From positions 514,786,001 to 514,850,000 of the forward strand of contig NC_067400.1 of the NCBI RefSeq assembly GCF_016432865.1: 64,000 nt of DNA, given 5' to 3'. The stretch's first letter is position 1; the number at the start of each line of letters is the position of its first letter. Positions 1 to 64,000 of the stretch are shown piece after piece. The stretch is from Antechinus flavipes. Its lineage: Eukaryota. The notes beneath the pieces are model-generated. The model was not told the origin of the DNA, made no database searches, and was given only the letters and a program-made list of their open reading frames with translations. The translations under genes and the position numbers were made by a program.

Positions 1-491
1 TAGGGGCAACTTCATGATTTCCCTTCGAAGATGGGAGTCTCAGGGGAGGACTTCAGATGACTCGGGACAAGATGGCAGGGCAAGTGTCCCAGAGGAGCAG
101 AAGACTGGTCCAATAACTGTCGACCTCCTAAATTCCAGCTTCCCTCCATCTTTTCCCCCCTGTATGAAGGGCATATCGCTATAAAAACTCCCAAAGGAGA
201 ACGGAGAAAGCCCTGATACCTAACTCCTAAACCGCACTCCACCTGACTCCTTGCCGGCTCCCCACAGCCCACTTCCCAAAACAGAAATGAAATATCCCTG
301 GAACAGTTCGGGAGGTTTGCTGACCATTGCTCAGGGTTCCAGGAGAAGTTAGACCCTTCACCCCTAATCTCTACTCCCCCTCAGATTCTCTCCTCCTCCC
401 CCTGCCAATACCAAGGGGACAGCAGAGAAAGTAGACAAAACGGGGGGAGGGAGCCCCATCATCCCGAGGGGGGAAGCCTGCAGAGTCCTGT

Positions 492-501
492 CTATAAAAG
501 G
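492..501 (+). promoter_or_regulatory. TAGLN: TAGLN distal CArG box (CArG-far equivalent), degenerate CTATAAAAGG
   Basis: Context GTCCTG..ATAAAAGGCTTTTCCCGG matches the mammalian SM22-alpha distal CArG as recalled; one mismatch to CC(A/T)6GG. Confidence 0.75.
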
Positions 502-618
502 CTTTTCCCGGCTCTCTGTCATCAGTCCCGGCTCCGCCCCTTCCCAGCTCCATCGCTCAAGCACGCAGGGAATGTCTCGGGCAGCCCCCGGAAGATTGCT
601 CTGTCTTGGTGTCTTTCC

Positions 619-628
619 CCAAATATGG
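619..628 (+). promoter_or_regulatory. TAGLN: TAGLN proximal CArG box (SRF/myocardin site) CCAAATATGG
   Basis: Perfect CC(A/T)6GG in the context GTCTTTCCCCAAATATGGAGCCTGT, ~150 nt upstream of the inferred TSS. Confidence 0.92.
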
Positions 629-721
629 AGCCTGTATGGAGAGTCACTGGGGGTGTGGGGAAGGGGCTGGTTTTCTCCTAGCGGGGCGGGCTGTCTGGGG
701 GGGAGGCAGGGGGGAGGGGAT

Positions 722-753
722 TGACATCATTGGGCCACCACCAACCTTTTAAA
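722..753 (+). promoter_or_regulatory. TAGLN: TAGLN core promoter: CRE/AP1-like TGACATCA (722-729) and TATA-like TTTAAA (748-753)
   Basis: Same order and spacing as the recalled SM22-alpha core promoter. Confidence 0.8.
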
Positions 754-779
754 CCCCCCAACCCAGCCAGCGCCCTGTC

Positions 780-838
780 CTGTCCGTCGGTGTCTCGGGC
801 CCCGAAAGCATCGCCTCTTCGAGCTCTGAGAAGTCCTG
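780..838 (+). other. TAGLN: TAGLN non-coding exon 1 (TSS approximate)
   Basis: Starts ~30 nt after TTTAAA; donor CTG|GTAAGC at 839; followed by a 5-kb intron to the acceptor at 5890. Confidence 0.7.
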
Positions 839-1588
839 GTAAGCGCTCTTGTCCTTGGGATGGAGGGAGCCGGCCAGATCCAGAAGGGGGCCCTTGGGAG
901 GGGAGACGGAGGCATCCGCCAGGTGGATGCCGCGGACTTAGACTGCAGACGGCGGTTGTCCGGGTTCCCGTAAGGTGATTGCCTCCCTCCCTCCCTCTGC
1001 TCTGGAGAAGGACCACACCCCTTACTTAGTCTAGACAGGAATGTTTCCTGTAAAAAAAAAAAAGTTCGGGGAAGGAGCTCCTTCCCTCCTGATCGATACT
1101 GGCGCAATGGATGGAGTGGGAGAGCTGGAAGGGACCCCCGCGGCCCGGTAGGCGCGTTCCCCTCCCGAGGTCTGACGGAGCGCTGAGCTGGTCACCTGGA
1201 ACTCGGGCTCTCGTGGAGGTTCCGGGGATGAATGATCGAGTTGGGAGAACTTGGCAAACTGCGTTACAGGGTGGTGGGGACGGAGTGAGGCTGTCTCTGA
1301 GGGGCGTCATGGCCGGGGAGAGAGAGCGAGAGGGTGAATGAATGGCTGATTCCATGAGGGGGTGTTTGGGGGTCCCCGCGTGTAAGAAGTTTCGCTAGAG
1401 GCACTGGGAATAGAATAAGCGGGGCTGTAGGAGTGGCCAGATTCCCGGGCGTCTCTGGAGGCGGGCCGTGTGGCCAGGTGCAGATTCTGAGTGGGGCGGG
1501 ACCGGGCTCCCCACGCACCCCGCTTGGACAGCTCCCTCCCCGAGCAGAACGGAACCCAGAGCTTTACGCAGCCTGTCTGCGGGAGGCT

Positions 1589-1790
1589 GGGCACTGGGTG
1601 GCACAGCAGTTAAGAGTGCCGGCCTGGAGTCAGAAAGACTGTTTTTGTGAGCTCAGACATTTACTGGCAAGTCACTTGATTGTGCCTCAGTTTCTCCATC
1701 TGTAAAATGAACTGGAGAAGGAAATGGCAAACCGCTCTGTATCTTTGCTAAGCAAAGCCCAACTGGGGACCACAGAGGCAGACCCAGGCG
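1589..1790 (+). mobile_element. CORE-SINE with RTE-derived tail (Mar1-like)
   Basis: tRNA-like head, CORE segment gcaagtcactt..cagtttctccatctgtaaaatg, tail gagaaggaaatggcaaacc..tatctttgc. Confidence 0.7.
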
Positions 1791-3396
1791 GTGGCTGAAG
1801 CACCACTTCAGGCGGCTACCGCTCCTGAGGCAGAGGTGGGGTGGGGTTTAGATGGCTTGGGGTGGGACCCTCCTGGAAGGGGCTGGTCTGGTCTGGGCAG
1901 GGTGGGGCCTAGAGCAGCTTCCCAAAGTCTTCTTGCTTCTCCCTCTGCTGGTAACTATGGAAAAGGCGTCGGCGGCGCGGACCTGGAAAATTCCGCCCTG
2001 GGTGGTCCAGCAGCCCCTTTGGTCCTTTGGACCATCTACTCCGATGTGCTCAGATGAGCCGCTCTCTTCTGGAGCGGCTCATGGCGCTGGACTGAAGACT
2101 TTATTTAGTGCCCAGACAGTCCTAGAGTGATCCAGGGGCTTATATCCTATGGAGCTCCCGATGTTTCAAAGAGAAATCCTCTCCCCCTCCAACCTCCATT
2201 TGGGTCAATCTGGTCCCTTCTCAATTCCTTAGATTAGCATAAAGGAACAACATAAAGGAATATCAAAGGAAAACAACAACATATCAATAAAGGAAAAAAT
2301 AATTCCTTTGGTTAAGAGTGGGGGAAGCAAACAGAAACTTAAAGTCTCCTGCTCTTTGGCTATTGATTCTCCCCAGGTTTGTACTTGGTCTTATTCAAAA
2401 GTTCAGGGATAAGATTAGTAGTAGACCTAGAATAGTCAGATACACATACGCAGCTCGGGAAGAACAGACTTTAGATTTCTTGGGAATCTACATCTGTAAT
2501 CCCTGGGGAGAAGGAAGAAATTGAGGAAGGGGAACCCTTGCTTTCTCCTTCTCCCTCGTTCCCTCAGTCACCTTGCTGGTTTAAAGCTCTACAGGTGTGT
2601 GCTGCATTTGTCAGGATTGTCCATCACAGTGCACAGGCTTTCTCTTAGGTCTTGCTTATTAGACACTAATCTTCTAAAGGATAGAGCTATATCTTCTTTT
2701 GTATTTCTTCTTCCTTAGTGACTGGTATACCTTTGCATACAGTGTGACAATCAATATGTACTGAATGGTAGTAGGGGCTTTGTGGGGAAGGAGAAGGCTG
2801 CACAATGAAAGCATATGCTTTAGTTTGGGAATGCAAAAAGTCATCATAGGTGGGAAGGAGAAAAAGTTAGTAAGGGCCAAGGTTCTATGAACTCCCCATA
2901 TTCCAACTGAATGAATACCCTCGGCTTGGTGCTAGATTTTCAACTAAGTGTCAGTTTCAAAATTAATGGGGAAAAAAGGATCTAGATCTGGAAGGCAAGC
3001 TTAAATTCTGTAGTACTGTACTGTAGTACTGTAGTAGAGCCTTTGACTCTAGCTCTATCTTACCTCTTAATTTCTGGTTTTCTAGGAATTGCATGGGGAG
3101 ATAGCAAAAGGAAGAGGGATAGAGCTCCTTGTTTGGTTTCATTGGGAGGTGGGCAAATCTGTCTGCTTTTCAGACCTACTGATATTGATGGGGGTTCTAA
3201 GTGCTGATGAAATATCTTTGTTTAGGCAAAGGTGAATATTATCTGAGTCTTTACAGAATCATTGCATTTTAGAGCTAGATGTGCCTTTAGAGCTAGATCA
3301 ACTGGGCCACTTCTCTGCTATATGGAAGGAGAAGTAGAGGCGCAGAGAAAAGTGCATGGAAAAGGCCAGAGCATAATTCAAGATTTGGGGATCATG

Positions 3397-3620
3397 GGCA
3401 ATTAGGGGGTGCAGTGGTTAGAGTGCTGACTCTGGAGTCAGGAGGATCTGAATTCAAATTCAGCTTCAGATATTTCCCAGTGATTTTGGCAAGTCACTTA
3501 ACCCTTTTTCCCCAGTTTCCTTATCTGTAAAATGAGCAGGTGAAGGAAATAGCAAACCAGTGCAGTATCTTTGCCAAGAGAACCCCAAATGGGGCCGCAC
3601 ACCACTGAAACACTGAACAT
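3397..3620 (+). mobile_element. CORE-SINE with RTE-derived tail (Mar1-like)
   Basis: A/B-box-like head, CORE, tail cagtatctttgccaagagaaccccaaatgggg..actgaa. Confidence 0.72.
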
Positions 3621-5836
3621 CTCTACCAACTTGTGACTTGTATGACTTTAAGCAAGCCACTCTGCATATCAGTTTCATCAGTAAAATGAAGTTCCTATGA
3701 TCTTATAATTAAAATTGAAGTCTCCTGATTCACTCTAAGGTCTTCCTCATTTTACCCTTTTGTCTCATTTGGTAGTGTTGACCAGACAGCTGGAAACCAG
3801 TTTGTGGCCGGACTGAGAGGAAGAGAATTTCCTTCTATGCCAGGGCTCTACACTTCCAACATTCTGTTGATCTTTTTCCCTGTCCAATGTGGACACCTAA
3901 GCTGAGTTGGTGACAAGGTGGGGTTCTGGGAATATCAGGCAGAACGACTTTGCCTATATGCTTCCTACAATTATTGTCTCTTCCCTTTATCCCACTTGCC
4001 TTCATTCATCATTCATCAGCATGATGAATTAGATTTGATTTCAAAGATCGCATTTTTATAGCTGGAAGGAATCTTACGAGATCATCTAAGATAGTCCCTT
4101 CATTTTTTTCCCCTTCATTTTACATAAAACTGAGGCTTAGAAAAGTGACATAAATTAAATAAGGGAACATAGTAAATTACAGAAATAGAATTCAAATCCA
4201 AACTCCCAATCTAACACTCCTTCTAGTACCAACATCCCTTTCAGATAGGAAGACACAAGCATATGATCACACCTATGACAGCCATCTGACTATTCTAGGT
4301 CTACTACTAATCTTATCCCTGAACTTTTGAATAAGACCAAGTACAAACCTGGGGAGAATCAGTAGCCAAAGAGCCTCATTCATTCAGCAAAATTTTTATT
4401 GTCCCTGTGCCTCTTAGCCTATTCAGGTTCAGTTCCTTACCTTGTCCTTCCCACCCAACCATACCAACATTTCTGCCTGCCAGTAATAGGATCTCTTTCA
4501 CCCTGAGTCCAAAGCTATTTTCCATTTCTGGTGTAATCCTCAGTTCTGGAAGCTGGAGGAAATGGGAAGATGGGGACAGGGGTTCCTATGCTGAGGGCAG
4601 ATTATTCACAATTCTCTTGTAGCCCCTAGAAGGGCTTGGATTTCTAAACTGCTGTGGCTATATAACTGAGTGCCCCAAGGAGTGAGGTGGGACACTGAGA
4701 AGGGAGTCCAGGGTCAACTTCCACTTCAAGCTGGTCACTCTCCCCAAGAATTAGCTTCCAACCTGGGTGGGGCAGGGACTGAGCCTCTGCTAGCTAGTCT
4801 AGGGGAGAGGGTTAGGAAGGGGACCTGGGGGAAGGTCTCGGTGAATTTCAAGAGAACCACAGGATGGAACATCTTAGTCCAGAGGATGGAACCCATTCGT
4901 AGAAGTTGGTCAGATGAGATAAAAGATGGCAAGAACCAGATAGTTTAACTTGGCTCTGGGCAATATGATTGTTTGTTTCCTGTGACCTTTGATTTCAAGG
5001 TTTCCTTACTTCCTAGGGGCACTTTCTTTGTGATTATATCTTGATTACATCTTCAAATGTTACCTCCCCCGCTTGGGTTAATGATAACCCAAGGAATCTT
5101 GCCCCAGCCATCCTTGGTTTCAGAGTTGGGGTGCCCTAGGACCAGTGGTAAGGTTTGATGGAGTCTGTTCCAGACAGAGAGAAATATCAAAACGATGGTC
5201 ATTGGTTAGAGGATCAAGTTGATGCCTTGTGGAGATTGGGGCAGTGCTTGATTATCCAATAAATAGAGTAGGTATACCTAGAAGCCCATAAGGTCAGTAG
5301 AGATCATAGCTGTTACCTACCTACCTACCTACCTTAAAAAAAAAAAAAAAAAGAAAATGACAAACAAATAAATCCTTTTTATAGCCCGAGGTCTCTGGGA
5401 CTAGAGTGTAGGAAATGCAGATTCTTTTTCAATTCTAGATCTCTTAGCAATATTTCAAAAACCCAGCCTTGAAAGGGGAACAGGAACAAGGAAACAATAT
5501 ATCTTGGAGGAATGAGTGCCACATTTGAGGATCTGGATTTGAATCCTATCTTTATTATTGATTTCCTGTGTGATTTACATAGGGCAAATCCATTTCTTTC
5601 TCTTTGGGTCTCAGTTTCCAAGTCTAAAAAGTAGTTAAAATGGGAATTTCTAAGGTCCTTTGTAGTTTAAAAGCTATAACCTCCAGAGTTCCTTGCCATC
5701 TAAGAGATTCTTCTGTCAATTTTTGGGGAAGCCAAGAAGATTGCTCATCCTGCCTCTACCCACTAGTTGGAAGGATTGGAAAAATACAAAAGGTCTTAAA
5801 ATGCTACTGCCTGGGGACCAGTGAGTCATTCACTAA

Positions 5837-6142
<306 letters not shown>

Positions 6143-6184
6143 TAGAGCCTGGGGCCAGCTATCAGTACTGAACCTGGGTGCTGA

Positions 6185-6400
<216 letters not shown>

Positions 6401-6623
6401 TGATTATGTAGGCAGAGATAGAAAGCTGGGACCATGGGATGAAGAAAGGAAAGGAAAATGGCCAAGTAGATGGGAAGGCTGCAAGTCGGAAGAAAGGAAA
6501 ATGAAGCTCTTTCAATTAATGAAATACCAAGCAAGGACAAGAAAGTTGGGCAGAATCAAGGAAAGATTTCCTTAGGAGCTTATCCTTGTCCCCACTTTGG
6601 TCATTTGGATTAGGGACTGATAA

Positions 6624-6824
<201 letters not shown>

Positions 6825-6999
6825 TGATTAGTTGAAGTCACCCACCTTTATTGACTATAGGGCAGCTCATTGTCTAAGGGTAGAGAAAAAAGCAAAGAGA
6901 GAAGGCAAGGAAATGGGAAAGAGAACAGGAGGAGGTTGATGGACAGAAGACTGAAAGTGTGGAAAGTATGGAAAGACTATATATATCCAGGTCCTTTAA

Positions 7000-7164
<165 letters not shown>

Positions 7165-7821
7165 AGGGCTAGGACGCCAGCCTCTTCCCCGGCCCCTGCC
7201 CCAACTCCTCAGCTGCAGCAAGCCTAGCTCGCCCGCCTCGCCCCACCCCCTGTGCAGTCCCAGCCTTGGCCAAGCTTGGAGGCCCCCTGCCTCCTCAGGG
7301 TGGCTCTCTCTCTATCCTAAAGCACCTTTCCCTGACCCAACCAAAATCATCTTCCCAATCTCCACAACCATCTTCTACCACTTGCCCTGAGAGGGAGGCT
7401 AGCTTGAGGACTAGTTATGTCCTCTTTGAAAAAGACAACAGCCCAGAGAAGGAATTTCCAGTCCATGCTCTCCCCCCTCCCCAACTCCACTTTCCATTTT
7501 GTACATTGGTATTTTGGGAGTTAAAATTTAGAGGAAAAAATACTATGTCAATCTTTTCTCACACCCGGCTAGCCTAGCAATCTTGAATTGTGGTAAGCCC
7601 TTAGGTAGTGCTGGGGATGGGAGGGGAGGAACCAGGCCTACTTTGTGCCCTGTCATACTGAGAGTTCAGACAAAGTCCTGGACTAGGTGGAAAATGAGGA
7701 GGTGCCCCGAGCTTGCTTTTGGTTGAAAAATGAAAGGAGAATCAGGGTGCAGACACTGGATCTGTGATTTAAATGAGGAATTGGGGAAAATAGAGAGAGT
7801 CTAAGGTTGGCTAGGTAGGTT

Positions 7822-7827
7822 TTTATT
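7822..7827 (-). terminator. PCSK7: Candidate PCSK7 poly(A) signal AATAAA
   Basis: TTTATT on + strand, ~1.16 kb past the PCSK7 stop. Confidence 0.6.
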
Positions 7828-7884
7828 TTGGAAAAGCTGTGCAGAAAAAAAAAAATCAAAAAAATTTTGCTGTGAAAAGAGAAA

Positions 7885-7890
7885 AATAAA
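7885..7890 (+). terminator. TAGLN: Candidate TAGLN poly(A) signal AATAAA
   Basis: First canonical AATAAA I find on + after the TAGLN stop. Confidence 0.4.
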
Positions 7891-8989
7891 TTTAAGCCCT
7901 TAAAAAAATACTTCAAACCAACAAACCAGCTCTGAATGGGGGAGGCAGCCCAGGTTGGGGAGGAACAGAAACCCTGAGAGGTATGCCATTATCTCCTAGG
8001 GGCCCAGCCTCTGCTTCCCTGGGCACTTCCCAGAGGACAAGGCCTCTCTCCATAGTCTGGGTTGTTCTCCCACAACGTTCCTGTGCACCTGCCTACTTGC
8101 CTCCCTGGCATGGCCTCTATGAAACCTCCCTTTCAGGCCCCAACTGGGGCCCAGGACTACTTCTCAAGGAGGATTGCGTAGACCAAGTGGCAAGTGGCTG
8201 CTCTTTGGGATCCTGGGGGATGAGAATAAAGGCAGCTCATTCAAGGCAGGGCCAGTTCCCTGGGCCATAATGACCTGGACCAAGGTTAAGCCTCCCCTGA
8301 GGAGGCCTAAAGTACAAATTTCAGGAGGAAAGATGGAGGCGTGGCAGTTTGAATAGCAATTGGGGGGAGGGGTACGAGTCTTCCCCTGCTTCTGGCTCTT
8401 TTAAAAATGTATGGGGGAGGGACATCACCTAAGGGAAAGTCCTTGATATCCCCAGCATGCATTTCTGCACCTTCTCCACCCTACCTCTCTCTCCAAAACA
8501 AGTACTCAGGTGCCCTCCACTTGTTTCTTTTGAAATTCTGCTTCAGTGGTGGCAGGTCTCTTTTGTGCCCAAGCTGGTACAGTTAGGATTCTCCCTTTCC
8601 ACACCCACAGCACAGAGTGCCTGCTTATTTTCTGGCTACAAACTGATCTTCCAAGCTGTAATGCTGTGTGTCCTCCATTCCCACCTGAGCTTGGGGCACC
8701 CCTTTTCTGGGCTGTGCACCTTGGAGGCCCCCTGGGCCTCAGAGTAAGGGACCTGTGCCCTACCTGAGCTAGGTGGAGTGAGGGAAGAGGGCAGACAGGG
8801 TCTTGTAGCCCTCTAGGACCTTAGAAGCAGAGGAGGTATGACTTGGCTGTAGGTCTCCTAGCTCAGCCTGGAAACCTCCAGAAAGGGTGAAGGCAGCTCC
8901 TCTGGGCTTCTGTTTCCCACCCCTCCCCAGCAGAAATCAGGGCTCGGGGGGCTGTGCAAATTCTGTCCTGAGTCTGCTGTGCCATTGGG

Positions 8990-9364
8990 TCAGCACACCT
9001 GTTGTTGTTCCTGCTCCCTGTGAAGCAGGTCGGGTTGGAGGTTCTGATGGGCGAGTTCTGGGAGTCTGTCCCTGCCCTGGACCAGGCCCCAGTTGCTCTG
9101 ACCCAATAGATCAGGGGCCTGAAGGCCAGAAGAGGGAGGGTAGTCTTCCGTCTCGGTATCAGCCTCGCCCGTGTCCTTGCCGTGGTATAGAGGCACCGAT
9201 TCCAGCTCTGTCCCCTCCTCCAAGGCCTTTCGGCTGCTCTGGAGCCACCAGCAGCGGCCTCCTGTGCAGGCTAGGTCAAAGGTCACATCCCTCTGGCTCA
9301 GATAAACCTCTAGTAGGTAGTAGAGGGTCCAGAAGACGGCAAAGCAGCCCAGCAGCATCAGGGT
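8990..9364 (-). CDS. PCSK7: PC7 coding exon 15 (TM helix + cytosolic tail) to stop
   Basis: TLMLLGCFAVFWTLYYLLEVYLSQ...EEGTELESVPL...QQQVC-TGA; acceptor at 9365. Confidence 0.96.
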   Translation of the reverse strand, partial: TLMLLGCFAVFWTLYYLLEVYLSQRDVTFDLACTGGRCWWLQSSRKALEEGTELESVPLYHGKDTGEADTETEDYPPSSGLQAPDLLGQSNWGLVQGRDRLPELAHQNLQPDLLHREQEQQQVC

Positions 9365-9573
9365 CTGGGGAACCCAAATACCTGCGATCAGGGGCTGGTG
9401 TCCTTTCTGGACTCCGGGCTAGAGGAGCTTGTTGGAGCAGGGACCCTAACCAGAATTGTTTCCAGGACCCCAAACTTCAGTTTCCCCACTCCTTAAACCT
9501 CCCTGAATCTTGGGCACCAGCCTACCCTAAACCGTTCCTGTGAACACTCAGAGACCTGGCTGAGCCTGGGTAC

Positions 9574-9691
9574 CTTGAGAGTGTTGGGGCTCATGGTGTA
9601 GCCCTCGTCCTCGGGGATGTCTAGTCCGGGGGGGCAGGGCAGAGAGAAACCGTCGTGCAGATACTTCCCACTCATGGCATCCTCCAGCTGC
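9574..9691 (-). CDS. PCSK7: PC7 coding exon 14
   Basis: [22 protein letters not shown]...PNTLK; 118 nt. Confidence 0.96.
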
Positions 9692-9991
9692 CTATAGAGG
9701 AGAGGAGACAAGAACGTTTAGCTGAAAATGATAGGCCGAGACCTCCCCCACCCACAGCCCCACTTGTCCTATGGCTGGGGGAAGCGGGAGGGAAGGACAA
9801 GCCTCAAGTGGACCCACGGCTCTAATCTCTGCGCTTCCTCCCAGTTACTGAGCTCCCACATTTCTGAGGGCTGGACCCTGGGCAACCTGATTGAGCCCTC
9901 AGCGGGCCACAAATAAGCAGTCACCAAGTGTTAATGAAGTGCCCGACACTGTGTGAGGCGCTGGGCACACAGAAGCCAAAGCCAGCCCTAC

Positions 9992-10085
9992 CTTTGCCTC
10001 TCTCTGATGTCGGCCGGACTCCACACGGAGCCATAGAGTGTCAGCTGCCACTGCTGAAGGGCCCCAGCTGGGAGGGGCTCATCCC
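9992..10085 (-). CDS. PCSK7: PC7 coding exon 13 (end of P domain)
   Basis: [30 protein letters not shown]; 94 nt. Confidence 0.96.
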
Positions 10086-10589
10086 CTAGGGAAGAAGGAG
10101 AGGCAGAGGAGCCCTGAGTCACACCTGGTTTGGTCTTGTCAAAGGACATGGAGCCGCCTGCGCAGACTTCTAGAGCCCTAGGGCAGTTCTGAAGCATCAG
10201 AACACTGGGCTCTACAAGTCACCAGGTGACTCTGAGTTAGTTACTTTGTAACTTTGCCCTATCATTTTCCAATATAATGGGAATAACAAATCCATCCTCT
10301 GCCAGCCTGCTAGGGATAGCATAAAGATGAATGAATAGAAAAAGTTCCTGAAAAATGCTCTCAACAGAAATAGCTCACTTCTCCTGAGGTATTAGGAGGT
10401 ACAAAGTAGATTGAAACTGAGCCAGTTTAACATCCGCTGAAAGACACCCCTCATGTTTTCTACCTCTGCCCCTTGGCCATTCTGTTTTCTCGAAGTGGAA
10501 ATAGGACCACTCCATCAGGGAATTTTAAGATACTGGAAGACTCATCCCATAGTGCCAGGCGTGGCTCTGGGGGAAAAAAGGAGGCTTAC

Positions 10590-10684
10590 CTACATCCCTG
10601 ATGACAAGTTTATAGGTGCCCTGGGCACGCTCCCCCCAGCACCGAACCGTGGAGAAGGTCCAATCGTTGAAGCCACTGGGATCT
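10590..10684 (-). CDS. PCSK7: PC7 coding exon 12 (P domain)
   Basis: [31 protein letters not shown]; 95 nt. Confidence 0.97.
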
Positions 10685-11104
10685 CTACAGAAAAGCAGAA
10701 GAGAGAGCAGGGAGGGTAGGACACAGCTCACAGACTCTTCCATCCCAGAAACATTATGCTCCTGTTGCATATGGCACAGAACACAACATTGCCGGCTGTG
10801 GGAAAGCACAACTTTGAGGAGTTTTAAGAGAGTGGCCTAAGAGTATTCCCAAGTGTGGTACACTCAGGGTTAGCTTGCGCTTTCCTCTCCAGGAAATAAG
10901 CAACTTTATAAGCTGATGCGTCTGTCTCCTGAAGACACTGCCAGGTTCGCAGATCAAGCAATATCCTAACTTCTTCTTGGATGTTCTCTTCCCCTTCCCC
11001 ACCCCCAACCAGAAACATTATTTCCTGTGCTATAAAAAGAAAGCATAGAGCAAAAAGGAGATGAGGAGGCAAGGGGCCTGCGCTAGATCTGGGGATATAC
11101 ATAC

Positions 11105-11261
11105 TTGTCCAGGGTTCGTGGGGCACCAATTAGGGACATCATGCCACTGGGACAAAAGAGCTTCAGCTCTAAGCTACCTCGACAGGGGTGGGTGATGGAG
11201 ACAGTCACTGCTACATGCTCCAGGGTCCTCAGCCCTGACATCTCCAGGTCACTCTTGCTGA
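11105..11261 (-). CDS. PCSK7: PC7 coding exon 11 (P domain)
   Basis: [51 protein letters not shown]; 157 nt. Confidence 0.97.
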
Positions 11262-11784
11262 CTGAAAAAAGCCAATCAATGAAATCCATAAATACAATAT
11301 ACAAATCCTAACTTCCACCCAATAAAATGCCACAACACTCCCAAACTATTTCCCTTCTTAAGGAGAACTTCACTCAATACTCTTGCATTTAATGGACATT
11401 TATTAAGCACCTACTGTGTCCAAATAATACTAGTAAATGAAAGACAAATCATATTAACAAATGAAAATTCCTGCCTTGCTAAAATGAATAGTCTGGTTAG
11501 AAAAAAACCACATGCTATGAATACTAAACTGAAGCAAAATGATATATATAGAAAGTAAATATATAATGAATGGACAGAGAATTAAAAAAAAAAAATTTTA
11601 GAGTATTTTGGGGTTTAAGTACTTCCAGAATAAAAACCTGCCTAAAATGTAGGTAATTCAAGTATGATCAAGCCCATTTTATAGATGAAAAAACTGATAC
11701 TTGGAGAGGTCTCGAGAACTTGTAGTCACTGTCAGAGCTGGGGTTCAAATCCAGTTCTCCTAAATTAACTTCTGGTATTTTTTC

Positions 11785-13452
11785 TTTGCTCTCCAGAATA
11801 TCATATTCCAAGCTCTCTGATCCTTTAATGTAGAACCTGATAAATCCTGTATCATCTTGACTATGACTCCATGATATTTAAATCGTTTCTTTTTGGGTGC
11901 TTGCAGTTTTTTTCTCTTTGATTTGGGAGCTCTTGAATTTGATTATAACATTCCTTGGAGTTTTCATTTTAGGATCTCTTTCAGAGGGTGGATTCTTTCA
12001 AGTTCCATTCTACCCTCTGGTTCTAGAATACAAAGGCAATTTTGCCTTGACAATTTCTTGAAAGATATTGTCCAGGGTCTTTCTTTTGATCATGGCTTTC
12101 AGGTAGTCCAATAATTTTTAGATTCTCTCCTGAATCTATTTTTTCTAGGTTAATTGTTTTTCCAATGAGATATTTCACATTGTCTTCTATTTTTTATTCT
12201 TTGCTTTTGTTTTATTGTTTCTTGATTTTTCATACAGCCATTAATATCCATTTGCTCAATTCTAATTTTTAAGAGATTATTTTCTTCAATGAGCATTTAT
12301 ATTTCCTATTCCTTTTGGCCAATTCTACTTTTAAAGTAGGTTTTTTCCCCTAATGAATTTTTGTGCCTCTTTCTTCATTTGGTTCATTCTGCTTTTTAAG
12401 GAATTCTTCTCCCTACTGGCTTTTTGTATCTCTTTTACTGTTTGGCCTAGTCTATTTGTTTTTTAAGGTGTCATTTTCTTTAGTATTTTTTAAGGTCTCC
12501 TTTACCAAGCCTGTTTATGATTTTCTTGTATCATCCCATTTCTCTTTCCAATTTTTCCTCCACCTCTCTTATTTGATTTTTAAAATCCTTTTTGAGCTCT
12601 TTCATGGCTTGAGACCAATTCATATTTTTCTTAGAAGCTTTTGGATGTAGGAGCTTTGACTTTGCTATCTTCTTCTGAGTCTGTGTTTTAATCTTTCCTG
12701 TCACCATAGTAACTTTCTATGATCAGAATTGTTTTTCTGTTGCCTGCTCATTTCCCCAGCCTATTACTTGACTTTTAACTCTTTGTTAAAGTAGGTCTCT
12801 GCTTTCAGGATGGAGAAGGCCTCTGTCCCAAGCTTCAAGGATTTTGTATAGCTATTTCCAGAGATACTTTTAGGGACCTGTAAGTTTTCAGTTCTTTCAA
12901 GGTGGTGTGATCTAAGGAATCATATGCTTACTATTTTTTGGCCTATTGGAGACTATAAGTACTCTTCTCTGTCTTGGAACTGTTACAATGATTCCTGCTT
13001 TCCTGTAGCTGCAAGCTCTAGTGTGCTAGTACTCCTCCTGAAACTGCCACTTAGGACTGTAACCGGAAATGAGTGAGAGCAAAAACGACAGAGTCCTGCC
13101 TCCGTGTCAGTACTAACAAAGAGCTCCTGTAATTTCCTTCTGACCAGCTGTTTGACTCCCCTCTCCAATCTGTGGGTTGAAAGCTCCAGATGCAGCAACT
13201 GAATCATTTGCTGGAGCTGGATCTTTGCTGGGACTAGGCCTGTGCTGGTAAAGCTTGATCTGCCCTGTGTTCCACTCTCACCCAGGTGTAACAGATCTTT
13301 TTTGTTGACTAAGTTGACTTCAGCTGGAAAATTATTTCCCTCCATCCTTTTGTGAGTTCTGATGCTTCAGGAATTGTTTTGTGGCATTATTTAATGGCGC
13401 TGGGTTTGGGGTGAGCTCAGCTAAGTTGCTGTCCATTCAAGCCATCTTGGCC
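11785..13452 (-). mobile_element. Old degraded L1 (or HAL1) 5' UTR + ORF1 fragment
   Basis: Relic reading KYHGVIVKMIQDLSGSTLKDQRAW aligns with the ORF1 C-terminal half of the young L1 at 24201-25265; GCCAAGATGGC YY1-like motif at its 5' end (~13441-13451). Confidence 0.75.
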
Positions 13453-13807
13453 TGTCCCTCCCCACTCCCCAAAATTAAACCTGAGTCAAAGAATCTAAGA
13501 ATTGAAAGGGACTTCAGACTCCATGCAGTCTGAATAATTGGCTGAATCCTCTTTAAAACATCCCCAAGAAATGGCCATCTAGCCTTCTCTTTCAAGATTT
13601 CCAGTACTCCCCAGACTCCCAAGGTAGCTTATTCTACTTATGGATAGCATCAATTAGTAGGAAGTTTTTCCTTTCATTATGTCTAAGTCTGACATTATGT
13701 AACTTTCTGCCTTTGTTCCGGGTTCTGCTCCCTGAGGCCAAGCAGAAGCTGTCCAATTCCTCTTCCAAATGAGTTCTTTTGAGGTTTAAAAATGCCTATC
13801 ATTTTAA

Positions 13808-14012
13808 TAGCATGACAATGTGGAAATATGTTTAGAAAAACTGCACATGTTTAACCTATACTGGTTTATATGTTAAACCAAGACATGTTTGCTGTCTTGG
13901 AGAGGGGGTAAAGAAGAAAAATTTGGAATGCAAGGTTTTTTGCAAGGGTCGATGTTGAAAATTATCTTTGTATGTATTTAGAAAAATAAAAAGCTATTAT
14001 TATTTTTAAAAA
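13808..14012 (+). mobile_element. L1 3' UTR fragment
   Basis: Resembles the L1 3' ends at 19706 and 34741; AATAAA followed by an A-rich end. Confidence 0.55.
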
Positions 14013-14444
14013 ACCTATCATTTCTCCTATAGGCTAAATATTTCCAGTTCCTTCAGCCAATTTTCAAATGATAGGATCTTAAAGCCATTTACTGTTCTGC
14101 TCAAAGTTTACTTTACAATGTAGCACTCAAAATTAAGCACAAAAACTCTAGGATTTGGAAGAGGCTGGTAGAAGGAATTAAAGGAAAGGAAAATTAAATA
14201 TGAATGGATAAATGAATTCTATGAGATAGGCTATAATAGGTTAACTATGTCAAGACTACTACAGCAGAGGAGCTGTAGTGGGGATTCTGAGGAAGCAATA
14301 TGAGTGGAAGACAGAAACAACAGCTACTATATGAGTTTAGATATGATGAGCAAAGGAGAACCATGATGCAAAAAGTTATCATGTTTGAGCAAGATTACTA
14401 CAGCAGAGATATAATGAATGAATGAATTAAAGAAAGAACAGTTA

Positions 14445-14612
14445 GGAGCAGCTAGAAAATACAGTGAATAGAACAGTAACCCTGAAGTCAGGAGGACCAG
14501 AGTTCAAATCTAGCTTCAGACAATTAACATTTATTAGCTGTGTGACCCTAGGTAAGTCATTTAACCTCAAATGCCTTGCCAAAAAAAAAGAAAAGAAAAA
14601 AAGAGAGGAAAA
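14445..14612 (+). mobile_element. WSINE1-like SINE with A-rich tail
   Basis: gagcagctag..gaagtcaggaggaccagagttcaaatc..tgtgtgaccct; degenerate TSD aaagaac(a/t)gtt. Confidence 0.75.
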
Positions 14613-17417
14613 AAAAGAACTGTTTCAGGGAGATCAGATAAAGTTACTACATCAGATAAAACAATGGAAAGGATGGGAAGAATGGCAATGTCTTGGAGAG
14701 AAATAGAGAAAGCCAGACAGGAAAGATGGGGAGATGAGAACTAGTTCAGGTGCAGCTGCGTCACCCAAGTGAAGCTGGACAAGATGGTAGAGAGTAGAAA
14801 CAAAAAAGGAAAATTCCATCGAGATTGGGTTGGAAACCTGAAGTTAACAGGATTTAGGGCCATGTCATGTTAGACAGATTGTAGGGATATCAGGAGCAGG
14901 TTGTATTAAAAAATAAAGTAAAGTGCATGTGGAAAATTTTCCCCCTCCCCATTCCCTCACAACCTCCAGTTAGCAGAAGGGGCCAGCCCCAGATTCTGGT
15001 TCTTAATATTTCCCTTTTATCTCAAGAATTCAATTCTCTCTATTCCCAATAATAGGACTAAATGTAGCCTCTTCTTCCAGAAAATGAATCATCCAGACTC
15101 AGGGGAAAGTAGATTGGCCCTTGAGCCGCCCTGAGAGAAACAGAAGACTGGGAGCCAACAGAATCACAAAGATCCTAAGGAGTTCCTGGTCAGGGTGACA
15201 AAAAACAAGATGAAACTCCTCTAACCTTCCTTCCAGCTCTAGACAGGATCACAATAAAGCCAGATCCTATTCTTCCTTCTAGGGGTTTGCAAGTTGTTGG
15301 CTGGCTAGGTTCCTATTTGGAGGGAACTACAGGTAGTATCCAAGGGAAAGCATTCATTCAACAGGGAAGAGAGCCCAAAATTTAGATTCTTTGTTCTCCC
15401 AAAAGAGCTCTATGAGTCCCCTCCTCTCCTCTCATTTTCCTATTTAGAAATGATATTCCCTAATGATCCCTAGATCTAGAAGAATCTGGATAAATTTATA
15501 ATTTAATTAATCCAAATAATAATTGGATAAATGGCATGGGGGAAGAGCTCTTGTTCACTGTGAATCATAAAACCTGAAAACTGGAAGAGATGTTAAGGCT
15601 CATCTATTTATTTCAACCCTTTCATGTTACAGATGAGGGGAATTAGGGTGAAAAGTTCAAAGATGCCTGAGCTCAAAGTCAAGGGGCTCCAATTGGTCAA
15701 ATTCCCAGGAACATTCACTTCTCTGCCCTAAGCAGTTGCTTTCTAAACATTTCAAGTTAGGATTCCTTTTGTGAGAAATGAAATCAATCACACCCTTACT
15801 TTTTCTTCCATGTAGTGAAAAACAGAATACAAAGATGGCTAAGGGAGACATAAAGGCCCAGTTGCTTCCACGAAAAGCTTCTAAAATGGAGATTGACCTA
15901 TTCTCACTTTTTAGTTCACTTCTGTTTTCCCCAAATCAATCCTATTCTGATCATATCTTTATCTTTCTCCTTTCTTATAAGCTCTGGCTGAGTTCTAAAT
16001 TTTTTTGGCTCAGATTTGATTTCATTCTCTTAGGGAAACCCTAATGCAAATTTTCTTCAGCGATGCACATTTTTAACTTGCTGTTACAGAGAGTTGTCTA
16101 GAGTACAGAGAAGCCAAATGACTTGTCCAAAGTCCTACCAAAAGGATGTCACATACTTAAACCTTGAACCACCTGACTTTGAGACTGGCCCTCTATTTAC
16201 TCTATCATGTGATCTCTGTTGAGTTGCATTAACAATCCTATAATAATTTTTCAAAAGCATTTCCCTCACAACAACCTTCTAAAGTAAGGTAAATATTATC
16301 ATTTCCTTTTTACCAATGAAGAACTTGAGGCTGCAAGGTTAACTGACTTGCCAATGGTCATACAAACAGCAGTGTGTAGCAATCAGTACTGGAACTAAGG
16401 TCTGAAAGAATAACCCAACAGTCCTTTTCCATAGGAATTAGTGTCAGCTTTATCACTGTTTAAGGGCTGTATCTTCCTAGTCCCATTTCAGGCAGATGGA
16501 TGGCATGGAGGATGAAGTGATGGGCTTTGGAAGCCTACCAGTAATATAATGCTGGGCAAGTAGTCACTTAACAACAGTCTGCCTGAAATGCCTCAACTGC
16601 AAAATGGGGATGGTCACAGCTTTTGTCACAGGCTTGTTTTGAAGATCAAATGAAATAATATTTGTAAAGCATTTCCCATAGTGCCTGACACATAGTAGGC
16701 AGCTTAATAACTATGTGCTCCCTTTCTTTTCTCCTATTTGGAAAATGCTCTTGCTTCTTATCTTGAGTACTCTGCCATTTACTACTTATACAGTCTTGGA
16801 TAAATCCCTTAATCTGTGCACCTCTGTTTTCTCATATGTAAAATAAAGGACTCAGATGATATGAGCACCGAGGTCCCATACAGCTCCATATCTATGACAT
16901 GATCCTCTCAGAGAGACCTTGCTAGCCTCCTCTATACCATTTCCCAATAAAAGAAAACTCAGTAGTTTTCCTAAGTCAAAGAAAAAAACAATGTCAAACA
17001 GAAAGCTTTTTCATTAATCTAACCTAAAGGATAGACCACAAATTAAGGAAAGGACAAACAACTCCTGACCTGGAAAGCCAAGGCAAAGGACCTTAGGGAT
17101 TTCAAGGGAACTATCCCTAAATTCTGTCTAATCTTTTCCTGCCATAATCCCACCCCTCCTAGCAGCCTTTCCAATGGTCTGCTCAGTTATTCCCTTTCCA
17201 CTAGTAGCAACTAAAGAGAAAGGTCTTGTTTAAGCAGCAAAGGGCCAGCCAACTCAGAAGCAGCAGCATGTCCTAAAATGGTCAAAGAAAACTGCACAGG
17301 TTTGGCTGGGTCTCAGCTGTCCCAATGGGGGAGGGGAAACTGGCTTAACTTCCACACCACCCGCCCCAAATTTCAAGCTCAAGATTAATATTAACCCTTT
17401 CTCTGCTGGTTACTTAC

Positions 17418-17520
17418 CATTCCATAGGACTTCCAGGGAGTAGGGGGACACTGGGATTCTCTTGTTCTCTTTTAATATGGGACTTATGTATGAAGCTAAG
17501 TAAGGGACTGATGTCCAGAT
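17418..17520 (-). CDS. PCSK7: PC7 coding exon 10
   Basis: [34 protein letters not shown]; 103 nt; below the ORF-track threshold, read manually. Confidence 0.96.
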
Positions 17521-18151
17521 CTATTAAAGGAAAGCACAGAGAAAGCAGGGAATAAACACAGGTCAACAGACACTCTATTTAACATCACTGCCCTTTAGAA
17601 TACAGTTCTCAAATACCTGAATTGGTATTTAGAAGGGTCTCTGCTTTTTTCCTTTTGCTACACTTCCTCTTATATCCTTCACAAATTGTCAAGGGTGTTT
17701 ACATTGACATCCTAAAACACTCCATATGACTGAGGGTTAATGAATAGGAGATGAAAGTTAGGTACTGGATCAAAGATGAGAAACAGATCACACTGAAATT
17801 GAGGAAGCTTTTGATAAGAGTACTGCTATTGCTAGCTTAGGGGATCTAGAATTAGACTTGGGACTTAGTTTTTCTATCTGTAAAATGGACTATACTGGGT
17901 TGAATGTTTGTGAGTATCTAAATTCACATAAGGACTAATAAATGGATAAGACTATCCTCTCCTTCACTTTTCATTACCCCTGTAATTCTTTTTTATTTTC
18001 ATCATGATAAAACATTTAGGGTATATTTCTCTAATGTATTTTTAGGGTTTTTCTTATGGTTCATATCTGTAGGTATATACAAAGAGAACCTATGGGTCTA
18101 CCCTATTTCCTCTTTTTTGGCTTTTCTGGACTTAGGAGATCTCTTGCTCAC

Positions 18152-18259
18152 CTTGGCAGCATTGACAAGCCTCCAAGCATTGAGCAAACCGAAGCCATGC
18201 TGGTGACTGTGGCTGAAGCCAGCATCATTGGTGTTCCAGTCTGCACGGCGATCTTCGTA
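18152..18259 (-). CDS. PCSK7: PC7 coding exon 9
   Basis: [36 protein letters not shown]; 108 nt. Confidence 0.97.
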
Positions 18260-18905
18260 CTGAAAAGAATCCAGACCTAGTGAGAACCTGGACTTTTGAA
18301 TGGAAACTGAGGAATTTAACTCTCTCTGTAACACAGCCATCATCATCCAGCCCTCTCACGAGGTCATAAAAAATGGACTTTCTAGAAAGGGAGTTTAGGA
18401 CAAATTTTTTTGGAACAAGAATATACAGGTACCACAGGCAAGGAATCTAGCCTTGTCTGGCCAATCAGGGACAGACATGGATGAATTTTTGACTCAGAGA
18501 GGAAGACTGGATTTCTCATACCTACTCTAGATCTAAAACACATCCTAACTAGTATCATTTGCATGCCTCTAAGAAATGAGCAGTCAAGACCAATCCCCTT
18601 ATTTACCTAAATGACAGAGGAGGAATCTGAAGTCGAGAAAGGAGTCCTAAACTTGTGCTAAGTCACACAGCAAGTAAATGGCAGAATCAGAATTTGGATC
18701 CAATTTTCCTGACTCCAAATGTGGTGTTTTTTTCCTGCTCTATTCTGCTATATGATAAAGGCACTAAATCCTAGACATAACTTGGAACCTGTGGCTACCT
18801 GGCAACCATTGGTGCTGAGAACAAAAGGATACCAGAAACCAGTCTCTGTAGCCATTTAACTCTAAGCTAGGTTGGCATTTTTTTGCCTATGCACCAGTGT
18901 CTTAC

Positions 18906-19073
18906 CCGGGTAGCTGTGAAGACAATGATGTGCTGAACATCACGCCAGGTGAGGCATGGCCTCACCTGCAGCATCAAGGCAATCATGCCAGCCGCCAAGG
19001 GGGCTGCTGCGGAGGTCCCCGTATGCCCTTCAGTGCAGCCTGTGCCCTTTTGCAGGTCCCAGTCAGTAGTCAC
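18906..19073 (-). CDS. PCSK7: PC7 coding exon 8 (catalytic Ser, GTSAAAP)
   Basis: [29 protein letters not shown]...FTATR; 168 nt. Confidence 0.98.
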
Positions 19074-19705
19074 CTAGGAAAGAATCAGAGGAAGGAAAAG
19101 AGGCAATGATTGGAGTTAATCTCAAGCCTCAATGGGGAAGAGGTAATAGGGATATGACCAGCTCTATGGGTTGGACTTAAGAGCCCAGCCTTCTCTAATC
19201 AGGAGTTTCTCAGCTAGAAGAACATCTACATTTCTCTAGCAACTCAGTGAAAACTGATGTCTTTAACCCCCAAATGAGATCATATTTGTAAAAAAGAACT
19301 TAGCATGTGTGCCAGGCATCATACATGCTTTTTATACCCTGCTCCCCCAACAAACAAAATAGAGGAAATGTCCATGGGAACTTAGCTGGAGCAAGGACAA
19401 CAATGACAGCACCTCAAAAACAAAAAACCAAAAACATCTTGGCAGCCCAGCTGTGGGGACTAGTGTGACAGTGGGAACAAAGAGAGTTTGTTCTGAGGGA
19501 GCAAGAATTGCCTCCTTCCTGGCTGGTTGAGCTTAGCCTGAGGCTGGGGTCTTCCCACTCCTAGGAAGCCAAGGGGCCTCATAGAAGTACTCTGATAAGG
19601 TGCTTAGGGCCTTAATGATTCTGTTATCCAAGGGATGTCATCTTTCCCTACTAAGGCTGGCAACGTGGAAGCAAGAAAAGCAATTGGAGTTGAAAGAATT
19701 GTTTA

Positions 19706-19855
19706 GTGTATTGGTCAACCTGCCATCTAAGGGAGAGGATTGGGGGGAGGAGGGGAAAAATTGGAACAAAAGGTTTGGCAATTGTCAATGCTGTAAAATT
19801 ACCCATGCACATAACTTGTAAACAAAAAGATATAATATTTAAAAAAAGAAAGAAA
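19706..19855 (+). mobile_element. 5'-truncated L1 3' end with 14-bp TSD
   Basis: GAAAGAATTGTTTA at 19692-19705 and 19856-19869; G-rich tract then A-rich tail. Confidence 0.8.
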
Positions 19856-21622
19856 GAAAGAATTGTTTAAAGTCACCTATCCTGGAATCAAATCTCAGCT
19901 GTTTTTTTTTGTTTTTGTTTTTTTTTTAAACTCTGAAGAATCTGTGTTCTCAGGCCTTGCTGGATGCTACCTCAGTTTTCCTGGCTACCTGGCAGGGAGG
20001 TGGGAGTAGACCAGTTGGGTGACTGGATCTTAAATTTCATGATGCTCATGCCAGGATTTTTCCCTCTTTCAGGTTTTCCTTTCGGTCAGACACCATAACA
20101 CTGACCCCTGCCAACAACTACCCCCTGTCCTTTGTACTTTCTGCCTCTCTTCCAGCTGTTATAAGAGCTACCAACAGCTTTGAACTGTACTAAAACACTG
20201 TATACTCCCAGAAGAGAAAGAAAAACTCCCCAAGTCACAGCCTTGATAAAACTGGGAAGCCCCATCCATGCCAGGAAGGAGATTAATTTCTTCCTCTTAA
20301 GGAAACAGTCTTTTAGTGACAGTCTGGATCTCTTAACTATTAAATCCATGAACTCTCCTGTGGCTGCTCCAGCAACTAAACAGCTCCCAGAGTAAGTGTA
20401 GGTAGGAGAAAGAAAGATCAAATAGTAGTTAAGAAACACAAAGGATATCCACCTCTATACCCAGACTGGTAGCTCTACTTTGATGCCTTATGCCACTAGA
20501 TGGACACCAGTGATGAATTCAAACTGGCAGAGTTCCCAGGATAAGAAACCTTAACAGGATGGAAGCTCTCACTGAATGAACCTTCCTTTCATTTCTGGAT
20601 AAATCAGGCAAAGAGGATTGGAAGTCAGAAGACAGAGTTTAAATCTCCCTATTGCCACTTGTTACCTCTCTGATCTTGAGAAAGTCACTTAACCCATTTG
20701 GACTTTCATATATAAAACGAGAGGAGGTAGATGAGAGGATCTCTAAGGTCCCTCCTTGCTTGAAATGCTCTGATCCTGAAGGCAGAGCAATTAGCGATGG
20801 GATGCTAAGTCTTAGGGGCATTCACAGCCAGGTCTGTGGAAGGTGGGTATTGTACTCTAGAGTGGGGGGTAACATGAAACAGAAATGCCAAATCCTATTT
20901 TGGAATGTTCTTAAGTAACAGAATGGCGCTGTGCTTATCTCCTTATCCTAAAGGAAAACAGGGATGAGTTTGGGGTAAAAGGAATGCTCTTGAGGCTGCT
21001 AATTTGGTTTGCCTTTGGTATAAAGCGTCTGGCTTGTTCAACAGAATGCTGCTTGGTGGCCTTATTTCATTTAATTCCCTTCCCTCCCTGGAGAGGTTCA
21101 TTGGCACAGAACCCTGGAACATTGTGTTGGTCAGAAGTAATTTAGAAGTATAACAAAAAATAAAGTTTTGGAAAATGAATCTGATATGGAGACAAAGTAG
21201 TCCAGATCCTAGAGGCCTCAGGGACCACTGAGACAAGAGCACTGGAGAAACTGAACACTGTTTGGCTCTAACCCAGCCCTGAATGGAGACCCTTGGACCT
21301 CAACCTCCTCTTGTCCTTATAATGGGCAAAAGGAGCAGACAGAAAGTTCTAAAATTGTAGCTTTAGTCATGAGGTCCAATTTAAGCTTGCTAGGGCTGAA
21401 CTAGAGCTCATTATGTTTTAGGAATGTTTGGAGGCCCCTGATAGATATTTGGGGCTTGGACACCATGGCTTAGGGAGACTCTACTCTTTTTTCCTCTGAT
21501 CCCTGCTTATTATGGCTCCATTTGGAGGAGCATATTGAAATCTCTCTTGGGTTAACAACTAAAGATAAGATCATAGGATTATAGATTTCAAACTATACGT
21601 TAGCTCTAGTCTGTCTATAAAT

Positions 21623-21788
21623 CAGGAGTTCTTAACCAAGGAAAATATTTTGATAACTATTTCAATATAACTAGTTTTCTTTGTACTCATACATTTTATT
21701 TTATTTTTAAGAAACATTATTTTGAGAGATCCAAAGAATTCAAAAGACTGCTAATGAGGCCTATGCATCAAAAAGTTAAGAACACCTG
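21623..21788. mobile_element. hAT-type MITE
   Basis: Imperfect TIRs CAGGAGTTCTTAACC / AGTTAAGAACACCTG; flanks ctataaat / ttataaaa (6/8 match, hAT-size TSD). Confidence 0.55.
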
Positions 21789-21879
21789 TTATAAAATACA
21801 GAAGATTCATTCAGTCAAAATTTCCAGCAGAAGGATGGTTAGATAACTGTTCAAATGAAAAATATGGAACACAGAACTC

Positions 21880-22170
21880 CTTTACAAGTTAATAGAATGG
21901 TCATTCATGTATGGACAGTTATTTTCAGTTGTGGAATCCTAATTTCAATATGGATATTGCAAAACGGAGCCATGTCCAAGAAGATGACAGAGTATGAGAA
22001 CTGGAAATCTTAAGGTTATAATATTGTCAAAGCAACTGAGGATGTTCTGCTTGGAGAAAGGACTTAAGGAAAGATACATTAGTAATCTTCAAGTATTTGA
22101 ATGATTATCAGATAGATAAGAAATCATACTTATTTTGTTTGGTCTCAGAAGGAATAATAAACGGAAGAAG
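21880..22170 (+). mobile_element. Ancient CR1/L3-like LINE relic
   Basis: Resembles the CR1 3' region (ttggagaaagg..cttcaagtatttga..ttattttgtttggtctcagaagg); by eye only. Confidence 0.4.
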
Positions 22171-22536
22171 AGGCAAAGATATAAGCTCAATCAATATGCA
22201 TTCCCTGTAGGAGAAAATCTTGGGGTGAGAGGGGACGAGAGGGGTTTCCTATTCAGGTATAAATTAGACTGATGACCTTTGAGAGACTTTCTAATCCTAA
22301 AGTTCTGAGATTCACCTGAAATTTCCATCGTTCATGTACCAAAACAGAAGCATCAAAGAATTTCCAAACTTTGTTCCCCAAGAAAAAGTGGAGCCCAGAG
22401 ATGATTTATCTATTAGGGAGAATAGCTGAGGGTAAGAATAGAGAAGGGAAAAAGACAAGAAAATGAAGGCACCTCGTTTAAGGAAAAAGCTAGACGAGAA
22501 GCAAAGCAGAGTAAAGACAGAAAGCTAGCTACTTAC

Positions 22537-22637
22537 AATACTTCGAAGCAATTTGTCCCCACCACTGAAAGTGACAGCCAGCATAGAGGCACATTCCTCT
22601 GCATAGAACGGCATACGTCCCTCCTCATCTACGGCAC
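22537..22637 (-). CDS. PCSK7: PC7 coding exon 7
   Basis: [33 protein letters not shown]; 101 nt. Confidence 0.97.
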
Positions 22638-23069
22638 CTGGGCCAAGTAGAGAAAAACAGGGAATTAAGATCAAAGGTTAACTCTGTGAGTATTATTTTT
22701 TAAAGCTATAAAGTCATCCATTGTGCTGCAGAGTATTATGCCTGAACTGAGTCAAGATAGTCCTCAACCCATGAACATGTGAGCACCAAAAAACCTTAGT
22801 TAGAATGGCAATCTCAGGCATCCTATTATGCCTGAAATCCAGTCTTATTAACTCAAGGGAATTGTCATTAACACAATAGGGCTTTCATAAAAAAAGTAGG
22901 TTAGTCATAAGCCAGTCATTCTCATGGCAGAAGACCTATAAAAAAATATTCTGAAATACAGATTTAGATAATAAGGGACTTGAGACAATGATTAAAAGAA
23001 ATTTCTGATCACTAAGACTTCTACAGAGGTCCTGAAAGCTTATGGGAAGCACTCTCTTCACAAGATCAT

Positions 23070-23185
23070 AGATCTAGAGGTAGGAAGGGACCTTAGTGCT
23101 CATTTAGTCTAATGTCTTCATTTTACAAATGAAGCCCAAAGAGGCTGTTACTTGGCCAATGTCATACAGTTAGGAAGTAGAATCT
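23070..23185 (-). mobile_element. MIR-family SINE, 3' part (split by L1)
   Basis: acttcctaactgtatgacattggccaagt..catttgtaaaatg..ctaaggtcccttcc continues the MIR head at 25875-25935. Confidence 0.7.
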
Positions 23186-23697
23186 AGTATTCTATTTACC
23201 TCTTTGACTTCTTTCTTATTTATTTTGTGGTTTGATTTATCTAATTCTGAGAGTGCAAGGTTAAGATCTCCCACTATTATAGTTTTACTGTCTATTTCTT
23301 CTTGCAGCTCTCTTAGTTTCTCTTTTAAGAATTTAGATGCTACCCCACTCGGTGCATATATGTTTAATATAGATAGTGCTTCATTATCCATGCTACCCTT
23401 TAGCAAGATATAGTGCCCTTCCTTATCTCTTTTAATTAGATCAATTTTTGCTTTAGCTTGATCTGAGATCAGGATGGCTACCCCTGCTTTTTTGACTTCA
23501 CCTGAAGCATAGTAGATTTTGCTCCAACCTTTTACCTTTAACCTGCATGTATCTCCCCGCTTCAGGTGTGTTTCCTGTAAACAACATATTGTAGGATTCT
23601 GGCTTTTAATCCATTCTGCTAATCGCTTCCTCTTTATGGGGGAGTTTACCCCGTTCACATTTATGATTAGAATGACCAATTCTGTATTGCTTGCCAT
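23170..23697 (-). CDS. L1 ORF2p N-terminal APE-like endonuclease fragment (175 aa, truncated)
   Basis: INVNGVNSPIKR, CLQETHL, NIYAPS, IVGDLN motifs; runs off the element to a stop in flanking MIR. Confidence 0.9.
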   Translation of the reverse strand: MASNTELVILIINVNGVNSPIKRKRLAEWIKSQNPTICCLQETHLKRGDTCRLKVKGWSKIYYASGEVKKAGVAILISDQAKAKIDLIKRDKEGHYILLKGSMDNEALSILNIYAPSGVASKFLKEKLRELQEEIDSKTIIVGDLNLALSELDKSNHKINKKEVKEVNRILDSTS

Positions 23698-24200
23698 CTT
23701 GTTAACCCCGGTTTATGCTTTTCTCCCTTCTTTCCCCTTTCCCCCCCTTCCCAGTATTAAGCTTGTGAGCACCACTTGCTTCTCACAGCCCTCCCTTTTT
23801 AGTATCCCTCCCCCCGCCTTAGAGTTCCTCCCCCTATCTTATCCCTTTCCCTCCCAGTTCCCGTATTCCCTTCCACTTAGCTTATTCCCTTCTCACTTTT
23901 CAATGAAGTGGGAGAAGTTTCACCATAGATTGAATATGTCTTAAGATTTTTCACTTAAAGCCAATTCTGAAGGCAGTAAGATACCCACTATATTCATCCC
24001 CCTCCCTTCTTTCTCTCAGATATAATAGGTTTCCTATGCCTCTTCATGAGATGTACTATCCCCACTTTACCCTTTTTCTGGTACAATGTCCTTTCCACAT
24101 CAATTTCTAGAAGAAGGTATACATGTATTCTTTATACATCTATATAGTCAAAATATAGTTCCCAAGATTAATCTTTACCTTTTTAGATTTCTCTTGAGTT

Positions 24201-25265
24201 CTATATTTGTAGATCAAACTTTTTGTTAAGTTCTGGCTTTTTCATCAGAAATAGATGAAATTCGCTTACTTCGTTGAATGTCCATCTTCTTCCCTGGAAA
24301 AAGATGCTCATTCTTGCTGGGTAAGTTATTTTTGGTTGCATACCAAGTTCCTTAGCCTTTCGGAATATCATATTCCAGGCCCTTCGATCTTTTAATGTGG
24401 ATGCTGCCAGATCCTGGGTGATCCTTATTGTGGCTCCTTGATACTTGAATTGGGTTTTTCTAGCCGCTTGCAATATTTTTTCCTTCATCTGAGAGTTCTG
24501 GCATTTGGCCACTATATTCCTTGGTGTTTTGATTTTAGGATCCCTTTCAGTGGGTGATCGATGAATCCTTTCAATGTTTATTTTTTCCTCTGTTCCTATG
24601 ACTTCTGGGCAGTTCTCTTTGATAATTTCCTGGAAAATAGTCTCCAGGCTCTTTTTTTCATCATTCTTTTCTGGGAGTCCAATGATTCTCAGATTGTCTC
24701 TCCTGGATCTGTTTTCCAGGTCTGTTGTCTTCCCCAGAAGGTATTTCACATTTTTCTCCATTGTTTGATTTTTTTGGATTTGCTTGACTGATTCTTCTTG
24801 TCTCCTCGAGTCATTCAATTCCATTTGTTCGACCCTGATTTTCAGTGAAGTATTTTCTTCGCTCACTTTTTTAAGATCTTTTTCTAATTGTCCAATTGAG
24901 TTCTTTTGTTCTGTGGAATTTTTTTCCATTTCGCCAATTTTGTTTTTTAGAGAGCTATTTTCTGTTTCCAGTTCACCAATCCTATTTTTCAAGGATTTTA
25001 CTTCTTTATCCACTCTCTCTTTAACTGACTTCTCCAGGCTCTTTTGCCAAGCCTCACTCTGCTTTTCCCATTTTTCTTCTAGCTCCCTTGTGAGAGCTTT
25101 TTTAATTACTTCTATGAGGTTCATCTGTGCTGAGGAACAGATGATCTCCTCCTTTGGGGATTCATCTGGGGATTGTCTGTTTTTAGTCTCCTCAGGATTT
25201 AGAGTCTGCTCTCTATCTGTATAGAAGCTGTCAAGGGTTAAAGTCCTCTTCAGCTTCTTGCTCAT
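24201..25265 (-). CDS. L1 ORF1p (coiled coil, RRM, CTD), intact 354 aa
   Basis: Heptad region, LENRSRRDNLRIIGLPE, IERIHR, TPRNIV, YPAR; no stops or frameshifts. Confidence 0.95.
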   Translation of the reverse strand: MSKKLKRTLTLDSFYTDREQTLNPEETKNRQSPDESPKEEIICSSAQMNLIEVIKKALTRELEEKWEKQSEAWQKSLEKSVKERVDKEVKSLKNRIGELETENSSLKNKIGEMEKNSTEQKNSIGQLEKDLKKVSEENTSLKIRVEQMELNDSRRQEESVKQIQKNQTMEKNVKYLLGKTTDLENRSRRDNLRIIGLPEKNDEKKSLETIFQEIIKENCPEVIGTEEKINIERIHRSPTERDPKIKTPRNIVAKCQNSQMKEKILQAARKTQFKYQGATIRITQDLAASTLKDRRAWNMIFRKAKELGMQPKITYPARMSIFFQGRRWTFNEVSEFHLFLMKKPELNKKFDLQI

Positions 25266-25845
25266 TCTGTCTAATAATCAGAGACAGACTAGCAAAGAAA
25301 AACAGAAAAAACTGGAGTCTTTCTTTGGGGGGGGGCTGGGTGTGTTATCGAGCTTCCTCTCCAGACTGCGGGGGGCAGCAGTGAGGCACTAGCAGGACTG
25401 TGTACGCGTGCGCTCTGAGATCCCAGAGCGTGCTGAGTCACTGTGGGGGGGGAAGGGGGGACGGCCAGGTCCCGAGAGACTCCAGCTGTTTGGGGTTGTA
25501 TTCTTCAGCCCCGGTGTTTTTAGCTTCTCTGCTGGGCTGCTGACTTGCTGCCGGAGCAAAGCATCCAAACCTGTAGCGAAGCTCTCCCCGCAGAGACAGC
25601 TGCGATCACTCCCCACCTCCTCTCCAGTCTGCTCCCGTGCTCTCACTGCCGCTGCCCTCAGCCTGCGCCCGATCTAAAACCGTCCCAGCCCTCCAGTAAA
25701 GACAGACCTTTCTTGGCGAATCTCAAGGATGGCTTCTCTTGGTAACTATTTGTGGGTTTTTTTCAGTCAAGCATTAATTCAGAGACTTGTAATGAAGTGG
25801 ATAGTGAGAGAAAGCGTGGAGCTTATGCAGCTGTGAGCCTCCTCT

Positions 25846-25865
25846 CCGCCATCTTAACCGGAAGT
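25846..25865 (-). promoter_or_regulatory. L1 internal promoter start: YY1 site AAGATGGCGG and adjacent ETS motif
   Basis: + strand CCGCCATCTT 25846-25855 and CCGGAAGT 25858-25865 at the extreme 5' end of the L1. Confidence 0.7.
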
Positions 25866-25874
25866 CGCCAGTGA

Positions 25875-25935
25875 AGATTCTGAACCGAGGCCCTCTGGCT
25901 CCAAGTCCAATGTTCATGTCATTGTACTGCAGTGT
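25875..25935 (-). mobile_element. MIR-family SINE, 5' part (split by L1)
   Basis: gaacattggacttggagccagagggcctcggttcagaatc resembles the MIR head up to the B box. Confidence 0.7.
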
Positions 25936-26079
25936 CATTCTTTGCAAAGATGGCAAGTGACACACCCGGAGACTTAACTATGAGGCACTGAAAACCTAAA
26001 AAGCCATCCCCACCCAAACCCCGCCCCCCTGAAATACAGAAAACTGCCCAGACACAGACACACAACATTCATGTGTTAC

Positions 26080-26218
26080 CTATGGTAACTGTATAGATAG
26101 AGTTGGCGTATCCATCGTAGTTGCAGTTGTCATTGTGCTGGCCCCCATTGCCACTGGCTACCACAAAGATACTCCCGAAGCCTCGGCGACCAGCAATCAC
26201 TCCATGTTGCAAGGCAGC
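26080..26218 (-). CDS. PCSK7: PC7 coding exon 6 (oxyanion Asn, ASGNGG)
   Basis: [46 protein letters not shown]; 139 nt. Confidence 0.97.
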
Positions 26219-26618
26219 CTAAGAAGAAGAAATGCTGGAGCTTCAGAATGAGAGGCTCTAAATGTTTTCCCTGAAAGATTTCTTACTTCCCAAGCTCAAA
26301 ATTCAAAGAGGGCCTGGCAAACAAGTGTGACTAAAAAAAGTTAGGACTAAGAAGAGGAATTCTGTGGGTGTTCTTTGCTTATTTGCTGTTTTGTATGGGA
26401 AAAGCAATTAAGAATAAAAAAATCCCCCGACCATTTCCAACTCTCTTTGCTCTAAGCCCATTTCTCCTCAAAACCAGAACAAGGTTGTTTTTTCCCCTCA
26501 TGAAAGGAATTCCCAGAGCAGAAGGTAAAAGTCTGGCCCTGATTCATGGTAGTAATGTTCTAGAACAATGAGAATGAGAATGATATTACCAAAGATTTGG
26601 ACTTCAGCTCCTTGTTAC

Positions 26619-26673
26619 CTTTCCAAGTTGGTGGGGGCCATCAACTGTCTTTCCATCATCATCTGGTCCCCAG
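26619..26673 (-). CDS. PCSK7: PC7 coding exon 5
   Basis: [18 protein letters not shown]; 55 nt. Confidence 0.97.
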
Positions 26674-27173
26674 CTGTTGAGAGACAGCAGTGAAAAGTTC
26701 CTTGTAGAGCTAGCCCTTAGCCCTCTCAGACCCAGTTGGCCATCCATTCTTTCAATTTTTTTGTCCCCTTCAGAGACTTTAGAACATTCGAACTATCTGA
26801 AAGGACAGGGATATTGGAAGACTCCCAGGCTTTTCCTGGGTTATCAAGATCAATGCCTTCTATTTTACAAATGGGGAAAAATGGTATATAAATAGTTAGT
26901 AAGATTTAAAGTTACTCAGTGTTAAACCCTTCAAATTTGGAGAACTTTAACCTTCCCTTAAAACAAATTACTTTCTTAGGCCTAGTATAGCGAAAAACAA
27001 ATCTAGTCAGGCCTGATAAAGAAGAATAATGAAAGTAGGATATAGGAGAACATAGCTATCCCTCTTGCCTGGGTAAATCCTAGCCTTTGGCCAGAAGGTA
27101 GAATTTTTGGGCATGGAAGCCCTGTGTATTGAGCAGGGGAGCTCTTTGTTCTTTTTTCAAAAGGAAATATATG

Positions 27174-27325
27174 AGGGGCAGCTAGTTGGTGTAGTGTATA
27201 GAGCATCAGCTTTGAAGTCAAGAGACTCTGAGTTCAAATCTGATCTCAGACACTTAACACTTCTTGGCTATGTGACCCTGAGCAAGTTACTTAACCCCAA
27301 TTGCCTCTCAGCAAAAAGAAAAAAA
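27174..27325 (+). mobile_element. WSINE1-like SINE with perfect 15-bp TSD
   Basis: AAAAGGAAATATATG at 27159-27173 and 27326-27340; ggggcagctag head; poly(A) tail. Confidence 0.88.
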
Positions 27326-27452
27326 AAAAGGAAATATATGTCGTTGATAATACTATCCTAATCCAATCTGGGTGACAAGTTCAACTGATCCCATAGGGAT
27401 AGTCTAACTCTAGTTCCTTTTTGACAATCCCTGCTAATCTAAGGCAGAGAAA

Positions 27453-27500
27453 GTGAGTGTGAGTGAGAGTGTGAGTGAGTGTGTGTGTGTGTGTGTGTGT
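27453..27500. repeat. (GTGA)n/(GT)n compound microsatellite
   Basis: Directly visible. Confidence 0.9.
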
Positions 27501-28025
27501 AAAAGGCAAGGATGTGGTATCAGGACTGCTTTTGTCCTGTGATTGGAGGGGAAAACGTTCTCTTTTCTGAGAATTCCTTAGATTAGTAGACTGGTTTATT
27601 AGAGTAGTCCATTAATCTAAGGATTGAGCTTGGATGGGGATTCATGTGATGATGGCTCAGGAGAATAGGAAAATGAATTGGTATGTTGTGGGAACAGCAC
27701 TAGATTTAAACTGTGAAGGTCTGGGTTCTGGTTCCAGTTCTGCTGCTTACTAACTGTACCCACTTTGGGTCTGAGTCCCACTTCTGCCACTTTGTACTTG
27801 TGTGACCCTGGTTAACTCCCTTGAACCCACTGGGACTCAGTTTTTTCATGATCTTTATGGTTTCTTTGAGCTGCACAGTCTGAGTCCACCATGTACTTGT
27901 ATTCCACAATGGATGAAATGTCATGAGACTCTTCTGGGAACTTGCCAGGCATAGCCCTGATGCACAAGTTTCTGCTCCAAGTCTTTCAATTCTTCCCACT
28001 GGAATGGAATGGATGATTCTCTTAC

Positions 28026-28116
28026 CTGCAGCTGTAGATGTCATTGATCTGATAGTGCTTGTTGAAGGCCACTGCCTCCAGGCTGTCAGTTAAAGGTCCA
28101 TCCAGCACTCGGATAC
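28026..28116 (-). CDS. PCSK7: PC7 coding exon 4
   Basis: [29 protein letters not shown]; 91 nt. Confidence 0.97.
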
Positions 28117-29042
28117 CTAAGCATTGAGAAAACAGGAGGGGAAAAGAAAGAGATATCCCAATCTCACCTTAATGCAAGGCTCGGAGATTGAAATCTGTGG
28201 GGAAGAACCTTTGGTTAGAAGATGCAGACCAATATTCTCTTCCTAGCTTTACTAATTTACCATATGGCCTTGAGGAGATACTTTAATTTCCCCTTCTTAA
28301 ATGGAGTAGCAACATACTACTTTTTTCTTGGAAGGAGTGAGGGTTATATGAACCTAGGGAAAAAATAGTTTGCTCTCTCCCCTTCTGAACTAGAAATTGC
28401 CTCAGTTGCAAAAGGATACTGCCCTCTGCTGGAAAACAGGAGAAAAACAAAAGTACTAAGGAATTAAGCATTTATTATACTGAAGAATTAACCTTGGTCA
28501 AATAGACAAGGGTTGAGATGTAACTGGGGAGCTATGGAAGGCCTTTATGTGCAAGACAGAATCGCCCAGGTTACCCTGGAAAGAGAGAGCGTGTCATGGT
28601 ATACTAGACAGCCTGATATCAGGAAGAATGAGTTCAAATCCTTATTAACACTTATTAACTGTCTGACCAGGAAAACAATGTATGACCTTTAGTTCCTTCA
28701 TCTGCAAAATGAGGATAATAATACCCACAAGTACCTACTTCACAGCATTATGAGGCTTAATTGAGATTTTAAATATATATAGCACTTTGCCAATTTTAGA
28801 GCACTCTTCAAAATGCTAGGTATTATTATTATTTTTATTGGTTTGCACACAAAACTTATCCTTTTACTACCAGAGCAGGAACTAGAAGAGGAAAATGGTA
28901 CAAGAGGAGCCTTATCCAATCAGAGGAAATAGAACACTTTGAAGCTTTGTCTTACTCAGGAACTGTTAGAGGAAGAAAGATTCCTTGATTATTCATTTGT
29001 TAACCAACTAAGAAAAATGTCTGGAGTGCAGACGTATATTCC

Positions 29043-29066
29043 GTGTGTGTGTGTGTGTGTGTGTGT
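29043..29066. repeat. (GT)12 microsatellite
   Basis: Directly visible. Confidence 0.95.
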
Positions 29067-29452
29067 TCCCTCCTGCTGTGTTAAGATCCCTCCCTCCTTA
29101 CTCCCTCCTAAGGCCAGCATGACCACAATTTGGTTCCACAGGGTTCCCCTCATGCCCATACTTCTCTCTTCCATTTCTCCAGCTATCCCAGCCACTCTGC
29201 CAATCTCCATCCTCTCCAATCCTGAAAACATATCTCCTATTTACATTGATCCTATCAAACTATTTTCTGCCTTTCTCCCAATTTTGCCTAAAGTTACATT
29301 TGATGGAACCAATGAATGGTATTGGGTGGGCTAAAATTGAATTTGACTTCAATTTAGATTGTTCTAAAGTTGTAGGGGGATCAAAGCAGGGGAAGATAAA
29401 ACTAAAGTTATACAGTAAATCTGGAGGTTAGAGAGAAAAGTGATGATGCTAC

Positions 29453-29618
29453 CTGCAATTCTGCTCCCATACGCCACCCCCACTGCACAGAAGCTGTTGT
29501 TGGGCACTGCAGCGATCTCGCCAGCACAGCGAGTGCCATGATGATTGCCGTTCTCCACATCTGGGTGTGGCATGGGGTCAGGGTCATTAGAGTTGAGGTC
29601 ATAGCTGCCTTCAGGGCT
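29453..29618 (-). CDS. PCSK7: PC7 coding exon 3 (catalytic His, HGTRCAGE)
   Basis: [37 protein letters not shown]...GSRIA; 166 nt. Confidence 0.98.
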
Positions 29619-30377
29619 CTGAAACAGGATAAGTGGGGAAGGAAAGGGCAGTAGGTTACTCTCTGGTCTGGGGCAAAGGGTGGAGGAATGGATTACTTTA
29701 ATGAACCAATGGTTTCAGGCAAAAGGGTAGCTCACTAAAGCTTTGAGGCTGGGCATATTTCACTCAGCTTAGAGAGAAGAGAAAGAAAGGCACCATCTAC
29801 TTTTGGCTTTACAAGCTCATCCTGCACTTCTGGGCACATTTTCTCCATTGAAGTGTACAAAGTTTGAACTGGACAGTCTTTCATTGTTACTGTTGGCCAG
29901 AGAGAGCTCTATAATAAGGTTAGAACATAGGAACAAGGTTGACACAACTAAGTCTGGACTCTTGAGAGGTATCCTAGGCTTCTCTCTCCTAGATGCTTTC
30001 CTACCTTCCTGATATAGAAGAATGAAAAAGATCTATGGATCCTTTGGTTACTGGTGGAACTACTTACAAGATAGGTTTTCATAGGAGGACACTCTCCCTA
30101 CCACGCAGCCCTGGGGACAGGGAAACTGCTTATGCTGATGTTCCCTACTTGCTGCAGCAGGGAGGACCAGGGACCAGAATGTGTTGAGTTGGCTTTCCCT
30201 TGATAATGGTTGGAATCGACCCTAGAGCAAGTTGGGGAAAGGGAAAGAAGCAAAGAGCATTATTCCAGGTCCCAAGAGTCTTTAAGGAGCAAGGGGATGA
30301 AAGAATTTTTCTGGGAGAAGTGAGGTGGAAATGATATAGTATAAAATATGGTGACTATGAAACCCCAGGATACTCAC

Positions 30378-30512
30378 ATAGTTAGGTGCAATGTCCTGGA
30401 TGGTGTGCTCCACTCCATCATCCACCACCACCACTGTCACCCCTCGTCCTGTCACATTACGCTCCCAAACACCTGTCACGTTGATGTCTCTGCCACGGAT
30501 TCGCCGGTTATT
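30378..30512 (-). CDS. PCSK7: PC7 coding exon 2 (catalytic Asp, VVDDG)
   Basis: [45 protein letters not shown]; 135 nt. Confidence 0.98.
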
Positions 30513-31553
30513 CTGGGGGAAGAGGCTATGTCAGAAGCTGTTTCTAAGGCACAAGGATTCAGTGATAAGACGGCAATGTTCGACAGCTCATTGTGGATGC
30601 AGATGAATCAAAAAGAGGAAGGGAAAGATTCTCCCCAGTCTGCCACCCCATGTCAACTCAAAAATCAGAGAAAGGATATGGATCAATAGCTCCCAAGAAA
30701 GTCTAAAAAGAGGGTACAACAAGTGAGGATTTTGCTAATGAACCAGTTTCCCAAAAAGTTGTGTTACCCTATTGAGCTGGATAAAAGGAGTAAGCAGAGG
30801 AAAAGCCATGCCAAAAGATCTTAATTCTTTCTATCCCACAAGAACAGGTTTGGTTTCAAGCCACTGAAATATTCCTTTGAGATAAACAGCAGCAACTGAA
30901 TAGTGATGGTTTTATCAGCTATCTTAAAGGTACAGAAGTCTAACTTTAAATGCACATTATGCAAATTTTGAAAGAAATCCCCCTTCCAGAAAACACAAAC
31001 CAAAAAAAAAACCCTTTAACTTTATTTATAATACAATGCTCTCTCTGTCTTTCCTCTCTAGCCCTTCAGTTCAGCACTCTATGGCTGGCTACATCCCTCC
31101 CCCGGCTCCCTCCTCCTCTCCCCCCACCAAAAAACCCCTCCAAATAAAAGCAGAAGAATGGAATCACAGAGAGCTCACCTTACTACTACAACCACCACTA
31201 CCACCATCTTATTGGGCTCAGGGCTTGGGACCTCTGCAAGCCCTACTCAACCATCGGTCCCACATGTCTGTCGTCTGCCTGTCCTCTCTCACATACTTCA
31301 TGCCTGTTCCCTGCCCCCCATATGATTGGCCTTGGCCCCTTTGTTCCTCCTTCTGTTCTTTCTTCTTTGTCCCTAGCTACCACAAGTGCTAGAACCATGT
31401 GTTGGGCCCTCCCTCTATAGCTGTAGGCAAATTATGTAAAAACTACTTTATCTGGAGATCCGCACAAAAGTCCACTCCTGTAGAGCCAGAACTCTCAAGA
31501 AATACCTAGAAGGTATCTATCTAAAGTGCACAGTAGGAAAAGGTTAAACTCAC

Positions 31554-32039
31554 CAGATGCCATTGCTGGGGGTACTTGGGGTCATTGAAGAGCACGCTGC
31601 GTTTGGCGCGCTTCAATAACCGCTGCTCTGAATGCCAGCGCACAGCTTCGTGCCCAGACAACACTGCCTCAGCCTGCCTTCGGGCAGCCTCCTCTTGCTG
31701 GACTCCAGGGTGGCCAGGGGGCTGGATGAAGAGATAGTGCCCCTGAAGTTCCCCAATGCGTCCCGCATTCAGCAGGCCTGCAGCCTGGGCCAGAGCGTCT
31801 GCCTGTTGCTCCTCACTCTCTTGCTTGCCCTCACCTTCCAGCCTGTCCAGGAGCACAGCCCAGCTCAGCCCCCTAGGACTCTGGACCTCAGGTGTGATTG
31901 TCTCTGTTAGTTCTAGAGCCATGACCAAGGGAACCAACAAGAAGAAGCCAGTTCCTATCAGCCAGAGGCAGGCAGGCAGGCTCAGGGAGGGCTCCAGGAC
32001 AGCACTCCATGGTTGCACTTTGTGCCTCCCCTTCGGCAT
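31554..32039 (-). CDS. PCSK7: PC7 coding exon 1 (signal peptide, prodomain, RAKR cleavage site); exon starts at 32051
   Basis: MPKGRHKV...[25 protein letters not shown]; acceptor 12 nt before the ATG; total CDS 2391 nt = 796 aa. Confidence 0.96.
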
Positions 32040-32543
32040 CAGAGCGGTGGGCTGCAGACAAAACAAAAGCATCAGAGAGAGGGGAGAGCTGGGCCTAGAA
32101 CAGTTGAGAAGAGAGAGGTGGTGGTGGACTAGTAACATCTTCTCACATAGATAAGATTTCTGGTCCTTTAATGTCACAAACACCTATACCACAGGATCTG
32201 TATAGGAGTAGGGGGGAGGGGTGTCAGGTCAGATCCAACAAGAGTTGGGTTATTTCTCCTTAGCAGATGGGGAAAATCCCCCTGAGATCACTACTCTAGT
32301 TTCTATACCCCTGGTAGGCATGTTGCTATTTTTTCCCCACTCCATTTCCCCAATCTGAAGTGCAAACAAAGTACAGGTTGTTCTCATCAGCCAAGAGACA
32401 AATATCCATCCTAGCTCTTTCCTTCTTTTGGATGTTGGGGATGGGGGAGGAAGATAAGGAGGGAAGCATGCTTCAATTCAATTCTCTCAGCTAAACCCAC
32501 TGGAAGTCATTCTCATGATTCCTGCTTTTCTATCCATTCCCAC

Positions 32544-32665
32544 CTGGTCTCCTTGTGGGGCTGTACTCCCAGGCAAGTCGGCCACATCAGGCTCATCTTG
32601 TGCCTAAACAGAAGCAGCATCACTTTTTCTGTGGGCAATGGAGATTCAGGACTATGGTTGCATAT
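32544..32665 (-). other. PCSK7: Putative PCSK7 non-coding exon 2
   Basis: Pyrimidine-rich acceptor ..ctgcctacAG and donor CAG|GTGGGA bound 122 nt; a non-coding exon of similar size is recalled for human; unverified. Confidence 0.4.
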
Positions 32666-33439
32666 CTGTAGGCAGCAACAGGAGAGATGTATCCTCCCTG
32701 AATCCTGGGGGCGGGGATAAGCAGAGGTAAGAGTCATTCTCAAGGCTGCTGGCTGGTGATCAAATCTCATTTTCAGGGAGCTAAAATGAGACCCAGACTG
32801 GGGAGCAACTGGTGCCATAAGGCCAGGCCACAATCACAACTCAAAATCCTGCTCATTATTCTGGTCACCAGGGCATTCTACTCTCCTAGGAGCCAATGGA
32901 AAGGATCTGGGAAATGTTTGATGTGGTACCTTTAACCTTTTCCCGATGTGACAAAAAGCCAGTGGTACCAATGCTTCATTACACAGGTGGTGAAAGAAGC
33001 TGAGATTTAGAAGGGGGATTTAGAACTGTTTTCTCAACCCCTACCAGAAGAGATGCCCACTACAGCATTTCTGACAAAGATGCCACTCATTCTCCCCTTG
33101 AAGATTTCATAAGAAAGAGAAGTCAGCACTATCCCAGGCAGTTCAGTGTTTAGACAGCTTTAACCCTTAGGAAATTTTTTCCATATCTTGACTGAAATCT
33201 GTTATTTCTGCAGTTTCCACTTTTGCTGTTAGAACTGAAATTGATAGGGGGTTGGTAGTAAGCACAACAAGCCTAATTTTTCTTCCATATGACAGACAGT
33301 AATTTGTAATATTCAAGGAGAGCTATCATGCTCCTTAATTCTCTTCAGTATAACGAAGCCACTTTCTTCAACTGATCCTATCTATTCAGCCCCTTTTAGT
33401 CATCCTCTTCTGAACACACTCTAGTTTGTCAATGTTCTT

Positions 33440-34287
33440 TGTTATGGGACAGAATTCTTGAACTTGAAACAAAGGATTCTTACAAGGTACTAAGTCAGTG
33501 GAATTGATAGAGACAATAATTATGTAATTTAGCATGGTTCAGTATGACTGATTTACTCCTATTAGGAGATGTTATGGGCCAGAACTTGAAACAAGGTACT
33601 AAGTGGAATTGAGGAGACAGTGGTTAAATCTAGTTTAACATTGATTTTAATCCTATAACAAATAATGGTTTCCTAATGATATGATTGGTTTGTAGTCAGT
33701 TACAGCATATAAGCTAGAAGCCTCAGCCAGGGAGATTCAGACAGAAGGCAAAGGACTGGCTTAAGCTCTCAGAAACAAGGAGAGAAATTCAATTAGATCT
33801 TCAACCTTCCTGGGCTGGCCTGGATTCCTGCACTTCCCCCATTAAGACCAAGACCAGACTGAAAGGCTCTCCAGAAAGCTGCTCAGCCCCAGGATGGAGA
33901 TAATAAAGGATATAGATTAGGGGTCCTCAAACTATGGCCCGCAGGCCAAATGCTGCAGGTTTATCCCCCTCACCCAGGGCTATGAAGTTTCTTTATTTAA
34001 AGACCCACAAAACAAAGCTTTTTGTTTTTACTATAGTCTGGCTCTCCAACAGTCTGAGGGACAGTGAACTGACCCACTATTTTAAAAGTTTGAGGACCCC
34101 TGACAGACTATAAGAAAGCTAACCGGGCCCCAGGAAGGGAGACAAGACTTTGAAAGAGATAATAAAGGATTTGGATTTTAACATCTGGCTGTACTCATGG
34201 TGACTGCTGAACTGAAATGAAGGCTGCTTCCAGAGACCCCCACAAAAACCTCAACAGAAAACATTACATTTTAGAAAGAACATTACA
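33440..34287 (+). mobile_element. Solo ERV LTR with 6-bp TSD
   Basis: TG...CA termini; GTTCTT at 33434-33439 and 34288-34293; TATA-like CATATAAG near 33707; AATAAA at 33902 and 34161. Confidence 0.85.
33918..34102. mobile_element. hAT-Charlie MITE, OC1 (OposCharlie1)-like, 185 bp
   Basis: 16-bp TIRs (T)AGGGGTCCTCAAACT / AGTTTGAGGACCCCTG; left flank ATATAGAT fits the Charlie target preference; right TSD degraded; family name from recall. Confidence 0.78.
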
Positions 34288-34740
34288 GTTCTTCCTAAAA
34301 GGTAGTTCCAAGAACTAAACACCATAGGCCAGATGTTGTCTGACTAGAGTAGAATATAGGGGACTGTTACACTACAGTCACTACTCTACGTTTCTTAATG
34401 CAAACTAGAAAGACACTGTTTTTTTGGCTATCATATAACATTAAAGTGACAAAGAAATTAAGTAAATATATAACACTTTCTTCATACTGAACTCCAGGTC
34501 CATTAAAACTTCTCAATCCTTCTCACATGAACAACTGTTTATAGGGACATCTCTCTTATCCTCTATTTGTATTATCAATTTTTTGAACTCAAGCATACTA
34601 CTCTATATTTACTGAATTAAATTTCCTCTTAATATAAACTCATTGTTGTAGTTTATCTAGTTCTTTTTTGGATAACTCTGCCATCCATTGTTAACTATTC
34701 TTCAAAACAATAACAAATCTGAGAAGTGTGACATGCACAC

Positions 34741-34907
34741 TTTTTTTTTTTGGCATTAATTTTCTTTTCTTTTTTTTATCACATCTTTTTATTTATAAGA
34801 TATATGCATGGATTATGTATTGATAATTGCAAAACCTTTTATTCCAATTTTTCCCTCCTTTCCCCCACACCTTCCCCCAGATGGCAGGGAGACCAATACA
34901 TATTAAA
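34741..34907 (-). mobile_element. 5'-truncated L1 3' end
   Basis: Reverse copy of the 19706-type 3' UTR; poly(T) on +; TSD tgacat(g/a)cacac. Confidence 0.75.
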
Positions 34908-35189
34908 TGACATACACACTTTCATCCAAGTCATTGCTAAAAATGTTAAACAGTACTGGGCCAAGATCAGACACCTGCAGCACATGCTGATCTCTCCCTG
35001 AGATGTCTCCCTCCAAGTAGACTCTGATCTATTAATTTGGATCTAGTCATTCAATCAGTTCCAAATCCACCTAACTTTACAAACATCTAGCCCATATTTC
35101 TCTATCTTGTCTACAAGATGAACCTAAGATTTTGTCAAATGTCTTGCTGAAATCCAAGCATACTATATTCATACCATTCCCTTAGGATA

Positions 35190-35660
35190 GGTAGGTTATT
35201 ATCCTTTGTTCTTGAAGAGAACCAAAATGACATCACTATGTTAGAATCAGAGTTAGCGTGTCTGACTGTGGCTGATCAGACCAACACGATCTTGAAGAGC
35301 TCTGCCACAGGTTGGACACGATAATCCACATGAACATTTGGAGTGGATCCTGTTACTCTGCACATCCGACATTTCTTCTGGGCTAATTAAATTCTGCTTT
35401 GCTCTTTGGGCATGGAATCTTCTCTGATGAGTGTATGCCATGTTGGGCCATCCTGTGCCAGTATTTCCTATGTCATACAATCAATTCTAAAGTTCTTAAG
35501 AGATACTTTGAAAGTATCTTTGTATCACTGTGATCACTCTGTGGCACTTGCCCTGTGTAAGTTCTCCATAAATTTTTTTTTGGCATGCTTATATTTGGCA
35601 TTCAAACAATGTGGAGTTGTGCTCTCTGCAGTAGAACTGCAATGCTTGGCAGTTTAGTTT
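35190..35660 (-). mobile_element. RTE-clade LINE 3' end
   Basis: CPTCGRALQDRVGLISHSQTR resembles the RTE C-terminal zinc-knuckle motif. Confidence 0.72.
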
Positions 35661-36089
35661 AGTAACCCTATCCAAAAAAAAGTGAACTTAACTTGTCATG
35701 ACTAATTTTTGATGAAATATAAGCTCTTAGTGATTAGCTACTTTCCTTTGAAAACGGTCACCTATTTCCTCTTTAATGTATTCTAGACTTTGATAAGAAA
35801 TAAAAAGCAAGTTCACTAGCCTCTAGTATGAAGACTACTACCCTCTTCAGTTTTTTGAAAACAGAGATAACATTAGCTCATCTCATCCACTTCATCCTTC
35901 AAGACTTTCCACTTATCAATAATTTTTTAAAGATCACTGACAATAGCGCATGAAGAAATGCCTAATTGGTTTGGATGTTCCACAATGAAGCATCTTTTGT
36001 CTATAAAAGAATAGTGGCCATTAAATTTCAGGACATCTTTGTACTGGTACCCTCTCCCACCTTTTCAGCTTTTAAAGTGTGGTCCTTCC

Positions 36090-36205
36090 TATTAGATAGT
36101 GAATTCCTTGAAGGCAGGGACTGCTTTTTGGCTTTTTTTGTATCTCCAGACTTAAGATTTGCTCTTGGAGCTTAGTAGGTACTTAATAAATGCTCCCTGA
36201 TTGAC
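36090..36205 (+). mobile_element. L2 3' end
   Basis: ccttgaaggcagggactg..tagtaggtacttaataaatgc..tgattga. Confidence 0.65.
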
Positions 36206-37204
36206 ACAAGCGGATTTAGGACGGGGGCTACTCCAATAAAGCACTTATTAGAATGCTTACTAAAATGACCAGCAGTAGGTTAATTTAATACATGCAACCC
36301 CACTTTCTTCAAAGCACTTGAGTGCTGGGATGTGATCTGTAATGGTTCCTAATAAGATAAAGTGAAAGCTGACTACCCGGAACGCCTAGTCCTAGGTAGG
36401 GTGGGGGGGAAGAGCTAGAAGACTACCCAAGAAATCCAGGTAAGGTGAAAGAAGCAGCTGGCATACGAAAAGGTTAATAACTATGAAGCTATTATGGGAC
36501 AGATGGAAAGCAGGAGAGGTAGAATTGGATTCCATTTGGCTTCTTAAACACAACTGGAAACTCCAAAGATCTGAAGCGTTCAGGGAGAGGAAACTGCCCA
36601 AAGCTAGGGCGTGGTGGGGATACCTGAGTACAGGGAGCAGAATGTTAGGTTCTTGGAAGCGAACCTGTTTAGTTTCATTTTCGCTAAGTCACGAACACAG
36701 TAGGTGTTTAACCAATGTCAGTGGAGTTTAAAGTAAAAAAATAGGGTAGCCCTGAGGTCACGTGGGAGAAAGGCCGATCCAGTTCACGGTCAGGGCACCA
36801 GCTGTAACTTGGCACTTTGCTCACAGGACTTGTGGGAGAGAAACAAGATCCTCTGCAAACAGATCCCAACCCACTTTACTTCCTCTCCCGGAACCGTATA
36901 GCCTCAACCCTCTGAGGCTAGGGGGAAAAGGAAACGTCTGTGCTTAAAAACAGACAAAAGTGCAGAGGTCCTGGCTCGGTCCCCTGCGGAACTCGGACTA
37001 GTGCTCCAGGGCCCCCAGCAGCGCGCGCCCCCTACCGCCCCCTCCCCCCACCCACGCGGTGTATCCCACGCTCTGTCACTTCTTGCCGCTCCTACCTTAG
37101 GAACTCCGAGTGCTCGGAGTCCAGTCGCTTCGCCCTCCCTTCTTGGGGTCCCTAGTATTCCACTTACTCCGGCTCCTCGACTGTCCCAGAACCTTTCCAC
37201 TTAC

Positions 37205-37320
37205 AGCCCTGAGCTCCCACGGTCTCGCTGTACCTGTCCAGTAGCAGCCTGTGGGTGCTACGGAAACTCCAGGCTTCCACAGAGCCGGGGCTGCCGGTGA
37301 CAGTATCGCCACTTCCGGCT
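37205..37320 (-). other. PCSK7: Putative PCSK7 non-coding exon 1
   Basis: Follows the ETS motif; donor GCT|GTAAGT at 37204 (alternative CAG|GTACAG ~28 nt upstream); TSS approximate. Confidence 0.5.
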
Positions 37321-37746
37321 TCGGGGGATCAGCCAATCACACCTTGATCCCGCGGAAGAGGGAGGGGGAAGAGGTTGGGCAAGAGTGAGCGGAGACTGGG
37401 GAGGAGTTAATTTTTCCTCTAGCTAGAACGAGCATAAATAAAGTTCCGCTGTTTCCTCGGGGATTCCTGAGTCCTTCCTTTATTTGGTTCTCTTTTCCTT
37501 TTCTTAAAGAAATTATCTTACTATCAAATAAGAGAATAGTTGTTAAAAAAAAAAAAAGCGCGTAACATATGATGTCTGCCATAGCGAGCGCCATATAAAT
37601 GATTATTTCCCCCCTCTTCTCTCCCCTTTCCCAGTCCTTGGTTGCCTATTATAAAAAGGATGATTTCAATTCCAAAGCGTGAGGTTGACTCCTCATTCCG
37701 CAGGGTTTAGATGCCCCTAGGTCGTACGCTAGGCTTCCGACTGTGA

Positions 37747-37760
37747 CCGGCAGGGGGCGC
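37747..37760 (+). promoter_or_regulatory. Candidate CTCF motif CCGGCAGGGGGCGC
   Basis: One mismatch to CCASYAGRKGGCRS; lies between the two inferred TSSs. Confidence 0.55.
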
Positions 37761-37849
37761 TGTCTGGGGAGGCGCGACGCTTTCTTCTAGCCGGCGGGCT
37801 TCTCTTTTCCCTTCTCCTCTCAGGGTCTCGCCCCCTCCGCTCCCCGTCG

Positions 37850-37954
37850 CCGGAAGTGGGAGGTGCCGCGAGCGGCCCGGCTGCCGACCCCTCCCCCTCC
37901 CCTTTCCTTAGGACCCCCTCCCCCTCCCCCCGGCCGCGCGCTCCACCCGCTCAG
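37850..37954 (+). other. RNF214: Putative RNF214 non-coding exon 1
   Basis: Starts at the ETS motif; donor CAG|GTGCGT at 37955. Confidence 0.55.
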
Positions 37955-39865
37955 GTGCGTCCCTAGCCCCCTGCTCTAGACCCCAGACCTTTTCCTCTTC
38001 CCCCCGCCCCCCACCCCAACCCTGTCCCGTCTCTTTGGCCGCGCGGCCGGCTCTGGGAGAGAACGCGCGGTGGGAAGCGGGACGGGGGGAGGGCATATAG
38101 TGGGGAGGGGGCTCTCGGGCAGGGCGGGAGGGGTTCTGTCGGGACCGAAGGGGGCCCAGGCGGGGGGCCAGGGAGGAAACCAAGTCTGGGAGGTGGAGGC
38201 CTGCACCGGGATGGACGCTCCATGGGAAGGCCTGGCTCGGGGCCGTGGTAGTGGTGGGGCCGCCTTGCACGTCGTGGGCAGTGGGCAGTGGGGATGGGGG
38301 TGGGGAAGTAAAGGGGGGCTGGGGGAGCAGACTCCCTTTAGTCTTGGGTCTGTGCGCAGTGTTCCATCAGGCTCCTTTGTCTCCTTCCCTCTGCACCCCA
38401 TCTTCTGCAGCCTCTCCCCTTGGGGATACATTCCGAAGGGTGGGGAGGGGCGGGGCATGCAAACCTGGTCCTCGCCGGGTCCCCGGCCCCCAGGTAGGCC
38501 TCCTACCCCAAGCGCCTCTAGGTCACCTCCTCCTTCCTCTCCCTTTCTACTCTCCCAGTTTGGTTTACCTGGGTTTGGTGTCTTCCTGGACCAACCGAGG
38601 GGGTCCTCGCTTTTGCCTCACCCCCAACTATTTTGTCTATGGATGCTCAGTCTCTTTTCTAGCGATTATCTTTGTTCTGGTGAGTTATCCTTTCGATTTT
38701 GGCGAGGAGCTGCAAAAAGCACTCCCCTGGGAATGGATGATACTCTCACTTGTATGATAAGGGAAACTGAGGCATGGAGCATCCCGGAGCAAATATTGAC
38801 AAATGAGAGAACATAGAACTCTGACCCTTAGAGATATACTTATCCTTTCTCATCAAGAACCAGGGAGGCCCAAGTACCTTCGTCAGAACAAAACAAAAAC
38901 TCTTACTGTCCTATATTCTGTATATATATCGTTCCCTTCTTTGTCTCAGAGACAACTATGAATCTGAGGGATGAAGGAAAAGTTAAATGTCTTTCTTGCT
39001 TTTAGTTCCCACATCTCTCTTTGGAAGTAGTGTTAAGTGCTTTTTCATTTGAGTTTTTTGTTAAATAACATAGCACCAGTGCCTGACATAGAGAAGGTGC
39101 TATATAAATGTTTGTTTATTATTTTCATGATTCAATAGCCTTTGATACTGTTGTGGTAATTGGGGTGTCTTAAGTGAGTGTCTCAAATATCACTCTGTGC
39201 TATTTGACATTGTCCCCTCTCCCCTCAAAAAAATCGGCCCAAAACAAAAACAAAAACCTCCTGGAATTAATAGAAACCACTTTTGATAAAGTAATCATAC
39301 ATTATTTGCACATCCATATAACATATCTTTTACATATGCATGGGTGTGTGTGTATATATATGTAATATATATTTGCAAAGTAATATGCAATGTGACATGT
39401 ATATAGGTAGATCTATAATTTTATTTGTGTGTATTATGCAGTATATATGCACATAAAGATACATATATGTATAAGTATATAATTTCCTTCAGATTGAAAA
39501 CTACTGGATTTTAATTATTAACAATATTGAATACAAACGATTGGGCCAGTAAACTAGAAAGGAGGAACTACACTTTGAGAACCATTGGTTTAAATTAGTA
39601 GTGCATTTTTTGTTTTTTACAAAATGACTGTAAAGAATCCTATATTTCTGATATAAATATGGCAACTACTTAAGATTAGGTATTCACCGTAATTGATCCA
39701 GTGACTAATAATATTCTGACATAGAAGTACCTTTTAGAATTAAACCACCTTTCCCCCAGTTTCTCTGGGATTTTATTAATTTGTGAACATTCTGAACGGG
39801 AGAGATAAATTTGTTTCAATGCTTTGATACTTGCAGCCTGGGATTTGTTTCTGAATGCAGAGAGC

Positions 39866-39975
39866 ATGATGGCTTCTGAGCTAAGCAGTGATTCGGCCTC
39901 TGCTCTTGCTTCTCAAGAAACTGCTTCTGCCTCCTGTGGTTCTAACAGAGAGGAAGGTCTCCCTGATGGTCTCAG
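39866..39975 (+). CDS. RNF214: RNF214 coding exon 1; exon starts at 39861
   Basis: MMASELSS...EEGLPDGL; tandem ATGs at 39866 and 39869; donor GTAATG. Confidence 0.88.
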
Positions 39976-40914
39976 GTAATGTGTGGGTAGTTGTTGGAAA
40001 GTTGCAAATGGGTACTTGAAAATATTTGCTGAATTCTTGGGAGAAGTTTAATTTTCTTTCTTTTGATGACTACTCTTGGTCCTAATGGACAGGTTCGTAC
40101 ACTTTGTGAGATTGTCAAACAGAATTTGAAAGGAAAGAATTTTCCTCTTTTAGTTTCTTTTGCTTCTTACTGTTAACTCTGTTAACTCATCTCCTCTAAG
40201 AAATCTTTATGTTAAGCGCCATTTGGGTTTAATTTTACATTTTCCTAATCTGTAAAAAACATTAGCTTGTACCAATTCATATTATTGTTTTGTTAATATT
40301 CTCTTACTATTTCATGTTTGGTAAAAATTTTGTCCTTTCAACTTTTGTTCCTTGTGGATAGTGACTGCATCTTCTGCTTACATTAATAGCATACAATTAC
40401 AGAATGGGAGGATGGAAGAGATCATTTAGTCCAATCTCTGTCATTAATTGCATCTACAACATCCCCATTAAGTGGTCATTCAGTCTCCTGGCCACCTGGC
40501 TTATATCCCACCCATTCCATTTTTCAACAACTTTAATTGTTCGCTGACTTGAAATCTGTCTCCCTAAATAAATATCCCTCTGATGGGCCTAGTTCTGCCT
40601 TTCTATATCAATCATAATCTCTTTTCCCCAATTCCTACAATCCTTCTCATAGTGATTATTACAGTCTATTATAGCTTGTTGAATGAATGTTTATAGATAA
40701 AATTGATAGATCTTATTTCATCAATGGCAGCACTTTATAAAGTAGAATATGACCACCTGAATTTCTTGTTTATTGGGTTATCTTTTCAAATAAATTAATG
40801 TGTAGTAGCATGGGGTGAATGGAATTGAACTTAAAATTAGGTTCTTTTTCAAGATTGTGATGAAGAGAGAAAATTATGGGAAGCTACAGTAATTTTAACT
40901 TATATTTTCAACAG

Positions 40915-41476
40915 CCCAAGAGATACATCTGTGCAGGAAAACAAGAGCTTGTCTCTGTTGATAGGCTCTAGCAACCAAGTGATAACGAAGGAGAATAGCA
41001 AAGATGTTAGTTTGGAACATGCCAAAATGAATCCTGGTTCATCAGCAAGGGACATGTTATCTACCATAGAGGACAATGCAACTTTAGAAGACAACTTGGA
41101 ATCCACAGCTCTTGATCTTCCTGGAAATGGTTCCATAGACATTCAGGCTTTGTCCCCGGACACTGAAGCTTGTCAATCTGATTTGGAGGATTTGGCCACT
41201 ATAGCAGCAGGAGAGGAACAGACACACTCTGGGGAAAGCCTGCAGCCACCTCCTCTGTCCCATGAGACAGAGTGCCATGTGAACCATCAGAATACCTCCA
41301 GGGATTGTTTAGAAGAGGAATTACAAGCTTCTGCCCCACTGGAAGGTAGCGAAGATACAGGCCTGGATTACCGACCTCCACCAAATGGGGAGAATGGGGT
41401 TTCAGGAGACAGAGCTGGTCAGGATGTGGATCAGGATGGCTCATCCTTGAAGCTCTCTCAGAACATTGCTGTGCAG
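40915..41476 (+). CDS. RNF214: RNF214 coding exon 2 (low-conservation N-terminal region)
   Basis: ITKENS...DQDGSSLKLSQNIAVQ; 562 nt; phase-compatible. Confidence 0.92.
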
Positions 41477-42185
41477 GTCAAGTGTCAGGTTTCAAATGTC
41501 AAAATCAGAACTTGGGGATATTATTGAGGGTGGGAGACAATTGCTCATATCTGATGGAAAACATACTGTGCCATTCTTTCTGGGTTGTTGTTCTAAAAAT
41601 ATCTAGGATTATTTCTATATAGCTCCATCCTGTTGTTAAGTAAACAGTGTTTAGACTGATGTAATTAGCAACTTTATGCCCAATAATTAGTTCTTCACAC
41701 TGTTTAATTGATATATATGGAGTTTTATGTCCCTCATAGTAAGCATTGCTCATTTAGGATTCAGATTTGTTCATGTTTATCCTTGTGCTAAAGATCCTTA
41801 TTTATTTGTATCTACATGTTAGGAAGTACAGTGCGCCTTGCCTGGTAGTGTTATTTCTTCTAGGAACTAGAGTGTTTTATCAGAGGAGGAGATAGATTTT
41901 AGTAATAGATAAAATCGATTTTAGACACTTAGTTATTTCTAGCTTTTATACTCATCTTTCAGTAAAGTGCTGAGTCTTTTCAGAGGTTGTTTTCAAGGAT
42001 GATTGCTTTACAGTATCCACTTGTCTTCCTTGATCCATAACAGTCAGAAGGAATAGCAAAGGGTTGGCTCCTTAGGGGTGTCAGGGGCACTCTGTGATGG
42101 AGGGAAGAATATCAGTCTTGGAGCAGTTTTACTACTTTAAAGTGTCTCCAAACGGCTCTGAATATGATTACTTTTCCCTTTGCAG

Positions 42186-42245
42186 ACTGACTTCAAGACT
42201 GCTGATTTGGAGGTGAATACAGATCAGGATATTGAAAAGAATTTG
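42186..42245 (+). CDS. RNF214: RNF214 coding exon 3
   Basis: TDFKTADLEVNTDQDIEKNL; 60 nt. Confidence 0.95.
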
Positions 42246-44509
42246 GTAGGTATTTGCATGGTGATCATGAAGCTCACTGATCAGGAGTCATGGAATCTGA
42301 GAGAGTTAGCAAGGTCATTTAAAAGTTTCTAGTGTAGTCTTTTATATAGATGAGGAATTCCTTCTGTAATATCTCTGATAGGTGTTCATCCAGTCTCTTT
42401 GCTAGAGAGGAAGTTAACTATCTTACAAATCTGCCCCATTTACTTTTGAACAGCTCAGATTTTAAAAGTTTTTTCTTATGTTTTGATGAGATTTTTCATC
42501 ATGTAATTTTCACCTAGTACTTTTTCCTCTTGAGGCAGCTAAGTGGCAGAAGGATAGTATGTTGGGCTTGGCATCACGAAGGATTTAGTTTGAATCTTCA
42601 AATCTGTATTAGCTGTGGGACCTTGGGCAAGTCACTTTACCTCCCTATCAGTGCCAATTTCCTTTTCTGAAAAAGAGGATAAAAATAGCACTCATAATGT
42701 TGTTGTGAGGAGCAAATTATCTTGTCAGCTTCAAAGTTCTATGTAAATGTTAACTTTTATTAGTATTAAATAGAATTCTAATTCTAGCCTTTGAAATAAA
42801 TGAAAACAGTTATGAAGAGGTTATTTGATCTGCCTTCCCTACCTATATTTTAGTATGCCGTTGATTTAAATGTGGTGCCCAGAATGGAATCTGGCAATCG
42901 AGTTATGGCTTTAATCAGTGTAGACTACAGTGGGAAATACTATCTTGTTGGGGGCATTATTCTTTTGGTAATATAGGCTAAGTACATTAGCCATGTGACA
43001 AACGGCCTTGTTTGTATTGAATTTGTAGTCAGATAAAATTCTTCAATCTTTTTTCACTTAAGTTGCTGTTGTCTCCATCCTGTGCTTTTATAATTAATTT
43101 TTTGTTTTTTTGAAACAAGGCAGAAGACTGCATTCATTTGTACTATATTTCATCAGTGATCACATTGCTATGAGCTTGGCAAAAACCCCACCCTGCAAAT
43201 ATATGTTCATTTGAGTGTTTCTCTGTTGTAATAAAAGAAGGATATTAAGGCAGACATCTTGGGGCCAGAAAGAGAGCCTCCAGGGCAAGATGGGTGAACT
43301 AAGTGGGGATCAGGCACAAAGACTAAAAGCAAGTAGTTTGAGATGAGAACGTGGAATAATTTTTGCAAGTTGAAGTTACTTTGAGAGAAGTTTTAAGATC
43401 ATGAAAAAAGTAGTTAAAGTAAAAAAATAGTTAAAGTAAAAGTAGTTTTAAAAAGTTTGAAAATGGAAAATAGTCTCTATAGAAAATTTGTCAAGGTAGA
43501 TGAAAAAAATTTGAAGAGAAACTTTTATTGTAAAGCAGTGCTAGGTGGCATATTGAGGAGTTTGAATGAGTAAAGAAAGGATAGAGTTGATCTGAAACTC
43601 AAGTGGACCTGGTGCTTGACAAGAAAGGATATCAAGGTACAGAATAAAGTGGCCAATTTGGTAATAAAACATGGTCTTATCATAAGGTGATGGCAAATCA
43701 AGGCAGATTGATTTTTGAGTCTGTATGTCAAAGGCTGGTTGTGCAGAAAGTGATTCCTCAGTTATGGTGTAAAAGTAAGTTTTTTGTTATTATCTATAAC
43801 TTACCTGCTTGTGATAAAGTTGGTATGAAATAGCTTTTATCCTGATTTTTGCTGAAAATCTACTATGGAGGTAGATGAGCTGAAGAGAAGTAGAAAGGAA
43901 AGCCTAAAAAAGAAAAACTTGACTTTTTAGGTAGTAGTAATAAAGTTACCAGAGAGAGAATTACTGCATTTGTTTGGAGATATCCTGGCTCTGTTTCATT
44001 ACTCAGCCCAAGGTAATTAGCTTGGTCTGATGTTATACTTTCTTGGAGAGGCTGTTCTTTTTGCTTTGGTAATGAGGCATTTTCACTATAGAGATTTTAA
44101 AATGTGCTTTATGTTTTATAACAAACCTGCTTAGTTTGAGCTTGTATTGTTAATGCAGTTTGAGTCTAAATTTTATGTAGTGATCCTATATCAAATGTCT
44201 GCAGAAACTATTAACTTGAGCCTCTTTAGTAAAACTGCAGAATCTCTTTGAACGGTGAGTAATAATGTCCTTGATTTGGTGATAAGGTAGAATAGTTGAG
44301 GTGAGCCATAAAAGGCACTGGCAGAACTGAACCATCACACTTGGATGCCTAACCCTGCATTGTGTAGAGTTTTCCTTTTGGGAAAAGTTTTTAGACAGTT
44401 TGTTGCAACAGAGTGGAGTACAACAAAAAAGGAATCATTCTGAGGCTCTTGTCTTTATTCTTGTGGTTCTCTTAAGAGCTCACCCATCTTCCTTCTCAGA
44501 GGATATATT

Positions 44510-44632
44510 TGGTTAGAATGTAAGCTCTCTTGAGGGCAGGAACTATTTTGTTTTTTTGTCTTTGTGTCCTCAGCGCTTATTGCATTTGCTTGGTACTGCT
44601 GGGCATTTAATACATGCTTATTGGATTGAATT
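44510..44632 (+). mobile_element. L2 3' end
   Basis: gaatgtaagctctcttgagggcagg..catttaatacatgcttattggattgaatt. Confidence 0.6.
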
Positions 44633-44718
44633 AAGGCTATTTGTTCTTTGGTGTTGCACATTTTGTCCTTCTCTCTTTGGAAAGTCAGCTTTCCTTCTTT
44701 GGTGAATAAATAATATAA

Positions 44719-44919
<201 letters not shown>

Positions 44920-45122
44920 TAGCCTCTGATCAGACTTTGCTTTTGTTGTTCTCTCAGTGAAAATGAGGAGAGGTATAAATACCCTAGCAAAACACTTAAA
45001 ACCTTTTTGGAGTGTTCTTTCTGGCTGCTCTCTTCTCTCACATAGTTGTGTTGAGTAGAGAGAACTTTTGAGCCAAACATCAAAAAGTTACCTCCTGTAT
45101 TGTATGATTGTTAAAACCTTAG

Positions 45123-45263
<141 letters not shown>

Positions 45264-47299
45264 TAATTCATTCTATTGGGAATAAAGGAAAACCTTAAGG
45301 GATCTACAGACCCATTGACCTTTCCAATGTTATACATACAAGTCAATAGCAAAAATATGTTATACCAATAAGTTAAGAAGAGGATTTACTGAGAATATTT
45401 AAACAGAGGTTAAATAACTGTTTTTCAGGGTTGTAGAATGGATTTATGCCGTTGGCCTAAGGTCAAATTGAATGAGCTTCAAGGTCCGTTCTGTCTCAAG
45501 ACTATGATTTTTATGAGGCTATGTATTTTCTGAGTGTTAAATATCTTGTGAGAAGCTTATTTGACATAAGTTCTTTCAATTAGTGCTGTCTTCTTATGGT
45601 GATTATTTTTTGCAGATTCTATATGTATAATTAAAATTTTTGTTGCTTATTATAGTATTGGAGGTTTCATTTGGTTGTTCAGTGGAATTTTCCTTAAGTA
45701 CTATGCTAATATATTCCCCTGTTCTATTAAGTATGGGACACTCTTTCTCAAATGAAAACATTTCTGCATATTAGTTTATCCTATTAGTGATACAGTTTTT
45801 GTGTAGAGATTGTCTTTTATTTGTATGAACTATGGACATGAGGCTCTAGATTGCTATTCCCAAATGTAGCCATTTCTTTGATTATAAAAACTGTCATGGT
45901 CCCCAACATGGCTTGTTTGTTACTGAATCTTGACTTTTGCTCATACTGTTCCTTTTGTCTGGAATGTTCTCCTCCCTTATCTTCTGCTTGTGCAAATCTT
46001 AATTATTCTCAGGGACTGTCCTTTCTGTGAAGCTTTCCCCACTCAAATTAGACTATCATGGTTATACTGTCATCTGGACTGCCATAACTATTCTTGTCCC
46101 TACTTCCTTTTATTACTAGTTAACCTTTGATGTATTTATATTTTGTTCTTCATAGAGATTTGAAGTTTTTTCAGGTTAGAGACCACATTCAACTTTTTGT
46201 TGGATGCCACAGTACCAAGTTAGAAGTCTGTGTTTCTACTATGCGAGAAAGGTATTTGTTGAATAATTAAGAGCTACATCCAACAAATATTTTTTGGGGG
46301 AGCTTTGAACAAACACCTTAATTTCTCAATACTCATTCCTTTTAAATAGGAATCATGGCATTGTCCCTTTCCTGTCTCATATGAATATTTTGAGGATGAA
46401 TAATATTAAAAATAAACCTGGAAAATTCTTGGAACTGTTTAAAGTACCAAGTAAATGCATCTGAAATCCCAAATATAAGAAATATTGAATTTTGTCATGT
46501 ATTTACATTTCTCTTGGAAAATCTTTTAGTTGGCATAGAGAGTATCTTGTGGCTGTCTACTCTGGGGGCAGTTGTTTGAGTTGGTTTCTAGATTGGATCC
46601 TTCAAGGTTATTGCTAACATCAGAAAGGTGAGCCACCACTACATTGTCCTTGGGGTCGGGCTACATTCCAAGTTCCTGACTTTGATAGTGAAACCCTGAG
46701 AAAAGCAATGAGTATTGCATTCTCTGAATAAGATGCTGAACTTGTATTTTAAATGACCATAGATTGATCCATGTTCCAGTCTGAAACTCAGAATGAGTAG
46801 CAGAAATACTGCAAAGCCAGTCAAAATTCACTTTGTTTTTATGCTGTATTCTTTGTTCTTGGTGTTTATTAGAGTGATAATAGCTTGTTTATAAGCACTT
46901 AACAGCTTCCAGACACTTTACATAATTTTCTTGTTTGGTCCTACCCACAGTTTTGGGAGATAGGTAATACCATTATCATTGTCCACATTTCCTCATTCTA
47001 GATGAAGAAACTGCAGTTTGGCATAAGTGACTTGTTCACACAAAAAGGGATTGGAAGTCAGCTTTTCTTACACTAAATTCAGTGTTTAGGTAGGGAAGCT
47101 ATTATATTTTATATATTTTTACATTTTATAGATGGAAGTACTGCCTTTACAGATGAGCTGGGATGTAATTTTTATATAAGTGATTTTGGATAAGTTTCAT
47201 ATGAATAGAAAATAATGTGATGGTTAAGGTCTCATGAGAACTCAACTGCTTCTGTTCTGTTTCACTGGCATACTTCCAGGTTAACATATGGAAATTAAA

Positions 47300-48760
47300 G
47301 GCTTATCAAGAAATTAAGATTTATCAGGTATAAAAGTGAGAGAAATGCAAAAAGTATAAGATTAAGGTTTTCCCCTTCATGGAATCAATTGTCTTACTGG
47401 GGAGCATTCCATACGTAAAAGATTAAGTAACTATACACAAGAGCATATGATTTTTGCTAATGAGTGGTGTGGATAAATACTACCAAAGGAATTTAGAGGA
47501 AAGAAAAACCAAAAAGTGATTTATGGAAGTGATTTGAAATAGGACTTCAGCTATCCCTGGGAAGAAAGATGGGTGGGATTTGGATAAGAGGAGAGGAAAA
47601 AGGAATTTCTGATCAAAGGAATGGTTTGGGCAAAGCATGTGCTCAGTATGTTTGAGTTACAGTGAATGATGACTGAGCTAAGTTGGAATTAGAGGGTTCA
47701 TGTTGGCAGGTCGTAGAGTAGATTGAGGGTGGGTTATGGAAGACCTTAATCTGTGGACTTAGTCTTTTTAGTAACAAAGAGCCATTGGAAATGTTTGGAC
47801 AAGGAAATAACATAACGAAAATGTTGTTTTAGGAACATTAATCTGGCAGTTGAATGTAGAATAAATTGGATAAATATAACTTGGTGAGGTGTTATAGACT
47901 GAATTAGGGTTGCAGCAATAAGAATAGGAAGTAGGGAAGAGGCTTTATGAAGAAATAATAGAGTTTGATGACTTAATATAAAAAATAAGGAAAAGAACAG
48001 AGCTTAAAAGTGAGAGTCTTTAAGATTCTGAATGAGTGATTGAGAATACTGTTAACTTTTTGGAAATTTAGAAGGCAGGTATTCACTTTGTGGGATGCAG
48101 TGGTTTGGGTTTTGACATGTTAAGTTTGAGATGACAGTATAATTTCCAAGTATGTGGTACAGTGAAAAAAGAACTGGACTTTCAGAAGATACGGCTTCAA
48201 ATTCCAGTTCTTCTTGGTAAGTCATGTAATCTGTGCTTATTTTCTCCTTTGCAAAATATGAAGATTTGGTTGCTCTTTGGTCTCTTCCATCTCCTGGGGT
48301 GTGGGAGGAGGGAGAGATGCACTTTGGGGAGTGTTTATATAAGTTAGGGGAAAGGTCAGAGAGAAGCAATAGTTAGCTGAGAAGAGAAGGAGAGTAAAGT
48401 AGGGTCACACAGATCAAGGAAGATGAGTGTCAAGAAGGAGATGGTGGGTAAAAGTGGCAGATCATTGCTGAGAAGTCAAGGACAGTAGAGGCAGAAGGAA
48501 AAGTTTATGAGTAACATTAAGAGGACAATTTCAATGGAATGGTGACATGGAATTCATATTATATGAAGGTTAGGGAACGAATGGGTCATAAGTTAATGAA
48601 GGTAGCATGCGTGGGCCATTCATTTGGAAAGCTTGACGGAAGAAGAAAGATGAGAAGTAGTGTAGTTACCTTAGGAAGACCTCAAAGTTATGTTTCTTTT
48701 TTAAGATAGAAGGGACATATGCATATTGAAGGCAGAGGAATCTACAGTAAAGTATTGGGC
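47300..48760 (-). mobile_element. Degraded L2-like LINE relic
   Basis: Purine-rich + strand text typical of antisense L2; by eye, limits approximate. Confidence 0.35.
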
Positions 48761-51658
48761 AGTAGATTGAAAAAGCAGATCTGGGTTCTATTCCAGGCCC
48801 CTGACTCATTATTAACTGTAACAGAAATCATGTTAATGTCTATTTCTCATTCTGTTAAATAAGAATATTATTTGGCTTCATAAAAATGTGTTAGGAATTT
48901 ATGTAAAATTTCTTTATAAAAAAAGTTTTATAGTTTAGTATTGATTGACAAAAAAAAAAAAATCCCTAAACTTCCTGGGTAATTACATTTAATTTATTTT
49001 AACTCAGAAAATAGTATACACTTTGAGTCACTTTAGTCCCTGTAAGGATTTTTTATTCATACGTGTATTCATTTTTGTATGGTTATATTAGTATATAGAC
49101 CGTTATTTTAGTTTTGCTTTTTTCAATTTATATTATTTAAAAATAATCTAGATTTATTTGTACTTCTTATACTTGTAGTCTTAATTGCATTGTGGCATCT
49201 CTTTATATGAATGTTCCATAGTTTATTTAACCATTGTCCTATTGATGGACATTTAGGTTGCATTTAGTTTATTGTAGTTACAAATAATATTGTTATGATA
49301 TAGCTGAATAGTTTTTTCATTTTGCTTTTGATAATATTTCCAGAGTATATTTCGAATGGTGGAATTGTTGGTCACAGAGTATACTTTTGTATCTTGCAAA
49401 AGTTTCTTTAAAGAAAGATATGCTGGGGATTGGAAAAAAAATTGTAACACTCATTATTAGCACATTTAAGAATCAAGCTAGACTTATGGAATATGTATAA
49501 ACCCTAAACATATGAACCATTAACAATCCTAGTTATTCAGAACTGGCAGATATTGGCAGATTTTTCCCATTGATGTGAGGCAGAAAGGATTTTTCTAATA
49601 GTGAGCCTAAATGTAATGGAAAAGGAAGAGGGAAGGAACAAGCATTTATTAAGTACCTATTATGTTCCAGGCACTCTGCTTTGTGCTTTACAGACTTCTC
49701 ATTTGATCCTCTCAACAACCGTGGTAGATAGGTGCTATTATCCTCATCTCAGTCATTTGAAGCAGACAGTGGTTAAGTGACTTGCAGAGTCACAAAGCTA
49801 GTGTCTGAGGCTGGATTTCAACTTAGATTTTCATGACTCCAGGTTCGGCACTCTAAACCCTGCATTACCTAATTGCCTTTGGCACACAGTAAATGTTTAA
49901 TACATTCATTAAACAATAAATTTAATAAATGCTTCTTGATTGCCTGAAGCATGCCAAAGCATGATACTTTGGTTGGTAGGTTTTTGCTAGATAAGGGGCG
50001 GCCAGACTTAGTGGAAAGAGTATTAGATATGGAGTACCAAGACCTGGATTCAAATTTTGGTTCTGCTACTTAATACTTTTGTGACCTTAAGCAAATTACT
50101 TGTTGGGTTTCAGGTTGGTTATTTGTAAAATGAAAGCGTTGGACTTGATGATCTCTCTAAATACTTCCTCCCCCTCCCCTTTCATTTATTAAGTGCCTGC
50201 TATGTATTAGTCACAATGCTTCAGGCTCAAGGGATACAAAGACAATGCAGAACCCCTAGGGGCGCTTTTGAGGACATCATAGAAAGCAGTTCTATCTTGT
50301 TATACTAGAGAACCTCTGAATTCCCTTCCAGTGCTTAAATCTATATGCCAATCTGTTCTTCTCTAAAATACAGTGCCATTGTCAGAAAAAATAATGCATT
50401 AGAGAGACTGCTGCTCCAGGTCATCCTGAAGTTTTATATATGAGAGAATACTGATTTTCTCCTAGAACTTGTGTAATGCTGAGGCTAGTAGAAGAAGGAA
50501 GTAGAACTGTTATATAGATCATCAATTGAGAAAGATCATCCTGTTCTTGAGGGTAAACCTCCACGGAAGGACTACACATAGAGTAGCAAAATCCAAAGGG
50601 GATAGCCACCTCTCCAGCTAGCTAAAGTCACTCAAGTCAACCTTAGCTGTTAGCAGAATGACTGACTTCTCTGGCAAATCTTTGAGTAGTCCCTGAAAAA
50701 AACAGAATGGGACATGAAGGATTTGGGCAAAAGTAGGAATGTGTGAAAGAGGAAAAGCTGCAGAAACTTCAGGAAGTGAATTGGTGTCTCTCTGTTTCAC
50801 ACATGCAGGTTACTGGAAAATCAGGAGGAGAAGGAGAATAAAATTGTTTCTCTAATCGCAGAACAGGCTGAGGAAAAGTAGGACTATTTCTTTTAAGATC
50901 ATTTTTATCCCTTTTCCCCATGTTTACCTTAAAAAAATTAAAAATCACTTAATGTAATTTAAATGTTCATATTACTTTCTTCTCCCTTGGTCTGAGTAAC
51001 CTTGTTATTCCCAGTCATTTTCCAGCCTTGATTCAAATATAATACTGGAAAACACCCTCTCTGAACCCATTCTTCATTACTGCTTTCAGTCCTACATATG
51101 AGTGTGCCACCATTTTTGCAATAAGGAGAGAGGGAAATAATGGGATTAAAAGATACATGGAGATAGGTAGTACATAGCCATTTTATAATAACTAGCGAAA
51201 TGGGGTATGTATGAAAATAAAATAACCAATATCTGGTGGCAGGTAACCAATTGCTGCCTGACAGGTAAGTATTAGTGTGTACACCTTCCTTAGTTGTCCT
51301 TATAGGACCTGATTGTTTTGGGATAGAAAATTAGTAGTGGCATTGTGTGCTGTTGCACATAATTCTACGTCTCAGTTTCCATAGGTAAAGCAAGTTGGGA
51401 ACCATAAGAAACTCTGATAAATGTTAGTCTTCCTAACTCTAGCCTATTTAAATTTGTGGAAGTGTCAAACTTCTTTTGATGGCTCTGCCTCCTAAATACA
51501 ACCCTTAGCAAGGGAAGCTGGTAAGGCACTAGTGTTATTTTCCCTGGAATTTCATATGTAGGACCTTGTCCCAAGCTTAAAGTACTTAAGCATCATCTCT
51601 CTAAAACAGTTCACTTGACTTGCCTTCTGTCATTAGCTTTTAGCAATTCTGGATCTAA

Positions 51659-51850
<192 letters not shown>

Positions 51851-51939
51851 TGATGTTCTGGAAAGTGGGATTGGTGTGGAAGTCTTTAAGATAATCCTCT
51901 TGGATTCAAGTTAATAAGCCTTTTCATGGTTTTCTTTAG

Positions 51940-52029
<90 letters not shown>

Positions 52030-52458
52030 TGAGCCACTTTCCCTGGGCTGGAACTCATAGGGCTGAAGTTCAAATTCAGACCTTTACTCCACTGGCTCTC
52101 TGAAACCCTGCCCTATTGAGTCTTAATTCTATACTGTCAGACTCTTAATACTGTAATTTCCGGTTATTCATTGAGCTTCCCATATAATAGGTAGGTTTAA
52201 GTTTCTGGAGAACTATTTCTGATATTCATTCACCTGCTGTCTAAGCATTTGGAGGACCCATGTAAAATAGTGTGAGGCAGAAAGTCTCTCTTTGTTGGGA
52301 AACTCTTACTTTAAATTGAATAGAAGTAGAAGGCATATGATTTACAGTGGGACAAAGAATTCAGGACTTGGACCTCTGAGACTGTTGTTGAACCTCGATT
52401 TTATAATCCTTTTTTCTTCTCAAGTCCCACTAGTTTTACTCTTAATTTGCTGTCTTAA

Positions 52459-52671
<213 letters not shown>

Positions 52672-53242
52672 TGATACACACACATACACATATGAGTGGT
52701 ATTGAAGTTTCATGGCATTGTGTTTTTTGAGATTTGAAAAGGATATGGATGCTATCTAATCCAGAAAACCACCTTGTACACTAATCTTTTCTGTATCATT
52801 CTTGACAGAAGATTCTTTATCTTTTGATATAATAGGAATAATGATAATTGTTTTAAAAACACTTTAAAATTTGCAAAGCTCTTTATGAATATTTTATCCT
52901 GACATTAGCTCTAAAGTGAAGGGATAGTATTCCCATTTTACAGATAAGAAAACTGCAGCAGACATAAATTAAATGACTTCTCTAGGATCACAAAGTTAGT
53001 GGCTGAGGTTAGATTTGAATCATGATCTTCCTGACTCCATACCCAGCACTCTCTCCACTATGCCACCTAGTTCCTATTTAGACACTTTCAGTAACAGGGA
53101 GCTCACTACTTTAAGAAACAATTGTTCTGTTTTTGTGTCAAGATCTTTCTCCCACATTTCCATCACCTTCCCTTACCCAAAATGAGGCTAACATACTTTT
53201 GGTTCACTGCTACAGGGTAATTTCTTGATCTTTCTTTTCTAG

Positions 53243-53903
<661 letters not shown>

Positions 53904-53960
53904 TAAGTTTCTTAAAATGGATTAATGTCCTGAGAGAGAGATATTGGAATGCAGGTATAA

Positions 53961-54576
<616 letters not shown>

Positions 54577-54759
54577 TGAGAAAGAGATCCAGGCGGGGGG
54601 GCTCCATGGGATGTGGTATTTGAGGTTTGGTTTTAGAGAAGAGAGGCCAAATAAATTCTTTTGGTAAGCAGATTTGGAGATGGGATCATAGACAGAAAGA
54701 AGGAGTGATCCTAGGACATAGAATCACCACTATAAAGTATGCCTCTGTTTGTCCTGTAG

Positions 54760-54948
<189 letters not shown>

Positions 54949-55493
54949 TAAGTTTAGCCTAGGTTTGTTTTGCTGGGGAATCTTAGATATGAATAGAATA
55001 AAAAACTAGTCTCAGACTCCATTCATAAGATGGGTCAATAATTACTTTAAACAGACAATCCAGTTGTTCCTCATTCTCATTATGAGGGTTATTAGGCAGA
55101 GGCAAAATATACTTAATAGAACTGTCTGGCTTATGGGAACAACAGGATAAAATCTCTTTCCCACAAAGGAGGAGGTGATGGTCCTAGACTTTGAGGGGAG
55201 GGAAGTGTTGGGAATGAAGAAAACCCATCTCTGTACATGAAGAGATCATGGTATGGAGCAAATCATATTTTGAATATGCATCAATAGCATTTTCAGACTG
55301 TTGGAATTTAGTATTCTTTGTATAATGAGGATCCATTTACTTGCTCCAGAATTGGTCTTTCTGGGTATATCCCAGGGACTCTTTTCACACTATTAGAACT
55401 TTTGGCCTAGTAGCTGTCCTTTATCCTTTATTGCTATTCATCTTAAGCCTCATGCTGGCTCCTCTTTGCTCCCTCTTCCCTAGCCCCCAATAA

Positions 55494-55601
<108 letters not shown>

Positions 55602-55714
55602 TGGACCTGGCTGGAAAGGAAGAAGAGGAGAGACAGATATGAACAGGAAGGAGAGGGTTCAAGATTCTAGAGCTCTATATTTATACATCAGTGTGTACTC
55701 ATGCCATGTACATT

Positions 55715-55720
55715 TTTATT
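55715..55720 (-). terminator. BACE1: Candidate most distal BACE1 poly(A) signal (others at 56771-56776, 56963-56968)
   Basis: TTTATT on + strand; usage unverified. Confidence 0.35.
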
Positions 55721-58700
55721 ATATAGGTAATGTGTGTATAGAAAGTCTGTATGCAAACATTCATAAATGAAAGTATGTATATTATGCAGAATTTTCCGTT
55801 CCCCCTGGTCTTGCGGTTTCCCTTGGTGGTACAAGTTGTAGGAAAAATAGTATGCGCTGTTGCATTGAAATGATAAGTGTTCTTGCCCAGAGTTATTTTT
55901 AAATACATCATAACAGACAACACCTAGGAAGCTGCTTTTGCTGTCTGACTATATTACTTTGATTTGGTTCAGCCTGCAGCTCTATTTCCTTATGTCTCAT
56001 CCCTTCTTGTAAAATGCATCCTGGCATTTGCTCAGCTGTCTAATCAGATGCCTCAGTTAGAAACCTCAAGAACTTTCTGCATCATCCTAGACAAACTGAG
56101 ACTTGATAGAGAAAGAAATGTATTACCAGACAATTTGACTTTAGATTGAATAATTTACTGTGTTAACAATCATTTTTACGTAGACATTAGGTTTACAGAG
56201 TATTGCGGTTTACATCAGCAGAATTGAATTCACAGTCTGAGAATAACAATATCAATCAAATCCCCCGTTCCCCTTGCCACCCCACTTCCCAGAAACAGGT
56301 ATTCTGTGCAGAGGTTGGCACGACCTACAGGTGTCTTCTATGCCTTGCCCCCATTGACTTAGGCCGTGCCCTATCTCTGACATACTAGCTTTGAATTCCT
56401 CACCTTATCCCTTGCTTCTGGTCTCCCAATCTATAGATTTCTAGTCTTTTCCCCTCCCCCCTAAGGTTAAGGCAGTTGGTTCACAACCAAGTTGTTTGGT
56501 GTCCTTGGGTGAGTTCTGAGCAGGCACTGGGGTGAGGAGATCTCTGTGCAAATTCACCTATAGAATTATCTTGGGGTGGTTTTTGTAATTTTTGAAACAA
56601 GAGTGCTACTGGGGGCATATGTTTTTTGTAACTGGGGAAAATAGAGACCAGAATAGGATAAGGAGGGGAGGCCATCAGAAACCAAACCTCTTCATGTCAT
56701 GGATTTTAGATTCCAGGCTGTGTGTTTTTTTTTTTTTTAATTATTATTCCATATTGGGAAAAATCGTACCTTTATTAGATCTCTGAATCTTACTCTTAGC
56801 CATTGAGTCCCCATTCCTATAGGACATAAGGCTTTATCTTTCCCTAGTGGAAATCATCCAAATGAAAACCAAACACCAATTTTCATAAGTGTCTGGCCAT
56901 GTATAAAAGAACCCAACTATATTATTATCGGTAACCTTTGGGAGAGTGTGGGTAGGTTGTGTTTTATTTTTGCTGGAACCTTGTAGTAATCATTCTCTTG
57001 TTAGATGGGGATGGCAGAAGAGTTTTAGCCATACCATTCATATCTCATTTTTACTATTTGTTCTCTTATCTTCCTTCCCACCTGTTTCCCCAGGTGTCTT
57101 TTCTCCCTTTTCCCTTTTCTTGTCTCTCTTATCAAGATTCATTGTTTGGCCATCAGGTCAAGGAAAAGGCTTAGATGAGTCACCTTTGGCATTTTTCAAA
57201 TGGTCTGCTGCTGCACGGAACAGAAGTGAGGAGACTGCTCTAGTACCTAGGGCTCATGTCCTCCATTTTTACCTCCTCCAGATTTCTCTGGTTAATATTT
57301 TTGCCCTTTGTGAATGATGTCTGCCCTCCTAACAATTGGCTTTTACTCTGACTCCTTTGAGGCAGAAAATATGGTAGGTAGGATTGGAGATCAATTCTTT
57401 GTTCTCTTTAGCTTACGTTTCTCATTATTCATGACTTTCCTGCCTCCCCTGAGATTTGTAGCTTCTGGTCCACCTTTGCTACCTCTCAGTGTTTCTACAA
57501 GGCTAGGAACTAACTTGCATAAGAACAATAACTTCTAGTTATCTCCAGAAAGCATTTAGAGCCATGAGAATGAAGAATGTGGGATAAAGTAGAGGGATTA
57601 ACTCCCTTCTCCCCAGCAAAAGCCCGTGGATAATCTAACTTAGAGCAAGATGAAAAGTGCTTCTGGAGAGGTTGCTATGGCAAGTAGAACCCCAGTGTTG
57701 CTCAGTTCTTTCCCTTTTGTCTTAACAACGATTGTAAAACAACACCAAAGTTCCACCTACCCTCTTGTTTACTAACCTATAAATGTGGAAAGGCCAAATG
57801 AGGAGGATTGGAAATGAGATAGTGGCTTTTGAGTGTAGAATTAAAAAATAGATATATACATACATATCTTACAAGCAAGAAGCAGATACCGAGAGGAATT
57901 TCTTTACATTTAAGAGTTCAAAGTTGGTGGGGCAGCTTGGAGAAGGGAATTATAAAAAGAAGAATTAAGTACAACCAGTTTTCTCTTTAAAAAATAACAA
58001 GAGGGCTGCAAGACCAACTAACCAAAGTTGGTTTTATGTCCTGGGAAGAGCTAGGAAAAACCAGTTTTCCTCAGCCGTGGGTAGGGATTATAAAGCAGAA
58101 CTTGGTCTTTTTGTAACACACGAGCAATTCCAAAGATTTATTTACACACCCAAGTAAAGTCTCAAGCTAGGAGGAGGCTTTTATTTTTGAGATTTTTCTA
58201 TCAGTTTTGGGTAGTACAAAGTACTCCCCATCAGCCAGAGCAGCACCAGATGCAGTGGAAGAAAAAGGACCGCAAGTGTGGGTGGAGAAATGAGAAGCTG
58301 TGGTCCATTATTCTCACTGTTATTTGCTTATGGCTTGTGGGGATTTAACTGGGGTTCTGGTCCACAGGGTAGCCAGGCTGAGACAGGAAACTCCAGAAAT
58401 GTCCCCATTGGTTTTCTCCCCTTACCCTTGCCCCACCCCACACCCACAGAAAAGGAGGCCAGGCAGATTCCATGTAGAATGGCTGGGCTGAATTAGGAAA
58501 AAAGTGTGGGGGGAGGGGCTTCCTTCGAGAGAGCTAAGGTGGAGTTGAGCAGTTGTATTTACCTTATGACTTCCTGCTAATGCTATAGCAGTTCCTCTGT
58601 AAGTAGATTAGCTTGTTCCCCCTGTGCCCAGCCCTAGGTAACAAGATAACACATGGGCTGGGGAGCCAAGGAACCAAGGGAAAGAATGGCACTCAAGGAA

Positions 58701-60176
58701 GAAAAACTTCCAATGAGATGAGGAAGCTATGAGAGGGAGGCTGCTAACCTCTTGGTACTGGAGATGGCAACAGCACCAGAAAGCACTGAGTTTGGGGAGT
58801 TATCAGTACTGTACCAATGGCACTGGAAGATGCTTCATCCACCTGAATGTAATAGTGGTATGGGAGGGAGATGGTAGCATGGTGAGAGATGCCTGGGAAA
58901 GGGAGGGAGATGGCTGATTCCTGTTTACCTCTGAACAAAAAGGAGATCCAAGCAGAGGCCCAAGGTCCCAATTCATACTTGCTGAAAGCCCTGGATTCTC
59001 TTTTCAAAGATTTAGGAGAAAGTCCGGTATCCCTTCATTTAACTCCCTAGTTTGCAAAATCCTCAGGAGCTTTGTGGCTTAGTTAAGGGGTAGGAAGAAA
59101 AGAGATAAGACCCTGTGATTGGGTAGCTCAAGAAGTACAGCCAAGCTCTGTCTTACTCTGTTTATTCTCTATGTGGGTATGAAAATTAAGGGAGGAGGGA
59201 GTGTAGGAGGTTGGGGAATCTTAGCAAAATTCTAGTAGTGATGCTCTGGGATTAGAAGGTTCAGGCTATAAAAAGTCATTTGCTAAGTGAAACTCAGTGG
59301 GAGAAATTGGGTTTCCAATCTAGTTGTTCTTTGCTGAAGGCAGATTATGAGAATTCTGGTCAAATTTTGCAAGGTTTTCTTTGCGTTTTCCTTGAGGTCA
59401 TTTGGGAAGAATAGGAAAGGGAGTATTAATGGTCATAGAGTGGGGGAAGGGGGAGGTCAATTTGGTTCTTTCATGACAACTGGAATGCTTTGCCAAATCA
59501 GAGTCTTTCTGGTTGAGTTATATATGGTATCTTATGTAGATAGCAAGACCTAAAACTGGGGACTGTTCTTCCCATTTACTGCTTTCCCCTAATTTCCCCT
59601 TCTCTGTCTGCCTTTCTTATTACCTGTCCTCCCTTCTCCCCTAATAAAAATCATTTAAATACCCCAATCTATTCACAAATTTTAAGAAATTACCCCTGTA
59701 GTCAAATCAGGGTTGTTTATGTAGGTTCTACACAAAAATAAGGGGCTATAATGTACATTAACCCCTGCTGAAGAGAATGAGGGCGGACCATTTCTAATCC
59801 CAGGACACCATCAGGGAAAAGGCTGGGTCTTGTACCAATTCTGAGAATAAGGAAAAGAGAAGGATTTGGGTTGAAGAGAACTAGGTGAGGTGGTAAAATT
59901 TTTAGGAATGAAGTTTCAAGCAGCAGAAAATTTCCTAGCTGAGGTTTGACGTGACCAAGGGGTTTCCTGCCATTGGAGAGATTCCTTCTTTCCTCTTCCC
60001 CCTTCTAAATCCATTATCCCTGTGGGACGCACCGTGCCAGCATCTCCTGGTTTTCTCTTTGTCAAGGTAGGCAGGCTGGTGGGTAAGGGTCCTGAGGTGC
60101 TCTGGTCACATGTTCTATCTCCATGTCTCCTGCCAGAGTAGACAGCCATAGAGGGCCTGTGAGGCTTGAGGGCCCT

Positions 60177-60467
<291 letters not shown>

Positions 60468-60957
60468 TTAGACATGAAAAAAACGAAAACTATGAAACTC
60501 TAGAATTTGGTTCTTATGGGAGCTGTCAGAGCTTCTCAGATTTTTTAAACTCTCAGATAACAACCTGTTCTAGGTGAGGAGCATCCTGTCATAATTAGGC
60601 AGAGATACTCTACAAGCCTCATGCTGCTTTGTTTTCTGAGGGCCACATAATGCCAGCCCTAATGCTAGCTACACAGTCTTGTTCTCTTGCCTTCCTTTCC
60701 CAAGTGATGGTGCACCCATAAGCTGAGTATCACCAAGGAGTTCATTGTCCATCTACTGTGGCTGCTTATCTTTCCCTGGACTCTAGAACACTACACCTTT
60801 TTCATGGTTACCTCGTCTCTTGGGCTTTTCCAGCAAAGGTTACTGTGCTTGAGTTGTAGGCTCAAGAAACATGAGAATTTTGACACCTCTTGCTCAGTAT
60901 GTTGGCTTTGAGAGGCAGGCAGTTCCTCACCAAGTTGGCACAGACCCAGATATCTTA

Positions 60958-61290
<333 letters not shown>

Positions 61291-61472
61291 TTATCTCATT
61301 TGATTCTTACAACATTCCTGTGAAGTAGGGCATTTGGAATGAGCAAACAGAATCAATGATGAAATTCTTTGCCTGTTTTGAGATAGTTTTTCAAAAAGAC
61401 TAATCCAGTAGTTCTTTTCCATATTTGTTTTGTTCCATTCAGCTATGCCCAATAGCTGTGTTATATTCCTCA

Positions 61473-61715
<243 letters not shown>

Positions 61716-62339
61716 TTAGTTATAAGAAAGTGGCCTGCATTACATCTTCTGCTAAGTTTTTTTCCCCCTGCTAAGGACCTTCCCTTGTTTGACCCTGATA
61801 GAAAACTGGACTAAAGGGAGAAACTGAGTCACATAAAGTAGATATAACTAGATGATGAATTTCTTAGAAATATCCTAGAATCATCTGAAAGAAATGGAGA
61901 TGGGGTGGGATCAGGGAACAAGAACGACTTTTAGCTATTTGAAATCTTGTCATTTGTTTGGACTTATTTTGCTTATCCCTAGAGGACAGTTAGAACCAAT
62001 GGATAGAGCTTATATAGGGATATAGCTTTTGGCTAACATTGGAATGGATCGCCTAAAGATCTTCAAATAGTGGTTGAACCACTATTGCTGGGGATACATA
62101 AAAGATATTCAGACTTAATATACAGGCAGTACTAAATGGCTTCTGAAAACCACCAAACTATTCATTCTCTAATTCTTGGTATGAATGGGGAAAAGGGTGG
62201 AGCTTGAGGTGAAGATAGGGCAGATCATAGCTGAGAAAGATGGGGAAAGACCAATATCTAAAGATAGCTCAGTCCCTAGAACTGTAGCACTATGGCAGAG
62301 CATTCTATATGGGTATTTTTGTGCTTGCATTCCATATCA

Positions 62340-62495
<156 letters not shown>

Positions 62496-62749
62496 CTAGA
62501 GAGGAGAAAAGATATTCATGTGGCCAAATGCCTTTGGGTTTCAGGCATCTTACTGTTCCACAATTAGTCCAGAGGTCTTAAGCGTAGATTGGCGCAGCAT
62601 TCCTTTGTCCCCCAGTTTCCCCAACTAGAACCCTATTTAACCATAGACCACCAGGATCACCCCTTCCCAATAATGCCTTTGAACTTTACAATTGGCCTTG
62701 CTACTATATTCTACAAGCCACCTACAGCCACACTTTCCTATATTGTTGT

Positions 62750-62880
62750 CTTTTCCAATTAGAATGTGAGCTCTTTGAGAGAGAGACTATCTTGTTTTTC
62801 TATTTGTATTTATAGTACTTAGTATGGTTCTTGGCATACAGTAAGAGCTTAATAAATGCTTTTCCATTCTATTCAAATAG
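62750..62880 (+). mobile_element. L2 3' end
   Basis: ttagaatgtgagctctttgagag..gcttaataaatgctttt..attc. Confidence 0.6.
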
Positions 62881-63309
62881 CTCCTAAATCATCACCATGT
62901 AATAGGTCTAGAGCTAGAATGGTCTAACGCTAACTCACATTTGTATAATGCTTTTACATTTTTCAAAATGTTTTTGTACCTGTTATCTTTTTCAGTCTTG
63001 AAGAGTAGATTGGGTAGAGATCATATTATATTCATATGACAAATAAGGACATTGAGATCCAGAGAAGTTAATTGGCTTTTTAAAGTATACATATTTGATT
63101 TAGTGGCAAACTTAGGACTTAGAACTTGGGTTTCTTTCTTCCTAGTGCACGTATTCTTTCCACTGGACCACACATGTGGCCTGGGGAGAATACTCTTTTC
63201 AATCTTTGCCCTTACAGATGGATTTCCTGCTATCACTGTTGAGTTATTGACTGAGACACAACTCCTTTCCTCAGTTCTTCCCAAAGCTTGTGCTTGGCCT
63301 ATCATTCTA

Positions 63310-63546
<237 letters not shown>

Positions 63547-64000
63547 TCATGCTCTAGTCCACTGGGTATGTCCCTTAGGGAACTAGGAACACTGGGTTTT
63601 AGGAACCTGGGGTCATGAGGAATAGGTCAAATATTAGAAGTAATGGAGTAACAAAAAAAAAAAAAAAACTGTCTCTTTGGATGGCAGAGACTTTTGGAAT
63701 CATGATTTTTATTCCCTTGCTGCAGGTCTGACTGTCCTTAATCCAGTTCAGGCAGTTTGAGGATTTATCCTTTAATAATTTTTATTTAACAGTGGGGGTG
63801 CTACATTTTTCCCAATCACCCATTCCATTTTCATATAATCCTTTTTGTTTGGAAGTTAGTTAAATCTTACCCAACTTGCTCTTATTGTAATTTGTCTTTT
63901 GCCTCATTATAGTGAGGATGGAGAATCATTCACTATTTTCTTAGTAAAGAAGGCATGAAAACCTACCTCTTCTTCAGACTAAGTCATGTCAGTTCCTGTA

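What the first reader, a model, noticed from the sequence alone, without database searches (positions are those of the whole stretch)
23179..25881. 3'-truncated L1 with no poly(A) or TSD, splitting a MIR at a possible palindrome with junction microhomology
Seen: the element keeps its extreme 5' end but stops inside the endonuclease domain, the reverse of normal truncation. The MIR halves on either side rejoin with little or no loss. AGAATCT (23179-23185) + AGATTCT (25875-25881) rejoin into a perfect 14-bp palindrome. The L1 junction text TCTAGTATTCT differs by one base from the rebuilt target TCTAGATTCT. Established: internally primed and endonuclease-independent L1 insertions exist and are linked to DNA break repair. 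Inference: a break end annealed inside the L1 RNA and primed ~2.7 kb of cDNA to the 5' end. Caveats: if the 5 nt AGTGA (25870-25874) belong to the flank there is no palindrome, and a full-length insertion followed by microhomology-mediated deletion is not excluded.
Basis: partly seen in the sequence, partly recalled or inferred. Interest (0 to 1): 0.78.

Follow-up and report, generated by a model that had tools for sequence, protein, structure and literature searches.

The report
Tail-less 5'-complete L1 insertion confirmed

Summary
The core observation holds. A minus-strand L1 piece (23183-25869, 2687 nt) has a complete 5' end, an intact 354-aa ORF1 and the first 171 codons of ORF2. It stops inside the endonuclease domain with no poly(A) and no target-site duplication, and it splits a MIR-type SINE.

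Contigs from two related species (runs X20 and X1) each cross the site uninterrupted. They join window 23182 to 25870 with one letter between, so the insertion is derived and cost the target one letter at most.

TCT (23183-85) is L1, and AGTGA (25870-74) is flank. The 14-bp palindrome therefore does not exist in the empty site, and the quoted microhomology rests on a wrong target model. Real microhomology at the truncated end is 0 nt.

The locus meets all four published criteria for non-classical (endonuclease-independent) L1 insertions (Sen et al. 2007). It is unusual among them in being 5'-complete and nearly loss-free.

Verdict: new member of a known kind, of moderate interest. Still open:
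- the identity of the single lost letter;
- whether the site is polymorphic within the species;
- whether reverse transcription started inside a full RNA or at the end of a shortened RNA.

The scan's first readers also noted several similar tail-less L1s elsewhere in this genome; none of those is checked.

The parts
23040..23182 (+). Left half of an old MIR-type SINE (target DNA). Its last letter before the insert is 23182.
   Evidence: Empty-site contigs of X20 and X1 end their left piece at 23182. The stretch resembles other MIR-type SINEs in the window.
23183..25869 (-). The whole inserted DNA, 2687 nt: the 5' part of a young L1.
   Evidence: It is absent from the one-piece contigs of organisms F and A that cover both flanks. 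Organism D contigs run 22300-23211 and 25846-26700 with 0 differences.
23183..23697 (-). ORF2 start: 171 codons plus 2 nt of the endonuclease domain, still open. The frame then runs into the flank and stops at 23170.
   Evidence: ORF list. Pfam Exo_endo_phos E 9e-15, profile positions 4-170 of 225. Truncation point fixed.
23219..23224 (-). AATAAA hexamer whose last base lies 36 nt upstream of the truncation point; a possible premature RNA 3'-end signal.
   Evidence: Read directly from the sequence. The same 67 nt are present in the Sminthopsis L1. Its function was not tested.
23698..24200 (-). 503-nt spacer between ORF1 and ORF2, purine-rich on the L1 strand (C/T-rich on the + strand).
   Evidence: Coordinates. 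It aligns contiguously with Sminthopsis L1 copies.
24201..25265 (-). Intact ORF1, 354 aa.
   Evidence: It is 86% identical to a 354-aa Sarcophilus L1 ORF1 protein.
25266..25866 (-). L1 5'UTR. The canonical first base is at 25866 (GACTTCCGG...), with a YY1-like AAGATGGCGG at 25846-25855.
   Evidence: Three Sminthopsis copies start at GACTTCCGG. One of them (L001:3355-9836) has a poly(A) tail and a 9-nt TSD. A nested L1 copy in run X20 ends at 25866 plus one letter (table 5c). The YY1 reading rests on my own knowledge of human L1.
25867..25869 (-). Three extra letters (GGC on the L1 strand) between the canonical L1 start and the flank. They could be a 5' extension or untemplated letters.
   Evidence: They are present in the window, absent from the empty site, and absent or different in the Sminthopsis copies.
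25870..25960 (+). Right half of the MIR-type SINE. It begins AGTGAAGATTCT.
   Evidence: The right pieces of the empty-site contigs start at 25870. The alignment with other SINE copies is ungapped across the junction.
26072..26212 (-). Exon of the host gene, a kexin/furin-type proprotein convertase that an earlier scan note calls PCSK7. The L1 lies in the adjoining intron in the same orientation.
   Evidence: phmmer against PDB: kexin and furin, E 2.6e-13. Scan note s1-184935.

Best explanation
This is a non-classical L1 insertion of the endonuclease-independent or break-repair type. After the host lineage (organism D) split from organism F, the chromosome was broken inside an old MIR-type SINE, between window letters 23182 and 25870. 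The 3' end of the + strand (...GTAGAA, or that plus one letter) served as the start for reverse transcription of an L1 RNA. Synthesis did not start on the poly(A) tail. It started at codon 172 of ORF2. Either the start was internal on a full RNA, or it was at the 3' end of an RNA that was already shortened there. Synthesis ran off the capped 5' end of the RNA, and the product was joined to the other break end. The result is 2687 nt of L1 with no tail, no duplication, no shared letters at the truncated junction, three extra letters at the 5' junction, and the loss of one target letter.

Shown here:
- the derived state of the insertion;
- both boundaries to the base;
- the absence of all TPRT hallmarks;
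- 5' completeness.

Inferred:
- the RNA intermediate (from the 5' end coinciding with the L1 start);
- the origin of the break;
- which strand primed;
- independence from the L1 endonuclease.
For: - Empty site (table 8). A single 2866-nt contig of X20 (organism F) and a single 4668-nt contig of X1 (organism A) lie on 22300-23182 and 25870-26700 with one record letter between. Their flank differences are 22/1714 and 54/1714, so A is the outgroup and the empty state is ancestral.
- Junctions in the host species. Organism D contigs cover 22300-23211 and 25846-26700 with 0 differences, at depths of 33.9 and 30.9.
- 3' truncation. L1 homology ends exactly at 23183, and the L1 continuation differs from the flank at the very next base.
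- 5' end. L1 copies in Sminthopsis begin at the homologous GACTTCCGG. One of them is a 6.5-kb copy with a poly(A) tail and a TSD.
- Target site. It reads GTAGAA/.AGTG on the primed strand, with no T in the four positions before the break, against the TTTT/A consensus.
- Published criteria. All four criteria of Sen et al. 2007 (PMC1920257) are met.
- Direct joins are known. Joins without microhomology are documented for RT-dependent, EN-independent L1 insertions at Cas9 breaks (PMC9237045).
Against: - No base pairing between the primer end and the L1 RNA is visible, so 'internal priming by annealing' has no direct support.
- Independence from the endonuclease cannot be shown from sequence, because L1 EN sometimes cuts poor sites.
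- The organism D contigs reach only 29 and 24 letters into the L1, under the tool's 31-letter bridging rule.
- Run X17 may be the very sample the assembly came from.
- The interior 2.6 kb is vouched for by the assembly alone.
- The single letter between the flanks in the empty site was not shown by the tool.
Confidence: 0.8

Rival explanations
1. An endonuclease-started but aberrant TPRT event. L1 EN nicked a poor site, reverse transcription began internally on the RNA, and the second strand broke at almost the same position, so no duplication arose.
For: Other first-reader notes in this genome describe 5'-complete, tail-less L1s that do have perfect TSDs (unverified). That would imply internal initiation at EN nicks happens in this lineage. 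The minus strand 4 nt away reads TTCT/AC, a weak EN-like site.
Against: The strand that must have primed has AGAA before the break, with no T at all. No duplication of any length is present. A nick at the TTCT/AC site would predict a 4-5 nt duplication, and none is seen.
Confidence: 0.1
2. A full-length L1 inserted classically, and a later deletion removed its 3' 3.8 kb, the tail and one TSD copy.
For: Deletions inside young L1s are common. Organism E and a second organism D individual were not examined (one search gave no flank coverage for X19).
Against: The left deletion breakpoint would have to fall within one letter of the original integration point, removing the whole tail and the whole left TSD copy but no flank. 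The filled and empty sites differ by one letter only. Sen et al. use the same argument. The target is not an EN-type site.
Confidence: 0.05
3. DNA-templated repair: a break was patched by copying or capturing a piece of an L1 DNA copy from elsewhere, with no RNA step.
For: Templated insertions at breaks are known (for example PMC5110952, listed). There is no tail and no TSD.
Against: One end of the piece coincides, to within 0-3 letters, with the transcription start shared by independent L1 copies. DNA copying would have no reason to stop there and would carry donor flank. A length of 2.7 kb is long for such patches (my own knowledge).
Confidence: 0.03
4. Assembly artefact: a collapsed or chimeric join inside a high-copy repeat.
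For: The L1 family is extremely abundant, with summed word depths over a million across the insert. No single listed record spans the whole insert.
Against: Both junction sequences occur in run contigs with 0 differences at single-copy depth. Those contigs continue from unique flank into the L1 without a branch at the junction.
Confidence: 0.02

Closest known systems
Non-classical L1 insertions (NCLI) in the human genome, Sen et al. 2007, PMC1920257. Endonuclease-independent L1 retrotransposition in repair-deficient cells (Morrish et al. 2002) is cited from my own knowledge.
   Same: 3' truncation, no poly(A), no TSD, a target unlike TTTT/A, and an empty ancestral site seen in related species.
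   Different: 18 of the 21 human cases are also 5'-truncated by 3 kb or more, and 18 of 21 deleted target DNA. Here the 5' end is complete and only one target letter is missing. Those authors also analysed microhomology between the insert ends and the flanking DNA (section heading; their results were not read); here it is zero at the truncated end. The host is a marsupial.
RT-dependent, EN-independent L1 insertions at CRISPR/Cas9 breaks, Tao et al. 2022, PMC9237045
   Same: [quoted passage not shown]
   Different: Those insertions start at the L1 3' end and are 5'-truncated. This one lacks the 3' end and keeps the 5' end.
HAL1 ('half-L1') ORF1-only retrotransposon families (from my own knowledge)
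   Same: The unit consists of a promoter and ORF1 with no working ORF2.
   Different: HAL1 families have their own 3' end with a tail, are multi-copy and insert with TSDs. Here there is no tail and no TSD, and L1 contigs that reach the truncation point continue as ordinary ORF2 (table 7).
Twin priming (5'-inverted L1 insertions; Ostertag and Kazazian 2001, from my own knowledge)
   Same: A DNA 3' end starts reverse transcription at an internal position of the L1 RNA and copies toward the 5' end.
   Different: Twin priming leaves an inverted 5' piece next to a tailed 3' piece inside a TSD. Here there is no second piece, no tail and no TSD.
Classical TPRT insertion, for example the Sminthopsis copy L001:3355-9836
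   Same: The same L1 lineage and the same 5' terminus.
   Different: That copy is 6.5 kb, ends in 13 A and is flanked by AACATTTTT on both sides. The window copy has none of these features.

Membership tests
Non-classical / endonuclease-independent L1 insertion (criteria of Sen et al. 2007) | 3' truncation well beyond 20-25 bp | tested here: met
   The L1 ends at ORF2 codon 172, and related full-length copies continue for about 3.7 kb more.
Non-classical / endonuclease-independent L1 insertion (criteria of Sen et al. 2007) | No poly(A) tail | tested here: met
   On the L1 strand the junction reads ...ATACTAGA|TTCTACTTCC, with no A-run.
Non-classical / endonuclease-independent L1 insertion (criteria of Sen et al. 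2007) | No target-site duplication of any length | tested here: met
   The empty-site contigs lie on ...23182 and 25870... with no overlap and one unplaced letter.
Non-classical / endonuclease-independent L1 insertion (criteria of Sen et al. 2007) | Target differs clearly from the EN consensus TTTT/A | tested here: met
   The primed strand reads GTAGAA/.AGTG: 0 of 4 T before the break.
Non-classical / endonuclease-independent L1 insertion (criteria of Sen et al. 2007) | Pre-insertion state verified in related species | tested here: met
   Organisms F and A each have a one-piece contig across the site.
Non-classical / endonuclease-independent L1 insertion (criteria of Sen et al. 2007) | Actual independence from L1 endonuclease, and dependence on reverse transcriptase | not testable with these tools
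   This needs an experimental system. Here it is only inferred from the target sequence and from the 5' end coinciding with the L1 start.
Classical TPRT L1 insertion | Poly(A) tail, TSD and a TTTT/A-like site | tested here: not met
   All three are absent. The Sminthopsis copy, used as a positive control, shows a poly(A) tail and a TSD.
HAL1-like ORF1-only retrotransposon family | Several copies sharing the same 3' end, with tail and TSD | tested here: not met
   This copy has no tail and no TSD. The 51-54 contigs with loose ends at 23183 agree on ordinary ORF2 sequence. A full census of the genome was not possible.
Twin-priming L1 insertion | An inverted 5' segment joined to a tailed 3' segment within a TSD | tested here: not met
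   There is a single collinear L1 piece, colinear with Sminthopsis copies over positions 4-2687, and no second segment.
MIR-type SINE (the target) | Similarity to the MIR core region, continuous across the rejoined flanks | tested here: met
   The core motif search and alignments to other copies in the window are ungapped across the junction. No curated MIR consensus was available in the tools.

The most novel reading that the evidence does not exclude
The locus may be one of a class. First readers of this scan noted at least five other 5'-complete, tail-less, 3'-truncated L1s in the same genome, several with perfect TSDs (none verified). If these hold up, the antechinus L1 would start reverse transcription away from the poly(A) tail unusually often. 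One possible reason is that many L1 RNAs end early: here an AATAAA lies 36 nt upstream of the truncation point. Such a process would keep producing promoter-plus-ORF1 units, which would be the raw material of HAL1-like families.
Probability: 0.12. Interest if true: 0.6.

Novelty: new member of a known kind. Interest (0 to 1): 0.35.

Why it matters
Natural non-classical L1 insertions with both the filled and the empty state in hand are few, and as far as I know the described ones are mostly from primates. This one is unusually clean, and several of its features bear on mechanism:
- It is young, with both reading frames still open.
- It is resolved to the base at both ends and is complete at the 5' end.
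- It cost the target only one letter.
- It has no microhomology at the point where reverse transcription must have begun.

The last point bears on whether L1 reverse transcriptase needs base pairing to start on a broken DNA end. The insertion also leaves an intact L1 promoter and ORF1 in the sense orientation inside an intron of a proprotein convertase gene.

It does not change the known picture of L1 biology. The more striking claims (palindromic target, junction microhomology) do not survive.

Tried and rejected
- Other L1 copies in the window, to fix the boundaries: only one old ORF1 fragment at 11796-12287, 71% identical.
- Exact look-up of the ORF1 protein and of the best Sarcophilus relative P0151: neither is on record.
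- Scan of metagenome contigs for the 22-nt L1 5' end: no match.
- Representative-protein search with the ORF2 start: the top-ranked hits, and all those at 77-81% identity, are fragments of about 100-230 aa; it was not used further.
- Scan notes searched by sequence: blank.
- Bacterial promoter/terminator scan: irrelevant to this genome.
- Twin priming with a staggered cut at the nearby TTCT/AC: rejected because the predicted 4-5 nt duplication is absent.
- Premature polyadenylation followed by normal TPRT: rejected as the full explanation because there is no A-run and no TSD. A shortened RNA template remains possible.

All comparisons are between natural copies.
Full report
**What is there**

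Between 23183 and 25869 the window carries the front part of an L1 on the minus strand.
- ORF1 (24201-25265) is open for 354 aa. It matches the L1 RNA-binding domains Transposase_22 (E 4e-14) and Tnp_22_dsRBD.
- ORF1 is 86% identical to a 354-aa Sarcophilus L1 ORF1 protein.
- A 503-nt spacer follows. ORF2 then starts at 23697, and its product matches the endonuclease family Exo_endo_phos over profile positions 4-170 of 225.
- The frame is still open where the L1 ends, and runs five more codons into the flank.
- The window has no other young L1.
- Earlier follow-up notes of the scan name the genome as the yellow-footed antechinus.
- A neighbouring minus-strand exon (26072-26212) is of the kexin/furin type (E 2.6e-13).

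**The empty site**

The left flank was used to find sequencing runs. Runs of several coded organisms hold it: D at 0.96 of the sampled words, E at 0.67, F at 0.65 and A at 0.32. Contigs of X17 (D), X19 (E), X20 (F) and X1 (A) were then laid on 22300-26700.
- In organism F, one 2866-nt contig lies on 22300-23182 and on 25870-26700, with exactly one contig letter between the two pieces.
- In organism A, one 4668-nt contig does the same.
- The flank differences are 22 in 1714 letters for F and 54 in 1714 for A. A is therefore the more distant, and the uninterrupted state is ancestral.
- In organism D, two contigs with no differences run 22300-23211 and 25846-26700, at depths of 33.9 and 30.9. They pass from unique flank into the L1 by 29 and 24 letters without a branch. 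That is about as far as 31-letter-word contigs can go into a repeat this abundant.
- Organism E gave no flank coverage, so nothing can be said about it.

**The 3' boundary**

Two independent lines agree to the base.
- The empty-site contigs stop at 23182.
- The window is identical to a full-length Sminthopsis L1 for 67 nt up to ...ATACTAGA, whose last A is window 23183. The L1 then continues AAAGTTTGATATGATAGATC while the window continues TTCTACTTCC.
- In runs X19 and X20, 54 and 51 L1 contigs carry loose ends just before 23183. Their consensus is the reverse complement of AAAGTTAGGTATGATAGATCTTTGGAGAAA, which is the ordinary ORF2 continuation (table 7).

Nothing is shared between the L1 continuation and the flank, and no filler lies between them.

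**The 5' boundary**

The empty-site contigs resume at 25870, so AGTGA (25870-74) is flank. On the L1 strand the insert begins GGCGACTTCCGGTTAAGATGGCGG.

Four loci from Sminthopsis crassicaudata, another dasyurid, were fetched through L1 ORF1 proteins. Three of them hold L1 copies with a 5' end. All three begin at the homologous GACTTCCGGCCAAGATGGC, directly after unrelated flank, preceded by 0-3 G-rich letters. One of them, L001:3355-9836, is a 6.5-kb copy that ends in 13 A and is flanked by AACATTTTT on both sides. It serves as a classical control.

A nested L1 copy in run X20 ends at window 25866 plus one letter (table 5c). The canonical first base is therefore 25866. The three letters 25867-69 are a short 5' extension or untemplated addition.

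The AAGATGGCGG at 25846-55 sits about where human L1 has its YY1 site near the transcription start. That comparison comes from my own knowledge and was not tested here.

**The target**

The empty-site model (23060-23182, one unknown letter, then 25870-25960) aligns across the junction with MIR-type SINEs elsewhere in the window. The alignment with the copy at 18601-18780 has no gap there. The MIR was split with the loss of at most one letter.

The pre-insertion text is ...GGAAGTAGAA.AGTGAAGATTCTGAACC...

**Mechanism**

The locus meets the four criteria that Sen et al. 2007 used for non-classical L1 insertions: 3' truncation, no TSD, no poly(A), and a target unlike TTTT/A. Here the primed strand has AGAA before the break.

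The insert ends at the L1 transcription start. That is what run-off reverse transcription of an RNA would give, and it is not what copying of L1 DNA would give.

A full-length insertion followed by deletion would need a deletion endpoint within one letter of the original integration point. I rate that at about 5%.

What the sequence does not show is any pairing between the break end and the L1 RNA. There are two possibilities:
- The reverse transcriptase started on an unpaired internal site.
- The RNA already ended there and was engaged at its 3' end without pairing. Non-LTR reverse transcriptases can do this (my own knowledge).

An AATAAA whose last base lies 36 nt upstream of the truncation point (23219-24) makes a shortened RNA conceivable. 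The lack of any A-run argues against ordinary polyadenylation.

Direct, homology-free joins are documented for RT-dependent, EN-independent L1 insertions at Cas9 breaks.

**Comparison with known cases, and novelty**

This is a new member of a known kind. Among the 21 human cases, 18 were also 5'-truncated by 3 kb or more and 18 deleted target DNA. This case differs in three ways: it is 5'-complete, it is almost loss-free, and it sits in a marsupial.

The insertion is absent from a species that differs by 1.3% in the flanks. On an assumed mammalian neutral rate, that makes it a few million years old at most (inference).

Several first-reader notes in this genome describe further tail-less, 5'-complete L1s, some with TSDs. 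None of them is verified, and I could not reach those sequences. If they are real they would point to a lineage-wide habit, which I give as the novel case.

**Limits**
- The letter lost from the target was not displayed by the tool.
- Only one reads call was allowed, so the second individual of organism D and organism E remain unexamined.
- X17 may be the sample that the assembly was made from.
- The interior of the insert rests on the assembly alone.

Noticed in passing
window 26072-26212 (-): An exon of a kexin/furin-type proprotein convertase (E 2.6e-13 against PDB kexin and furin). The L1, with its intact promoter region and ORF1, lies in the adjoining intron in the same orientation as the gene.
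   Followed up: partly
window 23219-23224 (-): An AATAAA inside the ORF2 endonuclease region, with its last base 36 nt upstream of the truncation point. The same 67 nt are conserved in the Sminthopsis L1. It could mark premature 3'-end formation of L1 RNA.
   Followed up: no
L001:3355-3399: The full-length Sminthopsis L1 starts with two tandem copies of a 22-23-nt unit (GGACTTCCGGCCAAGATGGCGG). The unit holds an ETS-like CTTCCGG and a YY1-like AAGATGGCGG. The window copy and two other Sminthopsis copies have one unit only.
   Followed up: partly
window 23698-24200 (-): The spacer between ORF1 and ORF2 is 503 nt long and purine-rich on the L1 strand (C/T-rich on the + strand). That is far longer than the 63 nt quoted for human L1. 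It aligns with the Sminthopsis copies.
   Followed up: no
window 11796-12287: An old L1 ORF1 fragment, 71% identical to the young copy. It is the only other L1 similarity in the window.
   Followed up: no
window 18600-18780, 14440-14610 (-), 27170-27340 (-), 27700-27870 (-), 28560-28730 (-): Further MIR-type and marsupial MIR-related SINE copies. They were used only as comparison for the split SINE.
   Followed up: partly
run X19 (organism E): This run held 0.67 of the flank's sampled words in the index, yet almost none of its contigs were laid on the flanks. Whether organism E carries the insertion is therefore unknown.
   Followed up: no
tables 4, 5c and 7 (L1 interior, e.g. 25027, 25756, 23885, 24101): Recurrent small indels, joints and loose ends among the family's contigs within the 5'UTR, ORF1 and the ORF1-ORF2 spacer. 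They point to several sub-lineages of this very abundant young L1 in all four species.
   Followed up: no
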